A DNA stretch of 64,000 nucleotides from Alphaproteobacteria bacterium (GTDB lineage: Bacteria; Pseudomonadota; Alphaproteobacteria; MPNO01; UBA830). Made by a program: the position numbers and the translations under genes. Shown here piece by piece: positions 1 to 64,000 of the stretch. How positions within the stretch are numbered: the stretch's first letter is position 1; the number at the start of each line of letters is the position of its first letter. Location of the stretch: the NCBI GenBank assembly GCA_965243135.1, contig OZ251539.1, positions 4,544,001 through 4,608,000 of the forward strand. Direction: 5' to 3'. The notes beneath the pieces are model-generated. The model was not told the origin of the DNA. It made no database searches and worked only from the letters and a program-made list of their open reading frames with translations.

Positions 1-243
1 TATTCGGGCGTGGGTTACGCGCGCGCCGACCGTCACGACGCCGTCCGCCTCCCGGATTCCGTCCAGCCCTTCGACGCGCGCAAGATCGACCAGCAGATCG
101 GGTTGCGCCAGGCGCAGGTTCATCATAGGTCCCAGGGACTGGCTGCCGCCGAGCACGCGCGCTTCCCCGTCCGCGTCGCGAAGGGCGCGCAACGCTTCGT
201 CGAGCGTCGCGGGGCGCTCGTATTCGAACCTTGCGGGCTTCAT
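1..243 (-). CDS. CoxM/CutM-like FAD-binding subunit of a molybdenum hydroxylase (5' part only, runs off the window)
   Basis: Hand translation MKPARFEYERPATLDEAL...VLGGSQSLGPMMNLRLAQPDLLVDL; ATG overlaps the stop of the upstream large subunit (ATGA). Confidence 0.9.
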   Translation of the reverse strand, partial: MKPARFEYERPATLDEALRALRDADGEARVLGGSQSLGPMMNLRLAQPDLLVDLARVEGLDGIREADGVVTVGARVTHARI

Positions 244-2588
244 GCCGCGTACCCCCGGGCCGCCACGATGGCGGCGCGCACCCGGCGGGGCGTGAACGGC
301 GTGCGGCGGACTTCGGCGCCGATACCTTTCAGCGCGTCGTTGATGGCGTTGCCTATCGCAGCGGGCGTCGGAATGGTGCCGCCCTCGCCCATGCCCTTGA
401 TGCCGAATTCGGTGAACGGCGACGGGGTCTCCATGTGCCTGATGCGGAAATGCGGCGCGTCCGTCGCGCCCGGCATCACGTAGTCGGCGAATGTGGACGC
501 CGTCGGCTGGCCCGAGCCGTCGTAACCGGATTCTTCCAGCAAGGCCGTGCCGATCCCCTGAGTCGCCCCGCCGAAGGTCTGAGCCTCGACGATCATCGGG
601 TTCACCATGGTGCCGCAATCTTCGACGATGGCGTAATCCAGCACTTCGACCTCGCCGGTCTCCGGGTCCACGGCGACCGTGCAGGCATGGGTGGCGTAGG
701 CGAACGCTCCCGAGTCGGGCTCGGGCCGGTAACCCATGGTCACCTCGACGCCTCCCCGGTCGACGTCCTCCGGCAGTTCGTCCGGATTGAGGTACCAGAC
801 CCTGCCGATCTCGGCGAAGGAAACCTCGCCCTTGCCGCTCGTCACCTTGCCGCCGCGCACCGCCGCCTCGCTGCGGTCGCACTGCAACAGATGAGCGCCG
901 ATGATCTCCATGCGCTCGGCGAGCGCCCGGCAGGCGCGCGCGGTCGCGCCGCCCGCCATCACCATGCTGCGGGACGCATAGGTCCCGGTCGAGTAGGGCG
1001 TAAGGCCGGTGTCGCCGTGCGTGACGGACACGTTGGCGGGATCGATGCCGAGAATCTCGTGCGCCATCTGCGCCATCGTCGTCTCCATCCCCTGGCCGTG
1101 GCTTTGAACGCCGATGCGCAGCTCAAGGCCGCCGTCCGGCGTGAGCCGCACGGTCGCCTGTTCGTAGCCAGGCACCATGGAGACGCCCCACCCCGCGAAC
1201 ACCGAGGTGCCATGCGCCGTTTGCTCGACGTAGGATCCCATCCCGACGCCGATCAGTCTCCCGTCGGGTTCCGGCGACGCCTGACGCCGGCGAACCGAGT
1301 CCAGGGAAATCAGGTCGGCCGCCTTCCGGACGCCCGCGGCGTAATCGCCGCTGTCGAAGTGCTTCCTGGCGATCGACATGAAGGGCATGGCGTCCGCCTT
1401 GACCATGTTGAGGGCGCGGACTTCCGCGGGTTCGCGGCCGATCCTGCGCGCCAACGCGTCGAGCGTCATTTCCACCGCGTAGCACACGCCCGGGCGAGCC
1501 ACGCCGCGGTAGGGCATCAACGGCGGCTTGTTGGTCGTCACGGTGCGCGTGCGGCAGCGATAGACCTCGAGATCGTAAGGTCCCGGCAGATTGCCGTGCG
1601 CCATCGCCCCTTCCAGACCGTTGGTGAACGGGTAGACCGAATAGGCGCCCGCATCCACCGTCACGTCGCAGTCGAGGCCGAGAACGCGGCCTTCGGGCGT
1701 CGCATGGACGGTCACGCGGTAGTGATGCTCGCGGCAGTTCGCGCCCGCCACCAGATGCTCCCGGCGATCCTCCACCCATCGCACCGGCCTTCCGAGGCGC
1801 ATGGCGAGCCAGCCGGCGACCAGCTCCTCCGGCTGCAGCAGGGCCTTGTAGCCGAAACCGCCCCCGACGTCGGGAGCGATTACGCGCACCTGGCGCTGTT
1901 CGAGGTCGAGGAATTCGGCCAGGCCGTTGCGGATCAGATGCGGCACTTGCGTGGAAGTCCACATCATCAACTGGTCCGTCCTGTCGTCCCATTCCGCGAA
2001 GACGGCCTTGCATTCCATCGGATTCATCGCCTGACGGGACAAGCTGCACTCGCGTTCGACCACGACGGTCGCGCGGTCGGAAATCCGCCCGAAATCGTCG
2101 TCGGTGAACGTCTCCATCACCACGTTGTCGCCCCAGTCGTCGTGGATCAGGGGCGCCTCCGCCGCGCCGGCCGCCAGCATATCGACCACGGGCGGCAAGT
2201 CTTCGTACTCGACCTCGACCGCTTGAGCGATATCCTCCGCCGCCGCCCGGGTATCCGCCACGCAAACCGCGACGGGCTCGCCCGCGAAGCGCACCTTGCC
2301 GATCGCAAGCGCCGGATAATCCGCCGACTTGTAGCCCGGCAACCTGGACGGGGCGCGCATGGGCCGCATGCCGGTTGCATCCGACGCGGTAAACACCGCC
2401 TCCTCGCAACCGGCCGGCTTGACGATCGATGCAAGCCGGGCGTGGCTGCGCGCGCTGCGAACGAACGCCAGTTCCAGTTGTCCGGGCCGCCTGATGTCTC
2501 CGGTGAACTTTCCGCGGCCGGCGAGGTGTCTCGCATCTTCCTTGCGGAGAACCCGCGCGCCGATTCCCTTGTCTGCGTCCTTCATCAT
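240..2588 (-). CDS. Xanthine dehydrogenase/CoxL-family molybdopterin-binding large subunit (paralog 1)
   Basis: DVGGGFGYK, SHGQG, GTYASRS, KGMGEGG motifs; active-site loop PYRGVARP; start trimmed to MMKDADKGIG. Confidence 0.93.
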   Translation of the reverse strand: MMKDADKGIGARVLRKEDARHLAGRGKFTGDIRRPGQLELAFVRSARSHARLASIVKPAGCEEAVFTASDATGMRPMRAPSRLPGYKSADYPALAIGKVRFAGEPVAVCVADTRAAAEDIAQAVEVEYEDLPPVVDMLAAGAAEAPLIHDDWGDNVVMETFTDDDFGRISDRATVVVERECSLSRQAMNPMECKAVFAEWDDRTDQLMMWTSTQVPHLIRNGLAEFLDLEQRQVRVIAPDVGGGFGYKALLQPEELVAGWLAMRLGRPVRWVEDRREHLVAGANCREHHYRVTVHATPEGRVLGLDCDVTVDAGAYSVYPFTNGLEGAMAHGNLPGPYDLEVYRCRTRTVTTNKPPLMPYRGVARPGVCYAVEMTLDALARRIGREPAEVRALNMVKADAMPFMSIARKHFDSGDYAAGVRKAADLISLDSVRRRQASPEPDGRLIGVGMGSYVEQTAHGTSVFAGWGVSMVPGYEQATVRLTPDGGLELRIGVQSHGQGMETTMAQMAHEILGIDPANVSVTHGDTGLTPYSTGTYASRSMVMAGGATARACRALAERMEIIGAHLLQCDRSEAAVRGGKVTSGKGEVSFAEIGRVWYLNPDELPEDVDRGGVEVTMGYRPEPDSGAFAYATHACTVAVDPETGEVEVLDYAIVEDCGTMVNPMIVEAQTFGGATQGIGTALLEESGYDGSGQPTASTFADYVMPGATDAPHFRIRHMETPSPFTEFGIKGMGEGGTIPTPAAIGNAINDALKGIGAEVRRTPFTPRRVRAAIVAARGYAA

Positions 2589-3106
2589 GCCTCCCGGGTT
2601 CGAGTGAAGGTCATAAGCGCCCGAAACGGGACGAGCATCGCCAGCGCGACGGCGAGCTTCACCGCGTAATCGCCGATTCCCAGCGTGATCCACGGCACCG
2701 CGGTTCCGGCAAAGGCGATGGAGAAAAAGAGGGCCGTGTCGAGAGCGGACGCGATCGACGAGGAAACCAGAGGCGGCAGCCACCAGGTTCCGGTCCGCCT
2801 GAGACGGTCGAATATCCGGACATCGAGAAGTTGCGCCGCCAGGAACGCCGCGCCCGATGCAAGCGCAATGCGCGGCGTCGCCAGCCAGATCGACAAGAGA
2901 ACCGCCAGCGCGAACCCGACGCAGACCACCCTCCGCGCCTTCGCCGGGCCGAACGCTCGGTTGGTCAGGTCAGTGATCAGAAACGCGACCGGATAGGTAA
3001 AGGCTCCCCAAGTCAGCCAGTCGCCGATCGGAAACTGCACCAGCACGTTGGAAACGGCCACGACAGCGACCATGGCGGCGATCCCGAACAGAACACCCCG
3101 CGGCAT
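2585..3106 (-). CDS. yhhQ: Queuosine precursor transporter (VUT/YhhQ family)
   Basis: SNVLVQ, TWGAFTYPVAFLITD, LDTALFFSIAF; hydrophobic; near queG. Confidence 0.88.
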   Translation of the reverse strand: MPRGVLFGIAAMVAVVAVSNVLVQFPIGDWLTWGAFTYPVAFLITDLTNRAFGPAKARRVVCVGFALAVLLSIWLATPRIALASGAAFLAAQLLDVRIFDRLRRTGTWWLPPLVSSSIASALDTALFFSIAFAGTAVPWITLGIGDYAVKLAVALAMLVPFRALMTFTRTREA

Positions 3107-3119
3107 CCTTCCCGTCTCC

Positions 3120-3461
3120 TCAGAGTATTTCCAGAACGTTTTCCGGCGGCCTGCCGAGCGCGTACTTGCCGGCGTTCTCGACGACGGGACGTTCGATTAG
3201 GACCGGGTTTTCCAGCATCGCGTCAATCAGCGCGGCGCGGCCGAGGCTATCGTCGGCGAGACCGAGCGCAGCCGCCTCTTTCCGGCGCATCAGATCGCGA
3301 GGCTCCATGCCGAGGCCATTCAGGATCCGGACAAGCTCCGCCTTGTCCGGCGGCGTCTTGAGATACTCGACCACCTCCGCCTCGACGCCTTTTTCCCGAA
3401 GCAACTTCAACGTCGCGCGCGATTTGGAGCAACGCGGGTTGTGATATATCGTGACCGTCAT
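3120..3461 (-). CDS. arsC: ArsC-family (glutaredoxin-type) arsenate reductase-like protein
   Basis: IYHNPRCSKSR and LIERPVV motifs. Confidence 0.88.
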   Translation of the reverse strand: MTVTIYHNPRCSKSRATLKLLREKGVEAEVVEYLKTPPDKAELVRILNGLGMEPRDLMRRKEAAALGLADDSLGRAALIDAMLENPVLIERPVVENAGKYALGRPPENVLEIL

Positions 3462-3801
3462 CGTCCGAACCGTCGCTTTCGCAAAACCTCAGCCATCTTA
3501 CAGCCGGGGGTTCTCGTCGGCAATCGACGCTCGTACGGAAGAGGGGCCTCGCGTCATCCTCCGGACCGTTCGTGACGCGGGCGCCGCGCAGGGGCATGAC
3601 CCGGCGGCGACCGGACAAGCCCGGAGCGGCGGATCGCCAAGCGGCGCGGAAAGCGCGTCCCGGTCCGCCCCTGCTCCTTCTTGCCGCCCGGGAATCCGAC
3701 GACGGAACGCCGCTTCGACCGACAGGAAAATGGGGCGCCCTTCGCGCAGCGCGAACCATCCTCCGCCGACAGCCGCGGCATCCGGTTTCGGCGGCGACCT
3801 T

Positions 3802-4764
3802 TCAACCGCGAACCAGCGCCGCCGCCGCTCGCACGACCTTCGCGTCGGCGCCCGGAAGATGGGCGTTCTCGCTGATATGGCGCCGCCATGACCGGGCGCC
3901 GCGCAGGCCGTTGAACAGGCCGAGCGCATGACGCGCCATCGCATAAAGCGGCGCATCCTCCTCCCTTTCCATGTAGTCGACATAGCGTTCGAGCGCGGCA
4001 TGGCGCGACGCGGGGGCGGCGCCGCCGAATACGGCGGTTTCTATTTCGGCGAGAAACCACGGATTTTCGTAGGCGGCGCGTCCGATCATCACGCCGTCGA
4101 CGCAGTCCAGGTGGCGCAGGATTTCCCCGAGCTGCGCAATCCCGCCGTTTACGATCACCGTCAGTTCGGGGAACTCGGCCTTGAGGCGGTGGACGACCTC
4201 GTAGCGGAGCGGCGGAATTTCCCGGTTCTGCTTGGGACTCAGTCCCTTCAACCACGCCTTGCGGGCGTGGACGACGAAGACGCGGCAGCCGCCTTCGGCG
4301 ACGATCTCCACGAAGCTGCGGAAATCGTCCCAAGAGTCCCTCTCGTCGACTCCGATCCGAGATTTCACGGTGACCGGAACGTCAACGGCGCCGCGCATCG
4401 CGCGGACGCAGGCGGCGACCGTTCGCGGCTCCTTCATCAGGCAGGCTCCGAACCGCGCGTTGCGCACCCGGTCGCTGGGACAGCCGACGTTCAGGTTCAC
4501 CTCGTCGTAACCCCGCGACGCCGCCATCTCCGCGCAACGGGCGAGCTCGCCGGGATCCGCGCCGCCGAGCTGCAGCGCCAGCGGCCGCTCGGCCTGGTCG
4601 AATCTCAGAAATCGTTCCCTGTCGCCGCGCAAGAGGGCGCCCGTCGTCGTCATCTCCGTATAGAGGAGCGCCGACGGCGAGATCTGCCGGAGGAAATATC
4701 TGTCGTGCCGATCCGTTCGATCCATCATGGGAGCGACCGAAACGCGGCGGTCGAGCGTGGACAT
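3802..4764 (-). CDS. dusA: tRNA dihydrouridine(20/20a) synthase
   Basis: APMMDRTDRH, NLNVGCPS, VHARKAWLKGLSPKQNREIPPL. Confidence 0.95.
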   Translation of the reverse strand: MSTLDRRVSVAPMMDRTDRHDRYFLRQISPSALLYTEMTTTGALLRGDRERFLRFDQAERPLALQLGGADPGELARCAEMAASRGYDEVNLNVGCPSDRVRNARFGACLMKEPRTVAACVRAMRGAVDVPVTVKSRIGVDERDSWDDFRSFVEIVAEGGCRVFVVHARKAWLKGLSPKQNREIPPLRYEVVHRLKAEFPELTVIVNGGIAQLGEILRHLDCVDGVMIGRAAYENPWFLAEIETAVFGGAAPASRHAALERYVDYMEREEDAPLYAMARHALGLFNGLRGARSWRRHISENAHLPGADAKVVRAAAALVRG

Positions 4765-4860
4765 GGCCTGCATCGCGAAACCGGGAAGCGGAATCACCGC
4801 AAGATAGGATTTTTCGGCCAGTATGCAACGGAACGCTCGCCCGCTCCGCCAAAAGGGGGT

Positions 4861-5988
4861 TCAGCCGGGTTCCGGGGCCTGCGGCGACGCGCCGGCATCC
4901 CATTCGGCGCGGATCTCGCGGTCCGTTTCCGCGCCTGCGAAACGGCGGCGCAGCTCGGAAAAGGCATCCGGAGCCAGCAGCCGGGAGAGCGCCCAGACCG
5001 CCATCGCGCGCACCAGCGGCGAGCGATCGGCGAGCCGCCGCCGCGCCGCGGAGGCGAGGGAGGGATCGCCGCTGTTGCCGATCGCGATCAACACGTTGCG
5101 AAGAAAGCGGTCGCGGCCCAACCGCTTCACGGCCGACCCCGAAAACAACTTTCGAAAAGCCGCGTCGTCGAGACCGGCGAGCTCTTCGAGGCGAAACGGA
5201 GGCGTCCGCGCCCGCAATTCCGGATGCGGCGTGGCGCGCGCGAATTTGTTCCACGGACAGACGGCGAGGCAATCGTCGCAACCGTATATCCGGCTGCCCA
5301 TCGGCTTGCGGAACTCGCGGGGGATATGACCCTTGTGCTCGATGGTCAGGTAGGAAAGGCAACGCCTCGAGTCCAGCCGGTACGGCGCGGGGAAGGCGTC
5401 CGTCGGGCACGCGTCGAGGCATCGGGCGCAAACGCCGCAGCGGTCGCCCTCCGGGGAATCGGGAGGGATCGCGAGGGTCGTGAAAATTTCGCCGAGAAAC
5501 AACCACGACCCGAATTCCCGCGACACCAGGTTCGTGTGCTTGCCTTGCCAGCCGACGCCCGCGCGCTGCGCCACGGGTTTCTCCATGACGGGCGCCGTAT
5601 CCACGAACAGCTTGACCTCGCAGCCGCGGCTTTCCGCAATCCATCGAGCCAGCGCACGCAGCCGCTTCTTCATGACGTCGTGATAGTCGCGCCCGCGCGC
5701 ATAGACGGAGACGGCCGCCTCTCGCGCCGCCAGCGGATCCTCTTCGGGACCGTAGTTCATGCCGACGGCGACGATGCTCCTGACGGCCGGCCACAGGGCG
5801 GCAGGCCACCGCCGCCGCTGCCGGGTCGCCTCCATCCACCCCATGTCCCCGTGGTAGCCTTTGGCGAGATACGCCGCGAGGCTCTCGCCCGCGGTCCCGG
5901 TGTCCGGGCCGGCAAACCCGATCACGTCGAACCCCAGCATGAGCGCTCGGTCGCGGATCGCGGCGCGGGGATCGTCGGGGGAATCCAT
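4861..5988 (-). CDS. queG: Epoxyqueuosine reductase
   Basis: YARGRDYH, VDTAPVMEK, CGVCARCLDACPT, YGCDDCLAVCPWN. Confidence 0.95.
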   Translation of the reverse strand: MDSPDDPRAAIRDRALMLGFDVIGFAGPDTGTAGESLAAYLAKGYHGDMGWMEATRQRRRWPAALWPAVRSIVAVGMNYGPEEDPLAAREAAVSVYARGRDYHDVMKKRLRALARWIAESRGCEVKLFVDTAPVMEKPVAQRAGVGWQGKHTNLVSREFGSWLFLGEIFTTLAIPPDSPEGDRCGVCARCLDACPTDAFPAPYRLDSRRCLSYLTIEHKGHIPREFRKPMGSRIYGCDDCLAVCPWNKFARATPHPELRARTPPFRLEELAGLDDAAFRKLFSGSAVKRLGRDRFLRNVLIAIGNSGDPSLASAARRRLADRSPLVRAMAVWALSRLLAPDAFSELRRRFAGAETDREIRAEWDAGASPQAPEPG

Positions 5989-6507
5989 GAATCCGTTACT
6001 GCGAATCATGCCTCAGGCGGAAGCGGCAAGACCCGGAATCTCCAGCCGCCGTTCCGTGCCGCTCCTCGCGTCACGTTCGGCTGCAACGGCACCCAAGCGC
6101 GCAAATTCCCAGCATTTTTTCCTGGAGCGAAGCAACCGCACAGCCTCAAGCGCATCACCGTCGGAGTCTCCGCCCGAGGAGACGCCACATCCCGCGGAAC
6201 CTCTTTCTCGCCGCATTTTCCTGTCGACGGCCCAAGCTCCAAATCGCTGGCGGAGCGCCGTTTCGACCGCATTGCGGATCCGCGAAGAAGCGCCGTTCCC
6301 TGCCTTCTTCCGCTCGCCGACGATCGCGAAGTGAACGACCCGGCCGCCCGCGTCCGGCTTCCGTCGATCCCGGTGGACGTTCGACAGGTCTTTTCGACGG
6401 TTCCGGCGCTGTCGGCAAGAACGAAAGCCGTCTTCTTTCGGAGTTGCGGTTTCCGTTTCATGATCGTCGGCGGCTGGAAGCGCCCGTAACGAAAACGTTC
6501 CGTTCGC

Positions 6508-6534
6508 GCCGCCGTGGCCGCAGGCGGCTTTTTT
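6508..6534 (+). terminator. Intrinsic terminator-like hairpin
   Basis: GCCGCC-N9-GGCGGC stem followed by TTTTTT. Confidence 0.5.
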
Positions 6535-6569
6535 AACTCTTCGCGGTCCGCGGGTCGTCGACATTGCGC

Positions 6570-7034
6570 TCACAGCGGCGTCGGAGTGGGCGAAGCGAAC
6601 ATCCGGGTGCGGACCCGAACGGTGCGCGCCGAGAAACGCCATGCATCGCCGTCCCGCGCCAAGGCGTCGTCGTAACTGCCGACAGCGTAGACCGAAGTGA
6701 CCCCTTCGAGCGTCGTCCGGTATACGGCGAAAGTCGAACGCGCGGACGCTTCTCCGCCATCGAGCGAAATGTCGTCGACCGTCACCATGTGCATCCTGTC
6801 CGAAAGATCGTGCACGTGTTGCGACGATTCCGAAAGCAGCGTTGCAAGTTCGTCCCGGTCGACCTTCAGCCAGATCATCCGGGCGCCGAGTTCCGGACCA
6901 TTCGCCTCCAGCGTATAGGTCGCTCCGGACGCGAAAAGCTCGACGAACGCCGAAAATTCGCGAGCGTCCAGAAACCGGGCGGAATCCGAAATCAGTTTCC
7001 GGACAGCTTCCCGCTCCTCGGCCGCAGAGCTCAT
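6570..7034 (-). CDS. Rieske oxygenase beta subunit (NTF2/SnoaL fold), MsmB-like
   Basis: MSSAAEEREAVRKLISDSARFLD...YAVGSYDD...RTVRVRTRMF; ATGA-coupled to the alpha subunit. Confidence 0.85.
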   Translation of the reverse strand: MSSAAEEREAVRKLISDSARFLDAREFSAFVELFASGATYTLEANGPELGARMIWLKVDRDELATLLSESSQHVHDLSDRMHMVTVDDISLDGGEASARSTFAVYRTTLEGVTSVYAVGSYDDALARDGDAWRFSARTVRVRTRMFASPTPTPL

Positions 7035-8248
7035 TCCGTGACGGCGACCGACAGCGCCGGGCCGTCGCGGAAAGAGCTGTCGGCGTCGTGAGGCGCACGC
7101 CCGACGCGGCGGCCCCACTCCTGGTAGAACGCCCGCAGATTGGCGTCGTCCTGTGGCCGCAGCTCTTCTTCGCGCGCGAGGATCGACCAGCGATGCGCGC
7201 CCGAGGCCATGTTGCGCCATTGCGATTCCACCGCCTCGATATCCTCGGGAAGGTTGCGGCCGGCCGGTCCCCAGACCTGATTGTGGTGCCGCACGCGCTC
7301 GGCGCGAACCTCTTCGGTATCCGCCTTGAGGCCGAGGCCCCGCCATTCGACGAGCGTGCGGCCCGGCTCCAGCGGGGCGATCGTGTCGATGCGCATGACC
7401 GTAGCTCGCACATTGATCATCACGTCAGGAAACAGCAGCATCACGATCATGCCGTCGGGTTTCATCCCGGGCATCAAGTTTCGAGTGCGGGGCCCCAGCT
7501 GCATGCCGTCATAGGAGATCGTGCCCTGGCTGATGACGTTGTGGCTGTTGGGATAAAGGCGCCATCGCCGCTCGTGGTAGGACGGATGGGCCATGCCGGT
7601 CTTGCGGTTCAGGATATGCAGGTATTCGTGATACTGCTCCGAATTGTTGTCGACCCACAGTTTCCAGTTGGTGCGTATCTCGGCGCGATGGTAATGGAAC
7701 ACTTCAAGTTCCGCGCCTTCGAGATGCGCGCGCATATGGTCCGCCATCGGCCCGAGAAATCTCGCGAGCGGTTCGACGCCGTCGTTGAGCGAAACAAAGA
7801 CAAGGCCGCAGAAAACCTCGACGCGAACCGGCCTCAGACAAACGTCGTCCTTGCCAAGTCCTGCCGCCTCGTAGCCGGTCGGCCGCGTGATGCCGGTGCA
7901 GTTGCCCGCAAGATCGAAGCTCCAGAGGTGGTAGAAACACTGGATGCGGTTCTTCAGCGTGCCGCGTTCCTCCCGCAGCAGCGTCGCACCGCGATGCGGG
8001 CACGCGTTGTAGAAGGCGCGGATGTCGTCGTCCCGCAGCACGACGATCCCGACGCCGGCGACCGTCGCCGTGCGAAACGACCCGCGCTCAGGAAGTTCCG
8101 ATGCATGGCACACAAGCTTCCAGCCGCCCGCGAAAATGCGTTCCCGTTCCTCGGCGAATATTTCCGGGTCGGTATGGATGCGGTTGTCGATGTAATGCGT
8201 CGTCGGCAAGCCGGGCGGCGTGGTCCAGCCCTTGATATCGTGCCGCAT
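7031..8248 (-). CDS. Rieske non-heme iron oxygenase alpha subunit, methanesulfonate monooxygenase MsmA-like
   Basis: Rieske CPH-X18-CFYH; iron site NSEQYHEYLH; MsmA-like blocks FHYH, RGLGLKAD, WGPAGRNLPED. Confidence 0.88.
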   Translation of the reverse strand: MRHDIKGWTTPPGLPTTHYIDNRIHTDPEIFAEERERIFAGGWKLVCHASELPERGSFRTATVAGVGIVVLRDDDIRAFYNACPHRGATLLREERGTLKNRIQCFYHLWSFDLAGNCTGITRPTGYEAAGLGKDDVCLRPVRVEVFCGLVFVSLNDGVEPLARFLGPMADHMRAHLEGAELEVFHYHRAEIRTNWKLWVDNNSEQYHEYLHILNRKTGMAHPSYHERRWRLYPNSHNVISQGTISYDGMQLGPRTRNLMPGMKPDGMIVMLLFPDVMINVRATVMRIDTIAPLEPGRTLVEWRGLGLKADTEEVRAERVRHHNQVWGPAGRNLPEDIEAVESQWRNMASGAHRWSILAREEELRPQDDANLRAFYQEWGRRVGRAPHDADSSFRDGPALSVAVTE

Positions 8249-8307
8249 GATTTACCTCCGCTTATATCGCAGCGAACATCGGCGGAACGTCGCGCCGCGT
8301 CCCCGGG

Positions 8308-8416
8308 GTAAGCGTTCGGTCGTGGGGTGGCGACGTTGAGGCCTGCCTCCAGGCAGGGGCTTCAACCAGACGTCCTTGACCGGGAGGGCGCGTTCGTTTC
8401 GGGTACTGCCGCGGCC
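8308..8416 (-). repeat. Inverted, slightly diverged copy of the element right end including the 3' end of the DUF4338 gene
   Basis: Reverse complement aligns to ~10973-11101 (encodes ERALPVKDVWLKPL vs ERALPVKDIWLKPL). Confidence 0.92.
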
Positions 8417-8523
8417 TACGCCGCCCCTCTGGTTGGCACCCGGCAACAGGTTTCTCGCGAAGTCCCGGAGAGTAAGCGTTCGGTTGCGAAGCGGGCTGTC
8501 GAGCCAGGCGAATCGCCCAGGCC

Positions 8524-8552
8524 TGGACACTCTTCTTTTGTTCTTGTATACG
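8524..8552 (+). promoter_or_regulatory. Putative sigma70 promoter of the transposase
   Basis: TGGACA-17bp-TATACG, 6 bp before ATG 8559. Confidence 0.55.
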
Positions 8553-8558
8553 GCTGCC

Positions 8559-10205
8559 ATGGCGGTCGAATCTGCACGCACGCTTTCCGGGACCGAGCTG
8601 TCGGGCGACGGCCAAGCTCTGGCTGCGGCATGCCGAGCGAATGCGGCTCTCTGCCAGGCGCTGGAAAGCGCACTCGATAAAGCGGAGAAGTTTCGCCGCG
8701 ACGCCGAGAGGTGGCAGGGAGCTTTCCACCGGGCGATGGCGCTGATTAGAATCCTGAAAAAGAGACGCGAGGCGCCGCCCCGAGAGACGGCAGAGAACGA
8801 GAGTCTGAAGTCCCGCAGCCGCAGGTTTGCCCGGGAGTTGTTCGGGCGCCGCAGCGAGCGGCAGCCTACGGCAACCGGTCGACGCCGGGGGCGCAGTCAG
8901 GGAACGCCGTCGCACGGCCGCACGCCGCACCCCGAGCTGCCCGTTCGCGAGGAGGAGTCGCTTCCGGACGAGCGCACGTGTCCGGACTGCGGCAAGGCCT
9001 GGGTCTCGAACGGTTGGAAGGACACGGATCTCATCGAGACCAGGACCGTCACCTATGTCCGGAGGATTCGACGGAAGCGGCTGCGCCCGACCTGTACCTG
9101 CCGACCGGAAAAGGAGGCCGTCGGCCCGGCTCCGGCGCGGCTGTTTCCGAACACTCGGTACGGAGTTTCCGTCTGGGCGTACGTCCTGGCGGAGAGGTAC
9201 GGCCTGCACCGTCCGTTGCGCTCGGTCTGCCGCGCGCTGGGTCAGCACGGGCTTGCCATTGCGCCCGGCACGTTGGCGGACGCTCAGCGGGGATTCCTGC
9301 GACTGTTCGAGCCGCTCGACGATGAGATCTCCCGGCGCCTGTCGGAGGCGCCGGTCGTTCACGGCGACGAAACAGGGTGGTGGATACGGGAGTTGGGCGA
9401 AGAAGACGGCGGCAACGCTCGCGCCTGGGCATGGATCGCCCGGTCGGCGGACGCGGTTCGCATCGTTATTCTGCCGTCGCGCAGCGCGGAAGCCGCCCTT
9501 GAACTGTTCAGGGGGCTCGGCTCGCCCGAACAGGCGGCTCACCTGGTCTGCGACCGCTACTCCGCCTACCGGAAGCTGGCGCGCGTCATGGAAGGGTGCA
9601 TCGTCCTTTCATATTGTTGGGTCCATGCCAGACGGGACTTCATCAACCTTGAGACCGGCTACCCGAACCTCGCGAAGTTCGCCCAAAAATGGCTTCGTCA
9701 CATTGCGGCATTGTACCGACTCAACGCCAGGCGTCTGGCGTGTCCGGGCAACGCCGCCGCCCAGCGGCGGCTCGCGAGATTCGCCGGAGCGTTCTTCGCG
9801 GCGGCGAAAAAGGCACGGGACGCGCTTCCGGAGAGCGCGGCGCAACGCGGCCCTCTGGACTCCCTGCTACGCCACCGCGACGGCCTGACAGTGTTCGTCG
9901 ACAACGCAGACGTTCCCATGGACAACAACCCCGCCGAACGCGGCCTGCGCGGCCTCGCGATCGGCCGGAAGCTCTCGTTCGGGTCGCATAGCGTGGACGG
10001 AGCGCAGTTGGCGGGCATGCTCTATTCCATCTTCGGCACGCTCGAGATGGCCGGCGTCTCGCCGTACCGCTGGCTACTCGGTTATCTCGATGCCTGCGCC
10101 CGGCATCGCGGTCCGCCGCCCGAAGGCCCTGCTGCCTGGCTGCCGTGGGGCGCAGGCGAGGAGCGTCTCCGCTCCTGGCGTCCCGCTCTCCCCCAAGGAC
10201 CGTGA
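8559..10205 (+). CDS. IS66-family DDE transposase (TnpC-like)
   Basis: Zn finger CPDCG...CTC; HGDETGW, LVCDRY, YCWVHARR, DNNPAERGLR...GRK; start uncertain. Confidence 0.93.
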   Translation: MAVESARTLSGTELSGDGQALAAACRANAALCQALESALDKAEKFRRDAERWQGAFHRAMALIRILKKRREAPPRETAENESLKSRSRRFARELFGRRSERQPTATGRRRGRSQGTPSHGRTPHPELPVREEESLPDERTCPDCGKAWVSNGWKDTDLIETRTVTYVRRIRRKRLRPTCTCRPEKEAVGPAPARLFPNTRYGVSVWAYVLAERYGLHRPLRSVCRALGQHGLAIAPGTLADAQRGFLRLFEPLDDEISRRLSEAPVVHGDETGWWIRELGEEDGGNARAWAWIARSADAVRIVILPSRSAEAALELFRGLGSPEQAAHLVCDRYSAYRKLARVMEGCIVLSYCWVHARRDFINLETGYPNLAKFAQKWLRHIAALYRLNARRLACPGNAAAQRRLARFAGAFFAAAKKARDALPESAAQRGPLDSLLRHRDGLTVFVDNADVPMDNNPAERGLRGLAIGRKLSFGSHSVDGAQLAGMLYSIFGTLEMAGVSPYRWLLGYLDACARHRGPPPEGPAAWLPWGAGEERLRSWRPALPQGP

Positions 10206-11074
10206 GCGGCAGCCCCCGCCGCTACTGCGGGCGCGACTTCTCCGAGGACGAGGTCGACATGATCCGCGGCCTGATCGCGAGGGGCGGCCTCCACCGCCGG
10301 GCGCTGTCGCGGGAGGTCTGCCGCCGCCTCGACTGGCGCAAGCCCGACGGCGGCCTAAAGGATATGAGCGCGCGCGTCGCCATGTTGCGCATGCATCGCG
10401 ACGGCGTGATCGTCTTGCCGCCGCCAAGGCGCGCGCCGGTCGTCCGCCGTCCGCTCGTGCCCGGTCCCGCGACCGACAGGCCCCCGTTCCCGACCCCCGA
10501 GCGTCTCGCCGATATCCAACCCGTCGCCGTTGAGCCCGTCCGGAACGCGGGCGAAGGCCGCCTCTGGAACGAGTTCGTCGCTCGCTACCACTATCTCGGC
10601 TATTCGACGCTGCCCGGCGCGCAGATGCGATACTTCGTTCGGGCCGCCGGAGGCGAACCCCTCGCCGTCCTCGGCTTCGGCGCCGCGGCCTGGAAGATCG
10701 CGCCGCGGGACAAGCTTGTCGGGTGGGATCCCGAGACCCGCCGCCGCAACCTGCCTCTCGTGGTCAACAATGCAAGGTTCCTGATCTTGCCGTGGGTCCG
10801 GATCAAAAACCTCGCGTCCTGCATCCTTGCCATGGTTGAATGTCGCCTGCCCGACGATTGGGAAGGCCGCTACGCGTTGCGCCCGGCCCTGATGGAGACC
10901 TTCTGCGAGAGCACGCGCTTCGAAGGAACCTGCTACCGGGCCGCCAACTGGACCAAGGTCGGCAAAACGCAGGGCCGCGGCAAGCTCGATACCCGGAAAG
11001 AACGCGCTCTCCCGGTCAAGGACATCTGGCTGAAACCCCTGCGCCGGGACTGGAGGCGGCTCCTCAATGAATAG
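10202..11074 (+). CDS. DUF4338 (Druantia DruA-like / Mom-related) protein
   Basis: RYHYLGY, LGFGAAAWK..RD...GW, VVNNARFLILPWV..NLAS, ETF, GTCYRAANW..VG.TQGRG; GTG start overlaps the transposase TGA. Confidence 0.9.
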   Translation: MSGSPRRYCGRDFSEDEVDMIRGLIARGGLHRRALSREVCRRLDWRKPDGGLKDMSARVAMLRMHRDGVIVLPPPRRAPVVRRPLVPGPATDRPPFPTPERLADIQPVAVEPVRNAGEGRLWNEFVARYHYLGYSTLPGAQMRYFVRAAGGEPLAVLGFGAAAWKIAPRDKLVGWDPETRRRNLPLVVNNARFLILPWVRIKNLASCILAMVECRLPDDWEGRYALRPALMETFCESTRFEGTCYRAANWTKVGKTQGRGKLDTRKERALPVKDIWLKPLRRDWRRLLNE

Positions 11075-11181
11075 GCCATCACCCCACGACCGAACGCTTA
11101 CTCCCCGGGGACTCCGTTGTCCGTCGAGAACTACGAAACCCGGTCTTGCGGCCGCCCGCTCGCCGCCAGCTTTCCCGGCGG

Positions 11182-11397
11182 TCACCCGCGGCGTTTGCTG
11201 GCCCGCCCGTCAGTCCGGCCCGGCGTCGACTCAACGCCCTCTTCCAGCAAATGGCGAATCCCCTTCACGGCCTGCCTGGCATCCTTGACGGCTTGCCGCC
11301 TGATCTCCTCTTCGCGTTCAGCTTCAGTCCGGGCCGGACGGCGAGGCGGTATCCATGCTTTGTCCTTCCGTGTCTTCTCCAGCTTGTAAATCATCAT
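11182..11397 (-). CDS. Small hypothetical protein (71 aa)
   Basis: Strong SD (GGGGAGGG) before MMIYKLEK; follows the pseudogene below. Confidence 0.4.
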   Translation of the reverse strand: MMIYKLEKTRKDKAWIPPRRPARTEAEREEEIRRQAVKDARQAVKGIRHLLEEGVESTPGRTDGRASKRRG

Positions 11398-11399
11398 TT

Positions 11400-11940
11400 T
11401 CCCTCCCCTTTGGTCGGCACCGTGGTCTGCAAATATAGTCTGGCTTCGACCTCTCGTCAAAGCACGGCTTCCTTTTTGTCCGCGCAAATCCATCTCCCTT
11501 GGAGATAACGGCGATATCGATCAGGCCTCCTACCGTTCCCTGCTCAAGGGATGCCATTCGCTTAACGGACATGAGATTTACGAGGGCCTCCACCATATTC
11601 GCGAGCTCATCCTTTGGCAAGCATGCGACAATATCCATTATCGGATCTATAAAACGACCTTGCCCGAAGTATTCCGCCGCAGGCTCAAACTGTTTTTCAA
11701 CCATCCTCTTGGCGGCTTTTCGAACACGTCTTCGGTTTATGAGAGTTGAAGGTTTATGGAAATCGAGAAGTTCCGTTCCGAATTAACAAAGAAATTCTAT
11801 AGTCGTCGAACTTATGCAATCGAGATATTCTGGATCAACTCCTTTCATGAACCTGCGAACCATCTCTGCTTGAGCAAAGGGCAGCAGCAAAGGTTCCATC
11901 CAGATTTATTTCCGTGCCTTTACGAATGTCGTACATCTCC
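11400..11940 (-). pseudogene. C-terminal remnant of a conserved hypothetical protein with proteasome-beta/Ntn-hydrolase-like motifs
   Basis: PFAQAEMVRRFMKGVDP, LPKDELANMVEALVNL, TVGGLIDIAVISKGDGF; internal TAA; AT-rich. Confidence 0.75.
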
Positions 11941-11949
11941 GTGACAAGG

Positions 11950-12204
11950 CGACAGGATCGACGATACCGCGAGCTTGCACTCTTCCGCAAGAACAGGGGC
12001 GCGCTACGCAAGCCTCAAGGCCAAGGGTTATCCGGTCGGGCGTCGTGGAGGCCGCCAAACAAGGCGCTGGTCAACCAGCGCATGAAACGGGCGGGCGAGC
12101 GCTGGCGCGTCGAAGGATGTCAGGACCTCCTCACCCTCAGAGCACTGGTCGGACCGTCTGGCATGGCGACTGGGGCTGCGAACCAGATGTCGAACGTCGC
12201 CTGA
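11950..12204 (+). pseudogene. ISKra4/ISLre2-type transposase C-terminal remnant
   Basis: Frameshifted RYASLKAKGYPVG..VVEAA.KALVNQRMKRAGERWRVEG.QDLLTLRAL. Confidence 0.8.
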
Positions 12205-12549
12205 CGGCGGAAATCCCGATTCCACAAATAAAAACAAGGAGTTCGGCAAAAATAAATTCGCGCTCCCGGCCGGTAAGCGTTCGGTCGCGGGGTGACCTGC
12301 CTGTTCCGCCTCCAGACGGGCCCACGCTGGTTGCATGTTTCCTCAGGCTTTCCGCCCATGGCCGAACCCTGGAGGTTCGACGGGTCCGCCTCGCTCGACC
12401 GGACGACGCTCCCGTTCGACGGAACCGCAGCCTGGAGTTCAGGCGTTTCGCCGCTTGCGGGTCTTCCTGCGGGCCGCCCCTGCTGCCGCCCCGAGGACGG
12501 GCGATGAACGCCACCGCCCCGTTCCCGCCCTGGCGCAAGCGTCTCTCTC

Positions 12550-12578
12550 TTGACGTTCGCATCGGCGCCGCGGATACT
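12550..12578 (+). promoter_or_regulatory. sigma70 promoter inside the cassette
   Basis: TTGACG-17bp-GATACT, followed by SD AAAGGA and ATG 12605. Confidence 0.7.
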
Positions 12579-12604
12579 GTCTCCCTTCTCTGGAAAGGAC
12601 GCTC

Positions 12605-13030
12605 ATGAGTGCCTTCGCGATCGCTAACCTCGCCGTCGCTTCCGTCAACGCGCTCGCGGCCGCCGTCGCGGCCGTCGGCATCTGGTACGGCATCCGCGCG
12701 ATGGTCCGCGCCAGCGACGAACGCGGGCAACAACAGCGCGCGGCTACGCAGCAGCAGAGCGAAGCCGAAGAACGCCGCCACGAGGAGAGCATGACGGCGC
12801 TCAAGGCGCTGATAGCCGGCCGACGGACGACGGGGCGGGAACGAAGGGCGCCTGACGCCCTTCCCCGCCGGCGAGACCTCGAAGTCGAGCGACTGTCGCG
12901 GTCGCGCGGGGCGCAAGTACCGGCGCCGTCGGTCGCAGCAAAAATCGAGAGGCGAAGGATCCCGTTTCCGGTCCCTGGACGAAATTTTTTCGTCCCCCGG
13001 GTAGCGAACGCTTACCCCGGCCGGAGTTGA
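12605..13030 (+). CDS. Small membrane-anchored coiled-coil hypothetical protein (cassette cargo)
   Basis: Hydrophobic N-terminal helix to GIWYGI, then Q/E-rich helix EERRHEESMTALKALI; the tail runs through the cassette end and may be read-through. Confidence 0.65.
   Translation: MSAFAIANLAVASVNALAAAVAAVGIWYGIRAMVRASDERGQQQRAATQQQSEAEERRHEESMTALKALIAGRRTTGRERRAPDALPRRRDLEVERLSRSRGAQVPAPSVAAKIERRRIPFPVPGRNFFVPRVANAYPGRS
12977..12995. terminator. Hairpin near the cassette right end
   Basis: GGACGAAA-TTT-TTTCGTCC perfect 8-bp stem. Confidence 0.4.
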
Positions 13031-13055
13031 CGCAAGGATTCGCTGCGCCTACGTT
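13027..13055 (+). promoter_or_regulatory. Putative sigma70 promoter of the nuclease gene
   Basis: TTGACG-17bp-TACGTT; SD GAGGA before ATG 13097. Confidence 0.6.
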
Positions 13056-13096
13056 CGAAATGACTGTCGCTTCGACATGAGGACGCGAGGAGGAAG

Positions 13097-14341
13097 ATGA
13101 GCGACGAGCGGGCGCGGCTGGCGGAATTGCTGTTGAAAGACGCGGCCATTCTGTACGAGAGGCATGGAGCGGGCCGCCCGGAGCCTTTCAACGTGTTTAC
13201 CGTCCTGCGCAGAGAGAGTGACGAAGTCAACCTTCATTCCCGGTTTCTCCACGCTCTGCTCAACCATCGGAAGCCCGGCGGCGAGGAAGGGGCGGCGAAT
13301 CTGCGTGATTTCAGGGAACAATTCGCTCCCGAACCTCTGCGCGACTTTGCGCTCGATGGCGCGAAAGTCGAGCGCGAACGCGACTACATCGACATTCTGA
13401 TCACGAACGATCGCGGACAGGCTCTGGCGATCGAGAATAAAATCTACGCTGGAGATCAGGATCGACAGCTGAAAGGGTACCGTGAAAAATTGGTGAAGCA
13501 AGGATATAAAAAAGAGGACATACACTTATTGTACTTGGCGATCGACGGTCGCAACCCTTCCGAAGCCAGCGTCGATGGTCTTAGTGAAGAAGAATATACT
13601 TCGATCTCTTACGAGGCTATTCTCCCTTGGCTTGAGCGTTGCCGAAAACGAGCCTATGATGAACCCGAACTGCGGGAGTCCATTGCACAGTATTCGCGCT
13701 TGATAAGGAGGATGACAGGTAATGACGGAAGGAGCGAACTTATGAAGGATTTGAAGGAACTTTGCTTGCGGGACGACAACCTTCTTGTCGCTCACCATTT
13801 GGCGGAAGCCCTGATTCATGCCAAGGCTTCTCTGATGCACGATATGTGGGAGAGGATAAAGAGCATCCTCGAAGAGAATTCTTTTGATAATCCTGTGGAT
13901 TTTGCCGGTAACAAGAAAAAAAGACCGTCGGATATTTCCGAAAGCAGAATCATTAACGTCTTAAACCCAAAACCCACAGAGCTTGCGGCATTTGGCCTGT
14001 ATTATTCGTTTGGCCAAGAACTTGCCCGTCTGGGCGTCCAAGCTGATCTTGTCGACGGTTTCGTTGTTGGCGTCCTCTGCGATAAAAACGGAAGCGAGGA
14101 AAAATATAATATGATCGAAAGAAGGCTTAAGAGCCTTGAGAGTAAAATCGGCAAAGGAAAAACGTCAGATGTCTGGCCTTGGTGGTGCGTTTTGAAACCC
14201 GATGGAACAGGTTTTCAACCGGGTGACATAGAGATTCTAGCGGACGAGAATAAAAGAAACAAGTTGGCCGACTCCATCGCGAACTCCGCCGTCAAGAAGT
14301 TGAGCGCCATTCGCGACGAATTCGCTACCGCGGATTCTTGA
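13097..14341 (+). CDS. PD-(D/E)XK nuclease superfamily protein (PDDEXK_4-like)
   Basis: FNVF..L...DEVNLHSRFL, ERE..YIDILI, AIENKIYAGDQ..QL..Y; AT-richer than the core genes. Confidence 0.88.
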   Translation: MSDERARLAELLLKDAAILYERHGAGRPEPFNVFTVLRRESDEVNLHSRFLHALLNHRKPGGEEGAANLRDFREQFAPEPLRDFALDGAKVERERDYIDILITNDRGQALAIENKIYAGDQDRQLKGYREKLVKQGYKKEDIHLLYLAIDGRNPSEASVDGLSEEEYTSISYEAILPWLERCRKRAYDEPELRESIAQYSRLIRRMTGNDGRSELMKDLKELCLRDDNLLVAHHLAEALIHAKASLMHDMWERIKSILEENSFDNPVDFAGNKKKRPSDISESRIINVLNPKPTELAAFGLYYSFGQELARLGVQADLVDGFVVGVLCDKNGSEEKYNMIERRLKSLESKIGKGKTSDVWPWWCVLKPDGTGFQPGDIEILADENKRNKLADSIANSAVKKLSAIRDEFATADS

Positions 14342-14349
14342 GAGTCGTC

Positions 14350-14620
14350 CACGGAGGGAGCTGTTTCCGCCCGTACGGAGTCTACCGGCCAACGCTGTCG
14401 GCGACCTGCTTACTGGCAGCCGCCGCAGTCCGGAATGGCATCAGGTGCACCGCGCGATCGAGCATGGGAAGGCTTGGAGCACGTGTCGGCAGCAAGGGCC
14501 TGCACGGGCGTTTCCAATGGAAGTTCGCGGCTTCGCCGACACGTTCATCGACTTGCAGAAAGCACGCCAGCAGGCCGACTATCCGCTTGAAGGCGAGTAT
14601 TCCAACCGGCCCCGTGTCAA
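14350..14620 (+). pseudogene. HEPN-domain protein remnant
   Basis: WHQVHRAIEHG...FP.EVRGFADTFIDLQKARQQADY resembles the HEPN R-x-x-ADY motif; no intact start. Confidence 0.6.
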
Positions 14621-14641
14621 AATCCGTGCCCGGAACGGCGT

Positions 14642-14842
14642 TTTGCTGTGTAACTACCCCCGAGCTGCCGGCCACACAAAACCGTTCCACGAGATTTTTT
14701 CGCGGCGGCGCTCGCCGCTCGAGAGGAGCGTGACGCTGAGGGCTGCCCCGTATAGCCCTGTCTTCGCGCCGCGACGCCCGGACGCGGAACGGTTATGTCG
14801 GCGAGCGGCGCGAGGCCGGGAGAACCACCCCCAAAGTTACAT
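14642..14842. repeat. ~200-bp degenerate repeat, copy 1 (MITE/IS-end-like)
   Basis: TTTGCTGTGTAACTACCCCCGAGCTGCCGGCC...AGATTTTTTCGCGGCGGCGCT...GCGGCGCGAGG...GTTACAT, collinear with 15188-15391. Confidence 0.7.
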
Positions 14843-14869
14843 GCTACGGGGCGAGCGGGCGCCGATCAT

Positions 14870-15192
14870 GAGCGTTTGTCACGATATCGCTGATTTCGTC
14901 CTTGAAACGTCGCAGTCCGTACAACTGTCGAAATCAATAGTTGTTTCTGGCTTGGGAATATCAAGCCTGCGCCCATCTGAAGCGACTCTTTATGTTCCGT
15001 CTATATTTTTGAATTCCGAACATAATTGAGAAAATCCTTTAGGCAATCTCTGACCATTGGTTTCGATTTTTTACCGATAGAGGGTCTGTATTTCTTGATG
15101 ATCGTCTCCTATGGTACTCCCATGAATTCTCCATTGTCGTAAATCATGATGCCGACAGGTTGATGTCTACCAAGCTCGAACAGCTTGTTTGT
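14870..15192 (-). pseudogene. N-terminal remnant of the same Ntn-hydrolase-like hypothetical family as 11400-11940
   Basis: NKLFELGRHQPVGIMIYDNGEFMGVP*ETIIKKYR...DFLNYV; in-frame stops; AT-rich. Confidence 0.7.
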
Positions 15193-15391
15193 TGTGTAAT
15201 TAGCCCCGAGCTGCCGGCCGCATAAATCCGTTCCGCGAATCGAAGATTTTTTCGCGGCGGCGCTTGCCCTCGTCGGCGCAACCGCATAACGCAAGGGAGG
15301 CGGAGTCTATGCGGATTTCCCGCTCATGATCTCCCGCTGCAATCTCGCGCGGCGCGAGGGATATTTTTCGGCGGCTCGGCATTGTTGACAT
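15188..15391. repeat. ~200-bp degenerate repeat, copy 2
   Basis: TTTGTTGTGTAATTAGCCCCGAGCTGCCGGCC...AGATTTTTTCGCGGCGGCGCT...GCGGCGCGAGG...GTTGACAT. Confidence 0.7.
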
Positions 15392-15628
15392 CTTCGTCCT
15401 TCATAGTCGGCGCGACTATCATGGATCCTCTGTCGATCCGGCGGGAACCGGGCCGTCCCCAACGTTCCGCAAGGATGAACCGCGATCCGGTTTCCTGTAG
15501 AATGCGCAAAACGCTGTTTGAGGGATCTGCCCTGCCATGCTGAACGTGCACATGCGCTGCGGTCGCCTCGCTTCCGCAACGCGCAGCGGCCAAGGGGTCT
15601 GCAATCCGTGACCGCGCCTCGCGGGCGC

Positions 15629-17278
15629 ATGAAGGCGGTCTCTCCCCGCGGACGACTGGCCGAACCGGCCGCCCTCGACCGCGTTCGCGGCCTGCTGGCC
15701 GGAATGCCGCGGAAGCGCGACATGCTGATCGAGGCGCTGCATGTCGTGCAGGATGAATGCCGCTGCCTGTCGCCCGATCATCTCGCGGCGATCGCCCAGG
15801 AATTCCGGCTGTCGCTGGTCGAAGTTTACGAAACCGCCACCTTCTATCACCACTTCGACGTCCTCGCCGACGGCGACGCGCCGCCGCCGGAGATCACGGT
15901 TCGCGTCTGCGATTCGATCGCCTGCGAATTGGCGGGGGCAACCGCGCTTCTTGAAAATCTCCGCGCCCGCTGCGGAAGCGGCGTTCGCGTTCTGCCGGCG
16001 CCCTGCATGGGCGCCTGCGACCGGGCCCCGGCGGTCGCCGTGGGCCGCAACCGGCTCGCGCCTGCCGACGCGACAAGCGTCGCCGACGCCGTCGACGGCA
16101 AACGGACGGCCGCCGCCGTTCCGCGATACGTCGACTACGACGACTATCTCCGCGGCGGCGGCTACCGGATCCTGAAGGAATGCCGAAGCGGCGCGCGAAC
16201 GCCCGAAGACGTGGCGGACGCGCTCGAAAAAGCCGGGCTGCGCGGGCTTGGAGGCGCCGGCTTCCCGACCGGACGCAAGTGGAAAATCGTCGCCGGCCAG
16301 CCGGGACCGCGCCTGATGGCGGTCAACGCCGATGAAGGCGAACCGGGAACGTTCAAGGATCGCCACTTCATGGAGGCCGACCCCCACAGGTTTCTGGAAG
16401 GGGTTCTGATCGGCATGTGGGCCGTGGACGCGGCGGCGTGCTACGTGTATCTGCGCGACGAGTACCCCGCCGTCCGCGAAATCCTCGGCCGCGAGATCGC
16501 GAAACTCGAAGAGGCCCGCCTCCTGGATTCCGGAAAACTTCACCTTCGCCGGGGTGCCGGCGCCTATATCTGCGGAGAAGAGTCGGCGATGCTCGAAAGC
16601 ATCGAAGGCAAGCGGGGCCTCCCCCGCCACAGGCCCCCCTTCGCGGCGGAAGTGGGCCTGTTCGGACGGCCGACGCTCGTCAACAACGTGGAAACCCTCC
16701 ACTGGGTGCGCGACATCCTTGAACGGGGAGCGGCCTGGTTCGCCGGGCACGGTCGGCGGGGCCGCAAGGGCATCCGCACGTTCTCCGTTTCGGGGCGAGT
16801 GCGGAGTCCCGGCGTCAAGATCGCGGAAGCGGGAATCACGGCCCGCGAACTGATCGAAGAATATTGCGGCGGCATGGCGGAGGGGCACCGCTTCAAGGGA
16901 TACCTGCCGGGCGGAGCGTCGGGCGGCATCCTGCCCGCCTCCAAGGCCGACATCCCGCTGGATTTCGGAACGCTGGAGGAGCACGGCTGCCTGATCGGCT
17001 CGGCTGCGGTGGTCGTGCTGTCGGATCGCGACAGCGCCGCCGCGACCGCGTTGAACCTGATGCGGTTCTTCGAAGACGAGTCGTGCGGCCAATGCACGCC
17101 TTGCAGGGCGGGTTGCGAAAAAGCCGTCAAGCTGATGGAACGGCCCGCATGGGACAGGCCGCTGTTGGAGGAGCTCTCGCGCGCGATGGCCGACGCGTCC
17201 ATATGCGGGCTCGGACAGGCGGCGCCGAACGGCCTGCTGTCCGTATTTCGGGATTTTCCGCAGGAGGCGGAGCAATGA
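15629..17278 (+). CDS. NAD-dependent formate dehydrogenase beta subunit (NuoE-NuoF fusion)
   Basis: GLRGLGGAGFPTG, NADEGEPGTFKDR, GAGAYICGEE, ESCGQCTPCR, ICGLG. Confidence 0.92.
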   Translation: MKAVSPRGRLAEPAALDRVRGLLAGMPRKRDMLIEALHVVQDECRCLSPDHLAAIAQEFRLSLVEVYETATFYHHFDVLADGDAPPPEITVRVCDSIACELAGATALLENLRARCGSGVRVLPAPCMGACDRAPAVAVGRNRLAPADATSVADAVDGKRTAAAVPRYVDYDDYLRGGGYRILKECRSGARTPEDVADALEKAGLRGLGGAGFPTGRKWKIVAGQPGPRLMAVNADEGEPGTFKDRHFMEADPHRFLEGVLIGMWAVDAAACYVYLRDEYPAVREILGREIAKLEEARLLDSGKLHLRRGAGAYICGEESAMLESIEGKRGLPRHRPPFAAEVGLFGRPTLVNNVETLHWVRDILERGAAWFAGHGRRGRKGIRTFSVSGRVRSPGVKIAEAGITARELIEEYCGGMAEGHRFKGYLPGGASGGILPASKADIPLDFGTLEEHGCLIGSAAVVVLSDRDSAAATALNLMRFFEDESCGQCTPCRAGCEKAVKLMERPAWDRPLLEELSRAMADASICGLGQAAPNGLLSVFRDFPQEAEQ

Positions 17279-20004
17279 CGGCAAGCGACGGAATTCGCTT
17301 CTCCCTCGACGGACGCCCGGCGGTGGCGCGGCCGGACGAAACCATATGGCAGGTCGCGCGGCGAATGGGGACCGAGATCCCTCATCTCTGCCATGCGCCG
17401 GAACCGGGATATCGCGCCGACGGCAACTGCCGCGCCTGCATGGTCGATATCGAGGGCGAACGCGCGCTCGCGGCTTCCTGCATCCGCCGCCCCTCGGAGG
17501 GCATGACGGTCCGCACCGCAAGCGAGCGAGCGGCGGCGGCGCGGCGCATGGTGTTCGAATTGCTCGCGGCGGACCAGCCGGCGACGGACCGCGACACCGC
17601 GTACAAGCGCTGGGCCGACCGCCTCGGCGTCTCGGGCAGCCGCTTTCCGGCGAGGCCGCCTCCCGCCCCCGACCTTTCCCATCCAGCCATGGCCGTTAAC
17701 CTGGACGCCTGCATCAACTGCACGTTGTGCGTCCGCGCTTGCCGCGAGGTTCAGGTGAACGACGTGATCGGCATGGCCGCCCGCGGAGCGGACGCGCGGA
17801 TCGTATTCGACTTCGACGACCCCATGGGCGACAGCACCTGCGTCGCATGCGGCGAGTGCGTGCAGGCTTGTCCGACCGGCGCCCTGCTGCCGGCCGCCAT
17901 CGCCTCCGAAGACGCGAGCGTCGACCGAACGGTCGATTCCATCTGCCCGTATTGCGGCGTCGGCTGTCAACTCGCGTACCACGTCAAGGACGACAAACTG
18001 TTGTTCGTCGAGGGACGGGACGGCCCCGCCAACCACAAACGGCTCTGCGTCAAAGGCCGGTTCGGCTTCGACTACGTCCATCATCCCCACCGCCTGACGG
18101 TTCCGCTGGTCCGGCGAAGCGGCGCGCCGAAGAGTGCGGATCTGGCTCTGGATCCCGCGGACCCTTCGACCTGCTTCCGCGAAGCGAGTTGGGACGAGGC
18201 GCTGGACGCGGCCACCGCCGGACTGAAGAAGGTCATCGACCGGCATGGCGGGCAGGCGCTGGCGGGCTTCGGCTCCGCGAAGGGGTCCAACGAGGAAGCC
18301 TATCTGTTCCAGAAACTTGTCCGCGCCGGTTTCGGAACCAACAACGTCGATCACTGCACCCGGTTGTGTCACGCATCGTCGGTCGCGGCCCTGATGGAGA
18401 CCGTGAATTCGGGAGCGGTCTCGGCGCCGTTCTCGGAATGCGCCAATTCCGACGTGATCGTCGTCATCGGCGCCAACCCGACCGTCAACCATCCGGTGGC
18501 CGCCACGTTCTTCAAGAACGCGGCGAAGAACGGCGCGAAACTGATCGTCATGGATCCGCGCGGACAGGCGCTGGCGCGGCACGCGACGCACATGGTGAAG
18601 TTCCGGCCGGGCGCCGACGTGGCGTTGCTCAACGCGATGATGCACGCGATCGTCGAAGAAGGCCTGACCGACCGGCAATTCATCGACGGGTACACCGAGG
18701 GGTTCGCCGAAATGGAGGCGCACCTCGCAAAATTCGCGCCGGAGAAAATGACCGCCCACGTCGACGTCGACGCGGACGAGATCCGGCATCTCGCGCGGCT
18801 CTACGCCAAGGCGGAAAACGCCATCATCTTCTGGGGCATGGGCATTTCCCAGCACGTGCACGGCACCGACAACGCCCGTTGCCTGATAGCGCTTTCGCTG
18901 ATGACCGGCCAGATCGGCCGGCCGGGCACCGGACTCCATCCCCTGCGGGGTCAGAACAACGTTCAGGGCGCTTCCGACGTCGGCCTTATCCCGATGATGT
19001 ATCCCTCCTACCGGTCGGTCGCGGATCCCGACGCGCGGGCGGACTTCGAGAAACTCTGGAAAACGCCCCTCGATCCGGCCCCCGGCCTTACGGTCGTCGA
19101 GATCATGAACGCGATCCGCGCCGGGAAAATTCGCGCGATGTACATCATGGGCGAAAACCCGGCCATGTCCGACCCCGACGCGCAGCATGCGCGGGAGGCG
19201 CTCGCGGCGCTCGACCACCTCGTCGTCCAGGACCTCTTCCTGACGGAAACCGCGTTCCATGCCGACGTCGTCCTGCCGGCCAGCGCGTTTCCCGAGAAGG
19301 ACGGGACCTTCACCAACACCAACCGGCAGGTTCAGATGGGACGCAAGGCGCTGCCGCTGCCCGGGGACGCCCGCCAGGATCTCTGGATCATTCAGGAGAT
19401 CGCGCGCCGCATCGGCCTCGACTGGCGGTACGACGGTCCCGCCGACGTCTTTGCGGAAATCCGCGAATGCATCGCGCCGATGCGCGGAATCACTTGGGAC
19501 CGCCTGATGCGGGAGCACTCGGTAACCTATCCGGTCGATCGCGAGGACGAACCCGGCCGCGACGTCATCTTCGAGGACGGATTCCCCACCGCGTCGGGCC
19601 GCGGCAAGTTCGTGCCCGCGGAACTGGAGCCGCCCGACGAACCGCCCGACGACGACTACCCGCTGGTGCTCACGACGGGACGCCTTCTCGAGCATTGGCA
19701 CACCGGCGCCATGACGCGCCGCTCGATAGTTCTCGACGAGATAGAACCCGAAGCGTCGGCGGCGCTCGCGCCGACCGAATTGCGCGAACGCGGAATCGCG
19801 CCGGGCGACAGGATCCGCGTGGAAACCCGCCGCGGCGCGATCGAACTAAGGGCGCGCGCCGACCGCGACGTGCCGGAAGGGATGGTCTTCATCCCGTTCT
19901 GCTACGCGGAAGCCGCCGCCAACGTCTTGACCAATCCGGCGCTCGACCCGGTCGGCAAGATTCCGGAGTTCAAGCTGTGCGCCGCGCGCATCGCCGCCGC
20001 ATGA
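17275..20004 (+). CDS. fdhF: Formate dehydrogenase alpha subunit (Mo/W-bisPGD, Cys ligand)
   Basis: 2Fe-2S and 4Fe-4S motifs, CPYCGVGC, DHCTRLCHASS, PLRGQNNVQGASD. Confidence 0.95.
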   Translation: MTASDGIRFSLDGRPAVARPDETIWQVARRMGTEIPHLCHAPEPGYRADGNCRACMVDIEGERALAASCIRRPSEGMTVRTASERAAAARRMVFELLAADQPATDRDTAYKRWADRLGVSGSRFPARPPPAPDLSHPAMAVNLDACINCTLCVRACREVQVNDVIGMAARGADARIVFDFDDPMGDSTCVACGECVQACPTGALLPAAIASEDASVDRTVDSICPYCGVGCQLAYHVKDDKLLFVEGRDGPANHKRLCVKGRFGFDYVHHPHRLTVPLVRRSGAPKSADLALDPADPSTCFREASWDEALDAATAGLKKVIDRHGGQALAGFGSAKGSNEEAYLFQKLVRAGFGTNNVDHCTRLCHASSVAALMETVNSGAVSAPFSECANSDVIVVIGANPTVNHPVAATFFKNAAKNGAKLIVMDPRGQALARHATHMVKFRPGADVALLNAMMHAIVEEGLTDRQFIDGYTEGFAEMEAHLAKFAPEKMTAHVDVDADEIRHLARLYAKAENAIIFWGMGISQHVHGTDNARCLIALSLMTGQIGRPGTGLHPLRGQNNVQGASDVGLIPMMYPSYRSVADPDARADFEKLWKTPLDPAPGLTVVEIMNAIRAGKIRAMYIMGENPAMSDPDAQHAREALAALDHLVVQDLFLTETAFHADVVLPASAFPEKDGTFTNTNRQVQMGRKALPLPGDARQDLWIIQEIARRIGLDWRYDGPADVFAEIRECIAPMRGITWDRLMREHSVTYPVDREDEPGRDVIFEDGFPTASGRGKFVPAELEPPDEPPDDDYPLVLTTGRLLEHWHTGAMTRRSIVLDEIEPEASAALAPTELRERGIAPGDRIRVETRRGAIELRARADRDVPEGMVFIPFCYAEAAANVLTNPALDPVGKIPEFKLCAARIAAA

Positions 20005-20007
20005 ACC

Positions 20008-20715
20008 TCACGAATTCGGCAATATCGTCGTCCGATCGAAATTGAGCGGAATCGCGTCCGCCGAAAAGGAAGCCGTGCGCGCGCGCCGCAGATCCGCATC
20101 GTCCATATGTTCCCGGATGAACGCGTCCAGATCGGCGCCGGGAGCGAGCCGGTCGCGGGCCAGGGAAAGAATTTCGGTCTGGGACCTGGCCGGCAGAACC
20201 CTGCCTTCGGCCGAAATCTCGGCGAGAGCCACCGGCGCGGCCCCTGAGTTAACGCAGCCGACGGTCGCGCTGTAGGACCAAGCGGTGCGCAGAACTTCTC
20301 CGGTTTCCGGTATTTCGACCCGGATTCCGTCGAGGCGGTCGAAGCTGTAGCTGCGCTCCGTCTCGTGCATGCGCTCGAGTTGCGCATCGTCGAGCCACAG
20401 CACATGGGCCGCGACGACGGCGCCGGGCGACGCGTAATAGGTCGCCGGGATCGAGCCGTAATGCGCGAAGTGGGCGGCATAGACCGTGTCGAAATCGTGA
20501 AGGACCGCTTTCTGCACCGGTATCACGGCGGAAACGTTCGCGTATTTGCGGGCGATCTGCTCGAAGGATTGGTTGGATCCGGCCGCGAGCACCGGGAGGC
20601 GTTCGCTTCGGTCGAAGCCGTCCAGCGGATCCGGAGATCCATCTCGAAAAAGATAGGATCGTCCGAGAACCGGAAACGGGTAGGATTTCGCGTGCGCAAC
20701 GGGGTCGTAGGTCAA
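20008..20715 (-). CDS. Hypothetical protein, gamma-glutamylcyclotransferase-like fold suspected
   Basis: PVLAAGSN, YGSIPAT, QLERMHETE; protein-like composition. Confidence 0.7.
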   Translation of the reverse strand: MTYDPVAHAKSYPFPVLGRSYLFRDGSPDPLDGFDRSERLPVLAAGSNQSFEQIARKYANVSAVIPVQKAVLHDFDTVYAAHFAHYGSIPATYYASPGAVVAAHVLWLDDAQLERMHETERSYSFDRLDGIRVEIPETGEVLRTAWSYSATVGCVNSGAAPVALAEISAEGRVLPARSQTEILSLARDRLAPGADLDAFIREHMDDADLRRARTASFSADAIPLNFDRTTILPNS

Positions 20716-21188
20716 GACGGTCGCCTCTCGACGGCAAGAATGAAGGAGTATTGGCGCACGGCTTGGCGCTCACCGCCCCGGAGTCCGCCTCATCGTGCCC
20801 GGAATGAATGAATCCCGACAATTGCCCGGCCTCCGGCCATTTTACGGAGGCCGGACGTGGACTTCATCCAGAGACATCGCGTTTCCGCGGGGCGCTGTCA
20901 AACCGGGGCAACCTTGAACGGCCTGCGCTGTTTTTGACCGGCGGCCGCCTTTCACGCCGCTCCCGGCGGCGCGCTCACTTTTCCGCGGTCCGCAACGTCG
21001 CCGCGCTGCGCGCCTGACGGCCGAGCTTTTCGAAACGCTTGCGTCGCCGGGGGCGCGTCAAGCGCAACGCGGGCGGTCCCTGCCGCGAGGGCAGCACGGG
21101 TTGGCCGGCAAGTTAACGCGCCGGGCGGCGACTTCGAACTCCGGCTCGCTTGACCGGTACCGGCATCCTCGTGCACAAACGCCGGGCC

Positions 21189-22727
21189 ATGGCCTACGCC
21201 AACCTGCGAGAGTTCGTCGACCGGCTCGAACGCGAGAAACGGCTCGTCCGCGTGACCTCGCCCGTCTCCACCGTGCTGGAAATGACCGAGATCCAGACCC
21301 GCCTGCTGGCGGAAGAAGGTCCCGCGGTGCTGTTCGAAAACCCGACGGACGCGAACGGCGCGCCGCATGCGATGCCGGTGCTCGCGAACCTCTTCGGCAC
21401 CGTCGAACGGGTCGCATGGGGCATGGGCCGGACGCCCGAACGGCTGCGCGAACTCGGAGAAACCCTCGCCTTCCTGCGCCAGCCCGAACCGCCGGGCGGC
21501 TGGCGGGACGCCGTCGAAATGCTCCCCCTGCTGAAGTCCGCCATGGCCATGACGCCGCGCGCCGCGTCGCGGGCGCCCTGCCAGGAAATCGTCCTCGAAG
21601 GAGACGACGTCGATCTCGGGCGCCTGCCGGTCCAGACATGCTGGCCGGGGGAACCGGCGCCGCTGATCACCTGGCCCCTCGTCGTGACCGAAGGCGCGGA
21701 GGGAAAGGCGAACGTCGGCATCTACCGGATGCAGGTGACGGGCCGCGACACGGCGCTGATGCGCTGGCTCGCCCATCGCGGCGGCGCGCGGCACGCGGGG
21801 GAGGCCGCGCGGGCGGGCAGAACCGGCATTCCCGTGGCCGCGGTGATCGGCGCCGACCCCGCCACCGTCATCGCCGCCGTCGCGCCCGTCCCGGAAACCA
21901 TGTCCGAATTCCAGTTCGCCGGACTCCTGCGCAATTCGAAGGTGACGCTCGCCGATTGCAAAACCGTGCCGCTCAAGGTTCCGGCGGAAGCGGAAATCGT
22001 TCTCGAAGGCCATGTGCGCCTCGACGAAAGCGGTCTCGAAGGCCCCTACGGCGACCATACGGGCTACTACAACGCCGCCGAACGGTTCCCCGTCTTCCGG
22101 ATTTCGGCGATCACGATGCGCAGGGATCCGATCTACCTCACGACCTTCACCGGACGACCGCCCGACGAGCCGTCCGTGCTCGGCCGGGCGCTCAACGACG
22201 TCTTCGCGCCGCTCCTGATTCGGCAGTTTCCCGAAATCGTCGATTTCTGGCTGCCTCCGGAAGCCTGCTCCTACCGTCTAGCCGTGGTTTCCATCAAAAA
22301 GGAATACCCGGGCCACGCAAGGCGGATCATGATGGGGCTGTGGTCTTGCCTCAGGCAATTCATGTATACCAAGTTCGTGATCGTCGTGGATCACGATGTC
22401 GATCCGCGCCGCTGGGACGACGTGATCTGGGCGATCGCCACCAATGTCGACGCAGCCCGCGACATCGCCGTAATCGAGGGGACGCCGATCGACTACCTCG
22501 ATTTCGCGTCGCCGGCGGCCGGGCTGGGCGCCAAGATGGGGATCGACGCGACCGCCAAGATCCCGCCCGAAACCGAGCGGGAATGGGGGCGGCGCATCCG
22601 CATGACCGACGACGTGATCGAGGAGGTCACGCGAAAGTGGCGCGAATACGGCCTGCCGGGAAACGGCAGGCCGATCTGGAAAGCCGAGCCCGGCGCGCCG
22701 CCGGGAAGAGAGGGCGCATGCAGCTGA
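21189..22727 (+). CDS. ubiD: UbiD-family decarboxylase
   Basis: [36 protein letters not shown]. Confidence 0.95.
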
Positions 22728-24046
22728 CGCTTCTGTCCGACCTGATCGAAGCCGCCCGCAAGGCCGGAGCGGACGCGGCGGATGCCGCGGCGTTCAACGC
22801 GGCTTCCGTATCCGTGGCCTGGCGTCTCGGCAAGCTGGAGAAGCTGGAACGCTCGGAAAGCTGCGATCTCGGGCTTCGCGTTTTCGTCGGCAAGCGGCAG
22901 GCGACGGTGTCGTCGACGGATTTCAAGCCGGAGACGCTTAAGGAGGTCGTGGACCGCGCCGTGGCGATGGCCAAGGCGGCGCCGGAAGATCCCTATTGCG
23001 GCCTCGCCGAACCGGAGCAGATCGCCGTCGAGCCGCCCGCGATCGACATCTGCGACGGTCTGGAACCCGACACGCAAGCTTTGATCGACGATGTCCGCGA
23101 GGCCGAGGACGCCGCGCGTTCGGTTCCCGGAGTGACGAATTCGGAGGGATCGGAAGCCGGCTGGAGCCGGGCCGAGATCGCAATGGCCGCGACCAACGGA
23201 TTCGCCCGAACCTACGCCACGTCCAGCCACAGCCTGGCCGCATCCGTGCTAGCGGGCGAGGGCCTGGAAATGGAACGGGACTACGATTTCACGACAGCGG
23301 TTTACCGTTCGGATCTGGAAGCGCCGGCCGCGATCGGACGCAACGCCGGCGAACGGGCCGTGAAGCGCCTGAACGCGGCCAAGGTCGAAACGCAACAGGT
23401 TCCCGTAGTGTACGACCCGCGGGTCTCGGGCGGCCTCGTCCGCCACGCGGCAAGCGGCATCAACGGCGCGGCGATCGCGCGCGGCACGTCCTTTCTGAAG
23501 GATTCGATGGGCGAAAGGATCTTTCCGGAAGGCGTCGCCGTCGTCGACGACCCGCACCGCGTCCGCGGCCTGCGCTCCAAGCCCTTCGACGGCGAAGGAC
23601 TCCCGAACGCCCGCCGGGTTCTCTTCGAAAACGGCTCGCTCAAGACCTGGATCCTCGACCTTGCCTCGGCGAGGCAGCTCGGCCTTCAATCCACCGGCCA
23701 TGCCGCGCGCGGCACCGCCACGCCGCCCTCTCCCGCGGCCACCAACCTATACATGGAAGCGGGATCGCAAACGCCGGAAGAACTTCTCGGCGACATCAAG
23801 AACGGATTCTACGTGACCGAACTCATCGGCATGGGCGTGAACGTGGTGACCGGAGATTACAGCCGGGGCGCGAGCGGCTTCTGGATCGAGAACGGAGAGA
23901 TAACGCGCCCCGTCAGCGAAATGACCATCGCGGGCAACCTGAAGAACATGTTCGCCGCGCTCACGCCGGCGAACGATCTCGCCTTCCGGTTCGGCGTCGA
24001 CGCGCCCACGATCCGCGTCGACGGAATGACCGTCGCCGGAGTTTAG
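22718..24046 (+). CDS. pmbA: TldD/PmbA-family protein
   Basis: [38 protein letters not shown]. Confidence 0.93.
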
Positions 24047-24119
24047 CCGCGATTTTCTGGAAACACGGGGTTGCCGGCTCGTGCTATTCTGAAGCGCCGA
24101 CGGCCGCACGGAACGAATC

Positions 24120-25922
24120 TTGCCGAACGACTCGCGCCATTCCGGTCAGGAACTGAAGGATACCGGCCACGCCTCTTCGCGGGCGCTGGTCGAGCGCCTG
24201 GCCCGCGAACAGCTCGTCCCGCAACGACTGCGGATCGCGGCGGCCGCCGCCTGCATGATCCTCGTCGCCGCGGCGACGGCCGGCATGGTCTACCTGACGG
24301 GGCCCGTCATCGACGACGTGCTGATAGCCAGGGACCGGCAGATGCTTTACCTGGTGCCCGCCGTCGTCGTCGCGCTCGCCTTGCTCGGAGGAACGGCCGG
24401 ATACGCGGAAGCCGTCCTGATGGACCTCATCGGCCACCGCATGACGGCGAACCTCCAGGCGTCGATGTACGGCAGGACGATCCGCGCGGATCTCAGATTC
24501 TTTCACGACAACGCGGTTGGCCGGCTGGTCTCGCGGTTCATCAACGACGCGAACATGCTGCGCCATTCCGTGGCGAGGGCTCTGACCGGCCTCGTCAAGG
24601 ATTCGCTGACCGTTGCCGGCCTGCTCGCCGTTCTGTTCGTTAACAATTGGTTCCTCGCTTTTCTGACCGTGATCGTCTTCCCCGCATCGCTTTATCCGAT
24701 CGTGCGCATCGGCCGGCGGCTGCGGAAGATTTCCCGGAACACCCAGATCGAAACCGGCGAACTGACGACGCTGCTCGACGAAACCTTCCAGGGCGCCCGC
24801 CACGTGAAGGCGTACACGATGGAGGCGCACGAGACCTCCCGCGCGGCACGGGCGATCGAGACGGTCTACGACCTCTCGCGCAAGGCGGCGCGGGTGCAGG
24901 CCATCAGCCGGCCCCTGATGGAAACCCTGGGCGGCGTCGCGTTGGCTCTGGCGGTCTTCTACGGCGGCTTTCTGGTCATCGAAGGCACGATGACCGCCGG
25001 ATCCCTAGGCACGTTCATGGTCGCCCTGATCGCCGCCTACAAGCCGATGAAGAGCATCGCCAGCCTGAACGCAACGCTGCAGACGGGACTCGCCGCGGCG
25101 CAGCGGGTCTTCGACCTCCTCGACCGCAAGCCGTCGATCAACGACCGGGCCGGCGCGGAGCCGATCGGGACGGTCCGCGGCGAGATACGTTTCGAGGGCG
25201 TCTCCTTCAGCTACACGCCCGAAAGCGCCGCCCTCGACGGCATCGACCTCGACATCCCCGCCGGCGCCACGATCGCGCTGGTCGGCCCGTCCGGCGCGGG
25301 CAAGTCGACTGTCCTGAACCTCATACCGAGATTCTTCGACGCGGACCGCGGCGCGGTTCTGATAGACGGCCGCGACGTGCGCGACGTCACGCTCGGCAGC
25401 CTGCGCCGCAGCATCGCGCTGGTCAGCCAGGAGATATCCCTGTTCGACGAGACCGTTCGCGCCAACATCGCGTACGGCCGGCCCGCGGCGAGCGAAGCCG
25501 AGATCGCGGCGGCGGCCCGGAACGCCGGAGCGCACGAATTCATCATGGCGCTGCCGGACGGCTACGAAACCCGCGTCGGCGGGCGCGGAGTCAGGCTTTC
25601 GGGCGGCCAGCGGCAACGGATCGCCATCGCCCGCGCCATGATAAAGAACGCGCCGATCCTGCTGCTCGACGAAGCCACGTCGGCCCTCGACGCCGAAGCG
25701 GAACGAGTCGTCCAGGCGGCGCTGGCCCGCCTCAAGAAGGGCCGCACGACCGTGGTGATCGCCCACCGGCTGTCGACCATCGCCGACGCCGACGGCATCG
25801 TCGTCATGCAGAACGGCCGGATCGTCGAAACCGGCACTCATGCGGAACTGGTGACCAGCGGCGGCGCCTTCGCCCGCATGTTGCAGTTCGGCGGGGAAAC
25901 CCCCGCGCGGGCGAGCGCCTGA
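24120..25922 (+). CDS. msbA: Lipid A export ABC transporter
   Basis: TM domain + GPSGAGKS, LSGGQRQR, LLLDEATSALD; upstream of waaA/lpxK. Confidence 0.88.
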   Translation: MPNDSRHSGQELKDTGHASSRALVERLAREQLVPQRLRIAAAAACMILVAAATAGMVYLTGPVIDDVLIARDRQMLYLVPAVVVALALLGGTAGYAEAVLMDLIGHRMTANLQASMYGRTIRADLRFFHDNAVGRLVSRFINDANMLRHSVARALTGLVKDSLTVAGLLAVLFVNNWFLAFLTVIVFPASLYPIVRIGRRLRKISRNTQIETGELTTLLDETFQGARHVKAYTMEAHETSRAARAIETVYDLSRKAARVQAISRPLMETLGGVALALAVFYGGFLVIEGTMTAGSLGTFMVALIAAYKPMKSIASLNATLQTGLAAAQRVFDLLDRKPSINDRAGAEPIGTVRGEIRFEGVSFSYTPESAALDGIDLDIPAGATIALVGPSGAGKSTVLNLIPRFFDADRGAVLIDGRDVRDVTLGSLRRSIALVSQEISLFDETVRANIAYGRPAASEAEIAAAARNAGAHEFIMALPDGYETRVGGRGVRLSGGQRQRIAIARAMIKNAPILLLDEATSALDAEAERVVQAALARLKKGRTTVVIAHRLSTIADADGIVVMQNGRIVETGTHAELVTSGGAFARMLQFGGETPARASA

Positions 25923-25923
25923 C

Positions 25924-26634
25924 ATGGCCGCGGCGAAACGCCTGCTCCGCCGTCCCGCCGTCAACGCGGCGGCGGGCTGGCTCGCCGCCAAATATCTCCT
26001 GCTTGTCAAGGCGAGCAGCCGTTTCCGCATCGAGAACGGCGAGACGGTGACCGATTGCATCGATTCCGGCCGGCCGTTCATCATTTGCTTCTGGCACGGC
26101 CGGATGCTGTCGATTCCGGTCGCCGACATGTGCGGCGCGCCGATCAACGCTCTGGTCTCCTTCCACAGGGACGGGCTTTTTCTTTCGGGGGTGCTGCGGC
26201 GCCTGGGCATCAACACGATCTCTGGTTCGAGTTCGCGCGGCGGCGCGAACGCGTTGAAGGGCGTGATCCGGGCGCTTCGGCGGGGCGAGCCGGTCGCGAT
26301 CACGCCGGACGGGCCGCGCGGCCCCCGCATGCGGGCATCGCCGGGCGCGGTGCTTGCCGCGAAGCTTTCGGGCGCGCCGCTTCTCCCGGTGTCGGGCGGC
26401 TTGACGCGGCGCCGCGTCTTCCGCTCGTGGGACCGCTTCATGCTGCCGCATCCCTTCACGCGCGCGCTCGTTCGCTTCGGCCGTCCGATGGAGGTGTCGG
26501 CGACCGCCGACGAACGGGAACTCGACGAGGCGCGACGACGCCTGGAACGCGAACTCAATCGCCTCTCCCGCGAAATCGACGCCGAACTCGGCGTCGAAAC
26601 GGTCGAACCGGCGGAGGAGGCCGTTCCGGCATGA
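25924..26634 (+). CDS. DUF374 lysophospholipid acyltransferase-family protein
   Basis: FWHGR, S.HRDG, GSSSRGG, ITPDGPRGP. Confidence 0.9.
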   Translation: MAAAKRLLRRPAVNAAAGWLAAKYLLLVKASSRFRIENGETVTDCIDSGRPFIICFWHGRMLSIPVADMCGAPINALVSFHRDGLFLSGVLRRLGINTISGSSSRGGANALKGVIRALRRGEPVAITPDGPRGPRMRASPGAVLAAKLSGAPLLPVSGGLTRRRVFRSWDRFMLPHPFTRALVRFGRPMEVSATADERELDEARRRLERELNRLSREIDAELGVETVEPAEEAVPA

Positions 26635-27938
26635 GCGTTTCGGCCTACCGCGCCGCCACCCGGCTGGGCGCTCCGCTGATCCGCCGCTACCTTGATCGGC
26701 GCCGCGCCGCCGGACGCGAAGACGCCGCGCGCTTTCCGGAACGGATGGGCATCCCATCCCAAGCGCGAACCGACGGCCCGCTGGTCTGGCTCCACGCGGC
26801 CAGCCTCGGCGAATCGCTTTCCCTCCTCAGCGTGATCGAACGCCTCCGCCGAGAGAGGCCCGAGATCGCCTTGCTGATGACCTCGGGCACCGTCTCCTCC
26901 GCAAACGTTCTCGCCGACCGGCTGCCCGTCGGCGTCGTCCATCAGTACGCGCCGGTGGATCGGGTCCCTTGGGTACGCCGTTTTCTGGACCACTGGCGCC
27001 CCGATATGGCGCTCTGGGTCGAATCGGAATTCTGGCCGGCGATTTTGTCGGAGATCCGCTCGAGGCGCATACCGACCGTCCTGATGAACGCCCGCCTTTC
27101 GGACCGCTCCTGGCGGTTGTGGCGGCGTGCGCCGTGGATGATCCGCCCTCTGCTCCGCACGTTCGAACTCTGCATGGCGCAGTCCGAGCTCGACGCCGAC
27201 AGGCTGCGCGGCCTGGGCGCGCGGCGCGTGTCCTGCCCCGGCAACCTGAAATTCGCCGCGCCGCCGCTGCCCGCCCGGGAGGAGGCGCTCCGGGAGTTGT
27301 CCGCCGCCGTCTCGGCGCGGCCCCGATGGCTCGCCTTCAGCACGCATCCGGGCGAAGAGGAAATTCTGGCGCGCGCCCACCGTCTGCTCGCGCAGCGCGC
27401 GCCGGGCGTTCTCACGATGATCGCGCCGCGGCATCCGGCGCGCGGTCCGGCGATCGAGAACGCACTCCGGGCCGCCGGCCTGAACGCGGCGGTTTGGAGC
27501 CGACGGGAGACCGTCGAGGAAAGCACCGACGTCTTTCTGGCCGACACGATCGGCGAACTGGGACTGTTCTTCCGGACGACGGACATCGCGCTGGTCGGAG
27601 GCTCCCTGGTGCCCCACGGCGGCCAGAACCCGATCGAACCCGCGCTGCTCGATTGCGCTCTCCTTCACGGCCCGCACATGGAAAATTTCCTGGCGATCGA
27701 AGGCGAATTGCGAGCGGCCGGCGCCGCGGTCGCGGTGTCGACGCCGCAGGAGATCGCGCGCGAGGTCGGCCTTCTGACGTCGAATGCCGGGTACCGGCGC
27801 CGGCGCATGGTTGCGGCGAAGCAGGTCGCCGCAGGGAAACAGGCCATTCTCGACGCAGTGTTTTCCCATCTCGACGGCATCCTTAATCGCGTCTCTCCCG
27901 CTCGGCCGGTTCCGCTTTCCCGCAATGCGGGCGCCTGA
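26631..27938 (+). CDS. waaA: Kdo transferase
   Basis: WLHAASLGE, ESEFWP, GNLKF, STHPGEE, GGQNPIEPA. Confidence 0.95.
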   Translation: MSVSAYRAATRLGAPLIRRYLDRRRAAGREDAARFPERMGIPSQARTDGPLVWLHAASLGESLSLLSVIERLRRERPEIALLMTSGTVSSANVLADRLPVGVVHQYAPVDRVPWVRRFLDHWRPDMALWVESEFWPAILSEIRSRRIPTVLMNARLSDRSWRLWRRAPWMIRPLLRTFELCMAQSELDADRLRGLGARRVSCPGNLKFAAPPLPAREEALRELSAAVSARPRWLAFSTHPGEEEILARAHRLLAQRAPGVLTMIAPRHPARGPAIENALRAAGLNAAVWSRRETVEESTDVFLADTIGELGLFFRTTDIALVGGSLVPHGGQNPIEPALLDCALLHGPHMENFLAIEGELRAAGAAVAVSTPQEIAREVGLLTSNAGYRRRRMVAAKQVAAGKQAILDAVFSHLDGILNRVSPARPVPLSRNAGA

Positions 27939-28917
27939 GTTCTGGCGGCGGGACGGAGTCGTCCCGCGGCTGTTGACGCCCGCGTCGGCCGTTTGGCGCG
28001 CGGGCACCGCCGTCAAGCGGCGCTTCTCGGCGACGGCCCGGGTCGGCGCGCCGACGATCTGCGTCGGCAACGCCGTCGCCGGCGGAGCCGGCAAGACCCC
28101 GGTCGCGATCGCGATCGCGAAGGCGCTGGCCGCCCGCGGCGCGGCTCCTCATTTCCTGAGCCGGGGATACGGCGGTTCCGAACGCGGCCCCCTCCGGGTG
28201 AATCCCTCCGTTCACGACGCCGGACGGGTCGGCGACGAGGCGTTGCTGCTGGCGGCCGCGGCGCCTGCCTGGATCGCCCGCAACCGCGCCGCAGGCGCTC
28301 GCGCCGCAGCGGCAGGCGGCGCCGGAATCGTCGTCATGGACGACGGACTGCAGAACTTCGGCGTCGCCAAGGACTATGCGCTGCTCGTCATAGACGGCGG
28401 ATTCGGGTTCGGAAACGGGCGCGTCATGCCTGCGGGACCGCTGCGCGAGCCGATTCGCGACGTTATGCAGCGCGTCGACGCGGTCGTAATCGTCGGCGAG
28501 GACAGGCGCAACCTCGGGAAGGATCTGCAACCGCCGGTTCTTGCCGCCCGCTTCGTGCCGCTGCCCGGTTCCGAGTCGATCTCAGGGCGGCCAGTGGTCG
28601 CTTTCGCAGGCATCGGCCGCCCCGAGAAATTCTTCGAGACACTCGCGGGCATGGATTGCGATCTGGTCTCGGTCCGCCGCTTCCCGGACCATCACGCCTA
28701 TACGGCGGACGACGTGATGCGATGCGTCGAAGCGGCCGCGGCTGCCGGCGCCGTCGCGGTGACGACGGAAAAGGACGCCGTCCGGCTTCCGCCGGAGGCC
28801 CGCAACATGGTCGAAGTGCTGCGGGTCGGGCTTGAGTGGCGGAGCCCGGCGGCGTTCGACAGGATCGTCGAGCGAATGCCCGGCGAATCCGCTCCGCGCG
28901 GGCAGGCTCCGGCGTAA
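27925..28917 (+). CDS. lpxK: Tetraacyldisaccharide 4'-kinase
   Basis: VGN..AGGAGKTP, SRGYGG, MDDGLQ, PAGPLRE, FPDHH, TTEKD. Confidence 0.95.
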   Translation: MRAPEFWRRDGVVPRLLTPASAVWRAGTAVKRRFSATARVGAPTICVGNAVAGGAGKTPVAIAIAKALAARGAAPHFLSRGYGGSERGPLRVNPSVHDAGRVGDEALLLAAAAPAWIARNRAAGARAAAAGGAGIVVMDDGLQNFGVAKDYALLVIDGGFGFGNGRVMPAGPLREPIRDVMQRVDAVVIVGEDRRNLGKDLQPPVLAARFVPLPGSESISGRPVVAFAGIGRPEKFFETLAGMDCDLVSVRRFPDHHAYTADDVMRCVEAAAAAGAVAVTTEKDAVRLPPEARNMVEVLRVGLEWRSPAAFDRIVERMPGESAPRGQAPA

Positions 28918-28933
28918 CTGCCGTCCCGACGAA

Positions 28934-29347
28934 TCAGATCGCCGCGATCGCCTGCACTTCGATCAGAAACGGTTCGCGAACAAGGCGGTCCACCATCAAC
29001 AGCGTATTCGGCGGATACCGGCCGTCCGGAAACATCGCCGGAAAATTCTCAAGCCGGTAGTCCATGAACCTCGGGATCCACTGCGATCCCAACAGATACG
29101 TGGTGAACTGGACGATGTTCGGCCACCCTGCGTCGGCGGACTCCAGAACCTTCTCGATGTTCCCGAAAACCTGACGGCATTGCGCCACGAAATCGAGATC
29201 GGCGCCGACGATGTTGCCGTCCTTGTCCGCCGACAGGGAACCGGCGATGAAGAGGAACTCGTTCGCCTTCACGCGGGCCACATGGGAATACTGTCCCATG
29301 GGCGCGCCCAGCGAATCCGGGTTGTAAACGTTTATCTCGGCGGTCAT
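28934..29347 (-). CDS. RidA/YjgF-family protein
   Basis: [28 protein letters not shown]. Confidence 0.88.
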
Positions 29348-29405
29348 TCTCGCCTCCCTGTTGGTTCGCCTCGCCCGGCCCGGCACCCGCAACGCATGGC
29401 GGCGT

Positions 29406-30881
29406 TCAGAACAGCGATCCCTGTTCGGAGGTATCCTCCGCCGCGCGCGGCCGGGATCGGCCGGAAATCATCGCCCCGGCTGCGCCGTCCGCAAACCGGA
29501 TGGACACGTTCTGGCCTTCGCGCGTGGCGGTCACGGAGGTTACCGGTTCCCCGTCCGCGTCTTGCACGAGGGCGAATCCGCGATCGAGCACCCGTTCGTA
29601 GGAAACGCTGTCCAACAACTTGCCGGCCGCTGCAAGGCGCGCCTCGGAGGCCGCGATCGCGTTTTCCATCCCGGCGGTCAGGCGCGAGGCGAGCGCCAGC
29701 CCCTCGAACCGGCTGGCGCGGGCGTTCACCGCGACATGGAGGCTGCCGATCAAGCGGCCGTCGAGTTGCGCGACCTCGCGCGCCGCCTGGCCGAGAACCT
29801 CGCGGGGATGCCGCAGCGCGGCGGCGACCGCGGCGAGCCGCGCGGCGGCGCGCTCCCGGCCGCGCGACAGCGCGGCCGACAAGAGTTCGGTTTGATGGTC
29901 GAGGGACTGCATCGCGCCTTCCAGAAGCTCGACGGGACGCGGCAATCCGCGCGCCAGACCCTCGACGCGCATGCGCCGTTCCTCCATCAGGCGCGCAGCT
30001 GCCGCGCGCAACCTGCGTTCGTCGTCGATCACCAAAGCGTGCAGTTCCGCCCTCACCGGCACCGCGATTTCGGCGGCGGCGGTCGGCGTCGGCGCCCGCC
30101 GGTCCGCGGCGAAGTCGATCAGCGTGGTGTCGGTTTCGTGGCCTACGGCCGAAATAAGCGGAATGGCGGACTCGGCCGCGGCGCGCACGACCGCCTCCTC
30201 GTTGAACTGCCAAAGATCCTCCAGGCTTCCGCCGCCGCGCGCCACGATCAGCAGATCGGGACGCGGCACCGCGCCGTCCGCGGAAAGCGCGTTGAACCCC
30301 CTGATGGCGGCCGCGATCTTTTCGGCGGCGCCGTCGCCCTGCACCGGCGTGGGCCAGATCAGGACGCGGCGCGGGAACCGTTCCGCCAGACGATGAAGAA
30401 TGTCGCGGATAACCGCACCGGTCGGCGAGGTGATCACGCCGATCGCCTCCGGCAAAAAAGGCAGTTCCCGTTTCCGATCTTCGTCGAACAAGCCTTCGGA
30501 AGCGAGTTTCCTGCGGCGATCCTCCAGCAGCTTGAGAAGCGCGCCCTCGCCCGCCAGCTCGACCGCTTCGACGACGATCTGATAACGCGAATTCTTCGGA
30601 TAGGAGGAGATGCGCCCGGTGCAGATCACCTCCATGCCCTCTTCGAGCCGCAGGGTCAGCCGGTTGACGGTCGTGCGCCACGCAACGCCGTCCATCGCCG
30701 CGTCGGCGTCCTTGAGCACGAAATAGAGATGGCCCGAACCGTGATAGTTGGGCCGGCTTATCTCGCCCCTGACGCGAACCCGGTCGAATGCGCCTTCGAG
30801 GGTGCGCTTGACCGCCTGGGAAATCTCGCCGACCGTGAACTCGGCGACGTTGCTTCCCTGGCGCGAGAATTGATCGTCCAT
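29406..30881 (-). CDS. xseA: Exodeoxyribonuclease VII large subunit
   Basis: [41 protein letters not shown]. Confidence 0.96.
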
Positions 30882-30935
30882 GGCGAATTGTATAGCACCC
30901 GCTTGCGGGTTCGCACAGCATCGGGGGCGCGCGGC

Positions 30936-32204
30936 ATGAAAGTTCTGGTTGTAGGCGGCGGCGGGCGCGAACACGCCTTGTGCTGGGCGATCGCATCGTC
31001 GCCGCTGGTCGACGCGCTGTGGTGCGCGCCCGGCAACGCGGGCATCGCGCGCGAAGCGGAATGCGTCCCGGTCGCGGCGGACGACCTCTCCGGCCTCCTT
31101 GAATTCGCTCGCGGAAACGCCGTCGATCTCGCGGTCATCGGACCGGAGGCGCCCCTTGTCGCCGGGCTTGCGGACCAGCTGAGGGCTTCCGGCATCCGCG
31201 CGTTCGGCCCCGGCGCCGACGCGGCTCTTCTCGAAGGCTCCAAGGGCTTCATGAAGGATCTGTGCGCCCGTCACGGAATTCCTACCGCTTCTTACGGGCG
31301 GTTCGCCGACGCAGCGGCCGCCAAGTCGTTCGTCGCGGAAAACGGCGCGCCGATCGTCGTCAAGGCCGACGGAGCGGCCGCCGGCAAGGGGGTCGTCGTG
31401 TGCGAAACCGCGGAACAGGCATACGCCTCGATCGACGACATGCTGACGCGAGGCGTCTTCGGGGCGGCCGGAGCCGAAATCGTGATCGAGGAGTTCCTGG
31501 AGGGCGAGGAGGCAAGCTTCTTCGCGCTGGTCGACGGCGAACACGTCCTGCCGCTGGCGACGGCGCAGGACTACAAACGCGTCGGCGACGGCGACGCGGG
31601 ACCGAATACCGGGGGCATGGGCGCACTGTCGCCGGCGCCGGCCGTCACCGAAGAGATTTTCGAAACGGTAATGAACACGATCGTCGCGCCCACGGTCGAA
31701 GCCATGAACGCCGAAGGCCGTCCGTACTACGGCGCGCTGTACGCAGGGCTGATGCTCACTTCGGACGGCCCGAAACTGCTGGAATACAATGCGAGGTTCG
31801 GCGATCCGGAATGCCAAGTGCTGATGGCGCGGCTGATGTCGGACATCGTCCCCGCATTGGCGGCGACCTGCGACGGGGAGCTGGGAGAGTTCGACCTGCG
31901 CTGGCGCGACGAGACGGCGCTGACCGTGGTGATGGCGGCCAGAGGCTATCCGGGCCCCTACGGCAAGGGCTCCACCATTCGCGGTCTCGAAGCCGCGGCC
32001 GGGATGGACGGCATCACCGTGTTCCACGCCGGAACCGGCGAGGGCGAAGGCGGCGAAACGGTTTCCGCCGGCGGGCGGGTTCTCAACGTCACCGCGACGG
32101 GAGAAACGATTTCCGAGGCGCGAGAACGCGCTTACCGGGCCGTCGATCTGATCGACTGGCCCGAGGGGTTCTGCCGCCGCGACATCGGGGCCGGATTCGT
32201 TTGA
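30936..32204 (+). CDS. purD: Phosphoribosylamine-glycine ligase
   Basis: [42 protein letters not shown]. Confidence 0.97.
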
Positions 32205-32287
32205 AGATCCCGCGTCCATCCCGGCCTTCGGCACGGAGCCGTCCCGCCGGAATCGCGTCGACGAAATGAATTCGGGCCGGCCGCGGG

Positions 32288-32316
32288 TTGCCCGGAACCG
32301 GCGCGCCTTCTATGTT
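32288..32316 (+). promoter_or_regulatory. Putative sigma70 promoter of the ATPase-PIN operon
   Basis: TTGCCC-17bp-TATGTT. Confidence 0.5.
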
Positions 32317-32381
32317 TCCGTCCGTCCATGACCTTGTAAGCCTCCGCCGCCGACAACGGAAACAACCGCAACGCCAAGCCA

Positions 32382-33698
32382 ATGGACACGATCACGTTAA
32401 AGAACTTCCGCTGTTTCCGTGACGAGCAAACCGTTCGTCTGGCTCCCCTGAGCCTCTTGGTTGGCGACAACAGCACCGGAAAGACGTCGTTCCTGGCGAT
32501 GATTCGCGCATTGTGGGACGTCGCGTCTTTGCAACGCCCTCCCGATTTCAAGGAGGAGCCATACGATCTCGGAAGCTTTGATGAGATTGCGCATTATCGC
32601 GGGAGGAGAGGAGGCCGCCCGTCCGGCTTCGAGATTGGATTTTCTATCAATAGAAAGGACAATCCGTTTATTTTCAATACGCTGTTCGAGAAAATGGGAG
32701 TTGTTCCCGTTCCGACAAAAAGACGGATTGCCGATAGCGAATACTGGCTGGAATCCAGTCTGGGAGACGATAAAATATGGCAAGTAAATTTTGGAACGCC
32801 AAAGGGGCAGTGGTCTACGATAGCGCCCGACGAAAGCGCAAATCTAGCGAGCGAAGATCATAATTTCATTCCGTTTCATTTCCTGTTGAGGATTATCCGG
32901 AGAAATAGATCCAAAATCAAATCGCTAAATGGACCCAATTTTCCGTCTCCGGGAGACTGGAAGAAACTTGAAAACATTTGCAACCGGCAACACCTCTATT
33001 TTCGCGGCAAAAGTCCATACGCTAGCGCGCCGATTCGATCAATGCCTTACAGAACTTATGACCCCGCTCGTCCGTTGCGAGATCCCGAGGGGAATAACAC
33101 GCCAATGTACCTCGCGGATATCTTTTTTCAAGACGAAACATTATGGGGCAACCTTAAGAATGCGCTTGAGGATTTCGGAAAAGCTGCCGGCTTGTTCGAC
33201 GAGATTTCCGTGCGGACTCTCGGCAGGGCGGCAAGCGATCCGTTTCAAATACAGGTCAGAAAATTTGGGGGGAAACTCAAGGGGCCTCAGAGAAACCTGA
33301 TCGACGTAGGTTATGGGGTCAGCCAGATTCTGCCCGTGATAACGGAGCTTCTGAGGGATGACGCTCCTCCGATTTTCCTGCTTCAACAGCCGGAAATTCA
33401 TCTCCATCCGAGCGCCCAAGCGGCGCTCGGAAGCCTCTTTTGCCGGATCGCCAATTCCGAACGCCAATTGGTCGTCGAAACGCACAGCGACCACCTTCTC
33501 GACAGAATTCGCGTGGACATCCGCGATGGCGTGACCGCGCTGAAACCCGAAGACGTCTCCATTCTGTTTTTTGAACGCCAAGGGATAGACGTTCGCATCC
33601 ACTCCTTGACTCTGGATGAACTGGGCAACGTCAATGGCGCCCCGCCCGGTTACCGGCAGTTCTTCATGGATGAAACGCGAAGATCCCTGAAACTTTAA
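32382..33698 (+). CDS. Soluble ABC-type ATPase (AAA_15/AAA_21, DUF3696-like C-terminus)
   Basis: LKNFRCF, Walker A GDNSTGKT, DVGYGVSQILP, LLQQPEIHLHP, ETHS; AT-richer. Confidence 0.9.
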   Translation: MDTITLKNFRCFRDEQTVRLAPLSLLVGDNSTGKTSFLAMIRALWDVASLQRPPDFKEEPYDLGSFDEIAHYRGRRGGRPSGFEIGFSINRKDNPFIFNTLFEKMGVVPVPTKRRIADSEYWLESSLGDDKIWQVNFGTPKGQWSTIAPDESANLASEDHNFIPFHFLLRIIRRNRSKIKSLNGPNFPSPGDWKKLENICNRQHLYFRGKSPYASAPIRSMPYRTYDPARPLRDPEGNNTPMYLADIFFQDETLWGNLKNALEDFGKAAGLFDEISVRTLGRAASDPFQIQVRKFGGKLKGPQRNLIDVGYGVSQILPVITELLRDDAPPIFLLQQPEIHLHPSAQAALGSLFCRIANSERQLVVETHSDHLLDRIRVDIRDGVTALKPEDVSILFFERQGIDVRIHSLTLDELGNVNGAPPGYRQFFMDETRRSLKL

Positions 33699-33699
33699 G

Positions 33700-34170
33700 A
33701 TGTGCGCGATTCTCGACACCAGCGTCGTTCACAAGGTTTTCGGAGAGAATCGACCGGAAGCCGGAGAGGCCTTCTTTAACTGGATAAATTCGGAAAAGGG
33801 AAGTCTTGTGGCCGGCGGGAAGCTTCTTGAGGAGCTGGACGGAACGATCGCCTTTCGGGACTGGCGATCGCAAGCGATCCGGGCAGGACGCATCAGGCTT
33901 GTCGAAGATAAGGATGTCGAAGATAAGACGGAGATCTTGACAAGAGAGGAAGCGTGCAGATCCAACGATCAACACGTCATCGCATTGGCGCAGGTCAGCG
34001 GAGCGCGCCTTCTGTACTCGGACGACGGGAATTTGCATGCGGATTTCAAGAATGATCGCCTGATCGGCCATCCTCGGGGCGTAGTCTATTCTACGAAAAG
34101 CAGCGGCAACTTTACCCGTGCACATCGGCGTTTGCTTGGCAGAACGGGCATTTGTCAGAACCGAACGTAG
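33700..34170 (+). CDS. PIN-domain protein
   Basis: AILDTSV, LLEEL, SNDQHVIALA, LYSDD; starts 1 bp after the ATPase stop. Confidence 0.8.
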   Translation: MCAILDTSVVHKVFGENRPEAGEAFFNWINSEKGSLVAGGKLLEELDGTIAFRDWRSQAIRAGRIRLVEDKDVEDKTEILTREEACRSNDQHVIALAQVSGARLLYSDDGNLHADFKNDRLIGHPRGVVYSTKSSGNFTRAHRRLLGRTGICQNRT

Positions 34171-34183
34171 GATTTGTCGATTT

Positions 34184-35107
34184 TCACGGCTTTCCGGATT
34201 CTACCTCCCCCCTCCGCGCACGGGATTCGAACCGCACCAGCAGGGTGGACGCCGCGACGATCAACGCGGCCCCGGCCCAAACCCACACGCCGGGAAACTC
34301 GGCGAACAACGCCCAGCCGACGAGGGCCGCCCAGATCAGCCGGGCGAACACCACCGGCTCGACCGCCGAGATGTCCGCGATCCTGTAGGCGGTCGTCAGC
34401 AATAGATGGCCGCAGCTCGCGAGGCATCCTATCAGCACCAGGATCGCAAGTTGTTCGAGGCTCGGCGTCCGCCAGACGAAGATCGCGGCGACTCCCGACG
34501 GCGCCATCATCGTCAGCGACAGCCAAGCGACGATCGTCGCCGCCTCGTCGGTGCGCGCCAGCGCCTTCGCGATCAGTTTCGAACATGTGACGAATACCAT
34601 CGAAACCAGCACCAGAACGACGCCGAGATCGACTTCCTGAAAACCCGGGCGGACGATGATCAGCGCGCCCCCGAAGCCGATGGCGATGGCGAGCCAGCGC
34701 ACGGGATGCGCCTTCTCGCCGAGAAAGAAAATGGCGCCCAACGCGACGAACAGCGGCCCGGTGAGCGAAAGCGCCGTCGCGTCTCCCAGCGGCACGAGGC
34801 TGAGCGCCGTGAACCAGCACAACAGCGAAGCGCCGTTGAAGACCCCGCGCAGGAGGTGGAGCGGAAGCCGTCTGGAGCGCAAAACCGACAACCGCGACCG
34901 AAGCAGCAGCGGCGCGAAGAACAGAAACCCGAACAACGCCCGGAAAAAGGCGATCTCGAAGGCGTCCAGATCCCGAGACAGAAACCTGACGGATCCGTGC
35001 ATGGAAGCGAAGAACGCGCCCGACGACAAGGCGAGAAGGATCCCGCGGGTCGCGAGAGATACCCGCTCCATCTCCACGACGGCGCGGAGAGGGTTGGTCA
35101 TTCGCAT
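34184..35107 (-). CDS. DMT/EamA transporter
   Basis: Multiple TM helices, IAFFR, FLGEK, IIVRPG. Confidence 0.9.
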   Translation of the reverse strand: MRMTNPLRAVVEMERVSLATRGILLALSSGAFFASMHGSVRFLSRDLDAFEIAFFRALFGFLFFAPLLLRSRLSVLRSRRLPLHLLRGVFNGASLLCWFTALSLVPLGDATALSLTGPLFVALGAIFFLGEKAHPVRWLAIAIGFGGALIIVRPGFQEVDLGVVLVLVSMVFVTCSKLIAKALARTDEAATIVAWLSLTMMAPSGVAAIFVWRTPSLEQLAILVLIGCLASCGHLLLTTAYRIADISAVEPVVFARLIWAALVGWALFAEFPGVWVWAGAALIVAASTLLVRFESRARRGEVESGKP

Positions 35108-35410
35108 CAGGATGCACCCGGACAGGCCGGTCCCCCGTTCGGTCCGAGAATCCGGTCCGCCCCGTGGACATGCGGCCGCGACAGCCCACCGAATTTATGG
35201 CCCGAACCGCCGCCTTCTTCAAGGCATGCGGCGGTTCCCGCGCAGGGCGCGGCCGGAGCCCTTCTTCGCGGCGCGGCGGCCGGCCTCCCTGTCGTCGAGT
35301 CGGCCGCCGGGACTATGGACAATCGTCGGACGATCGGAAAACATCGCGGCCGCGCCATTTTTTGGCGGCCGGCAAGCCCGGCCGCGGCGCCGCTGGACAT
35401 GGAGGAAATC

Positions 35411-36220
35411 GTGCGGCCGAACAAGATCAGATCCGCATGGGACGAAGGGCGGGCCGCCGTGAACGTCTTCCTCGGCATCCCCGACTCGTTCGCGGCCGAA
35501 ATCGTCGCGTCGCTTCCGTGGGACGGCGTCACCGTCGACATGCAGCACGGGGTGGTTGGCTACGACGCCGCCCTTCGGATGATGCAGGGCATTTCGCGGT
35601 ACGAGCCCGCGCCCATGGTCCGGGTTCCCTGGAACGATCCCGCCATCGTCATGAAGTCGCTCGACGCGGGCGCCTACGGCGTGATCTGCCCGATGGTCAA
35701 TACCCGGGAAGAGGCCGAACGCTTCGTCGGAGCCTGCCGCTACGCGCCGGCCGGCTACCGTTCCACCGGACCGGTGCGTGCGGCGTTCTACGCCGGCGCC
35801 GATTACCACAAGCACGCCGACCGGACGATACTCGCCTTCGCGATGATCGAAACCCAGCAGGCAGTCGACAATCTCGACGAAATCTGCGCGGTGCCGGGAC
35901 TCGACGCGCTCTATGTCGGCCCCTCCGACCTGTCGGTTTCGATCGGAGGGCCGCCCGGCGGCGATCAGCGGGCCCCCGCCGTCATGGAGCGAATCGACGC
36001 CATTCTGTCGGCCGCGAAGCGTCACGGAATCCGCGCGGGAATTCACGCCCTCTCCGCGGAATACGCCGGCGAAATGATCGAAAAGGGCTTCGATCTCGTT
36101 ACGCTGTCGGCCGATTACCGCCACATGATGGCGGCCGCCTCGCGGATGCTCGACGACCTGCGCGAGCGGAACGGAGCGCTCGCGGGAACGTCAAACCACG
36201 GAATTCCGGTGACGCCATGA
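35411..36220 (+). CDS. HpcH/HpaI aldolase family protein
   Basis: VDMQHG, VRVP, LDAGA.GVICPM, MIET, VGPSDL; GTG start after SD GGAGG. Confidence 0.92.
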   Translation: MRPNKIRSAWDEGRAAVNVFLGIPDSFAAEIVASLPWDGVTVDMQHGVVGYDAALRMMQGISRYEPAPMVRVPWNDPAIVMKSLDAGAYGVICPMVNTREEAERFVGACRYAPAGYRSTGPVRAAFYAGADYHKHADRTILAFAMIETQQAVDNLDEICAVPGLDALYVGPSDLSVSIGGPPGGDQRAPAVMERIDAILSAAKRHGIRAGIHALSAEYAGEMIEKGFDLVTLSADYRHMMAAASRMLDDLRERNGALAGTSNHGIPVTP

Positions 36221-37077
36221 ACTACGACCGCGCCCTCGAAGATATCGGCAATGTCGTTGCGCTCGAGCACGTCAACGTCCAGATCCCGGATCAGCGGCTC
36301 TCGACGTTGTTCTACGTCACCGGACTCGGACTGACCCGGGATCCCTATCTCGTGACGGGCGTGACCAACATGTGGGTCAACGCCGGACGCAGCCAGTTCC
36401 ACCTGCCGACCGGAGAGCCGCAGGTGCTCCGCGGACGGATCGGGCTCGTGACGCCCGATCGCGAAGGGTTGCGCCGACGGCTCGAAGCGGTGCGCCGGCC
36501 GCTCGAAGGCACGTCGTTCGATTTCGCCGAATCCGACGGTCGCATCGACGTCACCTGCCCATGGGGCAACCGTTTCCGTTGCCACGAACCGGCCGAGCGT
36601 TTCGGGCGAATGACGCTCGGCATCGCGTACGTGGAGTTCGGGGTGCCGGAGAACGCCGCCGAAGGAATCGGCAGATTCTACGACGAGATCATGGAGGCGC
36701 CTTCGACGCTCGAGGAAACGACGGTCCGGATCCAGGTCGGAAACGGACAGAGCCTCGTATTCCGCGAGACGTCCGGGGAAATCCCGGAATACGACGGCCA
36801 TCACGTGCAGGTCTACGTCGCCGATTTCTCGGGACCGTACGACCGCCTGTCCGAACGCGGCCTGATTTCCGAAGAGAGCAACCGGTACCAGTACCGGTTC
36901 CGGGACATTGCGGATCCCGCCTCCGGCGAGATCCTGTTCGTTCTGGATCACGAGATCCGTTCGATGACCCATCCGCTGTTCGCCCGGCCCTTGGTCAATC
37001 GCAATCCCGACCAGACGAACCGGGCGTTCGGGCCGGAACACGAAACCATGCCCTGGACGTCTCCCGAGCGCTTCTGA
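36217..37077 (+). CDS. Conserved hypothetical protein, glyoxalase/VOC-like
   Basis: LEHVNV...FY..GLGL.RDP, QFHLP, HHVQVYV, HEIRS; ATGA-coupled to the aldolase. Confidence 0.75.
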   Translation: MNYDRALEDIGNVVALEHVNVQIPDQRLSTLFYVTGLGLTRDPYLVTGVTNMWVNAGRSQFHLPTGEPQVLRGRIGLVTPDREGLRRRLEAVRRPLEGTSFDFAESDGRIDVTCPWGNRFRCHEPAERFGRMTLGIAYVEFGVPENAAEGIGRFYDEIMEAPSTLEETTVRIQVGNGQSLVFRETSGEIPEYDGHHVQVYVADFSGPYDRLSERGLISEESNRYQYRFRDIADPASGEILFVLDHEIRSMTHPLFARPLVNRNPDQTNRAFGPEHETMPWTSPERF

Positions 37078-37097
37078 CCGAGAGCCGACCGGCGGCG

Positions 37098-39422
37098 TCA
37101 GTTCGCCGTCCGCGCGCCGCGCAGCGTTCGCCAGACTTTCTCGGGCGTCGCCGGCATCTCGATCGGCGGAGCCCCGTTGCGGCTCAACGCGTCGTTCACG
37201 GCGTTCATGACGGCCGGCAGCGCACCCACCGTGCCGGCCTCGCCCACGCCTTTCACGCCCAGCGGATTCCGCGCCGTAGGCACCTCGTTGGCCGCGATGT
37301 CGAAGCGGCAGAAATCGTCCGCCCGCGGCATGCAGTAATCCATGAAGGTGCCGGTCGCCGGCTGACCCGAATCGCGATCGTAATGGACGTCCTCCATCAA
37401 GATCTGGGCGGCTCCCTGAACGATCCCGCCATGGACCTGGCCGTCGAACAGCATCGGATTCAGAATGGTTCCCGCGTCGTCGACCGCGGTGTAGCGGACG
37501 AGCTCGATCGCGCCGGTCTCGGCGTCGATCTCGACTTCCGCCATGTGCGCGCCGTTGGGAAAGGTGGGATCGTCGCCGCGTCCCATGCCGAATTCGCCGT
37601 GCTCGTACAACCCCGGTTCGACGCCGGGCGGCAGGGCCGTTTTCTGGAACGCGGCGCGGGCGACCTCGTCGAGAGAGACCGACCGGTCGGTCCCGGAAAC
37701 CGTGAAGCGGCCGTCGGCGCATTCGACGTCCGCGTCCGCCGCTTCCAGCATATGGGCGGCGATGCGCCGACCCTTTTCGACGATCTTGTCCGCCGCGATC
37801 GCGACCGCCGACCCGGCGAATACCGCGCTCCTGGCGTTGAAGGTCCCGACGCCGGTCGCCACCCTGTCCGAATCCCCGAAGACGTATCTGATTTTCCGGT
37901 CGTCGATGCCCAGCCGGCCGGCGAGAATCCGCTTGAATGTCGTGGCGTGCCCCTGCCCGTGATCCATCGCGCCGCAAAGCAGCGTGATGCCGCCCGATGC
38001 GTCGAACCGGACTTCGACGTGTTCGAAGTTCGTGCTCGCGACGCCGGTCACCGTATTCGACGTCCCGACGCCGAGCAGTTTGCCCCGGCGCGCCGCGTCC
38101 GCGCGGCGCCGTTCCGCGGACGAATGCCCGCCCCGTTCGAGGCAGTCCTCGAAATTGCCCGCGAAGTCGCCGCAGTCGTACACGTCGCCCAGACAGGTCC
38201 TGAAAGGCAGGGCGTCCCGGGCGATGGTATTACGGCGCCGGAGTTCGAGGGCGTCCGTTCCCAGCTGCCGCGCCGCGGCGTCGATCATCGTTTCGACGAC
38301 GTAGACGGGCTCCGGTTTGGCGCCGCCGCGATACTGGGCGTTGCCCGCTATGTTGGCGAACGCGCCCGTGACCTTGGCATGGATCGCGGGAATCCCGTAG
38401 ACGCCGGCCAATCCGCCGAGCCCGCTGGTCGCGCAGCGCAGGTTCCGGTCGGTGGTGAAGTAAGCCCCGATGGGAACCTTGGTATGCGCGCGAAGACCGA
38501 GAAAGCGATAGTCGCCGTCGAGCGCCAGTTCGGCGTCGACCAGGCCGCCGCGAGCCTGATCGTCCGTGAGCAGGCATTCGGCCCGCTCCGCTATCCACTT
38601 CACCGGACGGCCCGTGATCTCCGACGCCCAAAGCGAAAGGCTGTATTCTGGATAACAGCCTCCCCTGGTGCCGAAGCCGCCGCCCATGTTGTCGCAGACC
38701 ACGCGCAGACGGGTCTGCGGCATTCCGAAAATCCGTTCCGAGATCAGCTGACGAATGCCGTGCACGGACTGCACGGTTGCCCGCAGCGTGTAACGGTCCT
38801 CGAAGGGATCGTACTCGCCGATGCAGCCGCGGGGCTCCATCGTGTTGCCGGCGACGCGATTCACGCAGACCCGATGGCGAACGACGTGCGCCGCCCGCGC
38901 GAACGCTGCGTCGACCGCGGCGAGGTCTCCGCGCGCGAACGTGAACGCCTCGTTTCCGGGATTGGCTTTCCAGATCGCCGGAGCGTCCGGCGCCAGCGCG
39001 TCGTCCACGGACACGACGGCCGGAAGCGCCTCGAACTCGATTTCGATCAGCTCCGCGGCGTCCTTGGCCTGGTCCACCGTTTCAGCGACGACGAACGCGA
39101 CCGGCTCGCCGACGAACCTGACCCGCTCCCGCGCCAGCAGGGGCTGCGGGCAGACGAAGCCCGGCGAACCGTCGCTGCGCTTGGTCGCGATCTCGGGCGC
39201 GAGGCTGCCGAGTCCCCTTTTCTCCGCGTCCTCGTCCGCAAGCGCCGCAAGCACCCCCGGCGCGCGCCGCGCCGCCCGGAGATCGATCGAAGCGATCCGC
39301 GCATGCGCGACGGGCGATCGGAAAACGACGGCATGCGCCTGTCCGCGCACGGTCACGTCGTCCGCGTAACGTCCCCTGCCGCTGAGAAACCGAAAATCCT
39401 CTTCTCTCATGCCGCTTTCCAT
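37098..39422 (-). CDS. Xanthine dehydrogenase/CoxL-family large subunit (paralog 2)
   Basis: MGGGFG, loop QYRGGAKPE, HGQGHAT, GTFNARS, KGVGEAG. Confidence 0.93.
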   Translation of the reverse strand: MESGMREEDFRFLSGRGRYADDVTVRGQAHAVVFRSPVAHARIASIDLRAARRAPGVLAALADEDAEKRGLGSLAPEIATKRSDGSPGFVCPQPLLARERVRFVGEPVAFVVAETVDQAKDAAELIEIEFEALPAVVSVDDALAPDAPAIWKANPGNEAFTFARGDLAAVDAAFARAAHVVRHRVCVNRVAGNTMEPRGCIGEYDPFEDRYTLRATVQSVHGIRQLISERIFGMPQTRLRVVCDNMGGGFGTRGGCYPEYSLSLWASEITGRPVKWIAERAECLLTDDQARGGLVDAELALDGDYRFLGLRAHTKVPIGAYFTTDRNLRCATSGLGGLAGVYGIPAIHAKVTGAFANIAGNAQYRGGAKPEPVYVVETMIDAAARQLGTDALELRRRNTIARDALPFRTCLGDVYDCGDFAGNFEDCLERGGHSSAERRRADAARRGKLLGVGTSNTVTGVASTNFEHVEVRFDASGGITLLCGAMDHGQGHATTFKRILAGRLGIDDRKIRYVFGDSDRVATGVGTFNARSAVFAGSAVAIAADKIVEKGRRIAAHMLEAADADVECADGRFTVSGTDRSVSLDEVARAAFQKTALPPGVEPGLYEHGEFGMGRGDDPTFPNGAHMAEVEIDAETGAIELVRYTAVDDAGTILNPMLFDGQVHGGIVQGAAQILMEDVHYDRDSGQPATGTFMDYCMPRADDFCRFDIAANEVPTARNPLGVKGVGEAGTVGALPAVMNAVNDALSRNGAPPIEMPATPEKVWRTLRGARTAN

Positions 39423-39585
39423 TCCGCCGTCGACAGCGCGCCAGAATATCACGGCGCGCCGCGACGCCCTCCCGGGGGGAGTCCGCGAGAAAGCGTTCCG
39501 GCGCTTCCGTCCATGCGGACGGCGCTTCGCCGAGCGAATCCCGGCCGCCCGCGGGCGGCCGGGACTGCGTTTTCCGGCTCGGCCT

Positions 39586-40098
39586 TCAACGCCGGCCGCG
39601 CCGTTCGACGAGCCTGTCGATGGCCGCCTTCTGGTCCTCGCTGAGGGTTCCGTAGAAGCGCTCGAACGCCGGACGCACTTCCCGAACCACTTCGAGACCG
39701 GCGGTCATCGCCGTTTCGAGCACGGCGAGCTTTCCGGGAGCCGTGGACGGCCTCTCGTCGAGCGCCGCGCAATGCCGGCCGATCGCGTCGCTGCCCTTGC
39801 GGAGCGCCGCGGCGAGGGCGTCCCACGCGGGCTTTTGCTGGTCGTTGAAACTGAAGAATGCCTCGACGAAATCGATGCCTCCCTCAAGCCTCTGCGACCG
39901 CGAGTCGCCGCAAATCCGATGCAGGCCGCGTCCCCGGCGGTGGCCCCAATGGCCGCCTTGAGACGCCGCGGCCGCCGAAATCATTTCGAGCTTGGCGGTG
40001 TTGAGCGCCTGCGAGCCCGCGCCGGTGAAGGCGAAGGCGACTCCGCCGATGCCGATCGCTGCGACGGCTCCGAGCGCAATTTTCCATTTGCGTGTCAT
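39586..40098 (-). CDS. Spy/CpxP (LTXXQ) family periplasmic protein
   Basis: Signal peptide; FNDQQKPAWDAL and FYGTLSEDQKA motifs. Confidence 0.8.
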   Translation of the reverse strand: MTRKWKIALGAVAAIGIGGVAFAFTGAGSQALNTAKLEMISAAAASQGGHWGHRRGRGLHRICGDSRSQRLEGGIDFVEAFFSFNDQQKPAWDALAAALRKGSDAIGRHCAALDERPSTAPGKLAVLETAMTAGLEVVREVRPAFERFYGTLSEDQKAAIDRLVERRGRR

Positions 40099-40192
40099 GA
40101 CGATTTTCCCTGTTGTTATGCCGCGACATGCGGCGACATCCGCAATATGGCGCACGAGCGCGCCGCCCGTATTTCGCCGGAGGGGCTTTTCG

Positions 40193-40235
40193 GTAACGTT
40201 CCTTTGCCAGCTGTCGTTCCGTAACGTTTCGTTAC
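40193..40235. promoter_or_regulatory. Candidate response-regulator binding site
   Basis: GTAACGTT twice (40193, 40221) and palindrome GTAAC-N5-GTTAC (40221-40235) between divergent genes. Confidence 0.5.
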
Positions 40236-40278
40236 CATTTTTCGGGGAACGCCGCCGCGCCGGTCGTATACTGACCCC

Positions 40279-41001
40279 ATGAACGAGCCGAGTCCGCACA
40301 TCCTTATCGTCGACGACGACCGCGAGATCCGCGACCTCACGGCCCGCTTCCTGAGGAAACACGGTTTCCGCGCGTCGATGGCCGCGAACGGTCGGGAAAT
40401 GGATTCGCAGCTTGCCGGCGGGCGCTTCGATCTCATCGTGCTGGACCTGATGATGCCCGGCGAGGACGGACTGTCCATCTGCCGCCGCCTGCGCTCGCGC
40501 GGCGCCACTCCGATCGTCATGTTGACGGCGCTCGGAGAGGAGACCGACCGCATCGTCGGTCTGGAGATGGGAGCCGACGATTACCTGCCGAAGCCGTTCA
40601 ACCCGCGCGAGTTGCTGGCCCGCATCAAGGCGGTATTGCGCCGAAGCGAAGCCCCCGCCCCGGAAACGCCGGCCGGCCGGAGGCTCGCTTTCTCCGGCTT
40701 CGTCCTCGATTTGGCCGCTCGGGAGTTGCGCGACCGGGAGGGTTCGCCGGTCGCGTTGACGGCCGGCGAGTTCGACCTGCTGGCGGCGTTCGCGGAACGG
40801 CCCGGGCGCGTTCTCAACCGCGACCAGTTGCTCGATCTCACGCGCGGCCGGGAGGCGGGTCCGTTCGACCGGTCGGTCGACGTGCAGCTCAGCAGGTTGC
40901 GCCGCAAGATCGAGGCGGATCCAAGCGCTCCGACCCTGATAAAGACGGTGCGCGGCGGCGGCTACGTCTTCGCCGCCGAGATTTCGGCCGCGCCGCCGTG
41001 A
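40279..41001 (+). CDS. OmpR-family response regulator
   Basis: VDDD, LDLMMPGEDG, GADDYLPKPF, winged helix RSVDVQLSRLRRK. Confidence 0.95.
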   Translation: MNEPSPHILIVDDDREIRDLTARFLRKHGFRASMAANGREMDSQLAGGRFDLIVLDLMMPGEDGLSICRRLRSRGATPIVMLTALGEETDRIVGLEMGADDYLPKPFNPRELLARIKAVLRRSEAPAPETPAGRRLAFSGFVLDLAARELRDREGSPVALTAGEFDLLAAFAERPGRVLNRDQLLDLTRGREAGPFDRSVDVQLSRLRRKIEADPSAPTLIKTVRGGGYVFAAEISAAPP

Positions 41002-42359
41002 CCGAGCGCCGCCGCTTCTGGCCGGCGGGCATCGCGGGGCGCATCGCCCTGCTGTTCGCCGCGCTGCTGATCGCGTCTCTGTGGGCGAGCGCCGCCTTCT
41101 ACGCGCGAGACCGCGGACAGACGACGATCCGCCTGTTCTCGGAATCGGTGGCGGAGCGCATCGGCGCCGTCGTGCCGCTGCTCGAACGGACGCCCCCCCG
41201 CGAGCGGGCGGCGCTGATCCCCGCGCTCAGCAGTCCGACGCTCTGGATCGGACTGGCGGACCGGCGGCGGATCCCCGGCGGCTGGCGCCGCGACATCGAA
41301 CGCGAGAGAGAGATCGCCGCTTTCCTCCCCGATCTCGGCCGCCGCGTCGAAATCCGCGTCCACCACCGCTGGCAACGCCGCCGCGGCCCCATGCTTCCCC
41401 ACCGGTTTCCCCAGCCGCCCGACCTGTTGAACAGCCGAGTCAAGGTTCTCATTTCCGTCGCTCTCGAAGGAGGAGGCTGGGCGCATTTCGTGGCGTCCAC
41501 CGACACCACCTCCTTGCGGTGGGCGCTGCGCACGGCGTTCTGGACGACCGTCGCTTCGCTGGCGATCTTCGCCGTCGCCTTCTGGGCGGCGCGCCGGATG
41601 ACGCGGCCGCTCCGCCGCTTCGCGGACGCGGCCGAGCGCATCGGCCTGGACGTCCGGTCCCCTCCGCTGCCGGAACAGGGATCGCGCGAACTGCGCAACG
41701 CGACCCGCGCCTTCAACCGGATGCAGGATCGGCTGCGGCGGCTGGTCGACGACCGGACGATGACGCTCGCGGCGATCAGCCACGATCTCCGCACCATGCT
41801 GACGCGGCTCAAGCTGCGGACCGAGTTCATCGACGACGGAGAGCAACGGCGCAAGGCCGTCGCGGATCTCAACGAGATGCAATCGATGCTCGATTCGACC
41901 CTGGCTTTCGCGCGCGACGATGCCGTCGACGAGCCGCGAACGGAGATCGACGTCGCGGCGCTCCTGCGCGATCTTTGCGCGGATTTGGGGGGCGTCGCCT
42001 GCGACGGCCCGGAACGCCTGCCCTACGCGTGCTCGCCGAAGGCGATAAAGCGGGCGCTCCAGAACGTTCTCGACAACGCGATCAAGTACGGCGGGGAAGC
42101 GGAGGCGGCGATCGAGGAGGGCGGGGACGGCGTCTCGATCGCCGTCGCGGACCGCGGCCCGGGCGTTCCGCCCGATCACCGGGAGGACGTCTTCCGGCCC
42201 TTCTACCGCCTCGAATCCTCGCGCAGCCGGGAAACCGGCGGATCGGGGCTCGGCCTCGCGGTCGCCCGGTCGATCGTGCGGCGGCATGGCGGCGATATCG
42301 TTCTGTCCGATCGCCCGGGCGGCGGATTGATCGCGCGCGTCTTTCTGCCGCGTCCGTGA
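40998..42359 (+). CDS. Sensor histidine kinase (HAMP, HisKA, HATPase)
   Basis: ISHDLRT, NVLDNAIKY, DRGPG, GSGLGL. Confidence 0.95.
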   Translation: MTERRRFWPAGIAGRIALLFAALLIASLWASAAFYARDRGQTTIRLFSESVAERIGAVVPLLERTPPRERAALIPALSSPTLWIGLADRRRIPGGWRRDIEREREIAAFLPDLGRRVEIRVHHRWQRRRGPMLPHRFPQPPDLLNSRVKVLISVALEGGGWAHFVASTDTTSLRWALRTAFWTTVASLAIFAVAFWAARRMTRPLRRFADAAERIGLDVRSPPLPEQGSRELRNATRAFNRMQDRLRRLVDDRTMTLAAISHDLRTMLTRLKLRTEFIDDGEQRRKAVADLNEMQSMLDSTLAFARDDAVDEPRTEIDVAALLRDLCADLGGVACDGPERLPYACSPKAIKRALQNVLDNAIKYGGEAEAAIEEGGDGVSIAVADRGPGVPPDHREDVFRPFYRLESSRSRETGGSGLGLAVARSIVRRHGGDIVLSDRPGGGLIARVFLPRP

Positions 42360-42512
42360 ACGCGCTCCGCGAAACGAAGCACGCTCCTCCGTCCGGCCTG
42401 CCGGCGGCGTCGCGCGGTCGGCCGGCGCGACCGGCCCCGACGCCTGCGCTCGCCGGCTTGCCATGAATATCCGCGAACGGTATTCAATCCCCGACGCAAG
42501 GATAGGCATCGA

Positions 42513-44846
42513 ATGACGAAATTCGGCATCGGCCAGGGCATCCCGCGCTGGGAAGATCCCCGCCTTTTGCGCGGCGGCGGACGGTATTCCGACGATCTCG
42601 ACAGGCCCGGACAGGCCTACGGTCACGTATTGCGCTCTCCGCACGCGCACGCCGCGATCAATTCCATCGACGCGTCCGCCGCCGCGCGGACGCCGGGCGT
42701 CCTCGGCGTCTGGACCGGAGAAGATTACGCCGCCTCCGGCCTCGGGAACGTCCCCTGCGTCGTCCCGCGCCGAAGAGCGGACGGTTCGCCCATGTTCGTC
42801 CCTCCCAACGGCGGCCTGCGGCGCGGGGCCGTCAAGATGGTCGGCGACCCGGTCGCATGGATCGTCGCGGAGACGGCGGCGCAGGCGCGCGACGCGTCCG
42901 AACTGATCGAAGTCGACTACGCGCCTCTGGCATCGGTCACGTCGACGGCCGAGGCCGCGGCGCCCGGCAGCGCGACGGTCTGGGAGGAAGCGCCGGACAA
43001 CGTGTGCTTCGTCCACGAACTCGGCGACAAGGAGAAAGTCGAGGCGGCGTTCGCGCAAGCCCATCACGTCGCGAAGATCGACTTGGATATCTCGCGCGTT
43101 TCCGTCGCCCCCATGGAGCCGCGCGCCTGCATCGGCGAATACGACAAGCACGAGGGCCGCTACACGCTCTATACGGGCACCCAGGGCCCTCACGGCGTCC
43201 GGCAGGCGATCGCCGGACCCGTTCTCCGCGTTCCGCAGAACAGGCTGCGAGTGGTTTCCAAAGACATGGGCGGCGCGTTCGGCATGCGTTCGGGGCCCTA
43301 TCCGGAAAATATCCTGTGCCTGTGGACGGCGAAACTGCTCGACCGGCCCGTCAAGTGGACCGGCGACCGCACGGAGGCGTTCCAGTCGGACGACCAGGCC
43401 CGCGACAACCTGTCGACCGTCGAACTCGCGCTCGACGCCGACGGCCTGTTCCTCGGCCTGAGAGTCGTCACGGTCGCCAATCTCGGCGCCTATCTTTCGC
43501 TGCTCGGCCCCCACTCTTCGACGAACAATCTCGGTTCCCTTTCGAACACGTACAGGACGCCGGCCGTCTTCACGCGCGTGACGGGCGTCTTCACCCACAC
43601 CACCCCGACCGGCCCTTACCGCGGCGCCGGCCGCCCGGAGGCGGTCTACTGCGTCGAGCGGGCGGTCGACGCCGGCGCGCGCGACCTCGGCGTCGATCCC
43701 GCCGAAATCCGCCGCCGGAACATGATCCCCGAGATCTCGGAGCCCTGGAACACGGGGTTCCTGTTCACCTACGACTCCGGCGAGTTCGGAAAGAACATGG
43801 AGAGCGTCCTCGGCATGATCGATTACGCCGGCTTCGAGGACCGCCGCAGGGAAGCGTCCGCTCGCGGCATGCTGCGGGGCGTCGGCGTCGCGAACAGCAT
43901 CGAACAGGCGGCCGGCGGGCCGCCCGAATGGGCGCAGATCCGCATCGATTCCTCGGGCGCCGCCACGCTCATCATGGGCACCCACAACCACGGCCAGGGC
44001 CACGAAACGATATTCCGGCAGATGCTGTCCGACATGTTGGGACTGGAATTCGAACAGGTGCGCATAGCGCAGGGCGATTCCGACGTCGCGACGATGGGCA
44101 CCGGCACTTTCGGATCGCGTTCGTCGGGCGTGGGCGGCGCGTCGATCCGGCTCGCGGCCGACAGGATCGTCGAGAAATGCCGGATCGTGGTCGCCCACAG
44201 CCTCGAGGCGGCGCCGGAGGACATCGAATTCGCCGACGGAACGTTCGTCGTCGCCGGCACGGACAAATCCATGAGCCTGACGGACGCGGCGCGGATCGCG
44301 CACGATTTCATGACGGCGCCGCCGGGCTTCGAACTCGGCCTCGACGCCTGGGCGGCATGGTCGCCGCCCGCCCCGACCTTCCCCAACGGCGCGCATGCCT
44401 GCGAAGTGGAAATCGACCCGGAGACGGGAGCCGCGGAGATCGTTCGCTACTGCGTGGTCGACGACGTCGGCACGGTGATCAACCCGCTGTTGCTGGCGGG
44501 CCAGATCCAGGGCGGCGTCGTCCAGGGCATCGGGCAGATCATGACCGAACGCGTGTCGTGGGACCGGGATTCCGGCCAGATGGTCTCCGGCTCCTTCATG
44601 GATTACGCCATGCCGCGCGCCGACGACTGCCCCGCCTTCGAGATGGACGAGAACGAAGTCCCGAGTCCCACCAACCCGATGGGGATCAAGGGCGCCGGCG
44701 AAGCCGGATGCGTCGGCGCGATGCCGGCGGCGATGAACGCCGTCTGCAACGCTCTCGCTCCGCTCGGCGTCCGCGGCCTCGACATGCCGGCCACCCCGGC
44801 CCGCGTGTGGCGGGCGATCCGCTCCGCCGGGTCCGCCGTCGACTGA
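42513..44846 (+). CDS. CoxL form II-like molybdenum hydroxylase large subunit (paralog 3)
   Basis: MGGAFG, loop PYRGAGRPE, HGQGHET, GTFGSRS, KGAGEAG. Confidence 0.93.
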   Translation: MTKFGIGQGIPRWEDPRLLRGGGRYSDDLDRPGQAYGHVLRSPHAHAAINSIDASAAARTPGVLGVWTGEDYAASGLGNVPCVVPRRRADGSPMFVPPNGGLRRGAVKMVGDPVAWIVAETAAQARDASELIEVDYAPLASVTSTAEAAAPGSATVWEEAPDNVCFVHELGDKEKVEAAFAQAHHVAKIDLDISRVSVAPMEPRACIGEYDKHEGRYTLYTGTQGPHGVRQAIAGPVLRVPQNRLRVVSKDMGGAFGMRSGPYPENILCLWTAKLLDRPVKWTGDRTEAFQSDDQARDNLSTVELALDADGLFLGLRVVTVANLGAYLSLLGPHSSTNNLGSLSNTYRTPAVFTRVTGVFTHTTPTGPYRGAGRPEAVYCVERAVDAGARDLGVDPAEIRRRNMIPEISEPWNTGFLFTYDSGEFGKNMESVLGMIDYAGFEDRRREASARGMLRGVGVANSIEQAAGGPPEWAQIRIDSSGAATLIMGTHNHGQGHETIFRQMLSDMLGLEFEQVRIAQGDSDVATMGTGTFGSRSSGVGGASIRLAADRIVEKCRIVVAHSLEAAPEDIEFADGTFVVAGTDKSMSLTDAARIAHDFMTAPPGFELGLDAWAAWSPPAPTFPNGAHACEVEIDPETGAAEIVRYCVVDDVGTVINPLLLAGQIQGGVVQGIGQIMTERVSWDRDSGQMVSGSFMDYAMPRADDCPAFEMDENEVPSPTNPMGIKGAGEAGCVGAMPAAMNAVCNALAPLGVRGLDMPATPARVWRAIRSAGSAVD

Positions 44847-44857
44847 AGGAACGCGAA

Positions 44858-45445
44858 ATGGAGTTCGAAAACAGCTTCGAGGTGCCGCTGCCGCCCGACA
44901 GGGCATGGGCCGCCCTGATGGACATCGAAAGGATCGCGCCCTGCATGCCGGGAGCGGAGCTGACCGAAATCGTCGACGACCGCGCGTTCAAGGGGAAGGT
45001 TTCGGTGCGCCTGGGCCCCGTCGCGCTGACGTTTCAAGGGCAGGCGTCGTTCGAGGAAATCGACGAGGCGGCGCGGCGCGCGGAGGTCAAGGCGCAGGGG
45101 AACGACGCCAAGGGCCGCGGCGGCGCCCAGGCCAGGATCGCTTTCGCGCTGGCTCCGTCGGAGACCGGATCGACCGTGAACATACGCACCGACCTGCAGC
45201 TCTCCGGCTCGGTGGCGCAATACGGCCGGGGCGTCGGGATGATCAAGGATCTCGCGAGCCGGATCATCGGCGAGTTCGCCGACAATCTGGAGAAACGGAT
45301 CGAAGCGGAAGAGAGCGCGGCGGACGACGGCGCGGCGGAGCCTGAATCCGCGGCGCCGGCCCGGGTAGGCGGCATGGCGCTGCGGATCTTGTGGGACCGC
45401 GTCCTGCAAGCGCTCGGAAGCCTGTTCGGAAAACGCGGCTCCTGA
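44858..45445 (+). CDS. coxG: CoxG/SRPBCC protein
   Basis: AW..LMD.ERIAPCMPGA, LSG.VAQYGRG. Confidence 0.88.
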   Translation: MEFENSFEVPLPPDRAWAALMDIERIAPCMPGAELTEIVDDRAFKGKVSVRLGPVALTFQGQASFEEIDEAARRAEVKAQGNDAKGRGGAQARIAFALAPSETGSTVNIRTDLQLSGSVAQYGRGVGMIKDLASRIIGEFADNLEKRIEAEESAADDGAAEPESAAPARVGGMALRILWDRVLQALGSLFGKRGS

Positions 45446-45463
45446 CGTCGGCGAACGGACGGC

Positions 45464-45874
45464 CTACAGCTTCATGTGCCGTGCGCGAACGCCGCGCTGG
45501 ATAGCCGCGACGGCAAGCAGGTCGAGCTTCAGCTCGTCCGCCAGCACCTCCAGAAACCGGAGCTCTTCCTGGTTCGCGTGACGATCCGCGGCGACGATTT
45601 CGCAGGCGAACGCATACGCCGTCTCGTGCAGTCCCGGGGGAAGCGCTTCGCGGATGTTGCGCATGACCGCTTCGATTCCGTCGTCGCCCGCAAGGAGTTC
45701 GGCGCAGGCTTCCGCATCCGCGACGAGGTCGTCGGGATCGTACTCGTCGAAGGCCGGCATCCTTTCTACCAACTGCCCGATGCGAACGAGTTCGGAGTCG
45801 GTCATCTCGGCATCGATCGCGGAGGCGATCACCATCGTGAAGATCAAGGCGCGGTGCGGGGTTATCCTGTCCAT
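45464..45874 (-). CDS. TerB-family protein
   Basis: ALIFTMVIASA.D..MTD.EL, ETAYAFACEI.AAD, EELR.L. Confidence 0.85.
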   Translation of the reverse strand: MDRITPHRALIFTMVIASAIDAEMTDSELVRIGQLVERMPAFDEYDPDDLVADAEACAELLAGDDGIEAVMRNIREALPPGLHETAYAFACEIVAADRHANQEELRFLEVLADELKLDLLAVAAIQRGVRARHMKL

Positions 45875-46236
45875 GGCGACTCCGCGGGGTTTTCCGGTTC
45901 AAAACGCGACCGGCAGATAAACGCCGGACCGTCGCCCGTCAAGCGGCAGCCCGTCGCTTTCCCGAAGCGACGCATCCGGAAGGCGCGGTCGACCGCGGCG
46001 GACGAACCGTTCCGCTTCGCGGCGAAACCAGGGCGAACGGGGCCGAAATCGCCGTCCGCCGGAGCCGCGTCTTCTTTTTGGCCGACCGTCTTTCCGGGAA
46101 GTTCGCGACGAGGCACGATAGCGGCAATGCAGGGGCGAACGCTCGCGCGGAACCGGCGCACCGCCGCTCGCCTTGGCCAAACTGCGGCGGCGAGGCGGGT
46201 TCGAAGGGGCCCGAGCAAGCGATGGAGGAGCAACCA

Positions 46237-46566
46237 ATGGCACTGCGTGAAGTAACGACAGAAGGCGTCGAACTCGCGATTCGGGAATTCGATCGGATCG
46301 GCCCGGACGCAATGCTGCGGAAGTATTCCGGGGGCAAGTCGACGAAATGGTACATCGAACGTCATGGAAAGCCGTACGATCAGAAACTGGTTTTGCGAGC
46401 GGCCCATGAACTGCAGGGGCTGGGACCCTTGCCCGCCGGACGCGGAACATTCACCGCGAGCGACGCGCAACGGCACTTGCGGAAACTCGGTTATCTGGTC
46501 GACAAGACCGCCGCCGCGCCCGGCCGTGCCGACGGACGGAACGCCGACAAGAAACCGCCCAAATAA
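46237..46566 (+). CDS. Hypothetical protein resembling the ScoMcrA N-terminal head domain
   Basis: VT.EGVELAIREFDRIG.DA.LRKY...GKPYD.K....AAH...LRKLGY.V; SD GGAGGAG. Confidence 0.65.
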   Translation: MALREVTTEGVELAIREFDRIGPDAMLRKYSGGKSTKWYIERHGKPYDQKLVLRAAHELQGLGPLPAGRGTFTASDAQRHLRKLGYLVDKTAAAPGRADGRNADKKPPK

Positions 46567-46984
46567 TCCAGGGATGACGTTGACGAGAGCGCGAACCGGA
46601 GGCCTCGACCCTTCGGCGGAGTCGCTCGCCCGGAGCGGTCCGCGCGACGTATTTTGAACGGAGCGCCGCTCCGAAGACGGCTCTTCCGACCGGCCACCGG
46701 GCGCGCAAGACCGCTCGACTACCGGCGGTCGGACTCGGCGGCCTCCCGGCGCATGCCGACAAGTATGTCGCCGCACTGCCTCCGGTGCAGGAATCGTCGC
46801 TTTCCCGCGTCGCATTTCCGGGTTCGCTTCCGCTGAGAAAGATCGCCTGCTGCGGACGTTCTCCGCCATGCGGAAGAAGACAATCTCGCGACGGTCGCGG
46901 CCGACTGGCGTTGGCAGGATTCCGGACGGCGGTCCGCGAGCGATCGACGCCTTGCGAAGCGATCGATTTTGTCCGGCCGCCGTT

Positions 46985-47266
46985 TCAACGTCCGGTTCTC
47001 AGGTCGACGACGCCTTGCGACCGCCCGGTTCGCGCGTCGATGACGATCAGCCGCGACCGGCCGTCCGGCAATTTCGCCCGAACGACGATCCGATCGCCGT
47101 CGATTACGATATCGTCCACCGCCGCGCCTTGCGGCAGACTGATCGAACCGGCGTAGGGCGGAGCGTCGTCCCGGCTGTTGACGGCGAGAGCCGCCACGAT
47201 CAGCATCACGGTCATGGCGACGATCAGACCGCCCATGACGAGTGCGAGAATCTTGATGGTGCGCAC
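46985..47266 (-). CDS. Small membrane protein (DUF6476-like) divergent from rluD
   Basis: IKILALVMG.LI, LPQGA, D.RTG; typical alphaproteobacterial position. Confidence 0.7.
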   Translation of the reverse strand: MRTIKILALVMGGLIVAMTVMLIVAALAVNSRDDAPPYAGSISLPQGAAVDDIVIDGDRIVVRAKLPDGRSRLIVIDARTGRSQGVVDLRTGR

Positions 47267-47287
47267 CGAACCGGCCCCTGCTGCGCG

Positions 47288-48289
47288 ATGAAGGACGAAT
47301 CTGACTCCGGCGAGACGGTTGAAGCCGTCGTTCCGCCCGATGCGGCGGGCGAGCGCGTCGATCGCCTGCTTGCGGCCCTTCTGGCGGATCGCTCCCGTTC
47401 GGCGCTGAAACGCCTGATCGAGGAAGGATGCCTGACCAGCGGAGGCGAAACGATAGCGGAGCCCTCGCGCCGCGTCAAGCCGGGAGAAGCCCTGACGCTC
47501 CGCATACCGCCCGCCGCGGACCCCGAGCCCGCAGGCGAACGGATACCGTTGACGGTCGTTTTCGAAGACGAACATCTGATCGTGATCGAAAAGCCCGCCG
47601 GGCTGGTCGTCCATCCGGCGCCGGGAAACGAACGGGGCACGCTGGTCAACGCCCTGATCGCCCATTGCGGCGACAGTCTCAAGGGCATCGGCGGCGTCCG
47701 GCGGCCCGGCGTCGTCCACCGGCTGGACAAGGACACGAGTGGACTGATGGTCGCCGCCAAGACCGGACCGGCGCACGAAAGCCTGACCGCGCAGTTTTCG
47801 CGGCGCAGCATCGAGCGCCGGTACGCCGCATTCGTCTGGGGAGCGCCTCGTCCGCCGGAAGGCGAGATCGAGGGCAACATCGGACGCAGCGACCGCGACC
47901 GGAAGAAAATGGCCGTGCACCCGGCGCGAGGACGGCCGGCCCTCACGCGCTATCGGACGCTCGCCGTATTCGGCGGCGGCGCGGTCTCCCGCCTTGAATG
48001 CCGTCTCGCGACGGGCCGGACGCACCAAATCCGGGTGCATCTGGCGCACAAGGGGCATCCCGTTGTCGGAGATCCGGCGTACGGCGGCGGCGCGACCCGC
48101 GCGCGCAAGTCCGCGCTGCAACCCGAAGCGCTCGCGGCGGCGCTCGATCTTGGACGCCAGGCGCTTCACGCGGCGCGGCTCGGCTTCGTCCACCCGGCGA
48201 CCGGCGAGAAACTCGCGTTCGAGAGCGGCCTTCCGGCGGAAATCCGAAAATTCGAGGACGCCCTGACTGGAAATTTCGCTCGACGGTGA
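47288..48289 (+). CDS. rluD: 23S rRNA pseudouridine synthase, RluA/RluD family
   Basis: S4 domain, KPAGLVVHP, VHRLDKDTSG, TGRTHQIRVH. Confidence 0.95.
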   Translation: MKDESDSGETVEAVVPPDAAGERVDRLLAALLADRSRSALKRLIEEGCLTSGGETIAEPSRRVKPGEALTLRIPPAADPEPAGERIPLTVVFEDEHLIVIEKPAGLVVHPAPGNERGTLVNALIAHCGDSLKGIGGVRRPGVVHRLDKDTSGLMVAAKTGPAHESLTAQFSRRSIERRYAAFVWGAPRPPEGEIEGNIGRSDRDRKKMAVHPARGRPALTRYRTLAVFGGGAVSRLECRLATGRTHQIRVHLAHKGHPVVGDPAYGGGATRARKSALQPEALAAALDLGRQALHAARLGFVHPATGEKLAFESGLPAEIRKFEDALTGNFARR

Positions 48290-48359
48290 TTATATCCGCT
48301 TCATCGCCTGCAGGCGGAAACTCGCCCCGGACGGAGCGAAAGCACAAGGGCATGGAGTC

Positions 48360-49247
48360 ATGAACGCCAACCTCCAGCCGATTCCGGCACTCGATCCTGA
48401 CAGCAACCTGTCGCGCTATCTGAGGGACATCAGGAAATTTCCGGTCTTGGAACCGGAAGAAGAGTACACGCTCGCCAAGCGCTGGAAGGAGCGCGAGGAC
48501 GCGGACGCCGCCAAGGCGCTCGTGACCAGCCATCTCCGCCTGGTCGCCAAGATCGCGATGGGATATCGCGGCTACGGACTGCCTCTCGGCGAAATCATCT
48601 CCGAGGGAAACCTCGGCCTGATGCGGGCGGTTAAGCGCTTCGAGCCCGAGAAGGGATTCCGGCTGGCGACCTACGCGATGTGGTGGATCCGGGCGTCGAT
48701 CCAGGAATACATCCTGCGTTCCTGGTCGCTGGTGAAGATCGGCACGACGGCGGCCCAGAAAAAGCTCTTCTTCAACATTCGGCGGTTGAAAGGAGAGATC
48801 CAGGCCCTCGAGGAAGGCGATCTCAGCCCGGAGAACGTCGAGAAGATCGCGGCCCGGCTCGACGTCGGCGAGGACGACGTGATCAGCATGAACCGCCGGA
48901 TGACGGCGCCCGACTCTTCGCTCAACGCGCCGCTCCGCGTCGATTCGGAGGGAGAGTGGCAAGACTGGTTGGTCGACGAGACGGAAAATCAGGAAACCGC
49001 GCTCGCCGAGCGCGAGGAAGCGGAAGAACGCCATCGCCTGCTGACGGAGGCGATGGAGGTGCTGAGCGACAGGGAGCGCAAGATCCTGATCGCGCGGCGG
49101 CTGCAGGAAGAAGCATCGACGCTCGAAATTCTCAGCAAGGAGCACGGAGTGTCGCGGGAACGAATTCGTCAGATAGAAATGCGCGCCTTCCAGAAACTGC
49201 AGAAGGCGATCCGGTCGGCCTCCGTCAACGAACGCACCGCCGCCTGA
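48360..49247 (+). CDS. rpoH: Heat-shock sigma factor sigma32
   Basis: SHLRLV.KIA, FRLATYAMWWI, RpoH box QKKLFFNIRR. Confidence 0.96.
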   Translation: MNANLQPIPALDPDSNLSRYLRDIRKFPVLEPEEEYTLAKRWKEREDADAAKALVTSHLRLVAKIAMGYRGYGLPLGEIISEGNLGLMRAVKRFEPEKGFRLATYAMWWIRASIQEYILRSWSLVKIGTTAAQKKLFFNIRRLKGEIQALEEGDLSPENVEKIAARLDVGEDDVISMNRRMTAPDSSLNAPLRVDSEGEWQDWLVDETENQETALAEREEAEERHRLLTEAMEVLSDRERKILIARRLQEEASTLEILSKEHGVSRERIRQIEMRAFQKLQKAIRSASVNERTAA

Positions 49248-49323
49248 CGACCGCGCGTCACGGTCCTCCCTGGCGCTCGAAGCGCCGCGCTCTCGGACTC
49301 TCTCGCCGGCGCTGCCGGCGGCG

Positions 49324-51773
<2,450 letters not shown>

Positions 51774-51821
51774 CGGACGCTCCCGAGCGGTTTTCCTAGC
51801 GGCGACCGTGCGGCCCGGCGA

Positions 51822-53399
51822 TCAGAACGCAAGCGTCCGGGCCTGAACGACGCCGGGAATCCTGCGGAGCTCCTCGAGGATCCCGTCCGGCCACGCTCCG
51901 TCGATCTCGACCAGAGCCAAGGCGTCGCCGCCCGGCTCCGTCCGTCCGAGCTGGAACGTGGCTATGTTAACTCCCGCCTCGCCGAGCGTCATGCCGAAAC
52001 GCCCGATGAAGCCGGGCTTGTCCTTGTTGACGACGTAGAGCATGTTCCGTCCGAGTTCCGCTTCGACCAGGATCCGGTTGATCTCGACGATCCGGGGCTT
52101 GCCGCCCCCGAACAGCGTGCCCGCTATCCGGTGCGACCGGTCCTCGGTTTCGACCGCGAGACGAATCAGGGACTGGTACTCCTCGCTGCGCTCGTGCCGT
52201 ATCTCGGCGACGTCGATTCCGCGCTCGCGAGCGACGATCGGAGCATTGACCATATTGACGCCCGCCATGAGCGGCGACAGCAGCCCCTCGAGAAGGCAGC
52301 TCGTCGCCGGCCGGGTGTTTATCTCCGCGGCATGGCCCTCGTACTCGACGGTCACCGACCGCAGCCCGCTCTCGATTATCTGGCCGGCGAAACTGCCGAT
52401 CTGGTTCGCGAGCGCCATATAGGGCCTGACGGCCGGCGCGTCCTCGGCCGAAACCGAAGGCATGTTCAGCGCGTTGATCACGGCGCCCGTGTCGAGGTAG
52501 TCCGACATCTGCTCCGCGATCTGCAGGGCGACCTTTTCCTGGGCTTCGGTCGTCGCGGCGCCGAGATGCGGGGTCGCCACGACCTGGGGCATTCCGAACA
52601 GGCTGTAGTTCTCCGGAGGCTCTTCCGGATAAACGTCGACCGCGAAGCCGCCGACCTTGCCGCTCTCCAGCGCCGCCTTGACGTCGGCTTCGACCACCAG
52701 TTCTCCGCGCGCGCAATTCACGATCAGAACGCCGTCGCGCATTCGCGCGAAACTCTCCGCATTGAGGATTCCGGCGGTTTGTTCCGTAAGCGGCGTATGG
52801 AGCGTGATGACGTCGGCGCGCTCGAACAGCGACTCCGGCGTCACCTTTTCGACTCCCATCGCAGCCGCGCGTTCGGGAGTGAGGTAGGGATCGGACGCGA
52901 TAACCTTCATCTTCAGGCCGAGCGCGCGGTCCGCCACGATCGATCCGATGTTTCCGCAACCGACGATGCCAAGGGTTTTGCCGGTCAACTCCACGCCCAT
53001 GAAGCGCGACTTTTCCCAGCGGCCGGCGTGGGTGGACTGGTCGGCCCGCGGAATTCGGCGCGCCAGGGAAAACATCATGGCGATCGCATGTTCGGCCGTC
53101 GTGATCGAATTCCCGAACGGGGCGTTCATGACGACGACGCCGCGCTCGGAGGCCGCGGCGACATCGATGTTGTCGACGCCGATGCCGGCCCGCCCGACGA
53201 CCCGCAGCTTCTTCGCGGCGTCCAGCACGGCGGCCGTCACCCGGGTAGCGGAACGCACGGCAAGGCCGTCATATTCGCCGATTCGGGCGACCAGTTCTTC
53301 CGGAGCCATGCCGGTTGCGACATCCGCTTCGACTCCGCGCTCGCGGAAGATCTCGACCGCGCGCGGGCTCAGCTTGTCCGCGATCAGCACTCTAGCCAT
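51822..53399 (-). CDS. serA: D-3-phosphoglycerate dehydrogenase
   Basis: RAGIGVDN, GCGNIG, NCARG, TPHLGA; C-terminal ACT domain. Confidence 0.96.
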   Translation of the reverse strand: MARVLIADKLSPRAVEIFRERGVEADVATGMAPEELVARIGEYDGLAVRSATRVTAAVLDAAKKLRVVGRAGIGVDNIDVAAASERGVVVMNAPFGNSITTAEHAIAMMFSLARRIPRADQSTHAGRWEKSRFMGVELTGKTLGIVGCGNIGSIVADRALGLKMKVIASDPYLTPERAAAMGVEKVTPESLFERADVITLHTPLTEQTAGILNAESFARMRDGVLIVNCARGELVVEADVKAALESGKVGGFAVDVYPEEPPENYSLFGMPQVVATPHLGAATTEAQEKVALQIAEQMSDYLDTGAVINALNMPSVSAEDAPAVRPYMALANQIGSFAGQIIESGLRSVTVEYEGHAAEINTRPATSCLLEGLLSPLMAGVNMVNAPIVARERGIDVAEIRHERSEEYQSLIRLAVETEDRSHRIAGTLFGGGKPRIVEINRILVEAELGRNMLYVVNKDKPGFIGRFGMTLGEAGVNIATFQLGRTEPGGDALALVEIDGAWPDGILEELRRIPGVVQARTLAF

Positions 53400-53453
53400 G
53401 ATTTGCTCCCTGCGACGCCTTCGTTCATGCGGCTTCTGCGAAGTGCCGGAAGA

Positions 53454-54608
53454 TCATCCGGCCTCGGCTTTCGCGACGGAATAGGCCCAGTCCAGCCACG
53501 GGAACAGCGCCTCCAGATCGGACGTTTCGACCGTCGCGCCGGCCCATACCCGAAGTCCGGGCGGAGCGTCGCGGTAGGCGTTGACGTCGTATGCCGCTCC
53601 TTCCGCCGCGAGCAGCGCGTCGATTCTGGCGGGCACCTTCCGCTGCGCGTCCGGATCCAGCGTCGCGAACCAGGGGTCCGCGATTTTCAGGCACACCGAA
53701 GTGGACGATCGCCAGGACGGCTCGGCCGCCAGAAAATCCGCCCATCCCCCCGCCCAGGAAGCGATCGCCGCGAGATTCCTCTCGGCGCGCTCGACGAGCG
53801 CCGGCAGGCCGCCGATACGCTCGGCCCACTTCAAGCCGTCCAGCGCGTCCTCGACGCAGATCATCGAAGGCGTGTTGATCGTTTCGCCCCGAAAAATCCC
53901 CTCGATCAGCCGCCCCGACGAGGTCAGCCGGAAAATCTTGGGCAACGGCCACGGCGGCGCGTAGCTTTCGAGACGCTCGACCGCCCTCGGAGACAGGGCC
54001 AGCATTCCGTGCGCCGCTTCCCCGCCCAGAACCTTTTGCCACGACCACGTCACGACGTCGAGCTTGTCCCACGGCAGATTCATGGCGAAGGCCGCCGACG
54101 TCGCGTCGCAGATGGAAAGTCCCTCTCGTTCGGCGGGGATCCAGTCGCCGTCCGGAACGCGCACGCCCGACGTGGTGCCGTTCCAGGTGAACACGGCGTC
54201 GCGGGACGGGTCCCATTGACGGAAATCCGGCAGCTCTCCGTAAGGCGCCTCGAAGACGCGCGAATCTTCGAGTCGCAATTGCCGAACCGCATCGCCGACC
54301 CAGGTCGCGCCGAAGCTTTCCCACGCGAACAGGTCGACGCCGCGAGCGCCGAGCAACGACCAGAGAGCCATTTCGACCGCGCCCGTATCGGAAGCCGGCA
54401 CGATTCCCAGCCGGTAGTCGTCAGGCAGGCCCAGCAGGCTGCGGGACCGATCGATCACCTCGGCGAGTTTGGCCTTCCCGGGAGGCGAACGATGAGACCT
54501 CCCGGTGAACGCGCCGACGAGCGCGTCAGGAGACCAACCAGGACGTTTGGCGCAAGGACCGGAAGAAAAATGAGGAACGGCGGGGCGCCGCCCCGGCTTC
54601 GCTTTCAC
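53454..54608 (-). CDS. serC: Phosphoserine aminotransferase (Methanosarcina/alphaproteobacterial type)
   Basis: [39 protein letters not shown]. Confidence 0.95.
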
Positions 54609-54616
54609 AATGAACG

Positions 54617-54664
54617 CCTCCCCCTTTCAGAAGAGCTGCGATCCGTTGGGAGATCGTGGCCCGC
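54617..54664 (-). ncRNA. serC leader RNA motif (alphaproteobacterial cis-regulatory element)
   Basis: Minus strand: hairpin CGATCT-CCCAAC-GGATCG, then hairpin CTCTTCT-GAA-AGGGGGAG covering the SD, directly upstream of serC. Confidence 0.75.
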
Positions 54665-54918
54665 CCGGAATCTTAGGGGGCGGAACGAAGAAAACAATAT
54701 GCCGCGAACGTTTTTCGAGGCGCCGTCCGAACCGGAAAAATCGCCCGGCGCGTCCCGTGCGGGCGGACGCGACGACCTGCGCCGCAAAACCGCGGCTTCG
54801 CGACGGCCTCCCGAACCGCTTGCATGACACGGGACCGCGCGTTCACAATGAAGCGCTTGTCTTCAGGCGTTCCGCGGCCGCTCGCCGCGAACGGACCACG
54901 GAGGGGCGCGACGGCGGA

Positions 54919-55590
54919 ATGGACGATCGACCGCATATCCTCGTGGTGGACGACGATTCCCGCCTGTGCGGATTGCTCGACCGCTATCTCGGAGAAAACG
55001 GCTTCCGGGTGACCACCGCCAACGACGCGGCCGAGGCCCGCGCCCGGATGCGCGGCATCGAATTCGACCTGCTCGTTCTGGACGTGATGATGCCGGGCGA
55101 GGACGGATTGTCCCTGACTCAGTCCCTGCGCGCCAGCTCGCAGCTTCCGATCCTGCTTCTCACCGCCATGGCGGAACCGGAAGAGCGCATACGCGGCCTC
55201 GAACGCGGCGCGGACGACTACCTGACGAAACCCTTCGAACCCAGAGAGCTCGTCCTCCGCATTCTGTCGATCCTGCGCCGAGTAGGGTCGGCGGAGGATT
55301 CGGTCAGATTCGGCGACTGCGTCTACGATGCGGCGCGGCGGCGGCTGACGCGCGACGACGCGATCGTCCAGCTGACCACCATCGAGACGACCCTGCTGTC
55401 CGTGCTCGCGCGCAGTCCCGGCGCCACGCTGTCCCGCGAGGAACTGGTGCGGCGATGCGGGATCGACGGGACGGACCGCACCGTCGACGTGCAGGTGACG
55501 CGCCTGCGGCGCAAGATCGAACCGAATCCGCGCGCGCCGCGGTATCTGCAGACCGTTAGAGGCGAAGGCTATGTCCTGCACCCCGACTGA
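54919..55590 (+). CDS. ompR: OmpR-family response regulator
   Basis: VDDD, LDVMMPGEDG, RTVDVQVTRLRRKIE. Confidence 0.9.
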   Translation: MDDRPHILVVDDDSRLCGLLDRYLGENGFRVTTANDAAEARARMRGIEFDLLVLDVMMPGEDGLSLTQSLRASSQLPILLLTAMAEPEERIRGLERGADDYLTKPFEPRELVLRILSILRRVGSAEDSVRFGDCVYDAARRRLTRDDAIVQLTTIETTLLSVLARSPGATLSREELVRRCGIDGTDRTVDVQVTRLRRKIEPNPRAPRYLQTVRGEGYVLHPD

Positions 55591-55611
55591 CGCGATGGCG
55601 AGGGACCGCGA

Positions 55612-56922
55612 ATGAAGGCCGTTCGCGCGGGCGCCAAGCGCTACTTGCCGAAATCGCTGCTCGGGCGCTCGATCATGATCATCATCGCGCCTCTGATCGT
55701 GCTGCAGATCGTCTCGACGTGGATCTTCTACGACCGGCACTGGGACACCATCACCCGCCGGCTGGCCGGCGCCGTCGCCGGGGAAATCGGGCTGGTCGTC
55801 GACGCCCACGCCAGGCTCGAAGATCCCGCCACCGCCCGATGGATGACCGAATCGATCCGGAAACTCGGAATCGCCGTCGGTTTCCGCGCCGGAGACGCGC
55901 TGCCCGAAGCGCCTCAGGCCGTCGGCAGCGGCATCCTCGACGCCCGGTTGACGAAAGCGATGCGCAGCGCCGTGGGGCGTCCGTTCCGGATCGACACGTG
56001 GAAGCACGAAGGGCAGGTTCGGATACAGGTGCAGATGCCCGAGGGCGTCATGGAATTCACGGTTCCGCGCAAGCGCCTGTTCAGTTCGACCACCTACATA
56101 TTCGTCATGTGGATGGTCGGGACCTCGCTGCTTCTGTTCGCGGTCGCGACGGTCTTCATGCGCAACCAGGTGCGGCCGATCCAGCGGCTGGCGGCGGCCG
56201 TCGACAGCTTCGGGAAGCGGCGCGAGGCGCCCGACTTCAAGCCCGAGGGCGCCACCGAAATCCGGCTGGCCGCGCAGGCGTTCGAACGCATGCGAAACCG
56301 CATACAGAACGCGATGGCGCAGCGCACGGAAATGCTCGCGGGCATCTCGCACGACCTGAGAACGCCGTTGACCCGAATGAAGATCCAGCTCGAGATGCTC
56401 GGGGATTCGGCGGCCGCGGACGCGCTCAGGACCGATCTGCACGAAATGGAGATCATGGTCGAGGAATTCCTGGATTTCGCCCGCGGCGAGGGAACGGAGG
56501 AAGTGGTCGATACGGACGCCGGCGAGATCGTAAGGTCGGTGGCCGCGCAGGCGGACCGGGTCGAGGCCGAAACGGTCGGCGACCTCAGGGTGTCCGTCAG
56601 GCCCAACGCGCTGCGGCGCTGCCTGACCAACCTGGTGACCAACGCGCTCACCCACGCGCAATCGGTCCGCATATCGGCGCGGCGCCTGCCCGCCCGGATC
56701 GAGTTTTTCGTCGACGACGACGGACCCGGCATTCCCGAAGCGGAGCGCGAATCGGTCTTCAAGCCCTTCTACCGGTTGGACGCGTCGCGCAACCCGAATA
56801 CCGGAGGCACCGGGCTGGGGCTTTCGATAGCCCGCGACGTGGCGCGGGGGCACGGCGGCGACGTGATTCTCGAGACCTCGCCGCTCGGCGGGGTGAGAGC
56901 GACCGTCAGGCTGCCCGTTTGA
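55612..56922 (+). CDS. envZ: EnvZ-like sensor histidine kinase
   Basis: LPKSLLGRS, FYDRHW, RNQVRPI, SHDLRTPL, DDGPG, GTGLGL. Confidence 0.9.
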   Translation: MKAVRAGAKRYLPKSLLGRSIMIIIAPLIVLQIVSTWIFYDRHWDTITRRLAGAVAGEIGLVVDAHARLEDPATARWMTESIRKLGIAVGFRAGDALPEAPQAVGSGILDARLTKAMRSAVGRPFRIDTWKHEGQVRIQVQMPEGVMEFTVPRKRLFSSTTYIFVMWMVGTSLLLFAVATVFMRNQVRPIQRLAAAVDSFGKRREAPDFKPEGATEIRLAAQAFERMRNRIQNAMAQRTEMLAGISHDLRTPLTRMKIQLEMLGDSAAADALRTDLHEMEIMVEEFLDFARGEGTEEVVDTDAGEIVRSVAAQADRVEAETVGDLRVSVRPNALRRCLTNLVTNALTHAQSVRISARRLPARIEFFVDDDGPGIPEAERESVFKPFYRLDASRNPNTGGTGLGLSIARDVARGHGGDVILETSPLGGVRATVRLPV

Positions 56923-56949
56923 AGGGCGTCCCGGCGGGCCGGGCGGGCT

Positions 56950-57285
56950 TCAAAACAATCTTGCGCCGTCGGCGACCTTCCGGTCGACGCTCGCGAGAAC
57001 CACCTCGCCGTCCTCGTCGGGAAAACCCAGCACGAGCACTTCGGACATGAACTTTCCGATCTGTTTCGGCGCGAAATTGACGACGGCCGCGACCTGGCGG
57101 CCGGGCAGGGATTCGGGCGAATAGTGACGGACGATCTGGGCGGACGTCTTTTTCTCGCCGATCTCCGGCCCGAAATCGATCCACAGCTTGACGGCCGGCT
57201 TGCGCGCCTCGGGAAACGCTTCGGCGCGCGTCACCGTTCCGGCCCGGATATCGACCTTGAGAAAATCGGCGAAGTCTATCGTCAT
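56950..57285 (-). CDS. csaA: tRNA-binding/chaperone protein CsaA
   Basis: [37 protein letters not shown]. Confidence 0.92.
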
Positions 57286-57341
57286 CTTGCGGAGACCGCC
57301 CGGGCGCCGACGGGAGGAAAGGACGGCGCCCGGGCGGCGGG

Positions 57342-57788
57342 CTACGCCTTGGTGGCGGTCTTGCCGCCGCCGCCGGCGTAGGAAGCGATTTCGCCGAGTC
57401 CTTCGGACCACCGCTTGGAAACGATTTCGACGGCTTCGGAGGTCGCCTTCGACACCGTCGCCTGCGCTTCCCGCGCGCTCGACAGCCCGTCCGCGAAGAC
57501 GGCCTTGGCGAATGCCGCCTGCTTCCCGAACTTCGCCGCGGGCTCCTGTTCGGTCATGACGTCCTGGACCATCGCGCCGGTCTTCTCGGCCGTTGCCTGC
57601 CAGAGCGAGACCTGCTTCTCGGCGACCGCCTGCCATCCTTCGATCGCGGTCTTGTTGGCGCGGTTGAACGCCTGGATATTCTTCTGCTGCGCCGCGATCA
57701 CGGCGTCGGCGTCGGGAACCTTGAAGTCCGACCAGATCTTGGCGAACTGGGGAAACGGCGCACTCTCCGTTTTCTGGGTGGCGGCCAT
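57342..57788 (-). CDS. phaP: Phasin (PHA granule protein)
   Basis: [17 protein letters not shown]; Ala/Lys/Gln-rich helical protein; PhaR-like boxes upstream. Confidence 0.85.
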
Positions 57789-57809
57789 GGAAATTCTCCT
57801 GCGATTATG

Positions 57810-57873
57810 TTGCGGCGCAATATATCATGCGTGCAGCGCAGCATGTCAACCGTTTTTTTTTGTTGCGGCGCAA
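57810..57873. promoter_or_regulatory. PhaR-type operator array overlapping the phasin promoter
   Basis: TGC-N3-GCA three times (57811, 57832, 57864); minus-strand TTGACA at 57844-57849. Confidence 0.7.
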
Positions 57874-57980
57874 AAAATTTTCGCGGATCGCGTCCGCCCG
57901 GACACGAGGCGTTTCGAAAACCTGCAAAGACCGCTGCGGCGCGCATGCCGCGGCGTTCCGCGGCCGCGACAGGCGGCGCC

Positions 57981-58565
57981 CTACGCGTTCCCGCGGCGGT
58001 CCAGCAGACGGAGCAGGGACTCCGCCCGCCTGAGGTTCCTGTCGAGGCTGGCCGCGGTCGACGACAGATCCTCCGTTTCGTCGCGGAGCCACACCTGGAA
58101 GGACGACGCGAATATCGCCGCCAACCCCTTCACGCGCAGCATCCCGGCAGGTCCGGACGCGCCGACCCCGGCAGCTTCGAGCGACCAGGCCATCGCGTTG
58201 CCGAAAGACGGCGCCATGCACAGCACCGTCGCCGGATCGCGAACGAACGAACGTATGGCCTCCCTGTGCTTGCGGAGCGCATCGAACCGCCGGAGCATCA
58301 CGTCGAGCAGCCGCTCCCGGACCGGCTCGCCGGAATCGGCGGGATCGTGCCCTTTCAGCACCTCGCGGTCCACGCGCCGGACCAAGGCCCGCAGGAAAGC
58401 GGTTTTGGCAGGGTACAGGTCGTAGACCCTGTCGAGGGTCGCGCCGGCGCGCGACGCGATCATCTCCATCGTCACTTCGCGCCAAGGCATTTCACCGGCG
58501 AGCGCGAGAGCCGCATCCAGAATCCGGTCGGCCCCCGGCGCGCGCCTGACAGGTTGTGCGGACAT
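57981..58565 (-). CDS. TetR-like transcriptional regulator
   Basis: RILDAALALA..W..VT...IA, RERLLDVMLRRFDAL, VWLRD..DLS.T.A.LD. Confidence 0.85.
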   Translation of the reverse strand: MSAQPVRRAPGADRILDAALALAGEMPWREVTMEMIASRAGATLDRVYDLYPAKTAFLRALVRRVDREVLKGHDPADSGEPVRERLLDVMLRRFDALRKHREAIRSFVRDPATVLCMAPSFGNAMAWSLEAAGVGASGPAGMLRVKGLAAIFASSFQVWLRDETEDLSSTAASLDRNLRRAESLLRLLDRRGNA

Positions 58566-58659
58566 CGCGCCACTCCGTATCGTCTGCTATTATATACGCT
58601 TGCGGCGGCCGCGAAAACCTTGCACGATATTTTTCGAACCGCGTTGCGGGAGCCAGACG

Positions 58660-59448
58660 ATGCGAGCGATCCTGCCTGCGAGCCTTGCCGAAGCGTTGAG
58701 GCGAACTCCGCTTCTGTCGGCGGCGGAGGAAAGGGAATTGTTCCGGCGCTTGCGGCGCGGCGACCGCCGGGCGCGCGAACGGCTCCTTCTCAGCCAGCTT
58801 CGATACGTCATCGGAATCGCGCGCCGGTACCGGCACCACGGCTGCCCTCTCTCCGACCTGATTCAGGAGGGCGTGGTCGGCCTTCTGGAGGCGATCAAGC
58901 GCTTCAACCCCGACAAGGGGGTGCGGTTGTCGACATTCGCCATGTGGTGGGTGCGCGCCGCGATCCAGGACTACGTCATCCGGTCGCGCTCGATCGTGCG
59001 CAAGGCGACCACCCCGCGCCACCGGTCGATGTTCTTCAACCGCGCTCTAGCGGACGTCGACGCGTCCGACGTCGCCCGCCGGCTGGCGAAACGCTTCAAC
59101 ACGACGGTCGACGACGTGCGCTCCTTCTCCGTCAGAATGCGCCATCACGACCGGTCGCTCGACGAAGTCGCGTCCGGCGGCGCGCCGTTCGGCGCGTCGC
59201 TGCCGGATCCGACGCCGGATCCGGAAACGCAACTCGCGACCAAGCGCGAACGCACGGCGCTCCTCGAACGGCTACGAGCCGCGCTTCCCTCGCTGACGCG
59301 GCGCGAGCGCCATATACTGCGCCGCCGCCTGCTGTCGGACAAACGCGACAGTTTCGCCAAGATCGCGCGCGACCTCGGGCTGTCCAAGGAACGGGTTCGG
59401 CAGCTGGAGAACAAGGCGTTGCGCAAGTTGCGCGCCGCCTGCGCCTGA
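58660..59448 (+). CDS. Second, divergent RpoH-like sigma70-family factor
   Basis: LSAAEERE, DLIQEG..GL, RLSTFAMWWVRAAIQDY, LGLSKERVRQLE. Confidence 0.88.
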   Translation: MRAILPASLAEALRRTPLLSAAEERELFRRLRRGDRRARERLLLSQLRYVIGIARRYRHHGCPLSDLIQEGVVGLLEAIKRFNPDKGVRLSTFAMWWVRAAIQDYVIRSRSIVRKATTPRHRSMFFNRALADVDASDVARRLAKRFNTTVDDVRSFSVRMRHHDRSLDEVASGGAPFGASLPDPTPDPETQLATKRERTALLERLRAALPSLTRRERHILRRRLLSDKRDSFAKIARDLGLSKERVRQLENKALRKLRAACA

Positions 59449-59479
59449 GGCGTCGCCCGCAGCCGGGGGCCACGGCGGT

Positions 59480-60274
59480 TCAGCCGGCGAGCTCCCGCGA
59501 CCGCCGCGTCGCCGCCTCCACCGCGCGGGCCATGAGCGGCGCGAGTCCGTCGCTGGCCATCAGGCATTCGAGCGCGGCCGCTGTGGTGCCGCCCGGACTG
59601 GTCACGTTTTGCCGCAGCGCACCCGCTTCCTCCTGCGATCGCCGCGCCAGTTCCCCGGCCCCCGCGACGGTGGCGCGCGCGAGGCGCGAGGCGACCTGCG
59701 GAGGCAATCCCTGCTCCTCGCCAGCGCGCGCAAGGCATTCGATCAGGAGAAACACGTACGCCGGCCCGCTCCCGGAGACGGCGGTAACCGGATCGATCAA
59801 CGCTTCGTCGTCGATCCAGACGACCTCCCCGACCGCCTCGAGCAGGCGCTCGCAGGCCGAACGCTGGGCCGTTGTCACGCAGGCGTTCGGACAAGCCGCC
59901 GTGATGCCCCGACCAACGGCGGCAGGCGTATTGGGCATCGCCCGCACCACGGCCGCGTCCGCGCCGAGATGGGCCCCGAAGAACGCGATGGGTCGACCGG
60001 CCGCGATCGACAGCGCGACCGCGCCGGCCTTCGACGCCTCGCGGTAGCGAGGCACGATCGCGTCCATGCCTTGAGGCTTCACGGCGAAGACGACGACGTC
60101 GGGCGCGAAATCGGACGGCACGTCCCCGGAATCCTTCACCACCGGCGCGCCTAGCGACGCGAGCTCCGGCGCCGGAGCGGGCTCCACCACGACGATGTTC
60201 GCGGGCGTCCCGGCCAGCCATCCGCGCAGCAGCGCGCCGCCCATCTTGCCGCAACCGACGAGCAGAACGTTCAT
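59480..60274 (-). CDS. proC: Pyrroline-5-carboxylate reductase
   Basis: GCGKMG, AVKPQ, RAMPNTP, SGSGPAY, VTSPGGTT. Confidence 0.96.
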   Translation of the reverse strand: MNVLLVGCGKMGGALLRGWLAGTPANIVVVEPAPAPELASLGAPVVKDSGDVPSDFAPDVVVFAVKPQGMDAIVPRYREASKAGAVALSIAAGRPIAFFGAHLGADAAVVRAMPNTPAAVGRGITAACPNACVTTAQRSACERLLEAVGEVVWIDDEALIDPVTAVSGSGPAYVFLLIECLARAGEEQGLPPQVASRLARATVAGAGELARRSQEEAGALRQNVTSPGGTTAAALECLMASDGLAPLMARAVEAATRRSRELAG

Positions 60275-60277
60275 GGA

Positions 60278-60775
60278 TCAGGCTTCCCCGACGGTTTCGA
60301 ACATCGCCGACGCGATCGCTTCTTCCGGCTTCTTGCCGCCCCAAATGACCAGCTGAAACGCAGGGTAATACCGTTCGCATTCGGCGACGGCGATCTCGAC
60401 GATGTCCTCGACCTGCTCGAGGCTGACGGCGGACGCGCCGCGCAGCAGCAACGCATGGCGGAACACCGGCTGACCGTCGGCCGACCACAGATCGAAATGC
60501 CCGACCAGCAGGCGCTGGTTGATTATGGCGAGCAGCGGATGGACCGACGCCGACTTTCCGCCGGGAACCTTCATGTCGAAAGCGAAGGCGAATAGAAGCG
60601 CCGCCTGGTCCGGGTGAGACGAAACGAACATCTGGTAGTCGCACCAGCGGCCGACGACATGAACGGAGATGTCCTCGTCGCCGGACCGGTCGTATTGCCA
60701 GTCGCGATGCATGGCGACCTGCTCGACGAGATCGAGCGGGCTGCCCCGCGATAATTCTCCAGCGAGCGTCGCCAT
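60278..60775 (-). CDS. YbjN-domain protein
   Basis: PLDLVEQ, GHFDLW, ECERYYPAFQ, FETVGEA; conserved upstream of proC. Confidence 0.9.
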   Translation of the reverse strand: MATLAGELSRGSPLDLVEQVAMHRDWQYDRSGDEDISVHVVGRWCDYQMFVSSHPDQAALLFAFAFDMKVPGGKSASVHPLLAIINQRLLVGHFDLWSADGQPVFRHALLLRGASAVSLEQVEDIVEIAVAECERYYPAFQLVIWGGKKPEEAIASAMFETVGEA

Positions 60776-60828
60776 CCTGCGGCCTTTGCCGTTCGCTTCT
60801 CCGACAACCATGTGCCGAAGTCCGATTG

Positions 60829-60908
60829 ACCACTATATGTAGCGCAATCGCCGACTCACCGCAAGCCCGAATCCGTTGCTCGCCGAAACCGAATACAAAA
60901 TATGGTGG
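60829..60908. promoter_or_regulatory. Two NrdR-box-like motifs
   Basis: ACCACTATATGTAGCG (60829-60844) and ATACAAAATATGGTGG (60893-60908) resemble acaCwAtATaTwGtg. Confidence 0.5.
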
Positions 60909-60931
60909 GAAACTCCGCGCCGCCCCGGCGG

Positions 60932-61198
60932 TCAGTCCTTCGGCGGAGCGGCTTTTTCCTTTTTCGCGCCCGCCTCGAGTTCCGCGACGCGCGCTTCCAG
61001 GCGATCCTGCACGGCGCGCGCCGTGACCGCCATCTCCTTCACCGCCTCGAACTCGTCGCGCGTCACGAGGTCCATGCGGGCCAGCGCCCGGTCGAGCCGA
61101 TGGCGAACGAGACCTTCCACTTCCCGGCGCAGGGCTGCCAGCGTTCCCAGCGCGCCTCCGGCGACGCGGGCGGCATCGTCGAACGCTTTGTTACGCAT
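60932..61198 (-). CDS. ubiK: Ubiquinone biosynthesis accessory factor UbiK (BMFP family)
   Basis: FDD.ARV..GA, MDLVTRDEFEAVK.MA. Confidence 0.9.
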   Translation of the reverse strand: MRNKAFDDAARVAGGALGTLAALRREVEGLVRHRLDRALARMDLVTRDEFEAVKEMAVTARAVQDRLEARVAELEAGAKKEKAAPPKD

Positions 61199-61962
61199 TT
61201 GCGCACTCCCAGCTTCTTCTCCCAAAGCATAAAGCCTGTTTCGCGATCCGGACAACCTGAAAGCGAACCGAGCCTCGAATTTCGACGGGCGCCTCGGAGG
61301 CGCAACGAGCCGTTCCTCGAGACGCCGATTCGCCAAGGCTGCGCTCGTACGGTTCAGACCGCGCCGCCAGGATGTCGGCGACCAGATTCGCGAAATCTTC
61401 GTCATTCGGCGGCCTCTCCCCAGGAGAGGCTTCGCCCCGCTTCAAAGGCGAAGCGGTCGCCAAACGCGCCGGGATTTTCGCATCGGTCTCTCGTCGACAG
61501 CTTCTCGCTCGGCAAGCCCGCAAGTCGCCGGCCCAACCGTCGCGGCGCGCCTGAGACGTTTCCGGGGCTTCGCCGCCGCCTCGAAGGGACAAACGCGGGT
61601 CGCCGCGCGTCCCCACCGACGATCCTCCGGCGAACCGACGGCCTTCTTGCCGTCGGCCCCCTCACCGGAGATACTGTTTTCTCCCAGAATGGAAAGGCTG
61701 TCGTGAACGGCATGTCACGTAGACGCGGTTTCCGCAGGAATCTATCCGGCGGCGCGGTCCCTCTCGGCCGTCCGTCCGGCGAACCGCCGACAGATCGCGC
61801 AACGGGGAACCTTCGGCATTCGCCGAAACGGTCGCGGCAACCCGTCAGGACGGCCGCCCCGTCCGCGCGCGTCGCCGCCGGCCGGAAAGCCCGCCGCGCC
61901 CGCGAAGACGGTCGCAAGCGCCCGGGCTCGCAAGGCCTCGCCTTCGCCCGGGACGCCTTGTC

Positions 61963-62754
61963 TTGCTGACCCTCGCCTACCCCGCCATCGACCCCGTTCT
62001 CGTCCAGATCGGGCCGCTCGCGATTCGATGGTACGCGCTAGCCTACATTGCGGGCATCCTTCTTGCTTGGCGCTACATGATCCTGCTCGCCCCAAGAACC
62101 GCGATCGACCGGCGGGACGTGGACGACTTCATGGTTTGGGGAACGCTCGGCGTAATCGCGGGCGGACGTCTTGGCTACGTCCTTTTCTACAAGCCGGGCC
62201 ACTATCTCGACCATCCGCTCGACGCGCTGGCGCTGTGGCAGGGAGGCATGTCCTTTCACGGCGGCCTGCTGGGCGTGGTCTTCGCCGTCTGGTTGTTCGC
62301 CCGGCGGCGCGGCTATCACTGGGTCGCCCTGGGCGACCTTGTTTGCTGCGTCACGCCCATCGGACTGTTTCTCGGGCGGCTCGCGAATTTCATCAACGGC
62401 GAGCTCTACGGCAGGACGACCGACTCGCCGCTCGGCATGGTGTTTCCCGGCGCCGGCCCGCTGCCGCGCCACCCGAGCCAGCTCTACGAAGCCTTTCTCG
62501 AAGGGCTTCTGCTTCTGGCCGCGCTGTTCTGGCTCTCGCGCCGCGAGGGCGCGTTCTCGCGGCGGGGATTCCTGTCCGGCGCATTCTTCGCCGGTTACGG
62601 GATCGCCCGAACGATCGCGGAGGCCTTCCGGGAACCCGACGCGCATATCGGCTTTCTCGCCTTCGGCACGACGATGGGGCAGTGGCTTTCGCTGCCCGTT
62701 CTTGCGGCGGGAATATGGCTGATCGCAACGGCCCGCAGGCATGACTCCGCTTGA
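61963..62754 (+). CDS. lgt: Prolipoprotein diacylglyceryl transferase
   Basis: IRWY.LAY, GGRLGYVLFY, GGMSFHGG, GRLANFINGELYGR, RHPSQLYE. Confidence 0.97.
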   Translation: MLTLAYPAIDPVLVQIGPLAIRWYALAYIAGILLAWRYMILLAPRTAIDRRDVDDFMVWGTLGVIAGGRLGYVLFYKPGHYLDHPLDALALWQGGMSFHGGLLGVVFAVWLFARRRGYHWVALGDLVCCVTPIGLFLGRLANFINGELYGRTTDSPLGMVFPGAGPLPRHPSQLYEAFLEGLLLLAALFWLSRREGAFSRRGFLSGAFFAGYGIARTIAEAFREPDAHIGFLAFGTTMGQWLSLPVLAAGIWLIATARRHDSA

Positions 62755-63820
62755 TCGCCTGATTCGGCGAAAGATCGCCGCGTCCGGCCCCATCTCCGTC
62801 GCGGACTTCATGAGCCTCGCCCTGACCCATCCGGAACACGGATATTACGGGGCGCGAGACCCGCTCGGCCGCGCGGGAGATTTCGTGACCTCGCCGGAAA
62901 TCAGCCAGATATTCGGCGAGCTCGTCGGCCTCTGGGCAGCCGCGACCTGGTTGCAGATGGGCAATCCTCCGCATCTTCTCCTGGTCGAATGCGGACCGGG
63001 GCGCGGCACGCTGATGCGCGACGCCCTCCGCGCCGGGCGACTTGTCGAAGGTTTCGCGCAGTGCGTCGACCTCCGCCTCGTCGAGACCGCCGCGGGCCTG
63101 CGAAGAAAGCAGGAGGCGGCGCTTTCCGAAGCCCGGCCTCGCTGGCACCGTTCTCTCGACGCGCTGCCACCCGGTCCCATGATCCTGATCGCAAACGAGT
63201 TTTTCGACGCGCTGCCGGTCCGGCAACTCGTGCGAACCGAAGGCGGCTGGGCGGAGCGGCTGGTCGCGCATCGCGAAGGACGCCTGGAGTTCGTCGTCGG
63301 AGAGGATCTTCCCGACGGCAGCGCCCTGGTTCCGCCGAACGTCGGCCGCGCGGAACGGGGCGACATCTTCGAGGCGTCGCCGACGGCCCGCGCGGTGGCG
63401 GCCCGCATCGGCAAGCGCATCGTCCGCGACGGAGGAGCCGCGCTGCTCATCGATTACGGGCACGACCGGTCCGCGCCGGGAGAAACGCTCCAGGCCGTGC
63501 GCGCCCACCGCCCCGCGGACCCGCTTTCCCGCGCCGGGGAAACGGACCTGACGGCGCACGTGGATTTCGAAGCCGTCGCCCGCAGCCTGCGCCGCGAAGG
63601 CGCCTGCGTGCACGGCCCGATCACGCAGCGGCGATTTCTGCGGGCGCTAGGGGCGGAAGAGCGCACCGAGCGGCTGGCCGCCGCCGCGCCTCCTGCGAAA
63701 GCGCGGGAGATCCGGATCGCGACGGATCGCCTGACCGGATCCATGGGCGCGCTGTTCAAGGCGCTGGCTGCCACCGCGCCCGGCATGGCGGTTCCCGCCG
63801 GCTTCGAAGAGCCATGCTGA
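62741..63820 (+). CDS. MidA/NDUFAF7-type SAM-dependent methyltransferase
   Basis: GDFVTSPEISQ.FGE, E.GPGRGTL, ANEFFDALP, IDYG, DLTAHVDF. Confidence 0.93.
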   Translation: MTPLDRLIRRKIAASGPISVADFMSLALTHPEHGYYGARDPLGRAGDFVTSPEISQIFGELVGLWAAATWLQMGNPPHLLLVECGPGRGTLMRDALRAGRLVEGFAQCVDLRLVETAAGLRRKQEAALSEARPRWHRSLDALPPGPMILIANEFFDALPVRQLVRTEGGWAERLVAHREGRLEFVVGEDLPDGSALVPPNVGRAERGDIFEASPTARAVAARIGKRIVRDGGAALLIDYGHDRSAPGETLQAVRAHRPADPLSRAGETDLTAHVDFEAVARSLRREGACVHGPITQRRFLRALGAEERTERLAAAAPPAKAREIRIATDRLTGSMGALFKALAATAPGMAVPAGFEEPC

Positions 63821-64000
63821 CCTCTCCGGCGTTCGGGAGCGGCGTGCGCCACGCGTTTTTCACGCGGGAAGGCGGAGTGAGCGACGGCGTCTACGCTTCC
63901 CTCAACTGCGGTCTCGGCTCCGGAGACGACCGCGCCAACGTGCGCGAGAACAGGCGGCGGGCCGCTGCGCGACTGGACTTGCCCGAAGACTCGCTCGTCA
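63814..64000 (+). CDS. pgeF: Peptidoglycan editing factor PgeF/YfiH (5' part only)
   Basis: Hand translation MLTSPAFGSGVRHAFFTREGGVSDGVYASLNCGLGSGDD. Confidence 0.9.
   Translation, partial: MLTSPAFGSGVRHAFFTREGGVSDGVYASLNCGLGSGDDRANVRENRRRAAARLDLPEDSLV

Follow-up and report, generated by a model that had tools for sequence, protein, structure and literature searches.

The window analysed here, a stretch of 64,000 nucleotides from the 6.1-Mb genome of an alphaproteobacterium, harbors an IS66-family insertion sequence (IS) that encodes a transposase and a DruA/DUF4338-like protein. At 1.17 kb from this IS lies a 743-bp stretch that is bounded by IS66-type ends and carries a small open reading frame (ORF), and it is followed by a gene for a PD-(D/E)XK nuclease. 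The features discussed below are the following (+ and -, forward and reverse strand).

8308..11101 (+): autonomous IS66-family element, 2794 bp, with its own duplication TCCCCGGG
8559-10205 (+): transposase gene of this IS (Pfam DDE_Tnp_IS66, 1.9e-50)
10145-11074 (+): DruA/DUF4338-like gene of this IS (Pfam DruA, 4.7e-43)
12265..12272 (no strand): left copy of the 8-bp target site duplication CCCGGCCG, read in the sequence
12273..13015 (+): non-autonomous IS66-derived element, 743 bp, an internally deleted member of its family
12273..12297 (+): left terminal inverted repeat, of the type of the right end (IRR) of the neighboring IS
12384..12460 (+): 77-nt leader module (element positions 112-188), found by BLAST at 84-92% identity
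12550..12578 (+): promoter-like TTGACG-17-GATACT, the only promoter-like match in 12200-13150 (0.1 expected)
12592..12599 (+): Shine-Dalgarno-like GGAAAGGA, kept in the aligned copies, with 5 nt between it and the ATG at 12605
12605..13030 (+): passenger ORF, 141 aa, with an N-terminal membrane helix and a heptad-repeat helix
12818..12819 (+): junction of a 43-nt deletion (frameshift) inside the ORF, from the alignment with nine other copies
12931..12937 (+): approximate junction of an internal deletion of about 480 bp, at a short imperfect direct repeat
12977..12995 (+): 8-bp palindrome GGACGAAATTTTTTCGTCC within the conserved right end
12991..13015 (-): right terminal inverted repeat, of the type of the left end (IRL) of D-type IS66 elements
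13016..13023 (no strand): right copy of the 8-bp target site duplication CCCGGCCG, read in the sequence
13097..14341 (+): downstream PD-(D/E)XK nuclease gene (PDDEXK_4), a candidate defence gene (Pfam, 2e-29)

Boundaries and insertion of the element

Terminal inverted repeats starting 5'-GTAAGCG are a hallmark of the IS66 family. Both ends of the 743-bp element carry the 11-nt tip sequence GTAAGCGTTCG, which is common to 19 transposase-bearing elements of the genome and whose exact matches in the window are confined to 8308, 8472, 11101 (-), 12273 and 13015 (-). The copy at 8472 is a second one within the IS, 164 nt inside its left end. The terminal inverted repeat of the 743-bp element is 25 nt long and imperfect, with 80% complementarity. 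At the left end, 22 of the first 23 nt agree with each end of the IS at 8308-11101, and the likeness to the right end of this IS resumes at CCGCCTCCAG. The last 53-55 nt of the right end share 87-91% identity with D-type IS left ends at six places, and the two ends resemble different IS66 subgroups, the left one being A/B-like and the right one D-like. The IRL that PMC12888890 shows as an example from an IS66 element begins with GTAAGCGTCCGG, and a table in PMC3281130 gives a target site duplication of 8 bp for both ISPpa5a and ISPpa7. It is by its tips, its 8-bp duplication and its homology beyond the tips that the element in the window is assigned to the IS66 derivatives. It is non-autonomous, since no transposase lies between its ends and a related autonomous IS is present in the genome; tblastn with the IS66 transposase and DruA-like proteins detected no transposase homology inside the 743 bp.

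The original prediction, made by a model from the letters and a list of ORFs, had claimed a 743-bp span with IS66-type ends, a perfect 8-bp duplication, a left end that tracks the IS right end beyond the tip and an interior lacking a transposase, and all of this was confirmed: the span is 12273-13015, CCCGGCCG stands at 12265-12272 and again at 13016-13023, and the left end matches the IS over 22 of 23 nt and then again at CCGCCTCCAG. Its further statement that the termini are shared with the nearby IS is correct for the tips and the left end, whereas the right end fits another subgroup.

An empty site is provided by a paralog of the region of the downstream PD-(D/E)XK gene in the same genome, where the target is held once. 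The octamer appears there in single copy, as CCCCGCCG; window positions 12237-12272 align to genome 3944997-3944963 (minus strand) and positions 13016-13140 to genome 3944970-3944840, and the two flank alignments overlap by exactly the 8-bp target. A paralogous locus with an uninterrupted, single target indicates a true transposition insertion. Contigs from four public runs, some of them recorded as sponge metagenome, split into differing flanks exactly at 12273 and 13015. In two of the four runs, possibly the source sample, contigs span both junctions just as the window has them. The joint of an empty site, 12272 to 13016, was not seen in the contigs of these four runs. Among the 30 relatives searched with the 3-kb region, the flanks are not conserved and no orthologous empty site was found (four relatives gave short matches only, of 30-81 nt). 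The empty site for which the original prediction had proposed to look was thus recovered in paralogous form, but neither in an ortholog nor as a joint in the runs. The 743-bp stretch is a real, well-delimited mobile element inserted by transposition, and its arrival as a non-autonomous, IS66-ended element, as had been proposed, is documented by the perfect duplication together with the paralogous empty site.

A 145-nt contig of run X5 (depth 9.4) contains a right end and a left end that face outward about 9 nt apart, which could reflect a tandem pair, a circle junction or two insertions side by side. The list of termini of the window's genome contains no such outward-facing arrangement.

A dispersed family and its IS66 parentage

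With the 743-bp element as query, 79 places of the genome were matched, and a 1425-bp copy used as query yielded 66 clusters, about 29 of which hold at least 170 bp of family sequence. The element is therefore not a single copy, which would have spoken against the original prediction, but one of a family of about 29 loci. Full-length copies measure 1079-1479 bp. Family copies are 72-96% alike, and the window copy is at most 91% like any other, so that the family looks old; this divergence, set against the eight identical copies of the neighboring IS, makes current activity of the family doubtful. Exact scans for a 28-nt left-end and a 26-nt right-end pattern found nothing in either genome_contigs or metagenome_contigs, collections that possibly do not cover the window's own genome.

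A genome-wide catalogue was made of inward-facing end pairs that lie within 6 kb of each other and carry a target duplication. It comprises 23 pairs, and chance is excluded because the duplication is a perfect 8-bp one in 23 out of 23. Nineteen pairs contain transposase-related sequence, including the eight copies of the window's IS. The other four have no transposase gene, and they are the 743-bp copy, a 1479-bp copy, a 59-bp mini-element and a 2573-bp element. The mini-element (genome 2294699-2294757) is made up of nothing but a left-type and a right-type end and is flanked by a perfect GGATGCTC duplication. Among two-ended family copies that were checked, only two of six have a duplication (four of eight when the mini-element and the 2573-bp element are counted), and no partner end with a matching duplication turned up within 6 kb of 13 one-ended copies or ends. 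Another non-autonomous deletion derivative is a C-type IS66 element of 1973 bp (genome 478513-480485), in which the transposase and DruA-like genes are reduced to fragments and a perfect duplication GTTCCGCT is kept.

The full-length copies reveal more of the parentage than the copy in the window does. Their right part of about 500 bp is related to the left part of the D-type IS66 subgroup, with 65-69% identity to the D-type IS interior further in from the terminus. In 7 of the 10 aligned copies, tblastn finds decayed matches on the opposite strand, within residues 8-275 of a D-type transposase ORF (E 1.8e-19 to 0.002), and the window copy has none. Longer variants track the right end of the neighboring IS for about 65 nt, a stretch that includes the last codons of the DruA-like gene. 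No transposase or DruA-like protein that was tried matches the left ~850 bp of full-length copies. Judged by these alignments, full-length copies look like a gutted IS66 element in which a leader and a small gene probably form the middle. The ancestor would have kept both IS66 ends: on one side the IS left end with the first ~260 transposase codons, since decayed, and on the other the IS right end with the final codons of the second, DruA-like gene. The leader and the small passenger gene would have replaced the interior, the gene lying antisense to the old transposase, and the copy in the window was later shortened by about 480 bp, plus 43 nt in the passenger gene.

For its movement, such an element would depend on a DDE transposase of the IS66 family supplied from another locus of the genome, which would bind both terminal inverted repeats; a staggered cut of the target upon insertion would then leave the 8-bp duplication. 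Both the supply in trans and the choice of the transposase are presumed. The neighboring IS is one candidate source. It is present in eight copies, with 0 differences over 2794 bp and a perfect 8-bp duplication at each. Its copies lie all over the genome, so that its adjacency carries no weight. The original prediction had named the adjacent IS as the partner, but nothing singles it out, and the right end of the element fits another IS66 subgroup. B- and C-type elements in the genome have long open transposase frames; those of D-type elements are broken, so that the cognate enzyme may no longer exist. The 2573-bp relative is bounded by two left-type ends and a duplication without mismatches, from which it follows that one end type on both sides sufficed.

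The IS66-family elements of this genome carry a transposase and a DruA/DUF4338-like gene instead of the classic TnpA/TnpB. In the IS of the window these two ORFs share 61 nt, read in different frames, and in two C-type copies (4531468-4534225 and 3599666-3602524) the transposase and the DruA-like protein are in one frame, of 885 and 876 codons, respectively.

The passenger gene, its signals and its decay

The promoter and the Shine-Dalgarno sequence that had been claimed are both recognizable, the former as the promoter-like match at 12550-12578 and the latter as GGAAAGGA, 5 nt before the ATG. The promoter hexamers and their spacing are intact in 6 of the 10 aligned copies; in three the spacer is shortened (one of these also lacks GATACT), and in one the -35 hexamer is altered. 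At the other end of the gene, the palindrome at 12977-12995 is kept in the right ends of the family and largely in the D-type IS left end. The fold of the right end (12940-13015) has a z of -1.14, with 28 of 200 shuffles as good, and the canonical T-tail is absent after the palindrome. The left end folds no better than shuffles either (z +1.12).

One intact copy of the passenger gene encodes 149 aa. Searches with the protein yield 108 homologs (E<=0.01) and 363 representative clusters (E<=1e-3), and an N-terminal hydrophobic helix (...VAAVGIWxGIRAMVRAN.ER) and a C-terminal motif are conserved. The number of RRHEExM heptad repeats varies, and the internal repeat periods of the ORF, 21 and 87 nt, are both multiples of 3. 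Six copies compared over their first 46 codons have 6, 7 and 12 variable columns by codon position. A structure model consists of a single helix over residues 3-127 (pLDDT 87.5). Neither Pfam nor PADLOC gave a match, PHROGs gave one weak match only (E 0.013), all NCBIfam matches are sub-threshold, and the best ESM Atlas score is 0.86, below the lead level of 0.9, a holin-like cluster scoring 0.83. The protein family is real but unannotated, and the best guess, from sequence features, is that its members would be single-pass, membrane-anchored coiled-coil proteins facing the cytoplasm.

The gene is present in 8 of 78 genomes of the order, including the window's own. It was found in none of four congeners and in none of 25 genomes of the same family, and 7 of 20 genomes of another family of the order possess it. 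No IS66-type end was found within about 1.5 kb of the 17 homolog loci in those seven genomes, and the DNA likeness of homologs from other genomes to the element is confined to the ORF. Since homologs in other genomes have no IS66 ends, the passenger gene is captured cargo and not part of the transposition machinery. One of these seven genomes (G038, loci L027 and L050) contains tandem arrays of 5-8 passenger-gene paralogs, which differ mainly in heptad-repeat number.

In the copy of the window, this gene is damaged. The 43-nt deletion at 12818/12819 is seen by comparison with the other copies, whose contigs carry the missing letters exactly there (loose ends at 12819). The resulting frameshift, which follows ...ALKALIAG, skips the family stop codon TGA at 12853-12855, and the ORF ends 15 nt past the element. 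The deletion of about 480 bp corresponds to positions ~860-1341 of the 1425-bp copy (loose end at 12936) and removed the transposase remnant. The window copy also has the fewest heptad repeats when compared with the nine other aligned copies. Only 5 of the ~20 passenger-gene copies in the genome are intact (one lies at 5690509-5690063), and at least 11 share one N-terminal frameshift, which implies that dead versions of the gene were copied as well. What had been described as a complete expression unit is a copy with two deletions, whose gene is frameshifted and has lost its own stop. The claimed ORF does exist, but it is not wholly inside the cassette, as it runs 15 nt into the flank, and the claimed terminal hairpin is better described as the conserved end palindrome. 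The window copy is most likely a decaying relic rather than a working gene shuttle.

The gene into which the element points is itself a candidate for defence. It matches PADLOC PDC-S26 (5.1e-83), has three paralogs in the genome, runs in the same direction as the passenger ORF and begins 73 nt past the right-hand CCCGGCCG. The promoter-like site and the ORF of the element point into it with no clear terminator between, and the promoter-like site may send transcription into the nuclease gene. None of the 11 sequencing runs found is listed as RNA.

Upstream of the passenger gene, the 77-nt leader module is a repeat in its own right. It recurs by itself at some 23 further sites of the genome (e.g. 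2761454-2761529), and these solo modules lie in a leader of about 650 bp upstream of AAA-ATPase_like/PDDEXK_9 genes (18 loci aligned). An Rfam search of 11000-13200 at E<=1 gave no match, the leader module included, and its fold is no better than that of shuffles (z +0.63). A gene of the same kind is carried by the 2573-bp element (genome 956485-959057), which holds a decayed copy of the small gene and an intact ORF of 589 codons with AAA-ATPase_like (1.8e-61) and PDDEXK_9 (3.8e-19) domains. Genes of this kind (for example L057 1218-2987, minus strand) are numerous here, as tblastn gives 108 matches longer than 400 aa with a median identity of 71%, and a 1.5-kb stretch of the gene gives about 140 BLASTN matches. 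An IS66-type end lies within 1 kb upstream of 5 of the 108 paralogs.

It had been suggested that other copies might carry different cargo, and one relative, the 2573-bp element, does so, but the catalogue contains only two cargo kinds. These give some, if thin, support to a modular build. It is unlikely that, in this sponge-associated bacterium, the right-end-type repeat and the shared leader form a modular cassette system joined to at least two unrelated cargo genes (the small membrane coiled-coil gene and the nuclease-type AAA-ATPase_like/PDDEXK_9 gene), which would have helped to seed and spread those families; if so, such cassettes could be moved using two ends of the same type.

Relation to known elements and rival readings

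Several known classes of mobile DNA resemble the element. Mobile insertion cassettes (MICs), whose prototype is the IS231-MIC231 pair of Bacillus cereus (De Palmenaer et al. 2004, cited in PMC3281130), are described in PMC3281130 as IS inverted repeats around passenger DNA, with no transposase and a modular build, all of which applies to the window family. Movement via a related IS in trans, also part of that description, would apply to it by inference. MIC231 derives from the IS4 family, whereas the parent here is of the IS66 family and the ends come from two IS66 subgroups; full-length copies of the window family, unlike the MICs described there, still hold a transposase remnant. As to the intact passenger gene of MICs, only 5 of the ~20 copies of the family have one, and that of the window copy is frameshifted. 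IS66-family elements with passenger genes ("tIS66") have been reported as well, e.g. ISPa75, which carries fosZ (PMC12888890). They share with the window family ends beginning GTAAGCG and a captured non-transposition gene between them. In the description given by PMC12888890, tIS66 elements are autonomous and encode TnpA, TnpB and a DDE transposase, whereas a working transposase is lacking in the window family, whose parent combines a transposase with a DruA-like gene. The element is thus not a tIS66, as it does not encode its own transposase. It is not a composite transposon either, given that each end consists only of a ~25-nt repeat and subterminal sequence, without complete IS copies. A strict MITE would be non-coding and up to a few hundred bp long; both the window copy, with 743 bp and an ORF of 141 codons, and the full-length copies (1.1-1.5 kb), with a gene and a promoter-like site, are larger than typical MITEs, and the 59-bp member, a true miniature element, is the only relative that fits the strict definition. 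In the literature searched, no IS66-derived mobile insertion cassette and no link between DUF4338 and IS66 was found described. The idea of an undescribed cassette family is not supported, as the kind is already known from MICs and from passenger-carrying IS66 elements. The element is genuine mobile DNA, though of a fairly ordinary type, and entails no new mechanism.

It is probable that the stretch in the window is one copy of a transposase-less, IS66-derived family that moved in and then decayed. The original prediction went further and saw in it a working gene shuttle, that is, a complete promoter-gene-terminator unit with a dedicated partner in the adjacent IS and membership in an undescribed system of varied cargo. 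The conserved promoter-like and ribosome-binding sites agree with this, as do the perfect duplication with its empty paralogous site, the left end identical to the neighboring IS ends in 22 of 23 nt, the different gene in one family member and the evident activity of the neighboring IS, with its eight identical copies. Yet the gene itself is frameshifted by the 43-nt deletion and has lost its stop, the hairpin is unconvincing as a terminator, and the right end fits another IS subgroup than the neighboring IS, the copies of which are scattered genome-wide and deprive the adjacency of any weight. With only two kinds of cargo among the four duplicated transposase-less elements, and with copies that have diverged from one another, a working shuttle is rather improbable.

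A simpler alternative would be a mere internal-deletion remnant of an IS66 element, the ORF being a chance open frame in GC-rich DNA. The original prediction had itself named a deletion remnant as the outcome that would undo it, and part of this outcome is seen, for full-length copies keep a decayed transposase N-terminus and a DruA-like tail. Long spurious ORFs are also plentiful on both strands of the family copies, and the protein was matched to no Pfam, NCBIfam, PHROG or PADLOC family. However, a chance frame would not be expected to have 108 homologs with conserved motifs, some of them in tandem arrays that lack IS66 ends, or repeat periods that keep the frame, and the left ~850 bp of full-length copies are not matched by the transposase and DruA-like proteins that were tried, all of which makes this reading very hard to sustain. 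Spread by recombination or segmental duplication, with coincidental flanking octamers, could account for the four of six checked two-ended copies without a duplication and for the many one-ended fragments that have no second end within 6 kb. Against it stand four transposase-less elements whose 8-bp duplications are perfect (by chance, about 1 in 65,000 for each), the precise empty site at the paralog, and the contigs of four runs that diverge exactly at 12273 and 13015; it is scarcely credible as an explanation of the element in the window.

The decayed, transposase-less IS66 derivative has consequences for the annotation of this genome. Some 29 repeat loci are explained by this family, as are about 20 copies of a small gene that lacks annotation, and the ORF at 12605-13030 should be read as a pseudogene-like readthrough and not as a novel protein. 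As regards transposition, insertion was possible both with ends that resemble two IS66 subgroups and with two ends of one type. Finally, with the empty paralogous target as an internal control, the locus documents how an IS66 element can be reduced to a transposase-less carrier of a small gene, which then decays further.
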